A stretch of 64,000 bases of DNA. It comes from an uncultured Anaerolineales bacterium. Its GTDB lineage: Bacteria > Chloroflexota > Anaerolineae > Epilineales > Epilineaceae. The DNA is taken from assembly GCA_964651245.1 (NCBI GenBank), contig CAZYVI010000008.1, positions 51,437 through 115,436 of the forward strand, in the 5' to 3' direction. The position numbers and the translations under genes are program-made. Position 1 is the stretch's first letter. The number at the start of each line of letters is the position of its first letter. The notes below the pieces were generated by a model that worked only from the letters and a program-made list of their open reading frames with translations, searched no databases and was not told where the DNA came from. Below, in pieces: positions 1 to 64,000 of the stretch.

Positions 1-1245
1 GCTGTCGAAGCCGTCGCCCTCGAGCGTGCGCTCGACGTTGAACGCGGCGTCGAGGACGCGGCGCTCGATGCCGCTGGGGAAGGCGTAGGTCGGGTGGGCG
101 CGGCCATCGAGCTCGCTGCGCAGGGCGATCGTCAGCACCGACCGCCCGCCGCGCGGGGCGAAGTCGAGGTCGGCCAGCAGGCCCTGCGGGACGTCGCGGT
201 TGTCGATGCGCTTGACGACGGCGCCGGAGGCGCGGTCGAAGACGTGGAGGGCCGTGCCCGTCACCAGCGGGTTGTCCTCGGGCCGCACCAGGCCGAGCGC
301 CTCGCGCACGTGGATGCTGCCGAGGTTGGGCAGACCCTCGGCCGGCGGCGTATTGTTGCGCTGGCGGTCGCCGTCCCAGTCGGGGATCGTGCGGGTCAGG
401 AACGCCAGACGACTGCCGTCCGCCGACCAGCGGGCCGGACCGACCGACGTGCCGGTCGCGAACTCGCCGGCCAACGGCTGCTTGCCGCCGCTGGCGACGT
501 CGACGAGGGCGAGCACGAACGCCGCCTGCTGGACCGCCTCGGTCCCCAGGACCTGGGCCGGCCAGACGCCGGGCGCACTCGCCGGCAGCGCGTCGCGCAG
601 GCCGCGGGGGGCGAAGGGCGAACCGCCCAGCGTCACCGGGACGCTGGCGGGCATCGAACCGCCGCCGGCGCGCTCGAGGATGAGCGCCTGCTCGAAGTCG
701 GGGCTGAAGCCGCGGATGGACTCGGCCACGTCGGACAGCGCGTCAACCGTCTCCTCGGACCACGTCCCGTCGGCCGCCCGCAGCGTGACGCGGACGATGC
801 TCACCACCGGCGGCATGTCCTCGCCCGGGATCGCCGACCGCAACACCATCGTCACAAGCGTCTCGTCGTCGACCCAGCGCCAGGCGAGGTTCTGCTCGAA
901 CACGTCGGGCGCACCCGGGCCGAGGCCGGGCGGCATCACGTCGAACGGCGTCTGGTCGCCGGTAGCGAGGTCGATGAACACCGGCTCCTGCTGGATGAAC
1001 GCCAGGCTGAGCGTCCCGCCCGGGTTGGGCTCGGTCAAGAAGAACGGCACGTCGATCGTCGTCGCCGTCTCCAGCAAGCTGCGCTCGTCGGGCGACAGCA
1101 GCTCGGGCACGGTGTCGGTCGACGGGTTGAAGTCGACGATCTCGGCGCGGGCAACCCCGGCGCGGGCGACGCCGAGGGCCAGCGCGGCCAGCGCAGCGGC
1201 GCGGGCGAAGCGGGCGAGGCCGGGGTGTGATCGCGGCGGGACCAT
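1..1245 (-). CDS. Secreted S9-family peptidase-like protein, paralogue of the upstream gene (C-terminal part runs off the window edge)
   Basis: Not in the ORF track; translated by hand from ATG at 1245: MVPPRSHPGLARFARAAALAALALGVARAGVARAEIVDFNPSTD... It has a signal peptide and is collinear with the 1246-3636 protein (EIVDFNP vs DVIDFDP; GSIHVREALGLVRPEDNPLV vs GYWNVQENLGRIPPGENRWL). The catalytic domain lies outside the window. Confidence 0.75.
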   Translation of the reverse strand, partial: MVPPRSHPGLARFARAAALAALALGVARAGVARAEIVDFNPSTDTVPELLSPDERSLLETATTIDVPFFLTEPNPGGTLSLAFIQQEPVFIDLATGDQTPFDVMPPGLGPGAPDVFEQNLAWRWVDDETLVTMVLRSAIPGEDMPPVVSIVRVTLRAADGTWSEETVDALSDVAESIRGFSPDFEQALILERAGGGSMPASVPVTLGGSPFAPRGLRDALPASAPGVWPAQVLGTEAVQQAAFVLALVDVASGGKQPLAGEFATGTSVGPARWSADGSRLAFLTRTIPDWDGDRQRNNTPPAEGLPNLGSIHVREALGLVRPEDNPLVTGTALHVFDRASGAVVKRIDNRDVPQGLLADLDFAPRGGRSVLTIALRSELDGRAHPTYAFPSGIERRVLDAAFNVERTLEGDGFDS

Positions 1246-3636
1246 CTAGCGCACCTCCGTGAGCCAGGGCAGCGGCAGGCCGGGCGCGGGTGCGAGGATC
1301 GGCCGCAGGCGGTCGGCGAGGGCGCCGAACAGGGCCGGGCCGGCCGCGCCGGGCAGGTGGGCGCGGAACCACTCGAGCTGCAGCTGGAAGGCGGCGCGCT
1401 GGCCGCGCGGGCCGGCGTTCGGCACGCCCTGGATGCCGCCGATGCCGTGGCCGTAGCCGATGCCGCGGAAGAAGCGGGTCGGCACGCCCTGGAGCTCGAG
1501 CTGGTCGTGGATGTTCGTGATCGACTCGAAGAACAGGAAGTCGCTCGTGCCGTGGAACAGCAGCAGCGGCGTCCGCATCTTGCCGACGTTGTAGGTCGGC
1601 GAGTCGCGGACGAACTCGGCGGGGTCGCCGGTGGGCGAGTTGCCCAGCAGGTACGCCAGGAAGGGCGACCAGCCGAAGTTGTACTCGTACATCATGTCGT
1701 TCAGCGAGCATTGGGCGTTGCTGGCGGCGTAGAAGTCGGGAAACTCGACGATGCTCTGCAGCGAGAAGTAGCCGCCGTACGAGCAGCCCGTGACGCCGAC
1801 CGCCGCCGGGTTGACGTAGCCCTTGGCGATGAGGGCGTCGACGCCCTCCTTCACGTCGCGGATGTCGCGCTGGCCATAGTTGCGGCCATCCGCCATGGCC
1901 GAGTAGAACGCGGCGCCGTTCGAGTTGCGGCCCGAGCCGTTGACGACGAAGACCGGGATGCCGAACGCGGGCAGCAGCGAGTAAGGGCTCTCGACCGACG
2001 TGCCCCAGGTGTTCGTCATCTGGCCGCCGGGCCCGCCGGCCTGCCAGACGACGACCGGCCGGGCCGTCGGCGGTGTCAGCGACCAGGTCTTGGGGTAGAT
2101 GTAGAGCCCCTCGACCGGCACGCCGGCCGAGGTGGTGTAGGAGATCACCTCGTACGCCAGCCCGGAAGCGTCGCGCGGGCCGGCGTTGAGGTCGGTGACG
2201 GTGGTCAGCGTCGACGACGTGATCGGCGCGTTGTCGTTGCCGACGGCGCCGTAGCGCAGCTCGCCGGGATCGGTGACGTCGAGGAACGTGCCGACGAGCG
2301 TGCCGCCGTTGTAGACGACACCCGAGGGGTAGCTGTGGCCGGTGTACACCGGCTGCGCGGCGGCGTCGGGCGCGGCGAGGTCGACGATGTGGAGGTGGCG
2401 GGTCGTGTTCGTCGGGCTGTTGGCGAGCAGGCGCGTGCCGTCGAGCGGGAGGAACGACGTGCCCGCGTCATCGAAGCCGGGCCGCGACCAGAGGCCGAGC
2501 TTGGCTCCCTCCGGCGAGAAGCGCAGGAGGGCCGTGCCGGCGCTGTACTCGTACAGCGGGTGCTGGCGCCCCTCGAGCACGGATGGCAGGCTGCCGGCCA
2601 CCACGAGCGTGCTGCCGTCGGCGGTCCAGAGCGTGTCGCCGAAGAGCAGCTCGGGGTGGTCGACGTTCTCGACCGTCGTGACGGCATCGTCGTCGAGGTC
2701 GCGGATGTGGAGCCGGCGCTGGGTGAGCCAGCGGTTCTCGCCTGGCGGGATGCGGCCGAGGTTCTCCTGGACGTTCCAGTAGCCGGTCGGCATCCCGCCG
2801 CCGCGGTTGGCGCGGCCGTTGATGTTCCGTCCGGCCCACGGCAGGCCGGCCGAGGTGAGCCACGAGACCTGGCGCGTTCCCGGGCGGGCCGCGAACGAGT
2901 TCAGGGCGCCGAGGACGTCGGTGGCCGGGTCGAGCTCGGCCACCGGCGTCACCGTGCCCTCGGGAAGGGTGACGATGACCAGCTTGGGCACGCCGCCCTG
3001 CGCCAAGCCGACGACGACGTCGGGCTGGCCGACGGCGGCGCGCTCGGCGGGCGTGCGGTTGTCGAACGTCGGCGGCGAAAACGTCTCGACCGCGTCGACG
3101 GTGTTGAGGTCGAGGGCCGGGAAGTTGAGCTTGCCGTCGGGGCCGAGGAACAGGGCGGTGCTGAACTGGTAGCGCCCGGTCGGCATCGTCACCGCGGCGC
3201 CGACCGACAGCCCTTCGGCGTCGAGGTTCACCGTCGCCAGCGCGTATTGCGTCGGCTGGCCTTGCTGCTGCGGCGCGGCCACGACGGCGATGCCCTCGCG
3301 GTCGCCGGTCCAGATCGGGCGGCCGAAGAACGACATCGTCAGCATGTCGTAGGGGCGCTTCTCGCCGCTCGTCGTGTCGAGGACGTAGGTGACGTTGCGG
3401 TTGCCCTCGGGGATCGCGACGAGCGCCCGCGCGCCGTCCGGCGTGACACCGAAGGTCGTCGTGCCGCGGGTGCCGGCCCGGATGGCCTCCCAGCGCTGGA
3501 GCTCTTCGGCCGACAGCCGGTCGGCGAACTGCTCCGGCTTGGCGGGATCGAAGTCGATGACGTCGGCGCTGGCGCGTGCTGGCAGCACGGCCGCGCCAAG
3601 CGCCAAGAACACGGCGGTCAGCCACGTCCTGCGCAT
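1246..3636 (-). CDS. Secreted S9 family (prolyl oligopeptidase / acylaminoacyl-peptidase-like) serine peptidase
   Basis: Start MRRTWLTAVFLALG (ATG 3636, GGAGA RBS). Signal peptide and propeller region, followed by an alpha/beta hydrolase with GCSYGG nucleophile, GTSD Asp and YGHG His. Confidence 0.9.
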   Translation of the reverse strand: MRRTWLTAVFLALGAAVLPARASADVIDFDPAKPEQFADRLSAEELQRWEAIRAGTRGTTTFGVTPDGARALVAIPEGNRNVTYVLDTTSGEKRPYDMLTMSFFGRPIWTGDREGIAVVAAPQQQGQPTQYALATVNLDAEGLSVGAAVTMPTGRYQFSTALFLGPDGKLNFPALDLNTVDAVETFSPPTFDNRTPAERAAVGQPDVVVGLAQGGVPKLVIVTLPEGTVTPVAELDPATDVLGALNSFAARPGTRQVSWLTSAGLPWAGRNINGRANRGGGMPTGYWNVQENLGRIPPGENRWLTQRRLHIRDLDDDAVTTVENVDHPELLFGDTLWTADGSTLVVAGSLPSVLEGRQHPLYEYSAGTALLRFSPEGAKLGLWSRPGFDDAGTSFLPLDGTRLLANSPTNTTRHLHIVDLAAPDAAAQPVYTGHSYPSGVVYNGGTLVGTFLDVTDPGELRYGAVGNDNAPITSSTLTTVTDLNAGPRDASGLAYEVISYTTSAGVPVEGLYIYPKTWSLTPPTARPVVVWQAGGPGGQMTNTWGTSVESPYSLLPAFGIPVFVVNGSGRNSNGAAFYSAMADGRNYGQRDIRDVKEGVDALIAKGYVNPAAVGVTGCSYGGYFSLQSIVEFPDFYAASNAQCSLNDMMYEYNFGWSPFLAYLLGNSPTGDPAEFVRDSPTYNVGKMRTPLLLFHGTSDFLFFESITNIHDQLELQGVPTRFFRGIGYGHGIGGIQGVPNAGPRGQRAAFQLQLEWFRAHLPGAAGPALFGALADRLRPILAPAPGLPLPWLTEVR

Positions 3637-3790
3637 CTGGGTGGGTCTCCTGTGGGGTTGAGCGTTCCGGCGGGCAGTGGGTCGGGCGCAACGGGTTGCG
3701 TCCGATCCCTCCGGGCAGAACGGCGATGATGGCACGGACGTGACCCGCCCGCCAAGGGCGCGACGGCGCGGGCGCCGGTCGCCGCCATCG

Positions 3791-7339
<3,549 letters not shown>

Positions 7340-7388
7340 CGTGACCTCGTGGCGCGTCGCGTCGTCGCGCAGGAGTCGCTGGGGACCG

Positions 7389-7673
7389 TCAGCCGCGCCG
7401 CCGCGGCGACGCTTGGAAGACGTCGAGCACCTCCGACAGCACCCGCTCGCGGGCATCGGGGTCCTCGCCGCGGATGGCGGTGACGAGGCAGCTGTTGAGG
7501 TGGTCCTCGAGGATCAGCTCGGTGACCTTGTCGAGCGCCGCCTGGACGGCACGCACCTGCTGGATCACGTCGATGCAGTAGGCGCCCTCGTCGGCCATGC
7601 GGGTGATGCCGCGCACGTGGCCCTCGATGCTCTTCAATCGGCGTTGGATCGTGGCCTTGTTGGCGGGGCTCAT
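7389..7673 (-). CDS. csoR: CsoR/RcnR-family copper-sensing repressor
   Basis: [13 protein letters not shown]...YCIDVIQQV...DHLNSC carries the Cys/His/Cys copper ligands; the gene lies directly upstream of copA. Confidence 0.93.
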
Positions 7674-7710
7674 GGGCGGATCGGCCTCCTCGTCGAATGC
7701 GAACGCGCGC

Positions 7711-8670
7711 TCAGGGGGTCGCCGGCGCCGTGGTCGCCGTGGCGATGGGACCCATGCCGTGCATGTGGTCGTCGGCGTGCGCGCCCGGCGTCATCGCCCC
7801 GCCCATCCCGGGCATCGATCCGCCCATCGGCATCCCGCCGCCCATCGGCATCGTCGGGCTCATCGGCATCGTGCCCGACATCGGCATCGTGCCGCTCATC
7901 GGCATCGACGAGCCCATCATCCCGCGCATCATCTCGCCCATCGCCCCCGCTTCGCCGTGCATGTGGAGCATGCCGCCGGCGCGCATCTCGGCCATCAATC
8001 GCTCGATGTCGGCGCCGGTGCAGCGGCCCATGATCGTCGTGCCCATGCGGTGGCACGGCATGTCGGCCATCTGCGACGTGTCGACGATGACCTGGCCATC
8101 GCCGGCCTCGGCCGAGGCGGTAGTGCCGGCGAACGTGTCGCCCTCGATCGTCATCGGCAGGACCATGCCGGCCTCGGCGTGGCCGCTGACGTGGCACGTC
8201 ATCTCGAACTCGCCCGGCGCCACGAAGATCGCCTTGACCTCGACCGTCGCGCCCGGCAAGAGCGCGTCGGCGCCGATCCGGACGAGCTCGCCGGGATGGG
8301 TGTGGTCCTCGGCCATGTGGGCGCCGGCGCCGATCTGAGCGATCATCGCCGCGGTGTCGCCGCGCGGCATGATCCGCCACTGATGCGCCAACAGGCCGGT
8401 GTTCGTCACGATGAAGCGGTACGGCACGCCGGTCTGGAAGGTCGTCAGCGTCGGCGTGATGGCGTACTCGCCCACGGTGACCTCGACATCGACCGGCTGC
8501 CCGGCGACGGCGGCGACGGGTGCGTTGGGCTCGGTCGCGGTGATGGCGGCAGGCGCGGCGGCGTCATCGACGTCGCCACCCCGGCAGGCGATCAGGCCGG
8601 CGGAGAGCACGACGCTGCCGAGAACCACGGCGACGCGAGCCGGGCTGAAGCGGGTCATCGCGCTGCCCAT
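7711..8670 (-). CDS. Lipoprotein: cupredoxin domain + one Cx10C His/Met repeat + Met-rich tail
   Basis: Lipobox LIAC. Type-1 Cu ligands AHQW...CHVSGHAEAGM, repeat QMADMPCHRMGTTIMGRC, and PMSGTM-type Met repeats. The ATG overlaps the copZ stop (TGATG). Confidence 0.85.
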   Translation of the reverse strand: MGSAMTRFSPARVAVVLGSVVLSAGLIACRGGDVDDAAAPAAITATEPNAPVAAVAGQPVDVEVTVGEYAITPTLTTFQTGVPYRFIVTNTGLLAHQWRIMPRGDTAAMIAQIGAGAHMAEDHTHPGELVRIGADALLPGATVEVKAIFVAPGEFEMTCHVSGHAEAGMVLPMTIEGDTFAGTTASAEAGDGQVIVDTSQMADMPCHRMGTTIMGRCTGADIERLMAEMRAGGMLHMHGEAGAMGEMMRGMMGSSMPMSGTMPMSGTMPMSPTMPMGGGMPMGGSMPGMGGAMTPGAHADDHMHGMGPIATATTAPATP

Positions 8671-8891
8671 CACGCGGCGCTCCCGGCCCGCGGCGGATAG
8701 TCCCACTCCGTCATCGACGCCACGATCTGCTCGACCGTGGCCGGCGGGTCGAACGCGATCGTGACGCGCTTGGCGGCCGGGTCGCCGGTCACGTCGGTGA
8801 CGCCCGGCACGTCGGCGGTGACGACGCGCTTGATCGTGGCGATGCAGTGATCGCAGCTGACGGCGGGGACCTCGAGGGTCACGGACTCCAT
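8670..8891 (-). CDS. copZ: CopZ-like HMA copper chaperone
   Basis: 73 aa with VSCDHC (CxxC) in an HMA-type sequence. Confidence 0.9.
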   Translation of the reverse strand: MESVTLEVPAVSCDHCIATIKRVVTADVPGVTDVTGDPAAKRVTIAFDPPATVEQIVASMTEWDYPPRAGSAA

Positions 8892-8895
8892 AACG

Positions 8896-9174
8896 TCACT
8901 CCTGGGTGGGGTCGGAAGGCAGGGGCGCGGCCCGGTAGCCGGCCCGGTCGATCGCGGCCACGACGGCGTCGACCGTCACGCGCCGCGGGTCGTACACCAC
9001 AAGCGTCTCGCCGCGGGCAAAGGACGTCGACGACTCGGCCACGCCTTCGAGCGACTCGACCGCCAAGTCGACGGTCATGGCGCAGTTGCCGCACGAGAGG
9101 CCGGTCACCGCGAACGTCTGACGGACATGGCCGGCCGGCAACGCCGACGGCGGGCGCTTGAACGAGATCTTCAT
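8896..9174 (-). CDS. Heavy-metal-associated (HMA) domain protein
   Basis: GLSCGNC motif; the start overlaps the stop of the upstream gene. Confidence 0.85.
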   Translation of the reverse strand: MKISFKRPPSALPAGHVRQTFAVTGLSCGNCAMTVDLAVESLEGVAESSTSFARGETLVVYDPRRVTVDAVVAAIDRAGYRAAPLPSDPTQE

Positions 9175-10220
9175 GGCACCACCTCGATCACGCCGTAGTA
9201 CATGCCCATGCTACAGCTGAAGTCGATCTGACCCGGCGCTGCCGCCGGCAGCTCGACCGTGGTCTCGCCGGTCTCGGGCAGCATCGTGACGATGTTGTAG
9301 GCCGGCACGGTGAAGGCGCGGATGCAGCCCTGCGCGCCGTTCGAGACGAGCGTGAGCGTGGTCGGGATGCCGGCCCGGATCGTCAGCCGCGCCGGCTGAT
9401 AGGCGGTGGATGTGACGTCGATTCGCGCCGCTTGGTGGTCGGCCTGCTCCGCCGCGACGGTCGACGCCGACGCCGGCGCGCCCGAGGCCGGCGCCGCCAC
9501 GCTCGGTCGGCCCGCGCGGGCGAGGTCGCCGCGCCAGCCGAGCAGCCGGGCACCGGAGCGCACCGACAGGGCGGCGATCGCCAGGACGACGACGGCCGCG
9601 ACCGGCTTGAAGACGCGGTAGCGCGCGCCGCCCAACCAGGCGCCGCCGACGGCCAGGCCCAGGAACAGCGGCGCCGTGCCGAGGGTGAAGGCCGCCATGA
9701 TCTGCGCCCCGCGCAGCGGCGACTGCGTCCGCGCCGCCAGCAGCTCGACGGCCAGCGTCACGCTGCACGGGATCAAGACCGTCAGGGCGCCCAAGATCGC
9801 CGGCCCCGCCGCGCCACCCTCGCGCGCCCAGTGGCCGATGAACCGCCGGACCGCCCGCGGCGGGCTGGGAGAGAGGCGCCGCAGGGCCGGATGGACGTCG
9901 AACATCTGCAGCACCAGCAGCGCCATGAGCACCCCGACGCCGACGAGCACCCAGCCCTGGAAGCGCGGGCTGAAGACCTGCCCCACCCAACCGAGCCCGG
10001 CGCCGAGCGCCGTGTACGCCGCGGTCTTGGCCGTCAGGAACTGCACCGCCGGCGCCGCCAGGGCGCGCACCGGCGGCCGCTCGCCTTGCCAGCGCGCCGC
10101 CTGCTGGGCCACGGCCGCCGCCAGCAGCCCGCCTTGGACGGCCATGCAACTCAATCCGCCGACCGAGAGGCCGGCCAGGAAGAACAGCCAGAGGCTCGAA
10201 GCCCCGTCGAGATCGGGCAT
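9171..10220 (-). CDS. TauE/SafE (DsbD_2-like) membrane protein with a C-terminal CupA-type cupredoxin domain
   Basis: Start MPDLDG (ATG 10220). Multi-TM region with GGLSCMAVQGG and LIPCSVT; C-terminal GCIRAF...FSCSMGMYYG. Confidence 0.85.
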   Translation of the reverse strand: MPDLDGASSLWLFFLAGLSVGGLSCMAVQGGLLAAAVAQQAARWQGERPPVRALAAPAVQFLTAKTAAYTALGAGLGWVGQVFSPRFQGWVLVGVGVLMALLVLQMFDVHPALRRLSPSPPRAVRRFIGHWAREGGAAGPAILGALTVLIPCSVTLAVELLAARTQSPLRGAQIMAAFTLGTAPLFLGLAVGGAWLGGARYRVFKPVAAVVVLAIAALSVRSGARLLGWRGDLARAGRPSVAAPASGAPASASTVAAEQADHQAARIDVTSTAYQPARLTIRAGIPTTLTLVSNGAQGCIRAFTVPAYNIVTMLPETGETTVELPAAAPGQIDFSCSMGMYYGVIEVVP

Positions 10221-10266
10221 GAGGCGCGGTCCCCTCACCTGCAATGGGTCGTCGCCGACGAAATGG

Positions 10267-10324
10267 TACCCCCCTGGGGGGGGGGATCGCATCCAGCATA
10301 GTCGAGCCTGTCGCCGCGTGTCAA
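10267..10324 (-). promoter_or_regulatory. Sigma70-type promoter (TTGACA-N18-TATGCT) with downstream C/G-tract CsoR-type operator
   Basis: -35 at 10319-10324 and -10 at 10295-10300 (minus strand). TACCCCCCTGGGGGGGGGGAT at 10267-10287 lies just after the predicted +1. Confidence 0.7.
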
Positions 10325-10390
10325 TGCCCAAGGACCTGTATGGCATGAACAGCAGGTTAGAACGCGGCGTCCTCGGCCAGCCCGCACACC

Positions 10391-10446
10391 TTGACGTCGG
10401 GCGTGACCACGCCATACACTAGCGGACACCCCCGGGGGAGGGGGTC
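10391..10446 (+). promoter_or_regulatory. Sigma70-type promoter (TTGACG-N18-TACACT) with downstream C/G-tract operator
   Basis: -35 at 10391-10396, -10 at 10415-10420, then GACACCCCCGGGGGAGGGGGTC at ~10425-10446. Confidence 0.65.
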
Positions 10447-10527
10447 AACCGTTGCGCCTGGCGCTGCCCAGCGACGCAACGCGCCGGCCCGCGGCGCCCT
10501 CCCCTCTCGCACAGGAGCCGTCCATCC

Positions 10528-11115
10528 ATGCTTCCGATCGCCCATGCCCGCCGCCGCACCGCGGTCGCCGCCGCGGCCGTCGCCGTGTCGATCGCCCTGG
10601 GCGCGTGCGGCAGCGCCGAGCCCGCCGAACCGGCCGCCGAAGCCCCCGCCGCCACCGAGGCCGCTCCGATCGCGGCCACCGACGCACCGGCCGCCACGGA
10701 CGCCGCGCCGGCCGCCGACCCGCTGGCGGCCGCCGGTGGCGACGTCTTCGTCGTCGACCACGTCTCGATGGCCGACCAGCCGTGCCATGTCATGGACCAC
10801 ACGATCATGGGCCAGTGCACCGACGACGACATCGTCACGGTCCTCGCCACCACCGATTGGTTGCCGTTCGACGCCGCGCAGATGGCCGACAGCCCGTGTC
10901 ATGTCATGGACGGCACGATGATGGGCCAGTGCAGCGAGGACGACATCGCCCGGCTGCGCGTCTCCCAGGCGATCGTCGTCGACACGGCGCAGATGGCCGA
11001 CAGCCCGTGCCACGTCATGGGCGGCACGATCATGGGCCGCTGCAGCGTCGAGGACGTGGCTCGGCTGGCGGACGAGGTGCGGCAGACGCGCCCGGCGATG
11101 CCGGCCCAGCCCTGA
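10528..11115 (+). CDS. Lipoprotein made almost entirely of three Cx10C His/Met repeats (putative copper-binding protein)
   Basis: Lipobox LGAC, Ala/Pro linker, then three copies of MADxPCHVMxxTxMGxC. Confidence 0.85.
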   Translation: MLPIAHARRRTAVAAAAVAVSIALGACGSAEPAEPAAEAPAATEAAPIAATDAPAATDAAPAADPLAAAGGDVFVVDHVSMADQPCHVMDHTIMGQCTDDDIVTVLATTDWLPFDAAQMADSPCHVMDGTMMGQCSEDDIARLRVSQAIVVDTAQMADSPCHVMGGTIMGRCSVEDVARLADEVRQTRPAMPAQP

Positions 11116-11149
11116 TCGATCGTCGCGCGGATGACGGCGGCGCGGTCGA

Positions 11150-13402
11150 TCAGCCGCCGTCGTCCGCGCCGTGCGCGGCGCCCGCGTCGGCGCCTGTCCC
11201 GTGGTCCATCCGGTCGCCGTAGATCGCCGGCATCGAACCGTCTTCGTTGGCCACGTCGAACTGGAACATCATCCCGGTCTCGAGGTGCTCGGCGATGTGG
11301 CAATGCACCATCCAGGCGCCCGGGTTCGTGACGTCCATGACCAGGTCGGCCGTCTCGCCGATCGGAACGAGGACGGTGTCCTTCCAGACGAGGTCGCGGT
11401 TCGGCACCCCGTTGCGGCCGACGACGACGAAGCGCTGGCCGTGGATGTGGATCGGGTGCTGCATCGGGTGGGCGCTGTCGGGCCGGTTGTGCAGGCGGAT
11501 CTTGACCTTGTCGCCGACGCGGAAGCGGTAGCGCAGCGCCTCGTTCTCGGCGCCGCTGGCGATGTCGCGCAACACCCAGCGCGTCTCGGCGGCTGTCGAC
11601 TGGCGGTTGGCGGCGAGCATGTCGTCCTCCCACTCGACGCCGCCGGCTGCGCCGTGGGCGCCGTCCTCGTCGTCGTGGACGTCGCCGGCGCCGCTTCCGC
11701 CGCTGTCGCCTGCCGCGCCACCGTCGGTGGTGAGCAGGCTCGGCATGTCGATGTCGAGCTCGAGTTCGACGTCGGGGGCGGCGAAGGCCAGGGCCAGGAC
11801 GTCGCGCATGTCGCCGACGACGTCGGTGTGGATGCGCTCGACGTCGAAGGCGCGGCGGACCGCGTCGTCCCTTCGGCCGGCCGTGGTCACCGTCACCGTC
11901 CCGAGGTCGTAGCGCCGGGTCGGGGTGTCGTGGACGAGCGTCGCCGGCCCCGGCCGATCGAACTGGACCTCGACGATGGCCCGCTCGGCCGGCGCGAGCA
12001 GGATCCGATCGAGGAAGACCTCCTCGGCGAACGCGCCGAGGTCGCCGCCGACGCGCTTCATCCGGGCGCCCTCGAAGCCGAACTCGAACGGTCGGACGTT
12101 GGCGACGTTGACGACGTAGAACCTTACGACGTCACCTTGTCGCACGTCGAGGTCGTAGCGGTCGCGGCCGTTGACGAGCATCGTGTTGCCGAAGCGGCCC
12201 ATGACCGTGAAGTCGGCCACGGGACCACCAAAGGGCACGAGCTCGCCGTCCTCGATGAGCACGTCGTCGAGGACGATCACCTCGTCGCGATCGACCGGGT
12301 TGAAGTAGCCCGGGTCGGACGCCTCGACGACGATGGCGCCGTACATCCCGCCGTCCTGCTGGATGTCCTCGCGGACGTGCGGGTGATACCAGTAGACGCC
12401 CGGATCGGGAAAGGTCAGGGTGTAGGTGTGGCGGCCACCCGGCGGCACGGCCGGCTGGGTCACGCCGGGCACGCCGTCGTCCTTGTTGGCGTGGCGCAGG
12501 CCGTGCCAGTGGATCGTGGTGGGCATGTCGATCGCGTTCGTGAAGTCGACCGTCACGGTGCTGCCCTGGGCCACCCGCAGGATCGGCCCGCCGACCTCGC
12601 CGTTGTAGCCGTAGCCCGGCACCGCGAGGTCGTCGATCGTGCGGGTGATCACGGTCGCCGCGATCTCGACCCGGGCGCCGTCGGCCAGGTCGAACGTGGT
12701 CACGGGCCGTTGCGGCTCGCGGCGCAGCCCGGAGCGCTGGCTGCCCGGCAGGATCGTCGGCCGCTCGGTCGGGCGCGCCGACGCGGCGCTGCTGCCTCGC
12801 TGGGCGCGGATCTCGGCCGCCAGCCGCTGGATGTCGGCTTCGGTGCAGCGGCCCATGATGATCCCGAACATCGCGTGGCAGGCCGCGCTCTTCATCGCGT
12901 TCGGGTCGAACGTGATCCCGTCGCCGAGGTCGCGGACGCCGTCGTCGGACGGGGCGTCGGCGGCATCGCCCACGTCGCTCGTCGGCAATTCGACCACGCC
13001 TTGACCGCCCTTCGACCGCACGAGCTCGGCCAGCACCGCCAGGTCGTCGTCGGTGCAGCGGCCCATGAGGACCGTGTCCATGCCGTGGCACGGGAAGTCG
13101 GCCATCTGGTTCGGGTCGTAGACGATCGGGCCGAGGCCGCCGTCGGACGGGACGACGACGCGGGTGGGGGCGGGGGACGGGTCGGCGTCGCGCTCCGGAT
13201 CGCCCGCAACGGCGGACGGACGCGACGCCGCAGGGTCGCCGTCCTCGGCCGCGCCGCGGGCGGCCGGCGCATCCGGTGTGTCGGTCGGGCCGGTCGTGCA
13301 GCCGCCGAGCGTGGCGAGCGCCACGGTCAGCGCGGTGATCCAGGCGCCACGCGACGCCAAGGAGAACGGATCGAGTCCGGTGTGGCGGAAACGAGACGAC
13401 AT
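11150..13402 (-). CDS. Multicopper oxidase lipoprotein with two N-terminal Cx10C His/Met repeats
   Basis: Lipobox LGGC. Motifs HWHG, WYHPH, HPIHIHG and HCHIAEHLETGMM give the complete T1/T2/T3 ligand set. Confidence 0.93.
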   Translation of the reverse strand: MSSRFRHTGLDPFSLASRGAWITALTVALATLGGCTTGPTDTPDAPAARGAAEDGDPAASRPSAVAGDPERDADPSPAPTRVVVPSDGGLGPIVYDPNQMADFPCHGMDTVLMGRCTDDDLAVLAELVRSKGGQGVVELPTSDVGDAADAPSDDGVRDLGDGITFDPNAMKSAACHAMFGIIMGRCTEADIQRLAAEIRAQRGSSAASARPTERPTILPGSQRSGLRREPQRPVTTFDLADGARVEIAATVITRTIDDLAVPGYGYNGEVGGPILRVAQGSTVTVDFTNAIDMPTTIHWHGLRHANKDDGVPGVTQPAVPPGGRHTYTLTFPDPGVYWYHPHVREDIQQDGGMYGAIVVEASDPGYFNPVDRDEVIVLDDVLIEDGELVPFGGPVADFTVMGRFGNTMLVNGRDRYDLDVRQGDVVRFYVVNVANVRPFEFGFEGARMKRVGGDLGAFAEEVFLDRILLAPAERAIVEVQFDRPGPATLVHDTPTRRYDLGTVTVTTAGRRDDAVRRAFDVERIHTDVVGDMRDVLALAFAAPDVELELDIDMPSLLTTDGGAAGDSGGSGAGDVHDDEDGAHGAAGGVEWEDDMLAANRQSTAAETRWVLRDIASGAENEALRYRFRVGDKVKIRLHNRPDSAHPMQHPIHIHGQRFVVVGRNGVPNRDLVWKDTVLVPIGETADLVMDVTNPGAWMVHCHIAEHLETGMMFQFDVANEDGSMPAIYGDRMDHGTGADAGAAHGADDGG

Positions 13403-13462
13403 GACGGCAGACCTCACATGGGTGGAAGCGTTCGGCGCGCTACGGCGCATGACAGCGTATGA

Positions 13463-13523
13463 TTGACCCCTCCCCCCAGGGGGGGCTATAGAGAGTCTAG
13501 ACACGACGACGGTCCGCTGTCAA
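13463..13523. promoter_or_regulatory. Divergent overlapping promoters sharing one C/G-tract operator
   Basis: + strand: TTGACC(13463)-N18-TATAGA(13487). - strand: TTGACA(13523-13518)-N18-TAGACT(13499-13494). Operator ACCCCTCCCCCCAGGGGGGGCTA at ~13466-13488. Confidence 0.65.
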
Positions 13524-13555
13524 CGGGACCCGCATCGTCAACAAGGGAGGCTGGG

Positions 13556-15625
13556 ATGTCCGAGACCCACGACGGCCATGCGGCGCACCGCCGGCCGGAG
13601 CGCGCTGCGGCGCGGGTGCCGCACGCCCACCACGACATGGCCGATGCCCGCTCCGCCGCGGCGATGGAGGCGGACATGCGCCGCCGCTTCTGGATCGCGC
13701 TTGCCCTGGGCATCCCGGCGATCGCCTACACCCCGATGGTCGGCCACGCGCTCGGACTCCGGCTGCCGACGCCGTTCGGTTTCCCGGCCGACTGGATGTC
13801 GCTGGCCTTCGCAACGCCCGTCGCGCTCTGGGCGAGCTCGGTGTTCCATGTGGGCGCGTGGCGGTCCGTCCGCTCGGGCGTCCTGAACATGAGCGTCCTC
13901 GTCTCGCTCGGCATCCTCGTCAGCTATCTGTTCAGCCTCGGCCTGACGTTCCTCGCTCCCGGCCAGGAGACGTTCTACGAAGCGGCCGTCATGCTCGCCG
14001 TCTTTCTCCTTTTCGGCCACTGGATGGAGATGCGCGCCCGCCGTGGCAGCACGGACGCCGTACGGCTGCTGCTCGACATGGCGCCCCAGCAGGCCACCGT
14101 CGATCGCGACGGCCGTCTCGAGACCGTGCCCGTCGGCGAGGTCGTCGTCGGCGACGTCCTCGTCCTGCGGCCGGGGGACAAGGTCGCCGTCGACGGCGAG
14201 GTCCTCGACGGCGAGACCGCGATCGACGAGTCCATGATCACGGGCGAGTCGCTGCCCGTGGCGAAGGCGGCGGGCGACACCGTCATCGCCGGCACGATCG
14301 GCCAGTCCGGCGCCGTCCGCTACCGCGCGACGAAGGTCGGCGGTGCGACGGCGCTGGCGCAGATCGTGGCGATGGTCGAGCGGGCGCAGAACTCGAAGGC
14401 GCCGGCTCAACGCCTGGCGGACCGCGCCGCCCACTACCTCGTGCTCCTCGCCGTCGGTTCGGGGCTGGCGACGTTCGCGGTGTGGACGCTCGTCGCCGGC
14501 GAGCCGCTGCTCACGGCGCTCACGTTCGCCGTCTCGGCTGTGGTCATCGCCTGCCCCGACGCGCTGGGCCTGGCCACGCCGACGGCGGTCATGGTGGCCA
14601 CCGACCTCGGCGCCAAGCACGGCGTGCTGTTCAAGGAGGCCGTGTCCCTCGAGCTCGCGGCCCGGATCGACGCCGTGATCATCGACAAGACCGGGACGCT
14701 GACCGAGGGACGGCCGCGCGTGACGGACGTCGTCGCCCTGCCGGGGCAGACCGAGGCCGACGTCCTCGCGCGCGCCGCGGCCGTCGAGCGCCGCAGCGGC
14801 CATCCCCTGTCGAAGGCGGTCCTCGACGAGGCCGAACGGCGGTCGCTCGACGTCCCGGCCGAGGTGGACGCCTTCGTCTCCATCGCCGGGCTCGGTGTCC
14901 GCGGCACCGTCGCGGGGCGCGACGTCCTCGTCGGCACGCTGCGCTTGTTCGAGCAGCACGGTATCGATGTCGCCGCCGTCGGCGAGGCCGCGGAACGGCT
15001 CCTGGCGGAGGGCAAGACGCTCATGCTCGTGGCCTTCGACGGCCGCGCCGCCGGGGTCATCGCCGCCACGGATCCGGTTCGGCCGACGGCCCGCGCCGCC
15101 GTCGACGGGCTGAAGGCGCTCGGCATCGACGTCGTCATGATGACGGGCGACAACCGTCACACGGCCGAGGCCGTGGCCAAGCAGGTCGAGATCGACCGCG
15201 TGGTGGCCGAGGTCCTGCCGGCGGACAAGGCCGGCGAGGTCGCCCGCCTGCAGGCCGAGGGACGGTTCGTGGCGATGGTCGGCGACGGCGTGAACGACGC
15301 GCCGGCGCTGGCGCAGGCCGAACTCGGCATCGCCATCGGCGCCGGCACCGACGTCGCGGTCGAGGCCGGCGACATCGTCCTCATGCGCTCCGACCCAGCC
15401 GACATCCTGCGGGCGATCAAGCTGTCCAAGGCGACCGTCACGAAGATGCGCCAGAACCTGTTCTGGGCCGCCATCTACAACGTGGTGGCGATCCCGATCG
15501 CGGCCGGCGTGTTCTACCGCTCGCTCGGGATCATGCTGCGTCCGGAGTTCGGCGCGCTGGCGATGTCGGCCAGCTCGATCACCGTCGTGAGCAACGCCCT
15601 CCTGCTGCGGCGGGCGAAACTCTAG
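13556..15625 (+). CDS. P1B-type heavy-metal (copper) ATPase, CopB-like, with His-rich N-terminus and CPD motif
   Basis: GGGAGG RBS and ATG 13556. Motifs TGES, IACPDALG, DKTGT, TGDN, GDGVNDAP, IYN and MSASS. Confidence 0.93.
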   Translation: MSETHDGHAAHRRPERAAARVPHAHHDMADARSAAAMEADMRRRFWIALALGIPAIAYTPMVGHALGLRLPTPFGFPADWMSLAFATPVALWASSVFHVGAWRSVRSGVLNMSVLVSLGILVSYLFSLGLTFLAPGQETFYEAAVMLAVFLLFGHWMEMRARRGSTDAVRLLLDMAPQQATVDRDGRLETVPVGEVVVGDVLVLRPGDKVAVDGEVLDGETAIDESMITGESLPVAKAAGDTVIAGTIGQSGAVRYRATKVGGATALAQIVAMVERAQNSKAPAQRLADRAAHYLVLLAVGSGLATFAVWTLVAGEPLLTALTFAVSAVVIACPDALGLATPTAVMVATDLGAKHGVLFKEAVSLELAARIDAVIIDKTGTLTEGRPRVTDVVALPGQTEADVLARAAAVERRSGHPLSKAVLDEAERRSLDVPAEVDAFVSIAGLGVRGTVAGRDVLVGTLRLFEQHGIDVAAVGEAAERLLAEGKTLMLVAFDGRAAGVIAATDPVRPTARAAVDGLKALGIDVVMMTGDNRHTAEAVAKQVEIDRVVAEVLPADKAGEVARLQAEGRFVAMVGDGVNDAPALAQAELGIAIGAGTDVAVEAGDIVLMRSDPADILRAIKLSKATVTKMRQNLFWAAIYNVVAIPIAAGVFYRSLGIMLRPEFGALAMSASSITVVSNALLLRRAKL
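15446..15585 (+). repeat. 140-bp exact direct repeat, copy 1 (3' end of the ATPase gene)
   Basis: ATGCGCCAGAACCTG...TCGATCACCGT is identical to 18003-18142 on base-by-base reading. Confidence 0.92.
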
Positions 15626-15657
15626 GACGTCGTCACGCCGCCGTGACAACGTCCTAG
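15622..15657. terminator. 16-bp stem hairpin overlapping the ATPase stop codon
   Basis: CTAGGACGTCGTCACG-ccgc-CGTGACAACGTCCTAG (one mismatch). There is no U-tract. Confidence 0.5.
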
Positions 15658-15767
15658 GGACGATGGAACGGGCATGCGTCTGGGTTGCCCCTGGCTCGGC
15701 CGCGCCGGTGACGCAACGCGCAGGCCCGCCGATCAAGGGAAGGCGAACGGCGACAGGAGGCCGAGTC

Positions 15768-17429
15768 ATGAAGGTCAACCGCCATCCCGCGATTCCCGCG
15801 TCTGCCGCCGCCGTCGCCGTTGTCGCGGCCGCCGCGCTGCGCCTTGGCCCGGCGATGCCGGTGTGGGCGCCGGCGCCACCTGTCCGCGCGCAGGGCGCGA
15901 CCATCTCCATCCGCATCGACACGGCCGCGCGCCACCAGGTGATGGAGGGCTTCGGCGCCACGACGATGCCGCTCGTGTACGGCGACGTCGACCCGCTGCC
16001 GCCGGCGCTGCGCAAGCAGGCGATCGAGGCGCTGTACCGAGACATCGGCGTGCGGACGGGGAACGTCGAGCAGGCGGTCCTCGAGAGCCCCGGCGACTAC
16101 GGCGCGCGGCGAAACGACAACGACGACCCGTTCGTCATCGACCCGGCCGGCTTCCAGTCGGACGGCCTGCGGCGCACCCGCGACAAGCTGCTCGCCGACG
16201 CGTTCGCCCTCGGCTTCGACGGCTACCTGGCCCAGAAGGTGAACGTCCGCTGGGCCAGCCCGTGGCTCGCGGCGATCCGCACGCGCGACCGCCGCCGCTA
16301 CCTGGACGAGGCGGCCGAGCAGGTGCTGGTCGGCGCGCGGGCCTGGCGCGACGTCGTCGGGCGGGCGCCAACGCTCATCCATCTGTTCAACGAGCCGACG
16401 AGCGGCAACGGCGAACTGCAAGGGGGCGACCCGGCCGAGATCGTCGACCTCATCATCGCCTGCGGTGACCGTCTGAAGGCAAATGGCTTTCCCGACGTGC
16501 GCTTCGTCGTGCCCAGCGAGGAGACGGAGCGGCGCTCGCTCGCGGTCATGCGGGCGATCACGGCCAACCCGGCCGCGCGCGCCTACGTCGGGGCGCTGGG
16601 CTACCACCCCTACCCGTACGGCTCGACGTACGCCTCGGTGCCGAACATCCTGCGCACGTCGGGCGATGGCAAGCCCGATCCGGCGGCCGTCGCGGTGCGC
16701 GACGAGCTGCGGGGCGTGGCCCAGGCGGCCGGCCTGCCGCTGTGGATGACGGAGGTCTCGCACGGCGAGCTCGACCCGCGCTCGTTCGATTCGCTGCGCG
16801 GCCGCGCCGTCCACATCCACGACGAGCTGACGTACGCCGACGCCTCGGCGTACTTCGGGATGAACAACATGTGGGACACGTGGTCCCATTCCGAGCACTT
16901 CAAGGGTCGCCAGGACGGCGGCCTCTATTCGGAGGCGGACACGCTCGTCCTCATCGACCTCGACCTCAACAAGGTGGTCATCACCGGCATGGGCTACGCG
17001 ATCGGCCACTGGGCGCGCTTCCTGCCGCGGGGCAGCGTGCGCGTCGAGGCGACGTCGGGCGACCCGCTCGTCCAGGTCACGGCGTTCCTCGACGAGCCGG
17101 CCGGCCGCCTCGTCCTCGTGGCGATCAACAACGACCACGACCCGCGCCCGATCGTCGTGGACGAGGCAGGCGCGGCATTGACCGGAGCCCTGGATGGCAT
17201 CCGGTCGATGGTCGACGTGCGCTGGGCGCCGCTCGACCCCGTGCCGGCCGCTCCGGGGGGCGGCTTCGCCGACGTGCTGCCAGGGCGGAGCGTGACGACG
17301 TACGTCGGGTCGATCGGCACCGCGGTCGGCCCGGAGCCGGCGCCTGGTGCGACGCCATCGCCCTCGCACCTCGCTCCGCCGACGTCATCCCATCGCCTGT
17401 TCGTCCCCGAAGCGCGCCGCTTCCCGTAG
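15768..17429 (+). CDS. Secreted GH30-like (clan GH-A) glycoside hydrolase
   Basis: AGGAGG RBS. Motifs QVMEGFGA, LFNEP (acid/base) and LWMTE (nucleophile). Pro/Thr tail ending RLFVPEARRFP. Confidence 0.8.
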   Translation: MKVNRHPAIPASAAAVAVVAAAALRLGPAMPVWAPAPPVRAQGATISIRIDTAARHQVMEGFGATTMPLVYGDVDPLPPALRKQAIEALYRDIGVRTGNVEQAVLESPGDYGARRNDNDDPFVIDPAGFQSDGLRRTRDKLLADAFALGFDGYLAQKVNVRWASPWLAAIRTRDRRRYLDEAAEQVLVGARAWRDVVGRAPTLIHLFNEPTSGNGELQGGDPAEIVDLIIACGDRLKANGFPDVRFVVPSEETERRSLAVMRAITANPAARAYVGALGYHPYPYGSTYASVPNILRTSGDGKPDPAAVAVRDELRGVAQAAGLPLWMTEVSHGELDPRSFDSLRGRAVHIHDELTYADASAYFGMNNMWDTWSHSEHFKGRQDGGLYSEADTLVLIDLDLNKVVITGMGYAIGHWARFLPRGSVRVEATSGDPLVQVTAFLDEPAGRLVLVAINNDHDPRPIVVDEAGAALTGALDGIRSMVDVRWAPLDPVPAAPGGGFADVLPGRSVTTYVGSIGTAVGPEPAPGATPSPSHLAPPTSSHRLFVPEARRFP

Positions 17430-17471
17430 CGCCGGCGCGTTCCGGCGGCCCATCGCAGAGGAGGTCAGACC

Positions 17472-17984
17472 GTGGAGCCCGATCTGTACTCGCTCCACCA
17501 CCGCAGCGAGGTCGTCGTCGCCCTCGATGCCGACACCCTATTCGCGATGCTGGACGACCACCGGCGGCTGGCGAGCCATATGGAGAGGCCGTCGTGGATG
17601 ATGGCGGGAGCATCGATGCGCGTCGAGACGGACGAGCGAGGCGGGCAGGCCGTCGGCTCGGTCATCCGGCTAGAAGGGCGCGTGCTCGGGCTGAGCCTGG
17701 CGGTGGACGAGGCGGTCACCGTGCGCGTGCCGCCCGTGCGCAAGACGTGGGAGACGCTCGGCGAGCCTCGGCTGCTGGTCATCGGCGCGTATCGAATGGG
17801 CTTTGCCATCGCGCCGTCCGGCACCGGCTCGCACCTCGAGGTGTTTATCGACTATCGGTTGCCCAGGCGCGGACCTAGCCGCGTCCTCGGACTCTTGTTC
17901 GGCCAGGTGTACGCCGCGTGGTGCACCCGGCGCATGTGTGCCGACGCCGCAGCGATGGCGGAGCGGACTGCGACCGACGCCTGA
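17472..17984 (+). CDS. SRPBCC/START-fold (polyketide cyclase-like) protein
   Basis: 170 aa after a GAGGAGG RBS; the pattern LFAMLDDHRRLASHM...YAAWCTRRM fits a small helix-grip fold. Confidence 0.6.
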   Translation: MEPDLYSLHHRSEVVVALDADTLFAMLDDHRRLASHMERPSWMMAGASMRVETDERGGQAVGSVIRLEGRVLGLSLAVDEAVTVRVPPVRKTWETLGEPRLLVIGAYRMGFAIAPSGTGSHLEVFIDYRLPRRGPSRVLGLLFGQVYAAWCTRRMCADAAAMAERTATDA

Positions 17985-18002
17985 CCGACCGGACGGTCGC
18001 AA

Positions 18003-18182
18003 ATGCGCCAGAACCTGTTCTGGGCCGCCATCTACAACGTGGTGGCGATCCCGATCGCGGCCGGCGTGTTCTACCGCTCGCTCGGGATCATGCTGCGTCC
18101 GGAGTTCGGCGCGCTGGCGATGTCGGCCAGCTCGATCACCGTGGTCGGCAACGCGCTGCGCCTGAAGCGGCTGCGGCTCTAG
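18003..18182 (+). pseudogene. Orphan 3' fragment of a P1B-ATPase gene (repeat copy 2 plus an alternative C-terminus)
   Basis: [12 protein letters not shown]...[17 protein letters not shown]. The first 140 bp are identical to 15446-15585; the tail then diverges from VVSNALLLRRAKL*. Confidence 0.85.
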
Positions 18183-18200
18183 CGCGCGGCGCGGGGCCTG

Positions 18201-20306
18201 TCAGCCGAGCCCCCGATCGCGCTTGCCCGCGGCCGGGCCAGACGGCACCAGGCGGCGGTCGAGGCGGCTCAGCTCGGCCGTGAGGGCCTGCACCGCGGTG
18301 CGCAGCGCGCGCACCCGCGGGTTGTGCTCGACGGCGCTCGGCCCATCCTCGGCCGCCTCGGCCTCGGCCTCGCCCAGCTCGAACCGCAGCGACGACAGCC
18401 GATCGCGTGCGGCGCGCTGGCGCAGTCGCAACACCTCGCTGCAGAAGCCGCGGACCGCCGTGGGCTCGTCGCTGGGCGGGCCGGCCAGGGCGCGGCGGCG
18501 GAGCTGCTCGGCCAGCCGGGCGTGGTCGTCCGGCAGGCCGTCGAGGCGGTGCGCATCGGGTGCATCCGGCGGAGCGGTGCCGTGGGCGGCGTAGCGGACG
18601 GCGGCGAGGAGGTCGCGCAGGACCGGCGTCGCGATGTCGTCGTCGTCCAGCGGCGGCTCGCCGAGGGCGCGCAGCGCCGCGTTGAGGGCGGCCAGGCGCG
18701 GCGGCGCGGCCAGCAGGAAGCCGACCACACGGCTGGCGTGGGTGTCGGGCGCGGCGGCGGGGCGCGTCGGCGGCGCGGCGTCGGTCGCGACCGACGCGTC
18801 GTGCTCGCCACCGGCCGAGGCCGCTGCATCGTCCCCGTCGGCGCGATCGGCTGCGCTGCTGGTTTCGGGCAGGGACGGTCCGTCGACGCCGACCACGGCC
18901 GGCACGCCGTCGGCGCGGCCTGCCCGTTCGCCGCCGCGCCGCGCGCCCGCCGGCGCCGGCCGGCGCCGCCCGACCTGCGCCAGCCGTGCCGCCAGCGCCC
19001 GCTCGTCGATGCGCAGCCGGTCGGCCAGGCGCGCCATCCAAGCGCTGCGGACGATCGGGTCGGGGATCTCGGCGATGATCGGGACCAGCCGCTCGGCCGC
19101 GGTCTGCTTGGCGCTCGGGTCGTTCAGGTCGAGGTCGGCGGTCAGGGCGTCGAGGAGGTAGGCCAGCACCGGCACGGCGTCGGCCACGAGACGGCGCCAA
19201 GCGTCGGGATCGGCGCGGATGACGTCGTCGGGGTCGCGGCCGGCCGGCAGGATGGCGACCCGGAGGTCGACCTCGAGCGTGCTGGCGAAGCGGACCGCGC
19301 CGCGCGCCGTCGGCACCGGCACGACGTCGCCGGCGGCGGCCTCGCGCACGACGTCGAGGCCGCGGATCGTGGCCGCCTGGCCGGCGGCGTCGGCGTCGAG
19401 GGCCAGGACGATGCGCTTGGCGAAGCGCTTGAGCAGCGCCACGTGGTGCTCGGTCAGCGACGTGCCGAGGCTGGCCACGACGTTCGTGAAGCCGGCCGCG
19501 TGGGCCCGGATCGCGTCGGTGTAGCCTTCGACGACGACGGCCTCGTCGCGGTCGCGGATCGCCTGGCGGGCGCGATCGAGGGCGAACAGCGTGCGGCCCT
19601 TGTCGAAGATCGCCGTCTGCGGGCTGTTGAGGTACTTCGGCACGCCGTCGGGGTCGAGGGTGCGCGCCCCGAACGCCACCGGCTCGCCGCGGATGTTGTG
19701 GATCGGGATCGTGACGCGGTTGCGGAAGTAGTCGTAGAAGCCGCCGCCCTCGCGCTCGCGCAGCAGGCCGGCCGCGGCGAGCTCGGCGTCCGTGAAGCCC
19801 AGGGCGCGCAGATGGTGGCCGGTCTGGTCCCAGCTGTCGGGCGCGAAGCCCAGGCGGAACGCCTTGGCCACGTCGGAGCCGAAACCGCGCCGTGCCAGGT
19901 AGTCGCGGGCGGCATCGGCTTCCGGCGCGCGGCGCAGCAGGCCGTGCCAGTACTCCGCCGCCGCCAGCACCGCGTCGCGCAGCCGCTTGGAGCGCTCGAC
20001 TTGGGCCTGGGCCTCGGGCGTGGGCGGCGCGAGGTCGACGCCGGCGCGGCGGGCCAGGAGCTCGAGCGCGTCGCGGAACGGCACGTTCTCGACGCGCATC
20101 ACGAAGTCGAACACGTCGCCGCCGGCGCCGCAAGCCCCGAAGCAGCGCCAGGTGCCGCTGTCCGGGAACACGATGAAGCTGGGCGTCCGCTCCTGGTGGA
20201 ACGGGCAGCACGCCTTGAAGTTGCGGCCGGCCTTCTTGAGCGGAACATGCTCGCCGACGAGCTCGACGAGGTCGATGCGGGCGCGGACGTCGTCGATGGG
20301 CGTCAT
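18201..20306 (-). CDS. dnaG: DNA primase
   Basis: Zn finger CCPFHQERTPSF...WRCFGAC, KYLNSPQT, and TOPRIM VVEGYTD / LALDADAAG. Confidence 0.97.
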   Translation of the reverse strand: MTPIDDVRARIDLVELVGEHVPLKKAGRNFKACCPFHQERTPSFIVFPDSGTWRCFGACGAGGDVFDFVMRVENVPFRDALELLARRAGVDLAPPTPEAQAQVERSKRLRDAVLAAAEYWHGLLRRAPEADAARDYLARRGFGSDVAKAFRLGFAPDSWDQTGHHLRALGFTDAELAAAGLLREREGGGFYDYFRNRVTIPIHNIRGEPVAFGARTLDPDGVPKYLNSPQTAIFDKGRTLFALDRARQAIRDRDEAVVVEGYTDAIRAHAAGFTNVVASLGTSLTEHHVALLKRFAKRIVLALDADAAGQAATIRGLDVVREAAAGDVVPVPTARGAVRFASTLEVDLRVAILPAGRDPDDVIRADPDAWRRLVADAVPVLAYLLDALTADLDLNDPSAKQTAAERLVPIIAEIPDPIVRSAWMARLADRLRIDERALAARLAQVGRRRPAPAGARRGGERAGRADGVPAVVGVDGPSLPETSSAADRADGDDAAASAGGEHDASVATDAAPPTRPAAAPDTHASRVVGFLLAAPPRLAALNAALRALGEPPLDDDDIATPVLRDLLAAVRYAAHGTAPPDAPDAHRLDGLPDDHARLAEQLRRRALAGPPSDEPTAVRGFCSEVLRLRQRAARDRLSSLRFELGEAEAEAAEDGPSAVEHNPRVRALRTAVQALTAELSRLDRRLVPSGPAAGKRDRGLG

Positions 20307-20375
20307 GGCGGCAGTATAGGCGCGGGCGGGCGAACGATGCGCCGCGCCCGGCGCGGTCGGGACGCCCCCAACGAC

Positions 20376-20645
20376 CTAGTCGTCCGCCCCCGCCGGCTCC
20401 TTGTCGCCGCTCGGTACGACGAGCTCGCTGGTGAGGGCCTCGTCGAGCTCGGCCAGCGAGGCATAGCCGGCGGCCAGCACCGCCTGGCGGACCAGGCCGA
20501 GCGCCTCGCCGCGCAGGTGCGGCGCCAGCTGGCCGAAGTTCTGGTAGAGCCGGTGTCGACCGCTGCCGGACTGGAGCGTCTTGACGGCCAGCTGCCGCCG
20601 GCGGGCTTGGATCTCGACCGAGACGACGCTTTCGTGACTGGCCAT
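20376..20645 (-). CDS. Small hypothetical protein (~89 aa)
   Basis: MASHESVVSVEIQARRRQLAVKTL... with a GGAGGA RBS and a TACAAT upstream; GC-typical codon usage. Confidence 0.6.
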   Translation of the reverse strand: MASHESVVSVEIQARRRQLAVKTLQSGSGRHRLYQNFGQLAPHLRGEALGLVRQAVLAAGYASLAELDEALTSELVVPSGDKEPAGADD

Positions 20646-20796
20646 GGCCGTGAGGTCCTCCGGGCGCGGGGCGGGTCGGGCGGTGGCCGGGGATTGTAGC
20701 CCCGAAACCACCGCGGCGGGCGGGAAGCCATGCCTCCCGCCCGCCGCGTCTGTGGCAGGGACGCCCGGGCCAGGCCCGAGCCGGTGCGTCAGCGGA

Positions 20797-22314
20797 TCAT
20801 TCGGTGGCGTCGCCGCCGGGCGCGGGCACCCGGGCCGGCGCCAGGCGCACCGGGGCGATCACCGCCCAGCGCGCCGGGGCGGCGAGGTTCGCCGGGCCGG
20901 CGGCGGCGTCGCCCAGGCGCTCGAACGCGCCGAAGGGGATGGGCGGCGGAGGCGCGGGCGGCGTCGGCGGCGTGATGCCGCCACCGCCGCTGCTGCCGGG
21001 CGTGTAGCGCAGCGCCTCGAGCTCGCGCAGCGCCACCGTGGTCGACGGACCGGCCGTCGCCGCCAGCAGCAGGTAGCGCGTGTTGAAGGCGCGCAGGTCG
21101 ATCGTCTCGTCGCCGCCGGTGGCGTTGCGGCGCTGGTAGAGGCCCACCCAGTTGCTACCGTTCCAGGCGTAGAGGATGTAGTCCGTGGCGTGCTTGCCCG
21201 CCACCCAGCGCAGCACGACGCGCTGGATCGTCGCCGTCGCCCCGAGGTCGACGTAGACCCAGGCCGGCAGCCGTGCCGACTCCCAGCTGGTGTTGAGGTC
21301 GCCGTCGACCGCCGCCGCGGCCGGCAGGCCGGGCGTCTCGTGTTCGGCCGTCACCGGCTTGCCCAGGGCCAGGTTCTCCCAGGTGGGGCCGCCGCTCGGC
21401 GTGGCGCCGGGGCCTTTGATCTGCCAGTCGCGCAGCTCGTAGTGGCCGCCGGACAGGTAGGGGTGGACGAGCCAGAGCATGAAGTAGCGGCCGCGGATCG
21501 AGCCGCCGCCGCGGATCGTCCAGGTGTCGTTGCCGGTGCCCTGGGTCGTCGAGCCCAGCTGCTGCCAGGCGCGGACGTTGTCGCGCCAGAGGTAGAGCGC
21601 GTAGCCACGGGCGTGGCGCTGCGGGCCCCAGACGGTCTGGATGCTGGCCACGTCGACCTCGGCGCCGAGGTCGACGTAGATCCACTGGATGTTCTGGGCG
21701 CGGTAGAACGGGTCGCTGCCGCCCAGGCTCGACCAGGGCGAGTTGGGGTCGGCGTCGACGGCGTTCTCGGCCGGGAAGCCGGGCTGGGCCGACGAGGCGA
21801 CGACCGGTCGCCCGAAGGCCAGGTTGTCGCTGCCGCTCGGGCCGCCGACCGGCGTCGCCGTGGGCGCCGGCGGGACCGGCGTGGCGGTGGCCGGCGGCGC
21901 GCCGGTGGCCGTGGGCTGGCCGGGCCCGGCGGTGGCGTTGGGGCACGGGTTGGCCTGGTTCTGGATGCTGACGACGTTGAGGTAGGTGCCGCCGGTGCAG
22001 TTGACCCGCGTCCCCGACACCTCGACCCACTGGTTGTAGAACGCGGCGAACGAGCCGGCGCCGCCCGGTCCCTTGAGCTGCTCGACGACCGCGCCGTTGC
22101 AGTCCAGCAGCACGGCGTCGGGGAAGCACACCCCGGCCCCGGTCGTCACGATGCCGCTGGCCTGGACGGCCTGCCGCAGCGGCGCGGCCGCCGGCGCCGC
22201 GCCGACCGGGCGGGCCGGACCGAGCGCGGCCAAGCCGAAGCCGGCCGCGGCGCCGAGCCCCAGCACGCAGGCGATGGCTCTACGAAAGCGGATGAAACTG
22301 CGCTGCGCGACCAT
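20797..22314 (-). CDS. Secreted protein with two discoidin (F5/8 type C / CBM32-like) domains
   Basis: Signal peptide. Repeated NLAxGxPVxASS...AVDGD..TSW...WxYVDLG motifs separated by Pro/Thr linkers. Confidence 0.85.
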   Translation of the reverse strand: MVAQRSFIRFRRAIACVLGLGAAAGFGLAALGPARPVGAAPAAAPLRQAVQASGIVTTGAGVCFPDAVLLDCNGAVVEQLKGPGGAGSFAAFYNQWVEVSGTRVNCTGGTYLNVVSIQNQANPCPNATAGPGQPTATGAPPATATPVPPAPTATPVGGPSGSDNLAFGRPVVASSAQPGFPAENAVDADPNSPWSSLGGSDPFYRAQNIQWIYVDLGAEVDVASIQTVWGPQRHARGYALYLWRDNVRAWQQLGSTTQGTGNDTWTIRGGGSIRGRYFMLWLVHPYLSGGHYELRDWQIKGPGATPSGGPTWENLALGKPVTAEHETPGLPAAAAVDGDLNTSWESARLPAWVYVDLGATATIQRVVLRWVAGKHATDYILYAWNGSNWVGLYQRRNATGGDETIDLRAFNTRYLLLAATAGPSTTVALRELEALRYTPGSSGGGGITPPTPPAPPPPIPFGAFERLGDAAAGPANLAAPARWAVIAPVRLAPARVPAPGGDATE

Positions 22315-22389
22315 GATCGCTCTCCTCTCTCCTCGGACGCGACGGGCGTCGCCCATGAAGCTCGGCGACACCGCGTGGGTCCGATAACG

Positions 22390-22482
22390 ACGACCGCCGG
22401 CCCGCGTTATGACGGGCCGGCGGTCGTGGTCAACCCCATCGAATGGGGCGGGCGCCCGGCGCCGATCGCCGCCGCCCGCCCC
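22390..22482. terminator. Two adjacent GC-rich hairpins in the intergenic region
   Basis: Perfect 15-bp stem (22390-22404 / 22413-22427) and a 10-bp stem (22445-22454 / 22473-22482), downstream of the 22496 gene. Confidence 0.5.
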
Positions 22483-22495
22483 GCGACGCGCGTCG

Positions 22496-24724
22496 CTAGC
22501 CGCCCAGTGCGACCGTCCGCACGCTCACCGGCAGGAAGATCCGGCCGCCGCTCGGCAGCGCCGTCGGGGGCAGCGGCGTCGCCGTGGGGCCGGTCGCCGT
22601 TGGGACGGTGGTCGGCACGCCGCTGGGCTCGAGGGCGGCGGCGGGGATGCGGCCGACGGTGTCGGGGCTCTGGCTGGCGCGGCCGGTCGGGGCGCCGTCG
22701 ATGTCGTAGCTGACCAGCAGGTCACCGCTGGGCTCGAACGCCAGCGCCGTCAGGCCCGAGACCCCGGTGACGACCGGCGTGAACGACACGCCGACGGCGC
22801 CCGACGCCACCTCGGGCACCAGGCTGATCCGGCGCGTGCCGAGCTCGGCCACGTACAGCCGCCCGTTCGGGCTGAACGCCAGCGCCGTCGGCCGGTCGAG
22901 GCCGGTCACGTGCTCGTGGAACTCGTTCTCGTCGAGGACGTCGCCGTCCTTGTTGACGTCGGTGAGGCGGATGATGCGGCCGGTCGGCGCCTGGAAGCCG
23001 CCCAGCAGCGAGACGTAGGCGGTGTCGGGATCGACCGGCGAGAAGGCGAGGCCGGTCGGGATCGCCTGCTGCGCGCCGTCCTCGTACGGCTCGAGCACGG
23101 CCCAGGTCGACAGCGCGCCGGTGACGGGATCGAGCTTGAGGATATCGTTGGCGCCGGCATCGACGACGAACACCGCGTCGCCGCGCGGGCTCGGCACCAG
23201 ATGCCACGGGTTCGAGTCGATGCCGCCGTCGTTGGGGTCGGCGCCGTCGGGGTTGTGGGCGGTCTCGTAGGCCAGCGTGTCAGCCAGGACGGTCGGCGTC
23301 CCGAGCAGGCCGACCTTGAGGATCTTGGCCGCCTCGGCCGGGCGCAGCTGGCCCGGGCCGCCGGACTGCGCGACGAGCAGGTTGAGCGACGTCGGCGCCG
23401 CGCCGGCGTCGAGCGGCCACGGGATGGCGTGGTTGGCGCCCACGACGCCCCCGCCGGGATCGAGGCTGTTCGTCATGTTGTCCAGCACGGTGAACGCCAT
23501 GGCGGGGTTGTCGAGGCCCAACACCTGGACGCGGCCGTCGCCGTTGCCGGGCGTGAACTCGCCGGGTTTCGGCGTGCCGGTGCCGCCCTCGCTGACGATG
23601 AGAACGTCCTGGTCGACGCCCTGGAAGCTGACCGACTGGAGCCAGAGGCCGTGCGGGTTCTTGAGGTCGCGGATCAGCGGCGTGACCGGCGACGGCGGAC
23701 CGGCGGTCGGCGCCTCGGTCGGCACCGCGGTCGCCGGCGGGGCGGTCGGGCTCGCGCCGTCGCTGACGACGAGCGTGCCCTCCATGCCGTTGGCTCGGTG
23801 CATGCCGACCGAGCAGTAGTAGGCGTACGTCCCCGGAACGGCCGGCGCGGCGAAGGCGATCGCGGCTTGTTCGCCGCCGCGGATGATCGGGGTCCGCTCC
23901 ACCCGTCCGCCGTCGAGCTCGAAGACGATGTCGTGCGTGCCCATCGCGTTCATGAACGTCACCGACAGCGCCTCGGACGGAGCGACGGTGACGGTGCTCG
24001 GGTCGAACGCGAAGTTCGTGCCGGTGAACGTCAGCGCCCGCGGCTGGGTCGGCGCGGTGACGACGAGCACGCCCTCCATGCCGTTGGCCCGGTGCATCCC
24101 CACCGTGCAGTAGAACGGATAGCGCCCGGGCGCCACCGGCGCGTCGAAGGCGACGTTGGCCGTCTGGCCGGCCTGGATGCGGTCGGTCTTGGCCTGGCGC
24201 CCGCCGTCGAGGTCGAAGACGATGTCGTGGAAACCCTGGACGTTCTTGAACGCGATGTCGAGCGACTCGCCGGGCGCCGCCTCGATCTCGTTGGGGTCGT
24301 ACTTGTAGTTGGAGCCCTCGACCGTCACCGTCCGCGCCGCCTGGCCGGGGTCGCCGACGACGAGCGTGCCGGTCATGCCCTGCTGGCGGTGGTTGCCGAC
24401 GTCGCAGTAGTACTCGTAGAGGCCCGGCTCCAGGGGGGCGTTGAACGCCAGCTGGCGCGTCACGCCCAGGCTGGCTGGCTCGACGCGGGCGACGTTGCCG
24501 GCGCCGAGATCGAAGACGATCGAGTGCGGGCTGGTGAGCCCCAAGCCGATGAACAGGACGTCCATCGCCTCGCCCGGCTCGACCTGGATCTCGGTCTTGT
24601 CGAAGGTGTTGTCGGTGCCGGTGATCGTGATCGCGCGCTGCGGCGCGGCCCAGGCGATGGCGCCGCTCACGAGCGCGGTCGCCAGCGCGAGCACGGCAGC
24701 GCCCAACCAGGTCTGGCTGCGCAT
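22496..24724 (-). CDS. Secreted protein: three cupredoxin domains + ScyD/ScyE-like beta-propeller
   Basis: Real start MRSQTWLGAAV (ATG 24724). Three H...YCxVGxHRxxGM units; propeller with DSNPWHL, DAGANDIL and AIPTGLAF; C-terminal RIFLPVSVR. Confidence 0.85.
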   Translation of the reverse strand: MRSQTWLGAAVLALATALVSGAIAWAAPQRAITITGTDNTFDKTEIQVEPGEAMDVLFIGLGLTSPHSIVFDLGAGNVARVEPASLGVTRQLAFNAPLEPGLYEYYCDVGNHRQQGMTGTLVVGDPGQAARTVTVEGSNYKYDPNEIEAAPGESLDIAFKNVQGFHDIVFDLDGGRQAKTDRIQAGQTANVAFDAPVAPGRYPFYCTVGMHRANGMEGVLVVTAPTQPRALTFTGTNFAFDPSTVTVAPSEALSVTFMNAMGTHDIVFELDGGRVERTPIIRGGEQAAIAFAAPAVPGTYAYYCSVGMHRANGMEGTLVVSDGASPTAPPATAVPTEAPTAGPPSPVTPLIRDLKNPHGLWLQSVSFQGVDQDVLIVSEGGTGTPKPGEFTPGNGDGRVQVLGLDNPAMAFTVLDNMTNSLDPGGGVVGANHAIPWPLDAGAAPTSLNLLVAQSGGPGQLRPAEAAKILKVGLLGTPTVLADTLAYETAHNPDGADPNDGGIDSNPWHLVPSPRGDAVFVVDAGANDILKLDPVTGALSTWAVLEPYEDGAQQAIPTGLAFSPVDPDTAYVSLLGGFQAPTGRIIRLTDVNKDGDVLDENEFHEHVTGLDRPTALAFSPNGRLYVAELGTRRISLVPEVASGAVGVSFTPVVTGVSGLTALAFEPSGDLLVSYDIDGAPTGRASQSPDTVGRIPAAALEPSGVPTTVPTATGPTATPLPPTALPSGGRIFLPVSVRTVALGG

Positions 24725-24828
24725 GGCAGGTCCTTTCGCGTCGAACGGAGTGGATTGGGTGGGGCCGGAAGGCACAGGATGCACGCGCGCGGCCGGTTCG
24801 CCAAGCCGCGGGGCGGCCGCGGCCGGCG

Positions 24829-27390
24829 TCAAACCCGGGCCACCCGGGCCAGGATCTGGCTGACGACCTCGTAGTTGACCGTCCCGAGCCAGCCGGCGAC
24901 GACCTCGGCCGTGATCGACCGGCCGCCCTGATGGCCGATCAGGACGACCTCGTCGCCGGTTCGGACGCCCGGGATCGCGGTGACGTCGACCGCCGACTGG
25001 TCCATCGAGACGCGCCCGACGAGCGGGGCGGCGGCGCCGCGGACCAGGACGTGCCGCCAGCGCGTCGGGCCGCGGCGGAAGCCGTCGGCGTAGCCGACCG
25101 GGATCGTGGCGACGCGCGACGCCCGCTCGGCGACCCAGGTCCGCCCGTAGCCGACGGCCTCGCCGGGCGCCAGGTCGTGGACCTGGGCCACCTGGGTCTT
25201 CCAGGCCAGCGCCGGCCGCAGCGCGTCGTCGCCGACGGCGGCCGAGGGCGCGAGGCCGTAGAGCGCGATGCCGGGCCGGACGAGGTCGAACACGGCATCG
25301 TCGCGGCCGAGCAGGGCGGCGCTGTTGGCGGCGTGCGCCAGCGGCGGCCGCACGCCGGCGGCCGCGGCGTCGGCCACGACGCGGCGGAACGTCGCCAGCT
25401 GGGCGTCGGTGGCGGCGCGCGCACCGGGCTCGACCTCGTCGGCGGCGGCCAGGTGGGTGAACAGGCCCTCGACCGCGAGGTGGGGCAGACCGGCCAGCGC
25501 GCCAAGGAACGCCACCGCGTCCGCCGGCGGCAGGCCGAGCCGGTGCAGGCCGGTGTCGACCTTGACGTGGACGGCGACGATGCGGTCCAGGTCGCGGCCG
25601 GCGGCGTCGAGCGCGACGGCCGTGTCGTGGTCGTAGACCGTCAGGGCGACGCCGAGGCCGACGGCGTCGCGGGCCTGCCAGCCGGGCGTCCAGCCCAGGA
25701 CGAGGATCGGGGCGTCGATCCCTTCGCGGCGCAGCGCCGCCGCCTCGGCCAGGCAGGCCACGCCGAGGCGGTCGGCGCCGTTGTGGAGCACGGTGCGGGC
25801 GACGCGCACGGCGCCGTGGCCGTAGGCGTCGGCCTTGATGACGGCCATGAGCGGCACGCCGCCGGCGCGGGCCTTGAGCCGCCGGGTGTTGTCGGCGATC
25901 GCGCCGAGGTCGATCTCGAGCCAGGTCGGCCGATCGGGGCGCAACACGACGATCTGGCGCCAGGCGGCGTCCTGCCGCACCAGGACGTCGCCGGCGCGGT
26001 CGGGATCGGCCATGAGGCCGGCGGTGACGTGCTCCATGCGCGTCACGGCGCTGCCCTTGACGAGCGCCACGGCATCGGCGTCGAGCAGCGGCCGGACGGC
26101 GGCGATGGCGTCCTCGGCGCGGTAGGTGACGGCGATCCGGTCGGCGGCGAGCCCGGCCGCCCGCGCCCCGGCGGCGATGTGCTCGGCCTCGGCGCCGCGG
26201 GTCACGAGGGCGTCGACGGTGCGCGCGGCGCGTGCGCCGACGGCGTGGTGGGCCTCGGCCGAGGCCGCGCCAAGCTCGGCCATGTCGCCCAGGACGGCGA
26301 TGCGCCGGCCGGCCGGCAGCGCCGCCAGGACGTCGAGCGCGGCCTCGACCGCGGCCGGGCTGGCGTTGTAGCTGTCGTCGAGGATCGTGCTGCCGGCGTA
26401 ACCGGCGAGCGGGTTCAGCCGCCCCTTCTGTGGTGGCAGCGTCGCCAGCCGCTCGACGACGTCGGCCGTGGTCAGGCCGAACCGCCGACCGGCGGCGACC
26501 GCCATCAGCGCGGCGGTGACGAAGTGCCGGCCGAGCCACGGGATGCGGGCAGGAGCGACGTCGTCGCCGGCGACGATGTCGAACGCCGTGCCGTCGCGCG
26601 CCAGCCGCACGTCGCGCGCGTACAGGTCGGCCGCCCGGTCGCCGTCGGCGCTGACGCGGACGACCGGCGCGCGCGTCCGGGTCGCCATCCGCGCCACGCG
26701 GGCGTCGTCGGCGTTGAGGACGGCCAGGCCGCCGGGGGCAAGCGCCTCGACGAGCGCGCCCTTCTCGCGCTCGACGCCGTCGAGGTCGCCCAGGGCGTGG
26801 AGGTGGGCGGCGGCGACACGCGTCACGAGCGCCACGGCCGGCGGGGCGATGGCCGCCAACTCGGCGATCTCGCCGAAGCGGTCCGTAGCCATCTCGAGCA
26901 CCAGCACCTCGGGTGCCGCGGCGCCGTCGTCGATCTCGCCCAGGGCGATCGGCAGGCCGAAGGTGTCGTTGAAGTTGCCGGGGTTGCGGAAGACGGACAG
27001 CTGCCCGGCCAGGACGTGGGCGACGAGCTCCTTGGCCGAGGTCTTGCCGACGCTGCCGGTGATCGCCACGACCGGCAGGCCGAGCCGGCGCACCCGCCAC
27101 GCCGCCCAGCGCTCCAGCGCGGCGCGCGTGTCGGGCACGACGATGCACGTGGCCCCCCAGCTCGCGACGTCGGCCGGCCGCTGGCACAGGACGCCGGTCG
27201 CACCGGCGCGCAGGGCGGCGGCGATGTGGTCGTGGCCGTCGGCCTTGGCCGTCCGGACCGCGACGAACAGCTGGCCGGGACGGACGATGCGCGAGTCGAA
27301 GCCGAAGCCGCACCACGCATCGGCAAACGCCGGCCCGGCGACGGCGGCGTCGGGGACGGCGGCGAGCAGGTCGGCCAGGTGGACCGTCAT
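24829..27390 (-). CDS. murF-alr: Bifunctional MurF ligase / alanine racemase fusion
   Basis: MurF: ITGSVGKTSAKE, GNFNDTFG, DDSYNASP, LGDMAELG. Alr: AVIKADAYGHG (PLP Lys), RPGIALYG, YADG, GRVSMDQ. Confidence 0.95.
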   Translation of the reverse strand: MTVHLADLLAAVPDAAVAGPAFADAWCGFGFDSRIVRPGQLFVAVRTAKADGHDHIAAALRAGATGVLCQRPADVASWGATCIVVPDTRAALERWAAWRVRRLGLPVVAITGSVGKTSAKELVAHVLAGQLSVFRNPGNFNDTFGLPIALGEIDDGAAAPEVLVLEMATDRFGEIAELAAIAPPAVALVTRVAAAHLHALGDLDGVEREKGALVEALAPGGLAVLNADDARVARMATRTRAPVVRVSADGDRAADLYARDVRLARDGTAFDIVAGDDVAPARIPWLGRHFVTAALMAVAAGRRFGLTTADVVERLATLPPQKGRLNPLAGYAGSTILDDSYNASPAAVEAALDVLAALPAGRRIAVLGDMAELGAASAEAHHAVGARAARTVDALVTRGAEAEHIAAGARAAGLAADRIAVTYRAEDAIAAVRPLLDADAVALVKGSAVTRMEHVTAGLMADPDRAGDVLVRQDAAWRQIVVLRPDRPTWLEIDLGAIADNTRRLKARAGGVPLMAVIKADAYGHGAVRVARTVLHNGADRLGVACLAEAAALRREGIDAPILVLGWTPGWQARDAVGLGVALTVYDHDTAVALDAAGRDLDRIVAVHVKVDTGLHRLGLPPADAVAFLGALAGLPHLAVEGLFTHLAAADEVEPGARAATDAQLATFRRVVADAAAAGVRPPLAHAANSAALLGRDDAVFDLVRPGIALYGLAPSAAVGDDALRPALAWKTQVAQVHDLAPGEAVGYGRTWVAERASRVATIPVGYADGFRRGPTRWRHVLVRGAAAPLVGRVSMDQSAVDVTAIPGVRTGDEVVLIGHQGGRSITAEVVAGWLGTVNYEVVSQILARVARV

Positions 27391-27460
27391 CGCCTGAGGC
27401 GAGGGCCGGCCCCGACGCCGTCGCCGAGCGCCGCGCGTGCGGCGGGCCGGACGCCCGGGC

Positions 27461-28573
27461 TCACGCCAGCGGCCCGCGCTTCGCCCGGTGCGCGGCCAGC
27501 GAGCGGTCGAGGATCGTTGACACGAGGTCGTGGGGCAGGATGCCGTCCTCGATCGGGCCGAGGAAGACGGTCGAGCTCGGGCTCGAGCCGGGCAGCGTGT
27601 TGGGCTCGCCGACGATGATGCGCCGCGCCCCGCCGTCGTCGGCGCGGGCGTCGCCGCCGTCGGGCGCCACGACGTACATGTCGATGCGGGCGAAGACGCG
27701 CAGCTGCAGCGCCGTGAAGGCGCGCTCGGCGACGTCGCGCACGGCGGCGAGCACCGCGGCCGGCAGGCGGGCCGGTGTGATGTTCTCGCCGTGGCCGGGC
27801 AGGAACTTCTCCTCGATCGTCAGGAACGCCCCCTTGGCCGGCGTCTCGGTCGGGGCGAACGCCCGCGGCCGCCCGCCCTCGTCCTCGAGCACGACGACAG
27901 TGACCTCGACGCCGCGCAGGTGCTCCTCGACGAGGGCGACGGTGTCCCAGGCCAGGGCATCGTCGATCGCAGCGCGCAGCGCGGCGCGGTCGCCCGGCAC
28001 GCCCAGCGCCGTCGAGCAGCCCTCGCGGCTGGGCTTGACGACGCACGGGTAGCCCAGCGCGGTCTCGACGCGGGCGATGGCGGCGTCGGCGCCGGCGGTC
28101 CACTCGGCGGCCGTGACCGCCACCGTCGCCGGGACGTCGATGCCGGCCTGGCGCAGCAGGTCGCGCTGGACGCGCTTGTCCATCCCGAGCGCGCTGCCGA
28201 GGACGCCCGAGCCGACGTAGGGCACGTCGAGCAGCTCGAGCAGCCCCTGGAAGCAGCCATCCTCGCCGTACTTGCCGTGCAGGCCGATGTAGACGACATC
28301 GAACCGCTCCGGCAGCGCCTCCCACGGCAGCCGCTCGGCGTCGTGCGCCAGCCGGGCGTCGATGTCGGCGGTGGTGTTCTGGACGACGAGCGGCAGCGGG
28401 ATCGCCCAGAGCCCGCCCTGGGCGTCCATGTAGACCGCCGACGGGTCCCAGCGGCTGCGGTCGATCGTCTGGAAGATGTGCCGCCCGCTCTCGAGCGAGA
28501 TCTCGCGCTCCGACGAGCGGCCGCCGAGGACGACGGCGACGCGGGGGCGGGGGGCGGGGGGTGGCGGGGTCAT
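27461..28573 (-). CDS. ddl: D-Ala-D-Ala ligase-family protein, paralogue B (EEKF / EGCS variant)
   Basis: Start MTPPPPAP (ATG 28573). Motifs GGRSSERE, LHGKYGEDG, MDK, RID and EPNTLPG. Confidence 0.9.
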   Translation of the reverse strand: MTPPPPAPRPRVAVVLGGRSSEREISLESGRHIFQTIDRSRWDPSAVYMDAQGGLWAIPLPLVVQNTTADIDARLAHDAERLPWEALPERFDVVYIGLHGKYGEDGCFQGLLELLDVPYVGSGVLGSALGMDKRVQRDLLRQAGIDVPATVAVTAAEWTAGADAAIARVETALGYPCVVKPSREGCSTALGVPGDRAALRAAIDDALAWDTVALVEEHLRGVEVTVVVLEDEGGRPRAFAPTETPAKGAFLTIEEKFLPGHGENITPARLPAAVLAAVRDVAERAFTALQLRVFARIDMYVVAPDGGDARADDGGARRIIVGEPNTLPGSSPSSTVFLGPIEDGILPHDLVSTILDRSLAAHRAKRGPLA

Positions 28574-28649
28574 GGGGGGTATTGTACGCAGAGGCGGAAG
28601 GGCGACGACGGGTCGCGCCGATCGATGGGATCGGACGTCGATGGTTCGA

Positions 28650-29735
28650 CTACAACGGCCCCCGCTTCCCCCCATGGTCGGCCAGCGCCACCTCGACGAT
28701 CCGCTCGATGACCATCGCGGCCGTCAGGCCGGCCTCGGCCGCCTGGTGGAACAGGAAGCTGCTCGGCGACATCCCGGACGTGCTGTTCGGGTCGGTGAAG
28801 AGGATCTGGCCGTCCGGCAGTAGGAAGCCGTCGAGGCGGGCGTAGCCCTTGAAGCCGAAGGCGACGAACAGCCGCTCGGCCTCGCGCTGCAGCCGCGCCA
28901 GCGTGGCCGCGTCGACGCGGGCGGGCGTAATCTTCTGCGAGCGGCCGGGCATGTACTTGTCGTCGTAGGTCATGAACGGGTTGGGGCTGACGGTTTCGGT
29001 CGGCAGCAGCGCCTCGGCGCCGCCGCCCGGGGCGCCCAGGACGATGACGCTGAACTCCATCCCATCGAGGTAGGCCTCGACGAGCGCCGCCGTGTCCCAG
29101 CGCAGCGCCTCGTCGATCGCCGCCGCCAGCCCGCCGTCGCCGTCGACGTCCTCGAGGTCCGCCACGACGCTCACGCCGATGCTCGACCCCTCGCGCGCCG
29201 GCAGCACCACGAGCGGCGCGCCGACCGCGGCGGCGATGCGCGCAACGCACGCCTCGCGGTCGGCCGCCCAGTCGGCGGCGGCGACGACGACCTCGCGCGG
29301 CACGGCGAAGCCGTGGGCCGCCAGCAGCCGGTGCGCCATCGGCTTGTCGAGCGACAGCGCGGCGGCCAGGACGCCGGAGCCGGTGTACGGCACGCCGGCC
29401 AGCTCGAGGGCGCCCTGGATGCAGCCGTCGTCGCCGTACTTGCCGTGCAGCGCGATGAACGCGACGTCGACGAGCGCCGGCAGCGCCTCGTACGGCACCT
29501 GCTCAGCGTCGGCCGCCAGCCGCGCCTCGATGTCGGCGCAGGTGTTCTGGACGACGAGCTTGTCGGGCAGCCGCCAGAGCCGCCCGGCGCCGTCCATGAA
29601 CAGCGGCACCGCTGCGAACCGCGCCCGGTCGAGGTGGAACACGACCTGCCGCCCGCTCGCCAGCGACACCTCGCGCTCGCTCGACCGGCCGCCGAGGACG
29701 ACGCCGACGCGGAGGCGGCCCTGGGGGTCGGTCAA
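28650..29735 (-). CDS. ddl: D-Ala-D-Ala ligase-family protein, paralogue A (DDKY / DPNSTSG variant)
   Basis: TTG start. Motifs GGRSSERE, LHGKYGDDG, EGSSIG, YDDKY and RLD. Confidence 0.9.
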   Translation of the reverse strand: MTDPQGRLRVGVVLGGRSSEREVSLASGRQVVFHLDRARFAAVPLFMDGAGRLWRLPDKLVVQNTCADIEARLAADAEQVPYEALPALVDVAFIALHGKYGDDGCIQGALELAGVPYTGSGVLAAALSLDKPMAHRLLAAHGFAVPREVVVAAADWAADREACVARIAAAVGAPLVVLPAREGSSIGVSVVADLEDVDGDGGLAAAIDEALRWDTAALVEAYLDGMEFSVIVLGAPGGGAEALLPTETVSPNPFMTYDDKYMPGRSQKITPARVDAATLARLQREAERLFVAFGFKGYARLDGFLLPDGQILFTDPNSTSGMSPSSFLFHQAAEAGLTAAMVIERIVEVALADHGGKRGPL

Positions 29736-29745
29736 CGTGCGGCGC

Positions 29746-31797
29746 TCAATCCCGCGCCAGCCGCGGCAGGTACAGCGTCGGGGCCGCCGGCGTCGGCGCG
29801 GGGGTCGGGGACGGGTCGCGGGCGACGTCGTCGACGAGCGTCCCGTCGTGGGCGATGCGGATGTGGCGGTTGCGGCCGATCGTCGCGCCGTCGAAGGTGC
29901 GGACCGTGCCGTCGGGGAACGTGACCGTCAGGGTGTAGCTGCAGTCGCGCGCGCCGAGGCCGAAGTGGAGGACCCGGGTGTCGGTCGAGTTGTAGGTCCC
30001 GCGGCCGGCCTTGACCTGGCGCGTGATCTGCTCGCCGCCGCCCGGCCCGCCCTCGCCGGCTGCATCCGCTCCCGCCCAGCGCAGCGTCACGCGCGCGCCG
30101 ATCGCGTCGCGGTTCACGGCCTCGCCGTCGCCGACGACGCGGACGGCCAGCCAGTCGTTGGCTTGGCCGATCGTGTTGCGGAAGAGATGGCCGCTCGAGG
30201 CGCCGGGGCCGCCGCCCAGCAGGAGGTCGAGGTCGCCGTCGCGGTCGTAGTCCGACCAGTTGACGTTGCCGGAGCCGCGCATCCGGGCCGCGGCCTCGGG
30301 GTCGGCGGGGTGGTTGATGCCGCTGGTGAAGCCGACGCTGGCGAACGTGCCGTCGTCGAGCTGGCGGTAGAGCCCGAACCAGCCCTTCTGGTCCGGCTCG
30401 ACGTACTGGGTGTTGGCGTCGTACTTGCGGTCGCGCGAGACGCCGACGTCGAGCCGGCCGTCGTTGTCGAAGTCGGCCAGCGCGGCGTCGATGTCGCCCT
30501 CGTTGTAGGGCAGCTTGCGCGCCTGCCAGGTGTTGCTGAACGCCCAGCCCGCGGCCGCGCCCTGGTTGATGAGGAGCTGCGACGGGTCGGCCCAGCGGCG
30601 CGTGAAGTTCAGGGCGTCGATCTCCTCCTGCGGCCAGCCGCGGTAGCCGGCCGGGATCTCGGTCGAGTGGGCGATCGTCGCCATCAGGAGGTCCATGTCG
30701 CCGTCGTTGTCGGCGTCGTCGCAGTCGACGCCGAAACCGTTCGAGCCGATCCACGTCTCGGGCGGACCGCCCTGCGGCTTCTTGCCGTACTCCATGTCCG
30801 CCCGCCACGTGTTGCCGCCCTCGAACGCCTCGACGCCGCGGGCGCGGGCCTCGTTCGTGAAGCGCCCCTGGCCGTCGTTGATCCAGAGGATGTTGTGGCC
30901 GCGCTCCACCGAGACGCCGTAGGTGGCGACGAAGATGTCGAGGTCGCCGTCGTCGTCGACGTCGCACGTCGTCGAGCCGTTGGACGGCCGCTGCGGGTTG
31001 CCGGCCAGGTCGACGCTGCGGTCGGTGAAGGTGCCGCTGCCGCTGCCGATGAACAGCTGGTCGGGCAGGGCGTAGCTCGTCTGGCCGTTGCCGACGAAGA
31101 TGTCGAGGTTGCCGTCGCCGTTGTAGTCGCCCAGCGCGGCGTTGCCGGCGCCCCAGTAGACGACGCCGGTGCTGTCGACGCCCGCCGGCACCTCGACGCC
31201 GCTGCGGGCGCGGACGGTGAAGTGGCCCTGGCCGTCGTTGAGCAGGATCTGGTGGGTCCGGGGCACCGACATGTCGTAGTGGTTGTGGATGTCGAGCCCG
31301 GCGAAGGCGTCCTGGTCGCCGTCGTTGTCGAAGTCGCCGAAGGCCATGTAGCCGGCCTGGACACCCTTGAGGCCGCTGGCCTCCGAGACGTCGCGGAAGG
31401 TGCCGTCGCCGTTGTTGCGCCACACCAGCCAGTCGAACGGCTGCGGGTTGGCGTCGCCGGCGCGGGTGCCCGGGAACATCGTCGGCGCCGCGATGTCGTC
31501 CCAGCCGTCGCCGTCGATGTCGACCCAGCGCACGCGCGGGTGGGCGCGGGTGCCCGGCGGCAGGACGGCGGGCTTGATGCCGCTGGCGATCGAAACGTCC
31601 TCGAAGAACGGCGCGGCGGGCGCCGTGAGCGGCCGCACCGGGCAGGCCTGGACCGCCGGCGCCGCCACGGCCGGACCGTGCGGCGCGCGGTCGCGCCCGG
31701 CCGTTCCGGCGGCATGCGCCACGGCGGCGGCCGCGACGAGCGCCGCGGCGGCGGCGGCGCGGCGGCGAGCGGGGGAAGCGGGGCGGGCGGCGGTCAT
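29746..31797 (-). CDS. Secreted CRTAC1/ASPIC-UnbV FG-GAP-repeat protein
   Basis: Multiple DxDxDGDxD Ca-binding repeats. C-terminal NDWLAVR...NRDAIGARV...LHFGLG (ASPIC/UnbV-like); ends TLYLPRLARD. Confidence 0.88.
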   Translation of the reverse strand: MTAARPASPARRRAAAAAALVAAAAVAHAAGTAGRDRAPHGPAVAAPAVQACPVRPLTAPAAPFFEDVSIASGIKPAVLPPGTRAHPRVRWVDIDGDGWDDIAAPTMFPGTRAGDANPQPFDWLVWRNNGDGTFRDVSEASGLKGVQAGYMAFGDFDNDGDQDAFAGLDIHNHYDMSVPRTHQILLNDGQGHFTVRARSGVEVPAGVDSTGVVYWGAGNAALGDYNGDGNLDIFVGNGQTSYALPDQLFIGSGSGTFTDRSVDLAGNPQRPSNGSTTCDVDDDGDLDIFVATYGVSVERGHNILWINDGQGRFTNEARARGVEAFEGGNTWRADMEYGKKPQGGPPETWIGSNGFGVDCDDADNDGDMDLLMATIAHSTEIPAGYRGWPQEEIDALNFTRRWADPSQLLINQGAAAGWAFSNTWQARKLPYNEGDIDAALADFDNDGRLDVGVSRDRKYDANTQYVEPDQKGWFGLYRQLDDGTFASVGFTSGINHPADPEAAARMRGSGNVNWSDYDRDGDLDLLLGGGPGASSGHLFRNTIGQANDWLAVRVVGDGEAVNRDAIGARVTLRWAGADAAGEGGPGGGEQITRQVKAGRGTYNSTDTRVLHFGLGARDCSYTLTVTFPDGTVRTFDGATIGRNRHIRIAHDGTLVDDVARDPSPTPAPTPAAPTLYLPRLARD

Positions 31798-31883
31798 CGA
31801 TTCCTCCACGGTCGCGCGGCGCGGTGCCTCGACCGGCGCGGGCGGGCGAGGCGGCTAGGATATCGCGGTTGGCCGGGCGCGGG

Positions 31884-33179
31884 CTAGTCGGTCGGCGGCC
31901 GGCGGAGGGCCGCGCCGCCGCCGTCGACGCCGGCTGCGTCGACGACGCGCACGACGCCCGTCCGGCCGGCGATCTCCGCCGCCCGCTCGGGCCCCGCCGC
32001 GGCCGCGACGCGGTCGACGAGGATGCGCGCCACCAGGCCGATGCTGAGGCGGGCGTTGATCTCGCCGAGCGCATGCCAGCGCTCGACGCCGTCGGCGCCG
32101 CGCCAGCGCCAAGCGTCAACGCCGAACGCGCCGCGGTAGCCGAGCGCCGCCAGGGAGGCGCCGGCGCGGGCGTGGGCGGTGCGCAGTGCGGCGGACTCGC
32201 CCGGCCGAAGCGCCAGGACGCGCTCGATCGCCGCGTCGTCGCCGGGCGCCGGCATCGCCGCCGGGACGTCGACGCCCCGGAAGCGGCCATGGGCGTCGAC
32301 GCGCTGGCGATGAAGCCCGACGGTGTGGACAGCGCCCGCGGCATCGACGAAGCCGACGACGCCAGCGTCGGCGGTGCGGTCGAGCCAGGGCTCGACGACG
32401 GCTTCGCCGTGGCGGTGCAGGAACCGCGCCACGCGCGCCGCGGTCGCCGCGCCGAGAAGGTCGGCGTCGAGCCAGATCCGGTCGCGGCCGGCGGCCGAAC
32501 AGGCGGCTTTGACGACCCAGCGCCGGCTGCCGGTCACCGCCGCCACGGTGGCCTCGAGGGCATCGACGTGGGCCACGAGCGCGCCGGCGTCGTCGAACAC
32601 GGCCGCTCCGGGCGGCGTGCCGGGCAGGCCGGCGGCCGCCGCGAGCGCGACGCCGCGGTGGTTCGCACGGGCGGCGGCGAGCGGTGTGGGCGGCGCCAGC
32701 GCCCAGAGCGCATCGGCGCGCGCATCGCCGGTGTGCGGCGCCGTGCCGGCCGTCGCGTCGTCCGACACGAGCGGCCCGCCCATCGCCGCGCCCGTCGCGG
32801 CCACCGCCGCCCGCAGCGCCGCCACCGCCTCGGTCTCGGCCCAGGCCAGGACGCGACCGCTGGCCGGCGCGTTCGCCGCGTCCGATGCCACACCGCCGTC
32901 GCCCGGCCGCGGCCAGACGACGCACCGGCCGGCGGTGAGGGCGGGCAGGCCGGGCAGGTCGGCCAGGGCGACGCGATCGGCATCCGCGGGCGCGGCCGGC
33001 AGCAGCAGCACGTCGCCGTCGGCGGCGAGGGCGTTGAGGAGCAGCCCGAAGCGCGTGGCCGCCGCTCGTGCGGCGGGGGACAGCGGGGCCGCCGACCGGC
33101 GCAGGCCGAGCGTGCAGGCAAAGTCGGCCTCGGCGGCGAGGTTGGCGACGATGGCGGCGGGGGCTGGCGACGACGGCAT
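31884..33179 (-). CDS. ATP-grasp-like hypothetical protein
   Basis: WVVKAACSAAGR, VVEPW, FGVDAW and EINAR are ATP-grasp-type motifs; substrate unknown. Confidence 0.6.
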   Translation of the reverse strand: MPSSPAPAAIVANLAAEADFACTLGLRRSAAPLSPAARAAATRFGLLLNALAADGDVLLLPAAPADADRVALADLPGLPALTAGRCVVWPRPGDGGVASDAANAPASGRVLAWAETEAVAALRAAVAATGAAMGGPLVSDDATAGTAPHTGDARADALWALAPPTPLAAARANHRGVALAAAAGLPGTPPGAAVFDDAGALVAHVDALEATVAAVTGSRRWVVKAACSAAGRDRIWLDADLLGAATAARVARFLHRHGEAVVEPWLDRTADAGVVGFVDAAGAVHTVGLHRQRVDAHGRFRGVDVPAAMPAPGDDAAIERVLALRPGESAALRTAHARAGASLAALGYRGAFGVDAWRWRGADGVERWHALGEINARLSIGLVARILVDRVAAAAGPERAAEIAGRTGVVRVVDAAGVDGGGAALRRPPTD

Positions 33180-33237
33180 GGCGACGATCCCTACCGGTTC
33201 ACCACGGCAAGGCCGCGCCACCGCCCGACATCATCGC

Positions 33238-33352
33238 TGTAGGGGCACCCCTTGTGGGTGCCCTTCCGCAACCGGCGCACGCCGTTGGACGGCAACCGGC
33301 GCACGCCGTTGGACGGATAGACCAGGGCACCCACAAGGGGGGTGCCCCTACA
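33238..33352. repeat. GTAG-type REP pair (inverted) enclosing a 24-bp tandem duplication
   Basis: TGTAGGGGCACCCCTTGTGGGTGCCCT ... AGGGCACCCACAAGGGGGGTGCCCCTACA, with GCAACCGGCGCACGCCGTTGGACG x2 at 33268-33315. Confidence 0.8.
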
Positions 33353-33373
33353 GGGGGCATCGCGCGGCTGTCG

Positions 33374-34222
33374 TTAGCCACCACCGCCGCCCTGCGCGCG
33401 CGCCTTCAGCGTCGCCAGCGCCTCGCCACGGGCGTCGAGGTCGAGGTCGGTGGCGGCCAGGGCGTCGATGAAGGCTGCGTCGAGGCCGGCGGCGGCGCGG
33501 CCGGCGGCGTCGAAGCGGCGGCCGCGGGCCAGGGCCGGGCGCAGCGGCCAGTCGAGTTGCTGCTGCCATGCCTCCCACATCGAGACGCCGGGCGGCCGCA
33601 GCGCCGCCAGCCACTTCCAGCCCAGCGCGACGTGGCGGATCTCGTCGGCGTGCACCCGGTCGATCACCGCCGCCGACGCCTCGTCGCCGGCGGCGCGGGC
33701 CGCGGCGGCGGTGTCGAGGGTGTGGTCGAGGTTGGCGTTTTCCCAGGTGAGCGCCATCGCGCACAGGAAGCGCAGCGGGGTCGTGAACGACGGCGTCTTG
33801 GCCCAGAAGTAGTCGCTCACGGCGAAGTCGCCGAAGCGCCGGGAGTGGGCTTCGACGCGGGCGATGTACATCCGGGTGTGGCGCTGCTCGTCGACGAGGA
33901 CCGACAGCAGGTCGGCGCGCAGCGCGGGCGGGGCGTCGGGGAAGGCCAGCAACGCCCAGGCGTACAGTTCGACCGCCTGCAGCTCGTGGTTGGCCAGGGC
34001 GTGCAGGATGCGCACCCGGTGGGCCGGGTTGGCGAACCCCGCCAGCCCCGGCACCCGCGCCCGCCGCGCCGGCACCGGCACGAGGCTCGCCGGGCGTGCC
34101 GGCTCGGGCAGGCGCAGCGCCGGCCCGGGCGCGTCGTCGCGCAGGCCGCGCGGCGGCGGGGCGAGGCGGGCGTCGAGCGACGGCGTCGTCAGCAGGGCCA
34201 GGGCGAAGTCGCGCAGCTGCAT
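33374..34222 (-). CDS. Ferritin-like DUF455-family di-iron protein
   Basis: Start MQLRDFAL (ATG 34222). Motifs HALANHELQAVEL, DEQRH, WENANLD and DEIRH. Confidence 0.85.
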   Translation of the reverse strand: MQLRDFALALLTTPSLDARLAPPPRGLRDDAPGPALRLPEPARPASLVPVPARRARVPGLAGFANPAHRVRILHALANHELQAVELYAWALLAFPDAPPALRADLLSVLVDEQRHTRMYIARVEAHSRRFGDFAVSDYFWAKTPSFTTPLRFLCAMALTWENANLDHTLDTAAAARAAGDEASAAVIDRVHADEIRHVALGWKWLAALRPPGVSMWEAWQQQLDWPLRPALARGRRFDAAGRAAAGLDAAFIDALAATDLDLDARGEALATLKARAQGGGGG

Positions 34223-34629
34223 CGGACGGCCATCGTAGCCCGCGCGCGGTCGACCGGCCAGCACCGGGCCGCCGCGCACGCGGTCGGGCGCCGCCGCGGC
34301 GACGGTTGGGGCGACGGCTGGCGCGACGGTTGGGACGCTGGCCAAGCGTGGGGCGGCCGCCCGGCAGGCTGGACGGTCCGGCCGTAGACTGTGGTCGCGT
34401 TTTCTCCTCCTCACAGAGTGTTGAGCCGGACGGCACCCGCTGTCCGGCTCCCTCTGTTTAAGCCCTCGGCGGCGCTCGATTCCGTCCGGTCGGCCCGCAC
34501 GACGGCGGTCCATGCCGGTCGGTTCTAGCGGAGGTCTAGCGGCGGCCCCCCTGCCCGGACCCTTGGCCGCCCGCCCCGCATGGCTATCCTCGTCGCGTCG
34601 CGCCCGCCATCGCTCCGAGGAGCCGCCCG

Positions 34630-36666
34630 ATGCCGACCGACGCGCGCACGCGCAAGTTCCAGGCCGAGACCCGCAAGCTGCTGGACCTGATGATCCACAG
34701 CGTCTACGCCCGGCGCGAGGTCTTCCTGCGCGAGCTCATCTCGAACGCCTCGGACGCCATCGACAAGGCTCGCTACCTGGCGCTGACCGACCCGACGGTC
34801 GACCCGTCCGAGCCGTGGGGCATCCGGCTCATCCCGGACCGCGCGGCCGGCACGCTGACGATCCAGGACAACGGCATCGGCATGACCTACGACGAGGTCG
34901 TCGCCCACATCGGCACGATCGCGGCGAGCGGCACCGAGGCCTTCGCGCGCACGATGGCCGGCGGCGCGGCCGGCGCGGGCGACGACGACGCAGGGGACGC
35001 GGCGGGCGTCGATGGGGCGGACGCCGATGGGGCGGACGGGCGCGGCGAGCGGCCCGAACTCATCGGCCGCTTCGGCGTCGGCTTCTACAGCGCGTTCATG
35101 GTGGCCGACCAGGTCGAACTCGAGACGACGCGCCACGGCGCCGACCACGGCGTGCGCTGGACGTCGAGCGGCGGCGACGCGTACCGCATCGCCAAGCTGC
35201 CGCCCGGGCGGCGCGGGACGCGCATCACGCTGCACCTCAAGCCGATCGCGCGCGGTCAGGGCGCGGCCGAAGGCGACGGGGGCGATCCCCCGCAGGACTT
35301 CACCGATCCGGCCGTGCTGCGCGCCGTCGTCAAGCGCCACAGCGACTTCGTGGCCTTCCCGATCCGGCTCGACGACGGCACGCCGGACGGCCTGTCGAGC
35401 GAGCCGCTGAACTCGATGCAGCCGCTCTGGGCCCGGCCCAAGGCCGACATCGCCGACGAGGCGTACGACGACTTCTACCGCCACCTGACCCGCGACTGGG
35501 AGCCGCCCCTGGCGCACCTCCATGTCAAGGCCGAGGGCCAGCACGAGTACCAAGCGCTGCTCTACCTGCCGTCGCACGCGCCGTTCGACCTCTACCAACG
35601 CGACGGGCGCTGGGGACTGCAGCTCTACGCGAAGCGCGTCTTCATCATGGACGCCTGCCGCGACCTCATGCCCGAGCACCTGCGCTGGGTGCGCGGCGTC
35701 GTCGACAGCCCCGACCTGCCGCTGAACATCTCGCGCGAGACGGTCCAGGAGGACCGGCTCATCGGCGCGATCCGCCGCCACCTCACCCGCCGGGTCTACG
35801 ACGAGTTGGCGGCGTTGTTGGCCGACGACCGCGAGCGCTACGAGCGCTTTTGGCGCGACTTCGGTCCGGTCCTCAAGGAAGGGCTGCACCACGAGCCGTC
35901 CGACGCCGAGCGCCTGCGCGGCCTGCTCTTGTTCCGGTCGACGGCAGGCGACGGGCTGACGACGCTCGACGATTACGTCGGGCGCATGCCCGCCGGCCAG
36001 GCCGAGATCTACCACCTGAGCGGCGACGACGCGGCGCGGCTGCGCCATGCCCCGCAGCTCGAGGGCTTCGCCGCGCGCGGCATCGAGGTCCTGCTGCTGA
36101 CCGATCCGATCGACGAGCTCGTCATGGCGCAGCTCAAGGCCCACGCCGACCGCCTGTTCCGCTCGGCGGCCGAGTCCGACGTCGACCTGTCGGCCGTCGC
36201 GCGCCGCGCCGACGCCGCGGCGGACGGCGGCGCGGCGACAGGCGAAGACAGCGCCCTCGACGCGACCGCCGCCGACGGCGCGGCCCCGGACATCGCCCCG
36301 CTGTGCGACCGGCTGCAGGCGCTGCTGGGCGAGGCGGTGGTGGCGGTGCGGCCGTCCGATCGCCTGACGACGAGCGCCGCCTGCCTCGTGGTGCCGCCGG
36401 GCAGCCCGAGCGACCACCTGGTCCGGCTCATGAAGGCATTCGGGCAGGAGGTCGAGCCGGCCAAGCGCGTCCTCGAGCTCAACCCGCGCCACACCGTGGT
36501 CGCGGCGCTGGCCGCCCGTCTGGCCGCCGCGCCCGACGACGAGGCGCTGGCCGGCTACGCCGAGCTCCTGCTCGACAGCGCGTTGGTGGCCGAGGGCCAG
36601 CCGCCGCGCGATCCGGTCCGCTTCGCCCAGGGCATCGCCCAGGTCATCGCCGCCGCGGCGGGCTGA
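34630..36666 (+). CDS. htpG: Hsp90 chaperone HtpG
   Basis: FLRELISNASDA, DNGIGM, IGRFGVGFYSAF, GVVDSPDLPLNISRE and LELNPRH. Confidence 0.97.
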   Translation: MPTDARTRKFQAETRKLLDLMIHSVYARREVFLRELISNASDAIDKARYLALTDPTVDPSEPWGIRLIPDRAAGTLTIQDNGIGMTYDEVVAHIGTIAASGTEAFARTMAGGAAGAGDDDAGDAAGVDGADADGADGRGERPELIGRFGVGFYSAFMVADQVELETTRHGADHGVRWTSSGGDAYRIAKLPPGRRGTRITLHLKPIARGQGAAEGDGGDPPQDFTDPAVLRAVVKRHSDFVAFPIRLDDGTPDGLSSEPLNSMQPLWARPKADIADEAYDDFYRHLTRDWEPPLAHLHVKAEGQHEYQALLYLPSHAPFDLYQRDGRWGLQLYAKRVFIMDACRDLMPEHLRWVRGVVDSPDLPLNISRETVQEDRLIGAIRRHLTRRVYDELAALLADDRERYERFWRDFGPVLKEGLHHEPSDAERLRGLLLFRSTAGDGLTTLDDYVGRMPAGQAEIYHLSGDDAARLRHAPQLEGFAARGIEVLLLTDPIDELVMAQLKAHADRLFRSAAESDVDLSAVARRADAAADGGAATGEDSALDATAADGAAPDIAPLCDRLQALLGEAVVAVRPSDRLTTSAACLVVPPGSPSDHLVRLMKAFGQEVEPAKRVLELNPRHTVVAALAARLAAAPDDEALAGYAELLLDSALVAEGQPPRDPVRFAQGIAQVIAAAAG

Positions 36667-36763
36667 TCGCCGCGGACGGCGGCGGGCCGGGTGGATGGCG
36701 GTCGGGCCGTCCGTCGGGGTCGTCATCGACCGCCGCGCCGCCGCGGCGCTATACTCGCCGGCC

Positions 36764-37291
36764 ATGGACCGACCCGCCACCGGCGCCGCCCCGGCCGCCG
36801 ACCCGATGCGCGCGTTCGACGCCGAGGCCGCCGCCACGCTCGGACGGCTGGTCCGCGGCCACCGCCAGGCGGCGCTGGCGACGCTCGACGGCGGCGCACC
36901 GCACGTGGCGATGGTGGCCTACGCGGCCGAGGCCGGCTTCGCCGGCTTTCTGCTCCATCTCTCCGACCTGGCGGCCCACAAGCGTCAGCTGCGCGCCGAC
37001 CCGCGCTGCGCGCTGCTGATCTTCGAGCCCGACGACCAGCCGTCCGTCGAGGTGCTGACCCGCAAGCGCGTGGCGCTTCAGTGCGTGGCGGCCGTGCTGC
37101 CCAAGGGCGACGAAGCCCACGCCGCGGCCAAGGCGACCTACCTGGCCCAGCTGCCCAAGCACGCCATGATGTTCGGCCTGGGCGACTTCGACCTGGTCCG
37201 GCTGACGCCGAGCGGCGGGCTCCTCAACGCCGGCTTCGGCCAGGCCTACCGCCTGACGCCCGACGACCTGGCGGCGGCCGCCGCGGCATGA
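36764..37291 (+). CDS. Pyridoxamine 5'-phosphate oxidase-like / HugZ split-barrel protein
   Basis: AALATLDGGAPHVAMV...HLSDLAAHKRQL...MFGLGDFDL. TATACT lies 8 nt before ATG 36764. Confidence 0.8.
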   Translation: MDRPATGAAPAADPMRAFDAEAAATLGRLVRGHRQAALATLDGGAPHVAMVAYAAEAGFAGFLLHLSDLAAHKRQLRADPRCALLIFEPDDQPSVEVLTRKRVALQCVAAVLPKGDEAHAAAKATYLAQLPKHAMMFGLGDFDLVRLTPSGGLLNAGFGQAYRLTPDDLAAAAAA

Positions 37292-38850
37292 CGCGCCGGC
37301 GACGGCGCCGCCGCGCGGGCGCGGCCGCCCGGGCCGTCGCCGCGACATGCGCCGCCGCGCTGGCCCTGGTGCGACCGCCCGGCGCCGACCCGGCCCGGTC
37401 GCACGCCCTCGACACCCCGCCGCCCTCGCCGCTGGCGTTGCCGATCGCCCTCGCCGGCCGCTGGCCGGCCGGCTCTCTCCCGACCGCCCCGGCGGCCACC
37501 GCCACGTCGATCCCGCCGACGCCCCTCCCCGCGATGACGGCGACGCCGACCGACCCGCCCACCCCCACCGGCTCGCCGTCCCCGACGTCGCCGACGCCCG
37601 TGGGCGGCCCGCGCCCGTGGCCCGACACGACCGACGGCGTCCACGTCTTCAACGACCAGATCGTCGGCCTCGGCAACCTGTCCGAAGCCCAGATCCGGTT
37701 CGCCGCGTCGCGCTACGTCGGGACGCAGAAGATGACCCGGCGCGACGCCGATCGGCTGCGGGCGCTCGATCCGGGCTTCTTGATCCTCCACTACCGGCTC
37801 GGCCTCGGCCTCGGCTACCGCGTCGCCGAGGCCGACTGCGCGCCGACGGGCGGCTTCATCCAGATCGTCGACGGTGACCGCTGGGTCGAGGAGTGGCCCG
37901 GCGACCGCGTCGTTCGCGCACCGTGGTTCTTTCCGTGGGCCGGAGCGTCGCGCGTGTACTTCTGCGACTTCGGCTGGTACCTGATGGACGTCGACGATGC
38001 CGACTACCGCGCGTGGTGGACGGCTGAGGTGATGCACCAGCTGGTCGCCAACGACGACGACGCGCTGTTCGCCGACTCGGTCTCGGTGCCCAGCTTCTTC
38101 GGCGCCGACCACTGGCGGCCGCACTTGCCGGTGATCGACGCGGCGTTCGAGGCGGACTGGTCGCGCCGGATCGACGACTGGCTGGCGCACGTCAAGGCGG
38201 CGTTCGGCGAGCGCTACCTGCTGCTCCCCAACGCAGGCAGCTGGGTCACGACGCGCGACGCCACGTCGTACGCCGCCGCGGACGGCGTGATGATCGAGGG
38301 CTTCGCGATGTGGGCGCCGGGACGGCGGTTCGACGTTGGCGACTGGCGGCTGCAGATGGACCGCGTCCTTGGGCTCGCCCGGCGGCGCAAGGTCGTGATC
38401 GCCCAAGCCTACCCGCGCGGCGACGGCAGCCCCGCCGACGTCGACGACCGGCTGTTCGCGCTGGCGTCCTACCTGCTGGTCAAGGGTCGGCGCAGCTACC
38501 TCAACCTCGAGACCAGCCCGCGCGTCGAGTGGTGGCCCGAGTACGAGGTCGACCTCGGCCCCTACCTCGACGAGCCGCCGGCGCGCGTCGATGCGCTGCT
38601 CGAGGGCGCCGGCGGCGACTCGCCCGGCCTGTACGTCCGTCGCTACGCGCGCGGCCTCGTCGTCGTGAACCCGTTCGAGCGACAGCAGTCGCTGGATCTC
38701 GGGCGGACGATGTGGGCGGTGACGCCCGTCGGCGGCGGCGAGGTGCCGGCGGACGGACGAACGGACGGGTGGCGGATCGCGGTCGACCCCGTACAGCGGA
38801 TCGACGTGCGCCCCGGCGGCGCCGACGTGTTGCTGTACGCGGAGCCGTAG
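37288..38850 (+). CDS. Secreted putative glycoside-hydrolase-like (GHL15-type) protein
   Basis: ATGA overlap with the previous gene. Arg-rich signal, LALPIAL motif, Pro/Thr linker, then a TIM-barrel-like domain (ILHYRLG, WYLMD, DALFADS, DGVMIEGF, YLLVKG). Confidence 0.6.
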   Translation: MTRRRRRRRAGAAARAVAATCAAALALVRPPGADPARSHALDTPPPSPLALPIALAGRWPAGSLPTAPAATATSIPPTPLPAMTATPTDPPTPTGSPSPTSPTPVGGPRPWPDTTDGVHVFNDQIVGLGNLSEAQIRFAASRYVGTQKMTRRDADRLRALDPGFLILHYRLGLGLGYRVAEADCAPTGGFIQIVDGDRWVEEWPGDRVVRAPWFFPWAGASRVYFCDFGWYLMDVDDADYRAWWTAEVMHQLVANDDDALFADSVSVPSFFGADHWRPHLPVIDAAFEADWSRRIDDWLAHVKAAFGERYLLLPNAGSWVTTRDATSYAAADGVMIEGFAMWAPGRRFDVGDWRLQMDRVLGLARRRKVVIAQAYPRGDGSPADVDDRLFALASYLLVKGRRSYLNLETSPRVEWWPEYEVDLGPYLDEPPARVDALLEGAGGDSPGLYVRRYARGLVVVNPFERQQSLDLGRTMWAVTPVGGGEVPADGRTDGWRIAVDPVQRIDVRPGGADVLLYAEP

Positions 38851-38865
38851 GCGCCCGGTACGGGA

Positions 38866-39007
38866 TGTAGGGGCACGGCATGCCGTGCCCTTCCGCCCGC
38901 CCAACAGCGAACGTGGGATCGGACGAGGGCACGGCATGCCGTGCCCTTCCGCCCGCCCAACAGCGAACGTGGGATCGGACGAGGGCACGGCATGCCGTGC
39001 CCCTACA
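38866..39007. repeat. GTAG-type REP cluster: three 20-bp palindromes at a 56-bp period
   Basis: GGGCACGGCATGCCGTGCCC x3 with two identical spacers; termini TGTAGGGGCAC / GTGCCCCTACA. Confidence 0.85.
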
Positions 39008-40133
39008 TGGGGCGGGTCGTGGCGTCGGTGGGGGTCGAGGTGGGCGCTTCGAGCAGCCGCTCCTCGTAGATCCGCCGGACCGTCGTCTCGATGTCCGGTT
39101 CCTTGAGCGCCAGATCGACGACGCGCAGGCGGCTCGTCACCCGGGCGATCAGGTCGGCGGCGCTCACCGCGTCGCGGTCGAAGGCGTACGTGATCCGGGG
39201 GCCGTCGCGGGCCACGATGTCGGCGCCGGGGATGGCGAGGCGGTCGTTGCCATCCCCGGCGCGCTCGGGCCGTGCGTCTTCGACGTCGATCTCCTCCGCC
39301 AGGTCGACGACGAGCTCGCGGCGGCCGCCGAAGCGCGCTTGGAGCTCGGGCAGCTGGCCGTCGTAGAGCAGCCGCCCGCCGTCGATGATGAGGACGCGCT
39401 CGCAGAGGCGCTCGACGTCGGCCAGGTCGTGGGTCGTCAGGAGCACGGTGGTGCGGCGCTCGGCGTTGAGGTGGCGGATGAAGCGGCGGACGCGCTCCTT
39501 GGCCACGACGTCGAGGCCGATCGTCGGCTCGTCGAGGAACAGGACGGTCGGATCGTGGAGCATCGCCGCGGCGAAGTCGGCGCGCATCCGCTGGCCGAGC
39601 GAGAGCGAGCGGACCGGCGTCTCGAGGAAGGCGTCGAGGTCGAGGAGGTCGCGGAAGGCGTCGAGGTTGGCGCGGAAGCGCGCCGGCGGGACGCGGTAGA
39701 TGTGGCGCAGCAGATCGAACGACTCGACGACCGGCAGGTCCCACCACAGCGCCGTCCGTTGTCCGAACACGGCGCCGATCGTGGCCACGTGCCGCCGCCG
39801 CTCGCGCCACGGCACCCGCCCGGCGACGGTCAGCGTGCCCGACGTCGGGACGAGCAGGCCGGTGAGCATCTTGAGCGTCGTCGACTTGCCGGCGCCGTTC
39901 GGCCCGAGGTAGCCGACGATCTCGCCGGGGCGCACCGCGAACGTGACGCCGTCGACGGCGCGAACCGTGGCGGCGCGGCGCGGGCGAAGCGCGGCGGGCC
40001 GCCAGCGGCGGGCGGGATGGCCGGCCACCGCGCCGTCGTCGGCCATGCCGTCGGTCGCTCCGTCGGCCGCGCCGCGCCGCCGGACCGTGAAGTGCTTGGC
40101 CAGGTCGCGGACGTCGATGAGGGCGTCGCTCAT
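39003..40133 (-). CDS. ABC-2 exporter ATP-binding subunit
   Basis: Start MSDALIDV (ATG 40133). Walker A GPNGAGKST, LSLGQ, Walker B LFLDEPT and H-loop TTHD. Confidence 0.93.
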   Translation of the reverse strand: MSDALIDVRDLAKHFTVRRRGAADGATDGMADDGAVAGHPARRWRPAALRPRRAATVRAVDGVTFAVRPGEIVGYLGPNGAGKSTTLKMLTGLLVPTSGTLTVAGRVPWRERRRHVATIGAVFGQRTALWWDLPVVESFDLLRHIYRVPPARFRANLDAFRDLLDLDAFLETPVRSLSLGQRMRADFAAAMLHDPTVLFLDEPTIGLDVVAKERVRRFIRHLNAERRTTVLLTTHDLADVERLCERVLIIDGGRLLYDGQLPELQARFGGRRELVVDLAEEIDVEDARPERAGDGNDRLAIPGADIVARDGPRITYAFDRDAVSAADLIARVTSRLRVVDLALKEPDIETTVRRIYEERLLEAPTSTPTDATTRPM

Positions 40134-40987
40134 GTGCCGGTGCTCCGGTAGTGGCGGATGCCGACGCGCCACAACGCCAGCGCGGCGCCGAACGCGGCCA
40201 GGCCGATCGCCGGGCCGACGAAGCGGGCGGCCGGCGGCATGCCGGTCGGGTCGGGCTTGTCGAGGAGGTAGAGGGCCGGGTAGTAGGACAGGAACAGCGT
40301 CGGCACGATGTAGGTGAAGAAGCGCCGCAGCGGCAGCGGGTAGATGTGGGCCGGATACTGGTTCAGCTCGTGGCCGCCGTACGTCAGGATGTTCATCGCC
40401 TCGATCGAGTCGACCGTCCAGAACGTGATCGTCGAGCCGACGACGAACAGCGCGGCGAAGAACGCCATCTGGCCGACGACGAGCACCGGCAGGAACGCCA
40501 GCTTGCCGGCCGTCCAGCGGACGTCGACGAGCCACAGCGCCAGGCCGAAGAGCGCGATCCCCTCGGCGATGGCGCCGACGCGGTGCAGGACGAAGCGCGA
40601 GCCCAGCACCTGGAGGACGAGCGGCGCCGGGCGCAGCAGGATCGCGTCGAACGTGCCCTTGCGCACGCCCTGTCCGAAGTCGGGCGGGTCGAAGCCGCTG
40701 AAGAGCATGTCCATCGTCTTGAAGCTGGTGGCCGTCAGGCCGGCCAGGAACGCGATCTCGCCCAGCCGCCAGCCGCCGAGGGTCTCGAAGCGGACGAACA
40801 ACGCGGCCAGGGCGCCGAACTCGAAGCTGAAGATGAGGAACGAGGTGACGACGTCCATCGCGAACGAGACGCGGAACTGCAGCTGCGACCGGACCTGCGC
40901 CGCCACGAGCCGCACCAGGAGCGCGACGTGGCGGCGCGCGTCCGACGCGGCGCGGCCGAGCGGCGAGCGCGAATCGTCCCGCGCCAC
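40130..40987 (-). CDS. ABC-2 family permease
   Basis: Multi-TM protein with LLRP and NQYPAHIYP; ATGA overlap with the ATPase gene. Confidence 0.88.
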   Translation of the reverse strand: MARDDSRSPLGRAASDARRHVALLVRLVAAQVRSQLQFRVSFAMDVVTSFLIFSFEFGALAALFVRFETLGGWRLGEIAFLAGLTATSFKTMDMLFSGFDPPDFGQGVRKGTFDAILLRPAPLVLQVLGSRFVLHRVGAIAEGIALFGLALWLVDVRWTAGKLAFLPVLVVGQMAFFAALFVVGSTITFWTVDSIEAMNILTYGGHELNQYPAHIYPLPLRRFFTYIVPTLFLSYYPALYLLDKPDPTGMPPAARFVGPAIGLAAFGAALALWRVGIRHYRSTGT

Positions 40988-40990
40988 CGC

Positions 40991-41803
40991 TCAGCCGCCC
41001 AGCACGACGAGCCGGCGGACGCCGGCCCGCAGCACGAGCGCGCCCGCCGCCACGAGCACCGCCGCCCACGCCGCCTGCGCCGCCAGCAGCCGGACGACGC
41101 CGGCGCCGTCGCGCAGCCCCAGGAAGACCTCGGTGACGGCGTTGACGCTGTAGGCGAACGGCGTCAGCGCGCACACGGCCTGCAGCCAGTCCGGGAAGTA
41201 GCGCAGCGGAAACAGGAAGCCCGACGCCAGCCAGCTCAGCGCGAAGACGAAGCGGACGATGCCGCGGGCGTCGGGCGACCAGAACGCGCTGAGGTTGGCC
41301 AGGAACCGCCAGCCGAAACTGATGAGCCACGCCAGGCCGACGCAGGCGGCGGTGGCGGCCCACATCGCGGCGCCGCGCGGCCAGACGAAGCGGCCGCCGT
41401 CGGGCGCCAGCCACGGGAACAAGATCACATAGCCGGCGAGGATCGGCAGCCCGCGCCACACCAGCTGCACCGCGGCGCGGCCCAGGTCATGGGCCAGCCA
41501 GTAGGCCTGGTAGCCGATCGGCCGCAGCAGGTCACCGGCGATCTCGCCGGAGTGGACGCTGCGGGCGACGTCGAACCAGCTGAACGCCGCCAGCGGGCTC
41601 AGGAGCGCCTGGCTGAGCGCGGTGAACGTGATGGCCGCCGGCAGCGTGATGCCGGCGGCCTCGGCGCGGCCGTCGTAGAGCGCGGTCAGGACGGCGACGC
41701 GGACGAGGCCGAAGAAGAAGTTCGTCGCCAGCCCGGCCAGCGCCGCGGCGCGGTACGTCAGGTGCCGCCGCGCGCTCTGGCGGGCGATCGCCACGAGGAG
41801 CAT
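40991..41803 (-). CDS. ABC-2 family permease
   Basis: Multi-TM protein with GEIAGDLLRP and SGFLFPL. Confidence 0.88.
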   Translation of the reverse strand: MLLVAIARQSARRHLTYRAAALAGLATNFFFGLVRVAVLTALYDGRAEAAGITLPAAITFTALSQALLSPLAAFSWFDVARSVHSGEIAGDLLRPIGYQAYWLAHDLGRAAVQLVWRGLPILAGYVILFPWLAPDGGRFVWPRGAAMWAATAACVGLAWLISFGWRFLANLSAFWSPDARGIVRFVFALSWLASGFLFPLRYFPDWLQAVCALTPFAYSVNAVTEVFLGLRDGAGVVRLLAAQAAWAAVLVAAGALVLRAGVRRLVVLGG

Positions 41804-41884
41804 GGCGGCGATTGTGCCATGCCGGGCACGGCGCGCCGGCGCGGGCGGCCGAGGGGCGGTCGCCCGCGCCAGCGCACACCCCGA

Positions 41885-42388
41885 TCAGCCGAACAGTCCG
41901 CCGCCGGTCTCGAGCACCGTCTTGAGGTCGCTCAGGATGAGCGCCCAGCCGCCGCCGCCCTGCGCGAGCGGTGCGCTGCCGCCGACCTGGGCCGCCGTCA
42001 GCGGGGCGCCGGCGAGCTCGTGCGTCACCGTGAGGCGGGTGACGCCGTCCATCTCCGCGGCGGTCTCCCAGGTGACGCGCGAGAAGCCTTCGGCGCGGAC
42101 GTCGTCGTCCCAGCAGAAGCGCCAGGTCTGGACGAGCCGGTGCGGCGGATCGACCTCGACGACCTCGCCGTCGACGATCACCTCGGGCGTGCCCATCGCC
42201 CGCATCTCGGGGCCGGCGATGCCACGAAACGCGCCGCCGGGCCGAAGCTCGTACTCGCTCCAGCCGGGGTAGCCGTAGCGCTTGTTCCACTCGGGCTGCG
42301 TGATCGCGTCCCAAACGGCCTGCGGGGTAGCCCGAATGTAAACGCGGTGGACCTGGGTCGTCGCACCGCTGGCCAGGGTGTCGGTCAT
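41885..42388 (-). CDS. SRPBCC (AHSA1-like) protein
   Basis: Start MTDTLAS. Motifs VYIRATPQAVWDAIT, PPHRLVQTW and GGGWALILSDLKTVLETG; ATGA overlap with ArsR. Confidence 0.9.
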   Translation of the reverse strand: MTDTLASGATTQVHRVYIRATPQAVWDAITQPEWNKRYGYPGWSEYELRPGGAFRGIAGPEMRAMGTPEVIVDGEVVEVDPPHRLVQTWRFCWDDDVRAEGFSRVTWETAAEMDGVTRLTVTHELAGAPLTAAQVGGSAPLAQGGGGWALILSDLKTVLETGGGLFG

Positions 42389-42705
42389 GTCTCGTTCTCC
42401 AGTTCGGTCTTGAGGGTCGCGAGCGCCGCGATCCGACGCTCGGTGAACTTGTCGATCCACCGGTCGTGGATCAGCCGGATGGGCACGGGGTTCAAGAAGT
42501 GCAGCTTCGCCCGGCCCGACCGGCGCGTGACGACCAGGTTCGCCTCCTCAAGCACGCGCAGGTGCTTCATCACCCCGAAGCGCGACATCTCGAGCGTCGA
42601 CTCGAGCTCGGAGAGCGTGCGGCCGTCACGCTCGAAGAGCCGGTCGAGCAGGAAGCGACGCGTCGGGTCGGCGAGGGCTTTGAAGACGCGGTCGTCGTCG
42701 GTCAT
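42385..42705 (-). CDS. ArsR/SmtB-family HTH repressor
   Basis: VFKALADPTRRFLLDRL...MSRFGVMKHLRVLEEANLV; start ATG 42705. Confidence 0.93.
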   Translation of the reverse strand: MTDDDRVFKALADPTRRFLLDRLFERDGRTLSELESTLEMSRFGVMKHLRVLEEANLVVTRRSGRAKLHFLNPVPIRLIHDRWIDKFTERRIAALATLKTELENET

Positions 42706-42711
42706 GGCACC

Positions 42712-42741
42712 ACAATACGTGACCGAACGGTCACCCGTCAA
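42712..42741 (-). promoter_or_regulatory. Promoter TTGACG-N18-TATTGT with a palindromic operator in the spacer
   Basis: GTGACCG-AA-CGGTCAC at 42719-42734 lies between -35 (42736-42741) and -10 (42712-42717); the ATG is 6 nt downstream of the -10. Confidence 0.7.
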
Positions 42742-42774
42742 GTCGATGGCAGCACGCCCACTTCGTCGGCCGCG

Positions 42775-43956
42775 CTAGGCCACCACCCCCGCCCCCACCA
42801 ACCGTTCGACCTCCCCCTCGTCCATCCCCGCCATCTCCCCCAACACCGCCCGGGTATGCTCGCCGAGCCGCGGACCGCGGCGCATCGCCGGCGGCTGGCC
42901 GTCCACGTGGATCGGCGAGCCCGGTACGCGCAGGGGCGTGCCGTCGCTCAGGACGATGCGGGCGAGCATGCCGCGGGCCTCGAGGTGCGGGTCGCACGCC
43001 AGCTCAGCGATGTCGCGGACCGGACCCGCCGGCACGCCGACCGCGTGGAGTTCCGCGAGCACCGCGTCGACGGTCCGCACGCTGCACCACGTTTCGAGGA
43101 TTTCGCGCAAGCGATCGGCGTGGCGGACGCGGTCAGCGTTCGTCGCGAAGCACGGGTCATCGGCCAGCGCCGGGTCGATCCGCGCAGCCAGGGCACGCCA
43201 CAGCCGGTCGTTGCCGACGCCGATGACGAGCCAGCCGTCCGCCGCGCGGTAGCTGCCGAACGGCGCGAGGACGGCATCGGCGTTGCCGGCGCGAGGCGGG
43301 ACGGTGCCCGTGATGTCGTAGCCGGCCAGCGTGTTCTCGAGGACGGCGAACAGCGCGTCGACCATGCCGACGTCGATGTGGGCGCCCTGGCCGGTGCGCT
43401 CGCGGCGCCACAGGGCCGCCAGTAGGCCGACGGCCGCCGTCAGGCCGCTGATCGCATCGGCGACGGCCGGGCCGGTCTTGATGGGCTGTTCGGGCGTGCC
43501 GGTCAGTCCCATCAGCCCGCCGTAGCCCTGCGCCACGATGTCATAGCAGCCGTTGGCCGACAACGGTCCGGTCTGGCCGAATCCGCTCACGCTGACGTAG
43601 ACCAGTCCCGGGTTCAGCCGCGCCGCGTCGGTATAACCGAGACCGACCTGGGCCAAGCGGCCTGGCCGGAAGTTTTCGACGAGCACGTCGACGCGGCCGA
43701 TGAGCCGTCGCAGGACCGCTTGGCCGGCGGCGCTGCGGTCATCGACGGCGATGGACTCCTTACCGCGGTTGAGCGTCTCGAAGTAGCCGCTCGTTCCCGC
43801 GATGAACGGCCCGTACGCGCGGCTGTCGTCGCCGTGCGCCGGATGCTCGACCTTGATCACGCGGGCGCCGAGGTCGGCCAGCAACAACGTGGCGTAGGGG
43901 CCGCTGAAAACGCGGGTGAAGTCGAGGACGGTGAGGCCGGCGAGTGGCCTGCTCAC
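42775..43956 (-). CDS. CaiB/BaiF family III CoA-transferase
   Basis: GTG start overlapping the GNAT stop. Motifs PLAGLTVLDF, GPYAT.LLADLGARVIKVE, NRGKES, VENFRPG and SGFGQTGP. Confidence 0.93.
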   Translation of the reverse strand: MSRPLAGLTVLDFTRVFSGPYATLLLADLGARVIKVEHPAHGDDSRAYGPFIAGTSGYFETLNRGKESIAVDDRSAAGQAVLRRLIGRVDVLVENFRPGRLAQVGLGYTDAARLNPGLVYVSVSGFGQTGPLSANGCYDIVAQGYGGLMGLTGTPEQPIKTGPAVADAISGLTAAVGLLAALWRRERTGQGAHIDVGMVDALFAVLENTLAGYDITGTVPPRAGNADAVLAPFGSYRAADGWLVIGVGNDRLWRALAARIDPALADDPCFATNADRVRHADRLREILETWCSVRTVDAVLAELHAVGVPAGPVRDIAELACDPHLEARGMLARIVLSDGTPLRVPGSPIHVDGQPPAMRRGPRLGEHTRAVLGEMAGMDEGEVERLVGAGVVA

Positions 43957-44906
43957 AGCACGTCCCCGCCCATGCAGTCCCAGTGCGCATAGTCGAACAG
44001 CTCCGCCGGCGTGTCGGCACCGAGCGGCTTGACGGTCAGGTAGTACGGCCGGCGGACCATCGGTAGCGGCACCGTCAGCGAAGTGCGGCGTAGCGCGCGC
44101 CAGATTGGTGAGGCCGGTGTCGCCAGGACGCGGACGATGAGCACTGGACAACGACGGAGCGACGCGGACCACCGGGCGATGAGCGCCGACACGTCGTCAC
44201 CCTCGGCCGCCAGCAGCGTCGCGCCGCGCACGCGCCCCCAACGCTCCCAGCGGAACGCGACGGCGCCCCGGGTCACGCCGCGCTCGTGCCACACGCCGTA
44301 GACGTAGCGGCGGGCGGGCCAATCCAAGTCGCCGTCGTCGCGATAGGCGCGAACGTCGACGGCATCGGCGAAGCGGATGAGGCCGGCGTCGCGGGACGCT
44401 GGCGGCGGCGACGGCCAGGCGTCGGTCAGCGTCAGCTCATGCGGTGCAAAGGGGGATCGCACAGGTCCGAGCAGCAGCGCCGCCCCCGGCCGGAGCCGTC
44501 CGACGACGCGGTAGCCGTAGCCGCGGCTGCGTCGATCGACCTGGACACCGGCCGCGTTCGAGAAACCGACGCCGGCGACGGCGCCGCGCGCGCGCACCTC
44601 CTCGTATACCCGCTCCGCCAGCGGGCGCACGAGCCCCTGCCCGCGGTAGTCCGGATGCACCGCGAGGTTGACGCTCATCCCCACGGGCAAAGGGGCATCG
44701 TACCCCGGGACGCGAAGCGTACGCATCAGGCAGCTGTACTGGGCGGCGAGAACGTCGCCGTCCCAGGCGCCCCACGCCACCACCGGGAAGGACGCATGCT
44801 GCCGCGCGATGACGCGCGCCATGTCCGGGGCGGGGCGATCGAAGGCGGCGGACAGCAGATCCGCCCACGGAGCACTGTCGTCGAGGGACAGGGGGGCGGT
44901 TCTCAC
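43953..44906 (-). CDS. GNAT-family N-acetyl/acyltransferase
   Basis: LAVHPDYRGQGL acetyl-CoA motif and GFSN; two-domain length. Confidence 0.8.
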   Translation of the reverse strand: MRTAPLSLDDSAPWADLLSAAFDRPAPDMARVIARQHASFPVVAWGAWDGDVLAAQYSCLMRTLRVPGYDAPLPVGMSVNLAVHPDYRGQGLVRPLAERVYEEVRARGAVAGVGFSNAAGVQVDRRSRGYGYRVVGRLRPGAALLLGPVRSPFAPHELTLTDAWPSPPPASRDAGLIRFADAVDVRAYRDDGDLDWPARRYVYGVWHERGVTRGAVAFRWERWGRVRGATLLAAEGDDVSALIARWSASLRRCPVLIVRVLATPASPIWRALRRTSLTVPLPMVRRPYYLTVKPLGADTPAELFDYAHWDCMGGDVL

Positions 44907-45044
44907 CGGTCGGCCGGCTCGTCGCCGGGCAAAGCAGCGTTCATTCGGTGGCCTCGACGAACGAGCGGCGATGGATGGACGAACGACAACGTCGGTACGG
45001 GCATAGCGTCGTCGCTGTGAGCGCAGCGGTGTCTGCGCCGGCGG

Positions 45045-45995
45045 TTATCCGATCGGAATCCGCGCCGCGTTGTCTCCCAGCCACGCATCGAACGACTGCA
45101 GCTGCGGGTTGAGGGCGCGCGCCACTTCGGGCGAGCGCGCGCGCAGGAAGTCGTCGCCCCGGATCGCCTGGAACTGGAACATGTTGCCCAGGTCGTCGGC
45201 GCCCGGGAAGCCCAGGGCGCGGTAGTCGTCGAACGGGACGTCGACGAACGAGACCGGGCGGCCGAGGTGGCGGGCCAGCGCGGCGGCCATGCCGTCGCCC
45301 GTGAGGATCTCGCCGGCGACGCCGAACCGTTCGCCCGCCGTGCCCGGACCGCGCTTGAAGATGCCGTACGCGCACCGGCCGATGTCCTCGGCGGCGATGC
45401 CGGGTAGTGCGACGCCGCCGAGCGGCAAGGCGAGCACCAGGTTGCCGTCCGGGCCTACGCGCGGCCCCATGCCGAAGTAGACCAGGTTCTCCCAGTAGTA
45501 CGCGGCGAGCACGTAGCTCGTCGGCGCCGCCTCGGCGGCGAAGATCGCGTCCGCTTCGCCCTTGGCGTCGAAGTGGGGAACCTTGTACGTGCCCTGGAGC
45601 GTCGGCAGCCGGGTGTCGTCGAGCCCGATCCAGTTGCGCGTGTCCTCGAGGGTGGACCACACGACGTGCTCGACCCCCGCACGCTTCGAGGCCCGCGCCA
45701 TGGCCGAGGCCTGCGCCAGCTCCCGCTCGGGCGAGAAGTGCTCCCAGAAGTTCGTGACGCAGAAGACGCCGTGCGCGCCGGCAAACACCGGGTCGAGGCT
45801 CGCCGGATCGTCCGCATCGCCGGCGACGACCTCGGCGCCCAGCGCCGCCAGCGCCTGCGCCTTCTCGCCGTCGGGGTTGCGGGTGATGGCGCGCAGGGCG
45901 AACGGTCCGTCGGTGTCGGCGAGGATGGCTCGGGCCAGACCGCCGCCCTGGGCGCCGGTGGCGCCGATGACGGCCAGGATCTTCTTCGCGGGCAT
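45045..45995 (-). CDS. NmrA/HSCARG-family NAD(P)-binding protein
   Basis: GATGAQGG, VFCVTNFWEH, WSTLED and PHFDAK. Confidence 0.92.
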   Translation of the reverse strand: MPAKKILAVIGATGAQGGGLARAILADTDGPFALRAITRNPDGEKAQALAALGAEVVAGDADDPASLDPVFAGAHGVFCVTNFWEHFSPERELAQASAMARASKRAGVEHVVWSTLEDTRNWIGLDDTRLPTLQGTYKVPHFDAKGEADAIFAAEAAPTSYVLAAYYWENLVYFGMGPRVGPDGNLVLALPLGGVALPGIAAEDIGRCAYGIFKRGPGTAGERFGVAGEILTGDGMAAALARHLGRPVSFVDVPFDDYRALGFPGADDLGNMFQFQAIRGDDFLRARSPEVARALNPQLQSFDAWLGDNAARIPIG

Positions 45996-46118
45996 GGGGG
46001 GGGTCCTATCGTGCTTGGCTGGGTGGGCGGGTGTGGGCGCCTATTCTACAGTTGGGCCACAGCACCGCTTCGGTATCCCGCCGTGGCCGCGACCTTCCGC
46101 CTCTGATACACTGCCACC

Positions 46119-46508
46119 ATGGCCAACCCGCTCGCCACGTCATCCCCCCAGGTCGCCGACGCCCACCGCGCCACGGTCCGCCGCCGCGACGCCGAGGACG
46201 CCGCCGCCCGTGCCGCCAAGCGCGAACGCGCATGGTCGGTCGCACGATCCTGCGCGGCGCTCCTCCGCGATCGGTTCGGCGCCGAGCGGGTCGTCGTGTT
46301 CGGTTCGCTGGTCGAGGACGAGGGCCGATGGTTTGGCGCTCGCTCCGACATCGACCTTGCCGCGTGGGGCATTCAAGACGACGACTACTTCACGGCGGTG
46401 GGTCAGCTGCAGGGTGTTTCCGCCGAGTTCGAGGTCGACCTCGTGGCCATGGAGCGCTGCCCGGCGCACCTTGCGGAGCCGATCTCGAACCATGGAGCGG
46501 AGCTTTGA
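46119..46508 (+). CDS. Minimal nucleotidyltransferase (MNT) antitoxin
   Basis: VVVFGSLV...SDIDLA...VDLV; TACACT lies 6 nt before the ATG. Confidence 0.88.
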   Translation: MANPLATSSPQVADAHRATVRRRDAEDAAARAAKRERAWSVARSCAALLRDRFGAERVVVFGSLVEDEGRWFGARSDIDLAAWGIQDDDYFTAVGQLQGVSAEFEVDLVAMERCPAHLAEPISNHGAEL

Positions 46509-46825
46509 AGCCAAGCTACCGGACGCTGGCGGGACGCATCCGGCATGAGCTGCCGGCATTGGCGCGCGTCGCGCAACGTGCCCAAGGCTCACTCGAGGCC
46601 GCTCGCCGCGCGGACGATGATCGCTATGTCGATGCAGCAGCGCTGAACCTCCACGGGCAACTCGATCGATACCGCGGTCTTCGCCACGTCGTGCGCAACG
46701 CCTACACCTACAACCTCGATGCTGGACAGATCGCGGTGTTGGTGGCCGACGTTGGAGGCGTGGTGGATGAGACAACGACACAGCGGATGGCATTCGCCGC
46801 ATGGCTGGATGCCGCCGCCGGCTGA
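46505..46825 (+). pseudogene. HepT/HEPN-like toxin, apparently with an internal in-frame deletion
   Basis: TTGA overlap with the MNT gene. The 106-aa product has ALNLHG joined directly to QLDRYRGLRHVVRNAY. Confidence 0.65.
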
Positions 46826-46899
46826 TCCACGACCCGCGCCCGTCATCGGACGCACTCCAATCATCTATCGACGACCGAATGGCAGTGCGCGCAGGCGGG

Positions 46900-48174
46900 T
46901 CATGGCCCGCACCCCCTCGCCCGCTCCAGCAACAGCGCCCGCTCGCGCCCGTTGCGCGTCATCCCCGCCGCCCGCTCGAATGCGGCGCGCGCCTCGTCGA
47001 AGCGGCCGAGCTTGGCCAATAGGTCGCCGCGGACGGCGGGGAGGAGGTGGTAGCCGTCGAGCGCGCCGCTGGCCGCGAGGTCATCGGCGATCCTCAGGCC
47101 CTCGGCCGGGCCGAACGCCATTGCCACCGCCACGGCGCGGTTCAGTTCGACGACGGGAGACGGCGCCAGCTGGGTGAGGGCGTCGTAGAGGGCGGCGATG
47201 CGGGGCCAGTCGGTGTCTTCGGCGCGGGCGGCGCGGGCGTGGCAGGCGGCGATGGCGGCCTGCAGCGCGTACGGCCCGAGCGCGCCGCCCAGCGCCTCGG
47301 CGCGGGCCAGCGCGGCGAGGCCGCGGCGGATCAGGAGCGGGTCCCAGCGGGCGCGGTTCTGGTCGAGCAGGAGAACCGGCTCGCCGGTCGAGCCGACGCG
47401 GGCGTGGGCGCGGGATGCTTGGATCTCGAGGAGGGCGACGAGGCCATGGACTTCGGGCTCGCCTGGCGCAAGGCCGGCCAGGACGCGGCCCAGCCGCAGC
47501 GCCTCGTCGCACAGCGCGGGCCGGAGCCAGTCGTCGCCGGCGGTGGCGGCGTAGCCCTCGTTGAAGATGAGGTAGATCACCTCGAGCACCGACGCCAGGC
47601 GGTCGGCGCGGTCGGCGCCGCGCGGCGTCTCGAACGGCACCCGCGCCTCGGCCAACGTCCGCTTGGCCCGCACGATCCGCTGCGCCACCGTCGATTCGGC
47701 GACGAGGAAGGCGCGGGCGATCTCGTCCGTCGTCAGGCCGCCCAACAGGCGCAGCGTCAGCGCGACGCGCGCCTCGCGCGACAGCACCGGGTGGCAGGCG
47801 ATGAAGACGAGCCGCAGCAGGTCGTCGCCGACGTCGTCGCCGGCGTCGGGCGCCGGCATTTCGCCGTGGTCGGCGGCCGACGCGTCGTGCTCCGCCGCGA
47901 GATCGCGGGCGATCGTCGCGACCTTGTCGTCGTGGCGCTGGCGGCGCCGCAGCTGGTCGATCGCCTTGTGCTTGGCCGCCGCCATGAGCCAGGCGCCCGG
48001 GTTGGCCGGAATCCCCGCTGCCGGCCACTGCTGCAGCGCCGCGACGAGCGCGTCCTGCGCCAGGTCTTCGGCCAGACCGACATCGCCGGCGAAGCGCGCC
48101 AGGCCGGCGATGACCCGCGCCGACTCGATGCGCCAGACGGCGTCGATGGCGCGGTGGGTGGCTTCGATCGTCAC
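46900..48174 (-). CDS. ECF42-type sigma factor with C-terminal TPR-like extension
   Basis: Likely GTG start at 48174. Motifs AEDLAQDA, NPGAWL, DDLLRLVFIACHP, QRIVRAKRTL, YLIFNEGY and LNRAVA. Confidence 0.88.
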   Translation of the reverse strand: MTIEATHRAIDAVWRIESARVIAGLARFAGDVGLAEDLAQDALVAALQQWPAAGIPANPGAWLMAAAKHKAIDQLRRRQRHDDKVATIARDLAAEHDASAADHGEMPAPDAGDDVGDDLLRLVFIACHPVLSREARVALTLRLLGGLTTDEIARAFLVAESTVAQRIVRAKRTLAEARVPFETPRGADRADRLASVLEVIYLIFNEGYAATAGDDWLRPALCDEALRLGRVLAGLAPGEPEVHGLVALLEIQASRAHARVGSTGEPVLLLDQNRARWDPLLIRRGLAALARAEALGGALGPYALQAAIAACHARAARAEDTDWPRIAALYDALTQLAPSPVVELNRAVAVAMAFGPAEGLRIADDLAASGALDGYHLLPAVRGDLLAKLGRFDEARAAFERAAGMTRNGRERALLLERARGCGP

Positions 48175-48293
48175 CGCTCGATCATCACACATCCGGCCGT
48201 GACCGTCATGTTGCACCTGGCAGTCCGTCGCGACCCGCGCGAGGCGATCCGCGCGACCGACCCGGGCGACCGCCGGCTACGATGACGCGCCGT

Positions 48294-49163
48294 CTATCGT
48301 GCCACCCGGCCAAGTGGCCACCCGGCCAGTGGCTCAGCGCGCAAGTACTCCTGGTATGTCCGCTCGCGCGCCGTCCTCCGCCACCAGCCGTACTGGATCG
48401 CCATGAGCGGGCCGAGGACGACCATCACCGGGAAGATGGGCAGCTGCACGCCCAGCAACGGCAGCGCGATGAGGCCGCCGATCGCGCCGAGCCCGAGGAC
48501 CAGCGCCGTGAGGCCCGCCCGGCGGCCGAACGCCTTGCGCAGCACCAGCGGAAAGACCGCGGCCATCAGCTGGTCGCCGAGGCCGATGGCGGCGAGCGCG
48601 CCGGGCTCCGCGGTGACCGGCCACATCGTGATCGGCGCGAACGGGCGGCCCTGGAGGGTCGTGAACAGGTGGCCCATGTGCGGCAGGAGCGTCGTGGCCG
48701 TGACGTCGTAAGCGATGAGCAGGCCGCCGAGCAGCGCGGCGTCGCGGGCGCGCATCCCGCTCTGGGCCCAGAGGTTGGCGGCGCCGATGACGGTGACGAC
48801 GAGGACGGCGTTGTTGGCGGCCAGGAACGCGGGATCGGCCGGACCGAGGCGCGTCGCGGCGAGGACGCCGGCGATGCACGCCGCGCTCGCCAGCCAGATC
48901 CATACCCGCCCCCGCAGCACCGGCTCGAACGTCAGGTACAGGATCCCCAGCGTGCCCAACGTCAGGACGCCGATCCCGATCGCCTCGCTCACGCGCAGAT
49001 AGAACATCGGGACCAGGACGATGGCCGTCATCATGAACGCCAGGTCGGCCCCGTTCATCAACCCGATGGGCGGACGTACGACGCGATAACGCCGAAAATA
49101 CGCCCACGCTCCACCGGCCGCGGCGACGACGAAGCCATAGACGACGCACGACGCGGCGGCCAT
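48294..49163 (-). CDS. Presenilin/signal-peptide-peptidase-like GxGD intramembrane aspartyl protease
   Basis: Multi-TM protein with IAYD-x8-HM (48705-48710), AIGLGD (48573-48584) and a PAL-like FPVM. The ATG overlaps the ligase stop (TGATG). Confidence 0.75.
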   Translation of the reverse strand: MAAASCVVYGFVVAAAGGAWAYFRRYRVVRPPIGLMNGADLAFMMTAIVLVPMFYLRVSEAIGIGVLTLGTLGILYLTFEPVLRGRVWIWLASAACIAGVLAATRLGPADPAFLAANNAVLVVTVIGAANLWAQSGMRARDAALLGGLLIAYDVTATTLLPHMGHLFTTLQGRPFAPITMWPVTAEPGALAAIGLGDQLMAAVFPLVLRKAFGRRAGLTALVLGLGAIGGLIALPLLGVQLPIFPVMVVLGPLMAIQYGWWRRTARERTYQEYLRAEPLAGWPLGRVAR

Positions 49164-50644
49164 CAGAACGTGGCCTCGCGCAGGTCGCAGCGCATCGGCA
49201 GCGGTTGCCGCAGCGCATCGCGGTGTTCGGCCAAGTGAAGCGACGTGAGCGGCACGCCCTGCGCCTCCAGCGCCGCGGCGACCACCCGGCGGTCGGCATC
49301 GCCCTGGCCGCGGGTGACGACCTCGACCGCCACGCCGTCGCCGTCCGCCCAGAAGCCGCACCGGGCCGGCAGCGGCACGATCGGCAGCGCTTCGAGCGCC
49401 TCGAGGACATCGCGCGGCGTCGTCCAGCCGGCGGCGTGGCGCACGGCGAAGCGGCGCTTGCCGAGGAGGTCGCTCGTCGCCGGCATGTGGCGGAGACTGC
49501 AATCGAGCGGCCCCGCGACGGCCGTCACGAGGTCCTCGGTGTTGTAGCGCAGCGTGACCATGGCCTCGCGGTACGGCGCGAAGGGTGTGGCGACGAGGAC
49601 GCCGAGCTCGCCGGGTGCGGCGGGGCGGGGGATGGGCGACGCGTCGTCACCGGCGTCGCCAACCGCTCCGCCCTCGGGCAGGCTGTCGATGGCGACGACC
49701 TCGACGAGGCCGTGCCCCGGATCCCAGTGGAGGTGCCCGGCCTCGCACCGGACGGCGCCCAGCGGCCAGGTCTCGGTCATGCCGAAGCCCTCGACGAGCC
49801 GGACGTCGCCGAACGTTTCCCGCGCCCGGCGGCGCAAGCCGTCGGTCACGATCTCGCCGCCCACCGAGAGGGTGGCCAGGCCGAAGTCGGCAGGCCCCAT
49901 CCCGGCCGCCGCGGCGGTTTCGACGAGCTCGCCCAGATAGGAGCTGTACGTGTTGAGGTAGCTGGCGCGCGCCTTCCGGTCTGGCAGTCCGTGCGTCTCG
50001 GTCAGCAGGCGCAGCCCGATCTCGGGCGCCACGAGCCCGGCCTGATACCATACCGCGCCGATCCGCTCGATCGCCCGCGAGAAGTACTGGTTGCCGAGCG
50101 TCGCGCGCGAGCTCGTGCTGACCTGCACGACATCGTCCGGCAGGATGCTACCGCGCTGGAGGAACGTCAGCGCGTTCAGCAGCACGACGGCCTCGACTTC
50201 GTGGGCGGTGAAGTAGGTGTGCGTCGGCCGCCCGGTCGTGCCGGTCGTCGTCGTCCGGAAGGCCGGCGGTGCGCCGCGCCGCACGAACGCCTCGGGCGCC
50301 GCGCGCATCGCCGCCTTGGGTGTCAGCGGCAGGCGGGCGATGTCGTCCCACGTCAGGTGGCCGGGCTGGACGCCGGCGGCGTGGAGCACCGGACCGTAGT
50401 ACGACGTCTCGTCCCGGCCGCGCCGGGCCATGGCGCGAAAGCGCCGCAGTTGCAGATCGCGCCGCATCGCCTCGTCCAGCGGCGGCCCGGATAGCGCCGC
50501 GTCGGCATCGTCCCCAAGCAACCCGAATTTGCGGCGCGTGCTGACGAGCCCCTCGACGAGCGCGGACAAGGCGCGCGTCGAGATCGGCGCGCCGAACAGG
50601 AGCGACGCGGCGTGGCGGAGTTGGGCGACGGCGACTTCGATCAT
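49163..50644 (-). CDS. PaaK/phenylacetate-CoA-ligase-like adenylate-forming enzyme
   Basis: PLTPK, TTGTTGRP (P-loop), VGGE, FGMTE and LRYNTEDL. Confidence 0.85.
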   Translation of the reverse strand: MIEVAVAQLRHAASLLFGAPISTRALSALVEGLVSTRRKFGLLGDDADAALSGPPLDEAMRRDLQLRRFRAMARRGRDETSYYGPVLHAAGVQPGHLTWDDIARLPLTPKAAMRAAPEAFVRRGAPPAFRTTTTGTTGRPTHTYFTAHEVEAVVLLNALTFLQRGSILPDDVVQVSTSSRATLGNQYFSRAIERIGAVWYQAGLVAPEIGLRLLTETHGLPDRKARASYLNTYSSYLGELVETAAAAGMGPADFGLATLSVGGEIVTDGLRRRARETFGDVRLVEGFGMTETWPLGAVRCEAGHLHWDPGHGLVEVVAIDSLPEGGAVGDAGDDASPIPRPAAPGELGVLVATPFAPYREAMVTLRYNTEDLVTAVAGPLDCSLRHMPATSDLLGKRRFAVRHAAGWTTPRDVLEALEALPIVPLPARCGFWADGDGVAVEVVTRGQGDADRRVVAAALEAQGVPLTSLHLAEHRDALRQPLPMRCDLREATF

Positions 50645-50701
50645 GGGGGGCGTCTCGCATCACACGTGCACAGCGGTCGGGAGTCGGCGCCGTGTCAGAC
50701 A

Positions 50702-50751
50702 GCGCGAAGCCCCAGACAGCCCGCGCTGCGGACCCGTCTGGGGCTTCGCGC
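50702..50751. terminator. Perfect 16-bp stem-loop between the small peptide ORF and the ligase
   Basis: GCGCGAAGCCCCAGAC-N18-GTCTGGGGCTTCGCGC. Confidence 0.65.
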
Positions 50752-50823
50752 CGTCGGCCGCTACCGGGTTCAACGTGGCGACGGTGGCCACGTCGGGTGT
50801 TGGGTAGGCGGTCGTCGGTGCGG

Positions 50824-50910
50824 TTACTGCAACACGAGGCCGACGCCGAAGCCGACGTTGGCGATGGAAGCGGCGGCGTAACGGACAAAGGTCAGGGCGG
50901 TGCGGATCAT
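50824..50910 (-). CDS. Unannotated 28-aa peptide (candidate precursor/signal peptide)
   Basis: AGGAGAG-7nt-ATG; MIRTALTFVRYAAASIANVGFGVGLVLQ-TAA. It is too short for the ORF track. Confidence 0.7.
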   Translation of the reverse strand: MIRTALTFVRYAAASIANVGFGVGLVLQ

Positions 50911-50979
50911 GCTTGGACTCTCCTAGATCGTGGGATCGCGGTGCCGCTTCGTTGCGGCCGTTCGTCGTGAACGGGTGCC

Positions 50980-51024
50980 AGAGTACGGGATGTCCCGCGG
51001 TGGGTGGGTAGGGCGAAACCCTAC
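50980..51024 (-). promoter_or_regulatory. Candidate LuxR-activated promoter: palindrome plus -10 element
   Basis: GTAGGG-CGAAA-CCCTAC at 51008-51024 is centred ~43 nt upstream of the +1 implied by TACTCT (50980-50985). No canonical -35 is evident. Confidence 0.55.
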
Positions 51025-51060
51025 TTCGCGCGCGCGCCGCCCTACGTGCCCGTCCCGCAG

Positions 51061-53712
51061 TCACACCGCGTCGGCCGGACCCCCCCGCAGGCGCGCGCGG
51101 CCCCAGCCGGCGATCTCGCGCCGGTTGCCGAGGCCGAGCTTGGCCAGGATGTTAGAGACGTGCTTCTCGACGGCCTTCACGCTCACGGCCATTCGCTCGG
51201 CGATCTCGCGGTTCGTCAGGCCGTGGGTGATCCAGAGGGCGACCTCAAGTTCGCGCGGCGAGAGGCCGCTGTCGTCCGTCGCCGACAGGAGCGGCTCGCC
51301 GGCTCCGTGCGGCGGGGCGGCCGCGGACGGGGCGAGGGTCGCGGGGTGGCTGCGATCGCCTGGCCCTGCACCCGTCTCGGACAGGCGCGCCGCCACGGCC
51401 AGGGCTTCGGCCACGGCTCCCTTGAGGTCGAGCGCCACACCGGTCGCCCAGGCGGACTCGAAGGCGAAGCGGCCGAGTGCGGACCGGAGCGCCGCGATCT
51501 GGTCCTGCTGCAGACGCCGTTCGTGCGGGATCGACACCGTGCCGGTCGATTCCAGCGCCTGGATGCCGGCTGCCGTGAGCCGGGTAGCCACCTTGAGGTC
51601 GTCGATGGAAGGGGGCACTTGCGACGTCATCGTGCGCGGCGGGGTGTTCGGGCCGCCGAACGGACGGAGGACGGGCGTGCCGGCAAGCGAGGCGACGACG
51701 AGCAAGGCGAAGCCGATGGCCTCGGGATCCTCGTGCTCGGCGTGGATCTGCAGGCATGCGTGGACCGTTCGAGCCGCAGACGCGATCTGGCCATCGATGT
51801 GGTCCAGCGTGGCCAAGCCCATCCGACATGTCGCGACGGCGTAGCGAAACTCGACGGCGGCGAATCGCTCAATGGCCTGATCCAGCATCGACCGGGCGTC
51901 CGCGAACCGGCCGGCCAAGAGGGCAACGGCCGACAGAAAGAGACAGCTCCGGCCGACTTCAACGTCGTCGCCGCACTGGCGCGCCAGCACCAACGCTTCG
52001 TCCAGCTCGCTGCGAGCGCGTTTCAGGTCGCCGTCGTGGTACCAGCACAAGCCCCGGCTGTTCGCGGCGGCCACGACATCCCGCGGGCTGCCGCCCGCAC
52101 GTCCGTGTTCGAAGGCTCGGGTGAAGTGGTCGCGGGCAAGGGCATGTTCGCCACGTCCGCAGGCGATGTTTCCCAGATCTCGACAGATTTGCGCGCCGCT
52201 AGCGTGATCGCCATCCGGACCGATCAGGTCCATGGCCGCAGACAAGTGCGACGCTGCCGCCTCATGCTCCATGCGGAACTGCGCGAACAGGCCCAGCGTC
52301 CGATGCGCCTGCGCCCGGTCCATGGGCGCACCCAGTCCTGTTGCCAGCGCCTGCTCCATCCATCGGCGGCCTTCCGTCACGAACAGCTCCCGCAGCCAGA
52401 ACCGACGGAGGCCGACGGCCAGCCGTACGCCCGCAATGCCGTCGTTGCCCGAGTCCAGGCTCCACTCCAGGGCCGCCCGCAGGTTGGCCTGATCGGCGAA
52501 GAGCGCGGCCCGCGCCTCAACGAGGTCGCTTCCTGTGCCCATCAGGTGGGGCTCCAGCCGTTCGACCAGACGCACAAGATACCAGGCATGCGCCCGTTGC
52601 AGCGCCCCAAAGTCACCCGACGCGCGAAGCTTCTCGCGGGCGAAGGCGTGCAGCACTTCGAGCAACCCAAAGCGCGCCACGCCCGCCACCTCGCTTGTGG
52701 ATCGGACGAGGCTCTTGGCGATGAGCCCGTCGAGCGCATCCAAGATGCCGTCGACGGCTAAGACACCGCCGCCACTTGCCGATTCGCCGTTCGCCGCGCC
52801 GCACACGGCCTCGACCGCCTCGAGCGTGAAGCCGCCGTTGAACACGCCCAGCCGCCGGAAGAGGATCTGCTCGGCCTCCGAGAGCAGGTCGTAGCTCCAC
52901 TGCATCGTCGCCGCCAGGCTGCGGTGGCGCTCCGGGCGATCGACGGCGGCGCCGCCGAGCAGGGATAGCCGCTCGTCCACCCGCTGTAGCATGGCCGCCG
53001 GGCTGAGGACGCGCGCCCGGCCGGCCGCCAACTCGAGCGCCAGCGGCAGCCCGTCCAGTTGCCGGCAGAGCTCGACCGTGGCCCGCACGTTCCCTTCGCC
53101 GAGCACGAACGACGGATCGACGGCCTGCGCCCGATCGACGAAGAGGCCGACGGCCGGGTAGCGCCCGATCGCCGGCAGCAGTTCGCCCAGCGGTCGGTCG
53201 CCGAGCTGGTCCAGGTTCGGGAGCGGCAACGGCTCGACAGGCCAGCGCCGCTCGCCGCGCAAGCCGAGCACGGTGCGGCTGGTCACGAGGATCTTGAGCC
53301 CTGGGCAGCACTCGACGAGGGTTGACACTACCGGCGCGGCGTCCGTTACTTGCTCGAAGTTGTCGAGGATAAGGAGCATCGACCGGTCGCCGATCGCTGC
53401 GGCGAGAGCGCCGGCGAGTGCGGGACCGCGCTCCGCGGCAACGCCGAGCACCTCGGCGATGGCCGGGGCGACGAGGTCGGGTACGGTGATCGCGGCCAGT
53501 TCGACGAACCAGACGCCGTCGCTGAAGACGTCGAGAACGTCGTGCGCCACGGCCAAGGCGAGCCGCGTCTTGCCGATGCCGCCCGGGCCGGTGAGGGTCA
53601 GCAGGCCGGAATTGTCGTCGGTGAGCGCCGCCCGGAGGCGCTCGCGGTCGCCCTCTCGGCCGAATAGGGTCGTCCGGTCGATGTGCAGGTTGTGGGTTGC
53701 GTTGACGCCCAC
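51061..53712 (-). CDS. STAND ATPase-TPR-LuxR HTH transcriptional regulator
   Basis: Walker A GPGGIGKT, Walker B LLILDNFEQ, CRQLDGLPLALELA, TPR-like region, and C-terminal LSPRELEV...NREIA...VEKHVSNILAKLG. Confidence 0.93.
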   Translation of the reverse strand: MGVNATHNLHIDRTTLFGREGDRERLRAALTDDNSGLLTLTGPGGIGKTRLALAVAHDVLDVFSDGVWFVELAAITVPDLVAPAIAEVLGVAAERGPALAGALAAAIGDRSMLLILDNFEQVTDAAPVVSTLVECCPGLKILVTSRTVLGLRGERRWPVEPLPLPNLDQLGDRPLGELLPAIGRYPAVGLFVDRAQAVDPSFVLGEGNVRATVELCRQLDGLPLALELAAGRARVLSPAAMLQRVDERLSLLGGAAVDRPERHRSLAATMQWSYDLLSEAEQILFRRLGVFNGGFTLEAVEAVCGAANGESASGGGVLAVDGILDALDGLIAKSLVRSTSEVAGVARFGLLEVLHAFAREKLRASGDFGALQRAHAWYLVRLVERLEPHLMGTGSDLVEARAALFADQANLRAALEWSLDSGNDGIAGVRLAVGLRRFWLRELFVTEGRRWMEQALATGLGAPMDRAQAHRTLGLFAQFRMEHEAAASHLSAAMDLIGPDGDHASGAQICRDLGNIACGRGEHALARDHFTRAFEHGRAGGSPRDVVAAANSRGLCWYHDGDLKRARSELDEALVLARQCGDDVEVGRSCLFLSAVALLAGRFADARSMLDQAIERFAAVEFRYAVATCRMGLATLDHIDGQIASAARTVHACLQIHAEHEDPEAIGFALLVVASLAGTPVLRPFGGPNTPPRTMTSQVPPSIDDLKVATRLTAAGIQALESTGTVSIPHERRLQQDQIAALRSALGRFAFESAWATGVALDLKGAVAEALAVAARLSETGAGPGDRSHPATLAPSAAAPPHGAGEPLLSATDDSGLSPRELEVALWITHGLTNREIAERMAVSVKAVEKHVSNILAKLGLGNRREIAGWGRARLRGGPADAV

Positions 53713-53774
53713 GGATCCAGCCCGCGATGGTACGTGGTTCGCGTATCAGGCAGGATAACGTAGCGGGCAGAGGC

Positions 53775-53811
53775 GGCCAAGGGGGCGTCTGTCGTGGTTG
53801 CCCCCTTGGCC
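53775..53811. terminator. 12-bp stem hairpin downstream of the DGPF gene
   Basis: GGCCAAGGGGGC-N13-GCCCCCTTGGCC. Confidence 0.5.
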
Positions 53812-53840
53812 GTCGAGGCAGTGCTCCACCCTCTGGCCCC

Positions 53841-54272
53841 CTACACCCCCTGCTGCGCCTCCACCTGCGCCCGCAGCCGCTCCTCTTGGGCCTGCAGCTC
53901 CGGCGTGTACTCGGCGCCGAAGTCCTCAGCCTCGAAGACCGGTCGGATCTCGATCACCGAGTCCTCGAGCATCGGGTTCGGGCAGCGCTTGACCCACTCG
54001 ATCGCCTCGTCCATCGAGCGCACCTGCCACAGCCAGAAGCCCGCCACGAGCTCCTTGGTCTCGGCGAACGGGCCGTCGACGACGGTCCGCTTGGGGCCCG
54101 AGAACAGGACGCGGGCGCCCTTCGAGCTCGGGTGGAGCCCTTCGCCGGCCAGCATGATGCCGGCCTTCACCAGCGCCTCGTTGTAGTTGCCCATGTCGGT
54201 CATCAGCTGCTCGCTGGGCATGACGCCCGCCTCGCTGTCGGCCGTGGCCTTGACGATCACCATCACGCGCAT
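53841..54272 (-). CDS. YCII-related DGPF-domain protein
   Basis: GEGLHPSS, VVDGPFAETKELVAGFW and IEIRP; AGGAG RBS. Confidence 0.93.
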   Translation of the reverse strand: MRVMVIVKATADSEAGVMPSEQLMTDMGNYNEALVKAGIMLAGEGLHPSSKGARVLFSGPKRTVVDGPFAETKELVAGFWLWQVRSMDEAIEWVKRCPNPMLEDSVIEIRPVFEAEDFGAEYTPELQAQEERLRAQVEAQQGV

Positions 54273-54333
54273 CTTCGTTCTCCTGGTCGTTGGGGTTCGG
54301 GGGCGAGGCCGCGATCTCGGCCGCTATCCATGC

Positions 54334-54360
54334 GTCGAACGGCGCGACGCGCAATCGACA
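54334..54360 (-). promoter_or_regulatory. ECF42-type promoter TGTCGA-N17-CGAC
   Basis: TGTCGA (54355-54360) and CGAC (54334-54337) on the minus strand upstream of the DGPF gene match the ECF42 consensus as I recall it. Confidence 0.6.
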
Positions 54361-54467
54361 CGATGGGCGACGACATCGCGAAATTCGTCGACGTTCGTCC
54401 GCCGCCTCGGTCGCACCGGCGATGCGCCCCACCTCCCGCGCCGTTGCGCCCCGCCGGCGCGCCGGCG

Positions 54468-55508
54468 CTATTCCGCCCGCGCCAGCCGCGCCGCGATGCG
54501 GCGGGCCATGCCGCGGCGGCGCGGATCGAGGTCGAGCTGGTGGGCGCCGTACTGCAGCAGGATGCGATCGCTCTCGGTCAGCGGCTCGGTGCGGGCCGTG
54601 ATCTCGTCGATGACGCCCCGGAAGTAGGTGCCCCAGTCGGGCCGGCGACCGTCGATGTCGTCGAAACCGTAGGCGTGCGCCAGCGTCCACGAGCCGAAGA
54701 CGCCGCCGGCGCGGGCGCCGACGTGCGGGTCGGCGGCCAGGGCTGCTACGGCGCGGCCCACGAAGCACGGCGTCTCCGACTGCGCGAAGTGACGGTCGGC
54801 GGCGACGGCGTCGCGCCAGTTGGCCTCGGTGACGCCGAAGTGGGCCAGGACCGCCTCGGAGCGCAGGAAGCCCGGCGTCACCGTCAGCGCGGTGACGCCG
54901 GTGCCCGCCAGGTCCTTGGCCATGCTGTAGCCGAGCCGGATCGTGGCCAGCTTCGCGAGGTCGTAGAAGAGCGTCCCGCGGTAGCCGTAGAAGTCGCCGT
55001 CGGTGACCTCGACGATGAGCCCGCTGCCCTGGGCCACCATGAGCGGTGCGCCGTGACGGGCGGTGATGACATGGGTCCAGACGGCCGACTCGAGCATCTG
55101 ACGGCCCTTGGCTAGATCGAGGCACCAGAACGGCGTGTCCCACTCGGTGAGCGGGTCACCGCCCCAGATGTCGTTCACCAGCACGTCGAGCCGACCGAGG
55201 TCGCGCGCCACGCGCTCGAACAGCGCGATCACCTCGGCTTCGACGCCGTGGTCGACCCGCACTGGCACGCCGATGCCGCCCGCGGCATCGACGAGGGCGG
55301 CGGTCTCCTCGATCGTCTCGGGGCGACCGTCGGCGGTCGCCGACGACGACCGTCCGGCGGCGCGGCTGCTGCGGCCGGTGCACACGACGGTGGCGCCGGC
55401 CTCGCCGAGCATCCGCGCGATGCCGCGCCCGGCCCCGCGCGTCGCGCCGGCGACGACGGCGACGCGGCCGGCGAGGGGGCGGGGGTGGGTCGTGGTCGTC
55501 GCGGTCAT
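54468..55508 (-). CDS. Short-chain dehydrogenase/reductase (SDR)
   Basis: Start MTATTT (ATG 55508). Motifs GATRGAGRG, LDVLVND and YDLAK (YxxxK). Confidence 0.92.
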   Translation of the reverse strand: MTATTTTHPRPLAGRVAVVAGATRGAGRGIARMLGEAGATVVCTGRSSRAAGRSSSATADGRPETIEETAALVDAAGGIGVPVRVDHGVEAEVIALFERVARDLGRLDVLVNDIWGGDPLTEWDTPFWCLDLAKGRQMLESAVWTHVITARHGAPLMVAQGSGLIVEVTDGDFYGYRGTLFYDLAKLATIRLGYSMAKDLAGTGVTALTVTPGFLRSEAVLAHFGVTEANWRDAVAADRHFAQSETPCFVGRAVAALAADPHVGARAGGVFGSWTLAHAYGFDDIDGRRPDWGTYFRGVIDEITARTEPLTESDRILLQYGAHQLDLDPRRRGMARRIAARLARAE

Positions 55509-55800
55509 GGCGCCATTGTAGCGTCGCCGCTCCGCGCCGCCCGCCGGCCCCTGGACAGCTGTCGCGCTCCCCTGCCGCGCCCGGCGGGCCGGACTTGACC
55601 CGCGTCGGCCGCGGTGCGCTATAGTGCCGCCGTCCACAGCTCACCCGGTTGCCCGCCAGGAGCCGCCGCGCCCGCCACCCCACGCCCCGGTCCCGCGCCG
55701 ACCGCCATCGAGCAGCCAAGCACCAGGGCTCTCCCAATCGCCCTCCCGCGCGCCGATGCGCCCGTCGCGATCGTCCCGATCCGACGGCCCTGTCGGTCCG

Positions 55801-56068
55801 TGCGCCGGGCACCCCGCGGCGGGTAGCGGCCGACGACGGGGCGGGTGGAGTCGACGAGGTGGAGGTTCCCGGACGCGCCGGGCTAACCCGCGGGCGGTGG
55901 CCGCGGCCGGAGACCCGGCAGCGGACGCCGCGACGGCGATGCGGACAGCGTCGCCGGCGGGGAACATTCGACAGATCGGTGGATGCCTCCTGGGCTGGCA
56001 CGGCCCAAGGTCTGCTCTCCTGAACCCACAAGCCGCCGCCAAAGCCGCCGGGCGACCGGCGGGACAAC
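55801..56068 (+). ncRNA. glmS ribozyme: glmS ribozyme (GlcN6P riboswitch), variant with a large insertion
   Basis: GCGCC at 55802, GACGAGG at 55853, GGAGG (55861) pairing with CCTCC (55986), TCGA-CAGA-TCGG, GGATG, a P3-like stem, and AAAGCCGCCG-GGCGAC-CGGCGGGACAA P4. It lies directly upstream of glmS. Confidence 0.8.
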
Positions 56069-56113
56069 GCGGTCGGCAGTGCGTGCGACACCGAACCGCA
56101 TCAGGAGAGCACC

Positions 56114-57961
<1,848 letters not shown>

Positions 57962-58014
57962 GCCGCCAGCGCCGCCTCGCCGGCCGCCCGGCCGCGCGCC
58001 GATAGGCGGCCGCT

Positions 58015-59331
58015 CTGGACGGCGAGCGCCCGGAGCGCAGGCTCCGGATCGTCGTGCTCGGGCCGTTCGGCCTGGGGCCCAAGATGACGATCCGGCGCCG
58101 CGCCCTGCCCGCGGCCCGGGCGCTCGCCGCGCGCGGCCACACCGTGACGCTGCTGCTGCCGCCATGGCACACGCCCGACATGGCCGGCCGGGCCTGGGAC
58201 GACGCACCGGGCGTGCGCGTCGTCCTGGTCTCGCTGGCCGGGCTGCGCCTGCCGGTCGTCGGGCACCTCGTGGTGGCGGCACGGATGGCGCGCTTGGCCC
58301 GCGCGCTGCGGCCCGACGTCGTCCTCGCCTGCAAGCCCAAGGCGTACGGCGGCCTGGCGCTGACGCTGCTGTGGTGGCTGCGCCGGGCGCGCCTCGGCCC
58401 ATCCGCGGCGCTCGTCGTCGACAGCGACGACTGGGAGGGGCCGGGCGGCTGGAACGACCTCGAGCGCTACAGCCGGCTTCAGCGCGCGTTCTTCGCTTGG
58501 CAGGAGCGCTGGGGGCTGAGCCACGCCGACCAGGTCACCGTCGCCAGCCGCGCCCTCGAGGGCCTGGTCTGGGCGCTGGGCGTGCCGCCGGCGCGGGTGA
58601 CGTACCTGCCCAACGCCGTCGACGACAGCGCGGCAGCGGGGGAGGAGGCCGCCTCCCCCGCGACCGAGGCCGTTCCGGAAGCCGACCGTGGCGATCGCGT
58701 CGGCAGCGCCACCGCAACCCGCCCGCCGTCGCTGCTGCTCTACACCCGCTTCTTCGAGTTCGACCTCGCCCGCCCGCTCGACGTCATCGCGCGGCTCCGG
58801 GCGCGCCTGCCGGGCGCGCGGCTCGTCGTGGCCGGCGCCGGGTTGTTCGGCGAGGAGCGCCGGTTCGCCGCCCTGGCCGCGGAGCGCGGCCTGGCCGACG
58901 CCGTCGACGTCCGCGGCTGGGTCGACGCGGCCGGCGCGGCCGCGGCGCTGGCCGCGTCGGATGCGGCGCTCTACCCGTTCGACGACACCCTCGTCAACCG
59001 CACGAAGTCGCCGTTCAAGTTGCTCGAGCTCATGGCCGCCGGGCTGCCGGTCGTCGCCGACGCCGTCGGCGAGCTGCGCGAGGTGATCGTCGATGGCGCG
59101 AGCGGCCGCCTCGTGCCGCCCGGCGACGCGGCGGCGATGGCCGACGCCGCGGCCGAGGTGCTGGCCGACCCGGCGCTGCGCGCGCGCCTCGCCGACGGTG
59201 CGCGGGCGCGGATCGCGGCCGGCTACCGCTGGTCCGCTATGGCCCCGGCGCTCGAGGCGGTCTTCGTCGCGGCGCTCCGGGTGCGCGCCGCGACCGCCGC
59301 GCGCGCACGCAGCGTCGTCCATCGGCCATAA
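58015..59331 (+). CDS. GT4-family glycosyltransferase (start uncertain: CTG 58015 or GTG 58054)
   Basis: RIVVLGPFG N-terminal strand, DSDDWEG, KSPFKLLELMAAGLPVV and GELREVI. Confidence 0.88.
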   Translation: MDGERPERRLRIVVLGPFGLGPKMTIRRRALPAARALAARGHTVTLLLPPWHTPDMAGRAWDDAPGVRVVLVSLAGLRLPVVGHLVVAARMARLARALRPDVVLACKPKAYGGLALTLLWWLRRARLGPSAALVVDSDDWEGPGGWNDLERYSRLQRAFFAWQERWGLSHADQVTVASRALEGLVWALGVPPARVTYLPNAVDDSAAAGEEAASPATEAVPEADRGDRVGSATATRPPSLLLYTRFFEFDLARPLDVIARLRARLPGARLVVAGAGLFGEERRFAALAAERGLADAVDVRGWVDAAGAAAALAASDAALYPFDDTLVNRTKSPFKLLELMAAGLPVVADAVGELREVIVDGASGRLVPPGDAAAMADAAAEVLADPALRARLADGARARIAAGYRWSAMAPALEAVFVAALRVRAATAARARSVVHRP

Positions 59332-59581
59332 CCAGGGCCGAGGCTGCGGCGTCACAACACCCGGAAGCGGGCGGCCCGGTGCCGGCTGGCGGCGGACCGC
59401 GCCTGGCGCTACGCTTACGACAACCCCCCCACCGGCCGTCCCCCACCGCCGCCGGGAAGTCCGATCACGCGCCGCGCCGCACCGGCGAGCGCAGCCGCCG
59501 GCCGAGCCGCCCCCGCTCCGGCCGCGCGCGGGCCCCCACGCCCCGGGCACGGGCCGCCGATGCCAGAGGAAGAGAGCCACC

Positions 59582-62500
59582 ATGCCCGGTCCGTTCCTGC
59601 CCACCCGCCGGCCGTGGATGCGCCGGGCGTTGCCCGTCGTCGCCGCCACGCTCGTCTTGGCGCTCAAGCCCGCGCCGGCGCCGCCCGGCGGCGCGACGGC
59701 GCAGGCCCAGGCGCTGCAGAGCTGGGCGCTGACCGAGTCGCGCGCGGCCGGCTTCGCGGCGGGCGGTCTGCTCCAGGCGGGCGGCATCGCCGCCGCGCCG
59801 GGTGGGCGGTTCTACGTGGCCGACACCGGCCACCACCGCATCGCCGTGATCACGCCCGATGGGAGCGTCGAGCGGGCGTTCGGCCGCTTCGGCAACGGGC
59901 CGGCCGAGCTCAACCAGCCGCGCGACGTAGCGTTGAACGCCGGCCGCGACCGCGTCTACGTCGCGGACCGCGCCAATCGGCGGCTGGCCGTCTTCACGCT
60001 GGGCGGCGATCCGATCGGCGAGTGGCTGTCGGCGGTCGACGGCCAGGCGTTCGTGCCGCACGCGGTGGCGGTGGCGCCCAACGGCGATGTCTACGTCCTG
60101 TCCGACGGCTCGCGGCGCGTCGAGCGCTTCACGTGGGACGGCGCCTGGCTGGACGGCTTCGGCGGCGCCGGCGGCGCGCCCGACCAGTTGGCCGGTCCCA
60201 ACGAGCTGGCCGTCACGGCCGACGGCCGCGTCCTCGTCGCCGACACCGCCGGCGTGCCTGGCGAAGACCGCACCGTGCCGCTCGGCCGGCTGTCGGTCTT
60301 CTCGGCGGGCGGCGAGCTGCTGACGCGGCTGGCGTTCAAGGGCGTTCGCGACGTCGCCGTTCATCCCGACACCGGCGCGGTCTGGGTGCTGCACAACGGC
60401 CCCTCGGGCGATCGCGACCAGATCACGGTGCTCGACGCGGCGCTCGTCCAGACCGACGTCGTGTCGAGCGACATGCTGCCCGAGGCCGAGCGGTTTGCCC
60501 CGTCCGACCGCCTAGCGCTGAACACCGGCGGCCGACTGGCACTGACCGGCGGGGCCACGGGCGATCCCGGCCGGCCGCTGCAGGGCCTCCGCCAGTACGC
60601 CACCGGCCGCGGCCTGCCCACGCTCACCGTCACCACGCTCGCCGATCCGCTGGCGGGCGACCGGATGCTCGAGCCGGTGGCCATCGACGTCGCCGCCGAC
60701 GGCCAGCTCTACGCCGCCGAGCGCGATCTCGGGATCGTGCGGCGCTATGCGGCCGACGGCGCGTTCGACCGCACCTTCCCCAGCCTCGGCGCCGACGAGA
60801 TCGCCGTCGTCCCCGGCGGCGACCTCGTCGTCGGGGCCAGCGGCGGCGCCTACGCCGTGCGGCTGGACACCGCGGCCGGCCGCGAGCGCTGGCGCTGGAC
60901 GTGCGACTGCCTCAACGGCTTCGGTCTGGCCGCCACCGCCGATCGGCTCTACGCCACCTCGGCGCTGTCGGGCTCGCTGCTGGCCTACGATCCGTCCGGC
61001 TTGGCCCCGACCGGCCGGTTCGCCGTCGCCCAGCCCGGCTACGCCTGGCCGCTCGACGTCGACCTGGGCCCCGACGGGCGGCTGTACGCCGCCGGCGGCG
61101 AGCGCGGCGACGTGGCGGTCCTCGACGCCGCCACCGGGCAGCACCTGGGCGGCTGGCCGATCGGGGGCGGCGGGCCGCACCGGATCAGCGTCGGCCCGGA
61201 CGGCACGGTGTTCACGCTGCGCTTCGACGGCAGCGTGGCCGCGTGGGCGCCCGACGGTACGCCGATCGCGTCGTGGCCGGTGGCGCCGGCGGCCGGCTTC
61301 GGCTACGCCGTGCCGGCCGACCTGGCGGCCGGGCCGCTCGGCCGGGTCTACGTCGTCGACGCGGCGTCGCGGGCGATCCTGGTCTACGACCCGCAGCCCG
61401 GCGCGCCGGCCACGCCGACGCCGGTGCCCGCGCCGCCATGCAGCGTGACCGGCGACAAGACGGCCCGGCCGGCCCAAGTCGTCCTCGGCCAGCCGGTCAC
61501 GATCGACCTGACGCTCGACCTGCAGTGCCGCGGCGGCGTTGCGCCGGCCAGCGAGATCATGCTCATCGTCGACCGCTCGAACTCGATGGCCGGCGTCAAG
61601 CTCGCCGCGGCCAAGGCGGCTGCCGACAGCTTCGCCGCCTCGCCGAGCCTCGACCTGGCCACCCATCGGCTCGGGCTGATCTCGTTCTCGGACATCATCT
61701 CGCTCGATGCGCGCCTCACCCACGATCGCGCCGCCGTGCGCGCCGCGGTCGCCGACATCCAGCACACCGGCAACACCGACCTGGCGACGGCGCTGCGCCG
61801 CGGCACCGAGCACGTGCTGGCCGCGGGCCGGCCGGATGCCCGGCCGGTGCTGCTCCTGATGACCGATGGCAAGCCCAGCCGCCTCGGCCAGCCCTACGTC
61901 GACACCGTCGTCGAGGCCGCCCGCGCCAAGGCGCGCGGCGCCCTGGTCTTCACGATCGGGCTGGGCGACACGATCGAGACCGACCTCCTGGTCGCCGTCG
62001 CCGGATCGTCGAGCCGCTACTTCGCCGCGCCGCGCCCCGACCAGCTGGGCTCGATCTACACCGAGCTGTCACAGACGGTGGGCGGCGTCGTGGCCACCGA
62101 CGTCCGCGTCGTCGACGGTCTCGGCGCCGACGTGGCCTACGTGCCCGGCTCGGCGTCGCGCGGCGGCGCCCCCAGCGGTGGCGACGTCGTCTGGACGCTG
62201 GGCGCGCTGCCGAGCGGCACCGTCACGCTGTCGTTGCAGGTGACGCCGGGTCGACTGGGCCGGATCCCGACGAACACGCGCGCCACCGCCAGCTACACCG
62301 CCGCCGGCCAGCGCTACACGTTCGAGTTCCCGGTGCCCGAGGTCGAGGTCGTGGCGGCGCCGACGGCCACGCCGACGCCCACCCCGACCCCGACGCCGCG
62401 CGTCACCGGACCGTCGACGGTCTATCTGCCGATCGTCGAGCGCAACCACTGCCAGCCCGACGACGCCCGGCTGGGGGTCGAGATCGTCCTGGTCGTCGAC

Positions 62501-63004
62501 ACCTCGTCGTCGATGGCCGGCGCACCGATCGATGCCGCCAAGGCCGCCGGCCGGCTGTTCGTCGACCTCGTCGACCGCCGCCGCGACCGGGTGGCGCTGG
62601 TGACGTTCGACGAGACGGCGCGGCTGGCGCAGGCCCTGACGAACAACGCGGCGCTGTTCAAGGCCGCCCTCGACGCCATGACGACGTCGCCCGGCACCCG
62701 GCTCGACCTCGGCCTGGCCAAGGGCGCCGAGGAGCTGCGGCTGCGCGCCCGCAACGGCAGCCAGCGCGTGCTCGTCGTCATGTCCGACGGCCAGCCGTCG
62801 GCCGGCACGCGCGACCCGGCGCTGCGGACCGCGGCCGACGTCCGGCGCAGCGGGGCGACGGTGTTCGCGATCGGCCTCGGCCAGGCGGACGGCGCGTTCT
62901 TGAGCGCGCTGGCGTCGAGCAGCCGCCACGTCTACCACGCCCCGAACCCGGCCGACCTCGAGCAGATCTACCGGCGGATCGCGGCGGAGCTGCCGTGCCG
63001 CTGA
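59582..63004 (+). CDS. Large secreted NHL-repeat + two-vWA-domain protein
   Basis: Start MPGPFL (ATG 59582). NHL repeats (FYVADTGHHRI, LNQPRDVA, VYVADRANRR); two MIDAS motifs (DRSNSM, DTSSSM); internal TVYLPIVER. Confidence 0.88.
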   Translation: MPGPFLPTRRPWMRRALPVVAATLVLALKPAPAPPGGATAQAQALQSWALTESRAAGFAAGGLLQAGGIAAAPGGRFYVADTGHHRIAVITPDGSVERAFGRFGNGPAELNQPRDVALNAGRDRVYVADRANRRLAVFTLGGDPIGEWLSAVDGQAFVPHAVAVAPNGDVYVLSDGSRRVERFTWDGAWLDGFGGAGGAPDQLAGPNELAVTADGRVLVADTAGVPGEDRTVPLGRLSVFSAGGELLTRLAFKGVRDVAVHPDTGAVWVLHNGPSGDRDQITVLDAALVQTDVVSSDMLPEAERFAPSDRLALNTGGRLALTGGATGDPGRPLQGLRQYATGRGLPTLTVTTLADPLAGDRMLEPVAIDVAADGQLYAAERDLGIVRRYAADGAFDRTFPSLGADEIAVVPGGDLVVGASGGAYAVRLDTAAGRERWRWTCDCLNGFGLAATADRLYATSALSGSLLAYDPSGLAPTGRFAVAQPGYAWPLDVDLGPDGRLYAAGGERGDVAVLDAATGQHLGGWPIGGGGPHRISVGPDGTVFTLRFDGSVAAWAPDGTPIASWPVAPAAGFGYAVPADLAAGPLGRVYVVDAASRAILVYDPQPGAPATPTPVPAPPCSVTGDKTARPAQVVLGQPVTIDLTLDLQCRGGVAPASEIMLIVDRSNSMAGVKLAAAKAAADSFAASPSLDLATHRLGLISFSDIISLDARLTHDRAAVRAAVADIQHTGNTDLATALRRGTEHVLAAGRPDARPVLLLMTDGKPSRLGQPYVDTVVEAARAKARGALVFTIGLGDTIETDLLVAVAGSSSRYFAAPRPDQLGSIYTELSQTVGGVVATDVRVVDGLGADVAYVPGSASRGGAPSGGDVVWTLGALPSGTVTLSLQVTPGRLGRIPTNTRATASYTAAGQRYTFEFPVPEVEVVAAPTATPTPTPTPTPRVTGPSTVYLPIVERNHCQPDDARLGVEIVLVVDTSSSMAGAPIDAAKAAGRLFVDLVDRRRDRVALVTFDETARLAQALTNNAALFKAALDAMTTSPGTRLDLGLAKGAEELRLRARNGSQRVLVVMSDGQPSAGTRDPALRTAADVRRSGATVFAIGLGQADGAFLSALASSSRHVYHAPNPADLEQIYRRIAAELPCR

Positions 63005-64000
63005 GAGCGGGCGGCGGCCGATCGCTCCGGCGCGCCGCGGCGACGGCCTTCGCCGCGCTGGCGGCCGGCCTCGGCGCGCTGGCCGACCGGCCGGCGGCAC
63101 CGCCTGGCGCGGCGGCCGCCGGCCGGTCCGTCGGCGACCTCCGGCCGCTGCTGAGCGTGCCGGTCGACGACGGCGAGCCGATCGCGGTCGCCGCGCGCCC
63201 CGACGGCGGCGCGGTGGTCGCCGTGGCCCCGATCGTGGCCCAGCCGGCGGCGTTTGCCGCGCTGCGCTTCGTCGACGCCGCCGGCGTCGAGGTGGGGCGC
63301 CGCGTGCCGCGCGACGGACAGGGGCGGGCGGTGCTGCCGCTGGCGGTGGCGGTGGCGGCGCTCGACGCCGACGGCGTCGTCGTGTCCACCGCCGACGGGC
63401 TGCTGGGCTACGACGGCGCCGGCGGACTGCGGTTCGACCGACCGGCCGGGGACGGCCACCCCGACTTCGGCCCGGCCGCGCGCGGCCTGGCCGTGGCGGG
63501 CGAGCGGCTCTACGGTGTCGACCTGGCCCACGCGCGGCTGCTGGGCTACGACGCCGGCTCCGGCCTGCTGCGGCAGCGCCTCGGCACCGCCGGCGCCGGC
63601 GCATCGAGCTTCCTGGCGCCGCGCGACGTCGCCGTCCTGGCCGACGGGCGCCGCGCCGTGGCCGACCACGGCAACCGCCGGCTGACGCTGCTCGACGCCG
63701 ACGGCAACCCGGCCGGCCGCTGGCCGCTGCCGGGCCGCCCGGTCGCCGTCGCCGCGGCGGCGGACGGCACGTCGGTCGTGGTGCTGGACGACGACAGCCT
63801 GGTGACGCTCGACGCCCGTGGCGTGCCGGTCGCCCGCGTCGGCGGCCACGGCCGCGGCGACGGGCAGCTGCGCGACGCGGCCGACGTCGCGATCGGGTCC
63901 GACGGGCGCGTTTGGGTGGCCGACCGCGGCAACCGCCGTCTCGTCGTGCTGGGGGATGGCCCCGGCGGCGCGGCGACGGCAACGGCGACGGCGGCCGCGA
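62995..64000 (+). CDS. Secreted NHL-repeat protein (partial, runs off the window)
   Basis: Not in the ORF track; translated by hand from GTG 62995: VPLRAGG...FLAPRDVAV...VADHGNRRL...QLRDAADVAIGSDGRVWVADRGNRRL. Confidence 0.75.
   Translation, partial: MPLRAGGGRSLRRAAATAFAALAAGLGALADRPAAPPGAAAAGRSVGDLRPLLSVPVDDGEPIAVAARPDGGAVVAVAPIVAQPAAFAALRFVDAAGVEVGRRVPRDGQGRAVLPLAVAVAALDADGVVVSTADGLLGYDGAGGLRFDRPAGDGHPDFGPAARGLAVAGERLYGVDLAHARLLGYDAGSGLLRQRLGTAGAGASSFLAPRDVAVLADGRRAVADHGNRRLTLLDADGNPAGRWPLPGRPVAVAAAADGTSVVVLDDDSLVTLDARGVPVARVGGHGRGDGQLRDAADVAIGSDGRVWVADRGNRRLVVLGDGPGGAATATATAAA

Follow-up and report, generated by a model that had tools for sequence, protein, structure and literature searches.

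A predicted Anaerolineae-type glmS ribozyme with an expanded P1 and a two-hairpin core insert in the glmS leader of a Chloroflexota bacterium

The window (the whole 64,000-nt stretch of DNA that was analysed) comes from a Chloroflexota (Anaerolineae) bacterium, the host of both the ribozyme and the glmS gene described here. The product of glmS was identified from its Pfam matches to SIS (two copies, 1.2e-56), GATase_6 (1.5e-16) and GATase_7 (3.1e-11), and the gene is preceded by an intergenic region of 605 nt (55509-56113), the whole of which is leader and promoter since an SDR gene, divergently oriented, adjoins it on the upstream side. Judged from its sequence, this region is very probably a glmS leader with a complete, Anaerolineae-type glmS ribozyme-riboswitch for which cleavage is predicted; the Anaerolineae type is an informal grouping and not a curated family. 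The ribozyme spans approximately 55710-56082, in place of the limits 55801-56068 assigned by an earlier note on this DNA, and features linked to it reach 56111. It has the placement of a 5' UTR element, with its end at 56082, the glmS ATG at 56114 and a conserved promoter 5' of the cleavage site. This candidate promoter, recognised by eye and by conservation, sits ~90 nt upstream; transcription would probably start near 55633 from TTGACC-19-TATAGT, which implies a leader of ~87 nt 5' of the cleavage site. Its -10 block, GCGCTATAGTGCCGCC, is kept in four of four genus relatives, and one of them, L004, additionally has TTGACG. A consensus promoter scan of the leader found nothing, because the scanner permits spacers of 16-18 nt only and the spacer here is 19 nt.

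Table 1. Features of the glmS leader and gene, in window positions.
Feature	Position	Strand	Basis or remark
Candidate sigma-70-type promoter: TTGACC 55595-600, 19-nt spacer, TATAGT 55620-25	55595-55625	+	read from sequence
P0 5' strand GAGCAGCC, 3-10 nt 5' of the scissile bond	55710-55717	+	GAGCAG pairs with CUGCUC 56012-17
Predicted cleavage site A(-1)^G1 (55719^55720) and P2.2 5' strand G1 C2 A3 C4 C5 A6 G7	55719-55726	+	conservation
Expanded P1, 126 nt	55727-55852	+	base helix GGCUCU 55727-32 / GGAGUC 55847-52
U^GCGCC of the earlier note, chance pentamer within P1, no cleavage site	55801-55806	+	congener comparison, motif count
Conserved P1 distal hairpin: stem CCCCGCGGCGG/CCGACGACGGGG, 7-nt loop GUAGCGG (55823-29)	55812-55841	+	
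Core block GACGAGG-U-GGAGG-UU: P2.1 5' strand (C55855 G56 A57), P2 5' strand 55861-65, first two linker U	55853-55867	+	
Insert hairpin A, CCCGG-ACGCG-CCGGG	55868-55882	+	63 distinct sequences in 101 cores, same place
Joiner CUAA, between hairpins A and B	55883-55886	+	
Insert hairpin B, 75-nt three-way junction	55887-55961	+	stem CCCGC 55887-91 / GCGGG 55957-61
Joiner GAACAU (class consensus GAAAAU)	55962-55967	+	counts GAAAAU 52, GAACAU 7, GAAGAU 6
Core block UCGACAGAUCGGUGGAUGCCUCC: P2.1 3' strand (U55968 C69 G70), P2.2 3' strand (C55977 G78 G79 U80 G81), P2 3' strand 55986-90	55968-55990	+	
P3 (UGGGC/GCCCA), loop UGGCACG	55991-56007	+	
P3-P4 linker, 22 nt (~3 nt in consensus): P0 3' strand CUGCUC 56012-17, anti-SD UGCUCUCCUGA 56013-23	56008-56029	+	
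P4/P4.1: P4 GCCGCCGC/GCGG-U-CGGC; internal loops CAAAG, GACAAC; P4.1 CCGCCGG-GCGA-CCGGCGG	56030-56078	+	
P3.1 3' strand GUGC, 3' end of the ribozyme proper	56079-56082	+	sequence
Shine-Dalgarno region UCAGGAGAGCA	56101-56111	+	perfect 11-nt complement of 56013-23
glmS (glutamine--fructose-6-phosphate aminotransferase), 615 aa	56114-57961	+	Pfam

The Rfam glmS model, RF00234, matched the window with 28.3 bits (E = 1.3e-4, model positions 20-160), below its gathering threshold of 37 bits, and an Rfam search of the whole 64-kb window at the gathering threshold returned no matches. No family other than RF00234 gives a signal in the region and GlmS is encoded downstream, which agrees with the earlier identification of a glmS ribozyme; this is a textbook class, and its presence upstream of glmS is expected. 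The sub-threshold score is accounted for by the size of P1 (126 nt) and of the insert (100 nt) and not by loss of the core, and the alignment wrongly places an arm of the insert as P1; relatives with a shorter P1 and insert exceed the cut-off with 38-64 bits over the full model (1-167). The architecture is common to 15 of the 17 genomes of the family and is also found across the class, and in the class sample RF00234 matched at E <= 1e-3 in 202 of 401 genomes, with 140 of 401 above the cut-off. The window copy and most of its family escape standard annotation, so that glmS looks unregulated in the genomes of this lineage. For comparison we collected 101 cores; f1-type sequences number 24. A full-text literature search, whose coverage did not extend to McCown et al. 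2011 (RNA 17:728) and 2012, gave no detailed account of Chloroflexi glmS ribozymes.

All core blocks lie in order 5' of glmS, as had been noted earlier: GACGAGG-U-GGAGG-UU (55853-67), AUUCGACAGAUCGGUGGAUGCCUCC (55966-90), P3 and P4/P4.1. Element by element, an A^GCGCC-type start (55719-24), GACGAGG (55853-59), GGAGG (55861-65), UCG(A) (55968-71) and CGGCGGAUGCCUCC (55977-90) are found, and the sole deviations from consensus are G3 to A and the compensatory C to U in its partner, both family-wide. The block GACGAGG-U-GGAGG-UU, mapped to G26-U40 in Thermoanaerobacter tengcongensis numbering, is invariant in 101 of 101 cores. The peripheral domain comprises P3, the P3.1 pseudoknot (GCAC 55998-56001 with GUGC 56079-82) and P4/P4.1 with its GNRA loop and AAA/ACAA internal loops; P3.1 covaries between lineages, with GGCAC/GUGC(C) in f1 and GCCAC/GUGGC elsewhere, and the alignment of the P4/P4.1 domain, to positions 108-157 of the Rfam model, has a high posterior probability.

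With the ribozyme numbered after PMC7125110, the predicted cleavage site is canonical, A55719^GCACCAG, with A at -1. All f1-type sequences keep the segment AGCACCAG(G) together with a following P1 base abutting GACGAGG, and A^GCACCAGG with the P1 base is conserved in all members of the window's family. Of 82 sites assigned automatically, 79 have A at -1, and those apparent exceptions that were inspected proved to be mis-assigned. The change of G3 to A is matched by C to U in the partner strand (UCGGUGG), A55722 pairing with U55980 where the consensus has C, and the P2.2 pair is kept. In the automated assignments all 18 cores with GCACC have UCGGUGG and all 62 with GCGCC have UCGGCGG; apparent exceptions turned out, when inspected, to be mis-assigned. 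As pairing potential the double pseudoknot is intact: P2.2, formed by nucleotides 2-5 and 7 with the CGGCG strand, reads C55721-G55981, A55722-U55980, C55723-G55979, C55724-G55978 and G55726-C55977, and P2.1, formed by CGA with UCG, reads C55855-G55970, G55856-C55969 and A55857-U55968. The A3-U pair occupies the position of G3-C55 in the crystal-structure numbering (PMC7125110). Compensation of P2.2 pairs in a core construct studied in the laboratory gave partial rescue only, at least 35-fold below the consensus (PMC7125110), so the A3-U variant may be slow. The natural sequences indicate that A-U can replace G3-C55.

The cut had earlier been placed 82 bases further downstream, at U^GCGCC (55801-06) with an unusual U at -1. 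We consider this U a misreading, since the conserved site A55719^G55720 lies 82 bases upstream and is canonical. That the ribozyme begins at 55801 and is a natural -1 U variant is extremely unlikely: GCGCC is present at 55802-06 and could pair with GGUGG via a G.U wobble, and a short P1 is possible between CACCC 55810-14 and GGGUG 55843-47, but this P1 leaves GAGUC 55848-52 unpaired beside GACGAGG. Moreover, GCGCC is expected by chance, with 1127 occurrences in the 64-kb window (~1 per 114 nt per strand) and two further copies inside P1, and three congeners read GCGAC or GUACG at this position, whereas the upstream A^GCACCAGG and P1 base are conserved family-wide and carry the compensatory A3-U.

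With the canonical site, P1 is 126 nt long in the window compared with ~27 nt in the Rfam consensus, and its base (GGCUC 55727-31 / GAGUC 55848-52) abuts GACGAGG as in the consensus. A P1 of 100-130 nt recurs sporadically within the class. The interior gave no fold better than shuffles (z = -0.77), RNAalifold on five P1 sequences of the genus yielded no informative structure, and the interior fold is uncertain. P1 ends in a family-conserved hairpin. All 24 f1-type sequences have its loop, G/A-U-N-G-C-G-N with a GG/CC closure, and its stem covaries (GGCGG/CCGCC, GACGG/CCGUC, UGCGG/CCGCA), with a G.A mismatch (G55819/A55833) in the window's genus. The tip loop UAGCGGCC was considered as an alternative cleavage site and ruled out, no P2.2 being possible with CGGUG. 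A search of the short P1 of other families for a fixed GNRA-receptor-like motif found none.

The separation of GGAGGUU from AUUCGA, to which the earlier note drew attention, amounts to 98 nt (55868-55965) against 2-3 nt in the Rfam consensus, and the intervening RNA is strongly structured: 55887-55962 folds with an MFE of -58 kcal/mol (z = -5.09 relative to dinucleotide shuffles), and 84% of the ensemble is in the MFE structure. The claim of an expanded variant stands, the core linker holding an extra structured domain that is not in the Rfam consensus. The TTCCC/GGGAA helix thought to close this domain does not, as the comparative data assign CCC 55868-70 to hairpin A (CCCGG/CCGGG), and the pairing was rejected since relatives are unable to form it. 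The insert is instead a class-wide module of hairpin A, CUAA, hairpin B and a GAAAAU-type joiner between P2 and the P2.1 strand, which the window carries as hairpin A (55868-82), CUAA, hairpin B (55887-961) and GAACAU. Hairpin B has two arms, B1 (55894-55931) and B2 (55934-55956). The ~100-nt insert takes the place of a 4-nt linker that joins P2 to the P2.1 strand (UUUA, nucleotides 39-42 in T. tengcongensis).

Covariation among relatives, which the earlier note had proposed as a check, was found in both hairpins (63 sequences), with double changes at six of seven pairs of hairpin A and with all five basal pairs of hairpin B covarying within the class. In the MAFFT alignment of the 63 insert sequences 94.4% of cells pair, compared with 79.4% in shuffles, and double-change cells number 196 against 58.5 +/- 7 (reached in 0 of 500 shuffles; slid controls 26-69). 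Hairpin A carries an N-CGC-N loop in the f1 family and mostly a GNRA loop in other sequences, and a YUAA-type joiner is kept class-wide (CUAA 34, CCAA 11, UUAA 7, UGAA 4, others). The insert is not peculiar to this locus, since a two-hairpin module occurs in every Anaerolineae-type core collected (of the 101 cores, 82 have two hairpins and the remainder one), and this copy stands out solely by how large its hairpin B is. The P2-P2.1 linker, which adjoins the active site, accommodates 26-109 nt of structured RNA in the Anaerolineae versions, and these large inserts, together with the A-U swap in P2.2, are natural counterparts to deep-mutational maps of the core.

The earlier note suggested that the extra domain adds a second regulatory input or is simply tolerated. 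The three-way junction, 75 nt long and sharply defined (z = -5.09), lies beside the active-site strands, which would be in keeping with a second ligand-sensing or protein-binding domain, but the comparison with relatives makes this very unlikely. Within the class the length of hairpin B varies between 12 and ~80 nt, upward from a 4-bp tetraloop hairpin, and some lineages lack it. Even within the genus its loops and junction lack conserved sequence: in L004 hairpin B is equally branched and unrelated in sequence, in L003, L005 and L137 it is a single long unbranched hairpin, and no loop or junction sequence is common to the window, L004 and L003/L005. Nor was there a match to another Rfam family within the insert. 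Since the sequence of hairpin B is not conserved among congeners, a structural expansion is more likely than a second sensor, and an insert that is simply tolerated or acts as a structural brace fits better. Most likely the module would be a structural brace at the periphery of the double-pseudoknot core, with hairpin B simply enlarged in the window's genus and, in the window, into a three-way junction. A-rich joiners and a loop that is GNRA or conserved are features typically seen in tertiary contacts; no tertiary partner for such a brace was identified. In this family a kissing contact between the conserved P1-tip loop (GUNGCGN) and the loop of hairpin A (N-CGC-N) is possible and would tie the insert to P1; the case for it is the invariant GCG/CGC and a few compatible flanking changes, too few independent events for a decision.

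Two further pairings were predicted around the cleavage site and the P3-P4 linker. P0 is a 6-bp Watson-Crick run in the window that bridges the cleavage site (GAGCAG 55710-15 with CUGCUC 56012-17), and in 82 relatives, too, the strand 5' of the cleavage site can pair with the stretch directly 3' of P3, with sequences that differ by lineage (GGAGAAGGU/ACCUUCCUCC, GGGGGAAG/CUUCCCC, GAGAAGC/GCUUCUC). Matched P0 duplexes in these 82 relatives have an energy of -13.8 kcal/mol, compared with -12.1 kcal/mol for mismatched ones (p = 1.3e-6). The linker also contains an anti-Shine-Dalgarno (anti-SD) segment, whose pairing overlaps that of P0 by 5 nt; its 11-nt complementarity to the SD was reached by 0 of 20000 shuffled linkers and by 2 of 5817 genomic 22-mers, and class-wide the linker/SD duplexes average -15.9 kcal/mol when matched and -13.2 kcal/mol when mismatched (p = 4e-8). 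The full-text literature search found no paper on an anti-SD in a glmS ribozyme. The class-wide covariation of P0 and of the linker anti-SD suggests that the expression platform differs from the RNase J1 route of Bacillus.

These conserved pairings also bear on whether the element is a decayed, non-functional relic bloated by insertions, as might be read from the Rfam score under the cut-off, the very large P1 and insert, and a non-consensus P2.2 pair whose likely cost is indicated by laboratory data (PMC7125110). We hold this to be very unlikely: all conserved core blocks are intact and do not differ within the family, the P2.2 change has its matching partner change in all 18+ sequences, P3.1, the insert hairpins and P0 covary, and the element is kept in 15 of the 17 family genomes.

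For a functional ribozyme, we propose that GCACCAG (G1-G7) would form P2.2 with CGGUG (55977-81), with the compensated A3-U in place of the usual G3-C, and that GACGAGG/UCG would form P2.1 and GGAGG/CCUCC P2; P3, P3.1, P4 and P4.1 are intact. Binding of GlcN6P would activate cleavage, and the 5'-OH product would be removed by the RNase J that the genome encodes (a homologue of 550.6 bits against a cut-off of 400). The RNase J1 route is established in Bacillus. The linker anti-SD may additionally shut off translation. A translational read-out of cleavage in Anaerolineae-type glmS ribozymes, through a three-part switch, is possible if somewhat doubtful. Here the 5' strand of P0, often SD-like, would occupy the anti-SD segment of the P3-P4 linker, GlcN6P-induced cleavage would detach this 'anti-anti-SD' from the mRNA, and the freed linker could sequester the glmS Shine-Dalgarno (11 bp in the window); the switch would act instead of, or beside, the RNase J decay trigger. 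Equilibrium folding did not support a cleavage-dependent switch in the window and its family, where the SD is predicted to be sequestered before and after cleavage. The expected SD shift was seen only in the non-f1 two-hairpin group, whose unpaired fraction falls from 0.40 to 0.33 (27 sequences against 5 in the opposite direction). If true, the switch would be a new coupling of RNA self-cleavage to gene expression.

Compared with canonical RF00234 members (Bacillus subtilis, B. anthracis and Thermoanaerobacter tengcongensis), the window copy shares the position in the glmS 5' UTR, the A^G scissile step, the core blocks GC(R)CC, GACGAGG, GGAGG and UCG...CGG(Y)GGAUGCCUCC, the P2/P2.1/P2.2 double-pseudoknot potential, P3/P3.1, P4/P4.1 with GNRA and AAA/ACAA loops, and an RNase J in the genome. 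It differs in having a 100-nt two-hairpin module for the 4-nt linker, a 126-nt P1, A3-U instead of G3-C in P2.2, a 22-nt P3-P4 linker with an anti-SD, P0 across the cleavage site, and a score of 28.3 bits. Anaerolineae-type elements of other families (e.g. L017, L018 and L021; several above the Rfam cut-off) have the same hairpin A-YUAA-hairpin B-GAAAAU module, P0 helix, linker anti-SD and P3.1, but carry A^GCGCC with UCGGCGG, a P1 of 15-35 nt, a GNRA hairpin-A loop and a hairpin B of 12-40 nt, whereas the window's family has GCACC/UCGGUGG, an N-CGC-N hairpin-A loop and the conserved GUNGCGN hairpin at the P1 tip; the largest hairpin B is that of the window's genus. An extra hairpin between GGAGGUU and GAAAAUCGA is also present in clostridial glmS ribozymes from Oscillospiraceae/Ruminococcaceae MAGs (L032, L033, L050, L066 and L120). 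These differ in their single short hairpin, a canonical P1 and a linker without anti-SD complementarity (-5 to -8 kcal/mol), and such one-hairpin ribozymes score 70 bits with RF00234.

The comparative analysis demonstrates, at the level of sequence, that the glmS leader holds a complete glmS ribozyme architecture that is selectively maintained. The core blocks described in the earlier note were all found within the spacer upstream of glmS, in the order claimed there, and they are followed by a P3 hairpin and a P4/P4.1 domain with a GCGA tetraloop and AAA/ACAA internal loops. No match was obtained with Rfam at the gathering threshold over the entire window; at an E-value threshold the sole meaningful match in 55500-56300 was glmS (RF00234), with 28.3 bits (cut-off 37 bits) and E = 1.3e-4. 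This match, unique in the 3.97-Mb assembly, places model positions 20-160 on 55935-56080 and mistakes an arm of the insert for P1. Under the residue numbering of Andreasson et al. (PMC7125110), used here for G1, G3-C55 and G26, every part of the core finds a clean counterpart in the window, and the element is a real glmS ribozyme. The P3.1 pseudoknot covaries between lineages and, since its 3' strand runs to 56082, this is the end of the ribozyme, and the 3' limit of 56068 proposed earlier falls too early. In loci L055, L069, L104, L107 and L051 of our collection, the 3' strand of P2.1 is GCG and not UCG (joiner GAAAAGCGA) with GACGAGG intact, so that P2.1 of those lineages would have either an A.G opposition or a shifted register.

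The product of the downstream ORF is GlmS by its domain content. The divergent dehydrogenase gene likely starts with the ATG at 55506-08, whereas the mechanical ORF begins at a GTG farther upstream. An overlapping ORF (53727-55115, +, 462 aa), which has no Pfam match, is probably spurious. Upstream of the ribozyme, a GCGCTATAGTGCCGCC block is kept in all genus relatives. The promoter-like element was not called by a consensus promoter scanner because of its 19-nt spacer; its position would place the upstream cleavage site within the transcript.

Features of the glmS leader and its flanking genes
Feature	Position	Strand	Remarks
Short-chain dehydrogenase gene	54471-55508	-	divergent; adh_short 5e-21
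Intergenic spacer	55509-56113		605 nt, between divergent dehydrogenase gene and glmS
Promoter-like TTGACC - 19 nt - TATAGT	55595-55625		-10 block kept within genus
P0	55710-15 with 56012-17		GAGCAG with CUGCUC
Conserved cleavage site	55719/55720		A55719^G55720
G1-G7	55720-26
P2.2	55721-24, 55726 with 55977-81
P1	55727-55852
P1 base	55727-32 / 55847-52		GGCUCU / GGAGUC
Conserved P1-tip hairpin	55812-41		G.A mismatch in window; also loci L006-L015, L136-L143
G26 onward	from 55853
Core block GACGAGG-U-GGAGG-UU	55853-67
P2.1	55855-57 with 55968-70		C55855 G56 A57 with U55968 C69 G70
P2	55861-65 with 55986-90
Hairpin A	55868-82
CUAA joiner	55883-86
Hairpin B	55887-55961		three-way junction, arms 55894-931 and 55934-956
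GAACAU joiner	55962-67
Core block AUUCGACAGAUCGGUGGAUGCCUCC	55966-90
P3.1 pseudoknot	55998-56001 with 56079-82		GCAC with GUGC
Anti-SD/SD	56013-23 with 56101-11		perfect 11-nt match
glmS ORF	56114-57961	+	615 aa; one glutamine amidotransferase domain, two SIS domains

Cleavage had been placed by the earlier note at a U^GCGCC at 55801-06, but the other three species of the genus do not keep this site and carry GCGAC or GUACG there. With 1127 copies of GCGCC in the window (about one per 114 nt on each strand), two further ones lying within the same region, the pentamer is uninformative in a genome of 70+% G+C. Every family member keeps A-GCACC-AG(G), and the strand after it pairs with the 6-8 nt that directly precede GACGAGG, exactly the consensus placement of P1. 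The -1 nucleotide is A in 79 of the 82 sites assignable by a simple script, the exceptions being mis-assignments where inspected. A U at -1 is refuted because A-GCACC is conserved family-wide, -1 is A in these 79 sites and 55801-06 is variable.

In all family members GCACC replaces GCGCC, and the P2.2 partner strand reads UCGGUGG, compared with UCGGCGG in other glmS ribozymes; we counted 18 GCACC+U and 62 GCGCC+C combinations with no true exceptions. The P2.2 pair G3-C55 is thus found as a compensated A3-U55 in the window's family, a single evolutionary event. This natural variant is of some interest because, in a minimal core, compensation of P2.2 pairs close to the cleavage site gave only partial rescue (PMC7125110), and no significant covariation was reported for P2.1/P2.2 by Barrick and Breaker (PMC2258182). 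Locus L064, from an Anaerolineae MAG, has the cleavage motif A^GCGCU, with C5 changed to U and a wobble with G53, in agreement with the one change that the deep-mutational study reports as tolerated at that pair (PMC7125110).

The insertion claimed between GGAGGT and ATTCGA is real. As the 'P2a' hairpin of the nested Rfam drawing (UCGA...UCGG) is, in the solved structures, made up of the P2.1 and P2.2 3' strands, the insert lies in the P2-P2.1 linker, where it replaces the 4-nt UUUA (residues 39-42). From GGAGGUU to UCGG, the five Clostridia and some genomes of Anaerolinea and Caldilineales have 26-31 nt with one hairpin, most Anaerolineae have 46-81 nt with two, and members of the window's genus have 81-109 nt, the window itself 108 nt. 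The order of this module is constant: hairpin A (63 distinct sequences, GNRA loop in most), a joiner of YUAA type (34 cores have CUAA), a hairpin B that may have any length, a second joiner of GAAAAU type (GAAAAU in 52, the window's GAACAU in 7) and the UCG of P2.1. Both hairpins covary among relatives. RNAalifold recovers them from a MAFFT alignment of 63 sequences built without structural information, in which 94.4% of cells are paired versus 79.4% after shuffling, and both sides changed in 196 cells versus 58.5 +/- 7 (reached in 0/500 shuffles) and 26-69 in slid controls, with double changes at 6/7 pairs of hairpin A and 5/5 basal pairs of hairpin B. The closing helix TTCCC/GGGAA suggested earlier is genus-specific and incompatible with hairpin A.

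Hairpin B of the window stands out for its well-defined fold (-58 kcal/mol, z = -5.09, 84% of the ensemble). It is branched likewise in related genome G002, with unrelated sequence, and is one unbranched hairpin in G001 and G003. Because no loop or junction sequence is conserved among the compared relatives and no other Rfam family matches in 55500-56300 at the E-value threshold, hairpin B may be read as a freely expanding peripheral arm, and the entire module would act as a structural brace for the core rather than as a second sensor. Clostridia MAG loci L032, L033, L050, L066 and L120 carry one extra hairpin (e.g. GCGC-GAAA-GCGC) and then GAAAAUCGA in the same linker, and score about 70 bits with Rfam despite it; insertions here are therefore not limited to Chloroflexota.

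P1 is 57-160 nt in the window's family (126 nt in the window), and it always carries, as its tip or 3' branch, a hairpin with a G/A-U-N-G-C-G-N loop and GG/CC closure, whose stem covaries (GGCGG/CCGCC, GACGG/CCGUC, UGCGG/CCGCA); the remainder of P1 gave no significant fold (z = -0.77). Hairpin A in this family has N-CGC-N in place of the GNRA loop. Since the P1-tip GCG and the hairpin-A CGC are complementary and both invariant in the family, and several flanking changes fit a fourth pair, a loop-loop contact is possible but unproven. The P1-tip sequence N-GCG-N-CC resembles the ancestral cleavage motif A-GCGCC plus one extra base.

The glmS class is well known, and many Anaerolineae copies are already picked up by the RF00234 model, which leaves the module unaligned as a 53-56-nt insertion. 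Of the 401 genomes in a class sample, 202 match at E <= 1e-3 (140 above the cut-off), typically over 210-280 nt. When 40 related genomes were searched at the DNA level, the element was detected in 26 of 41, its 5' and 3' halves present each time at varying spacing; G008 and G012, two of 17 family genomes (completeness 97% and 76%), gave no ribozyme match by DNA search or core pattern. Across prokaryotes, with one genome taken per species, the pattern GACGAGG-N-GGAGGUU, 21-81 nt, UCGGYGGAUGCCUCC matched 89 stretches, 5 from Clostridia and the remainder from Chloroflexota MAGs (Anaerolineae, Caldilineae, Thermoflexia and similar labels). Among them is a Candidatus Epilinea brevis contig (genome G011, same family), which makes the host a member of that Anaerolineae family. 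With ten extra metagenome loci, 101 non-redundant cores were collected. Four features are particular to the window and its family: an internal GCGCC that can be mis-assigned, the A3-U pair, a conserved hairpin at the P1 tip and the largest hairpin B seen.

The chief interest lies less in the insert than in a class-wide arrangement of P0 and an anti-SD. In 82 relatives, the 8-10 nt directly upstream of the site complement the segment right after P3, forming a bridging helix, P0, whose strands vary in sequence between lineages (mean duplex energies -13.8 kcal/mol matched and -12.1 mismatched, p = 1.3e-6). The linker after P3, 22 nt in the window versus about 3 nt in the consensus, also complements the Shine-Dalgarno (SD) region of glmS as an anti-SD; the 11-nt match was reached by 0/20000 shuffled linkers and 2/5817 genomic 22-mers. 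Class-wide, linker/SD duplexes average -15.9 kcal/mol matched and -13.2 mismatched (p = 4e-8), with clear covariation such as CUCUCCCGAG/UUCGGGAGGG and UUCCUCCUGAGA/UCUCAGGAGGAA; Clostridial ribozymes are without this complementarity. P0 and the anti-SD helix have 5 nt in common in the window and overlap fully in other lineages. In the searchable literature, whose coverage leaves out McCown 2011 and 2012, the likeliest to mention insertions, we found no description of the module, P0, the linker anti-SD or the A3-U variant.

GlcN6P would activate cleavage at 55719/55720 and so lower glmS expression, by either of two routes. RNase J, of which a homologue is encoded in the genome (550.6 bits), may attack the 5'-OH product as in Bacillus, or cleavage may free the P0 strand and let the linker anti-SD capture the SD. 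The comparative signal for the P0/anti-SD route is real, but its modelled energetics are not decisive: in partition-function folding the window SD stays about 95% paired whether the 5' fragment is present or not, and family accessibility does not shift (0.206 vs 0.211), whereas other two-hairpin lineages show the modest shift expected (0.40 to 0.33; 27 vs 5; p = 4e-5). A kinetic, co-transcriptional form of the P0/anti-SD route is possible. CCAGGAGC lies at 55657-55664, in the part of the leader that precedes P0; its CAGGAG, not conserved in congeners, which show GAAAGG nearby, complements the anti-SD CUCCUG (56017-22) and so could be a second masking strand.
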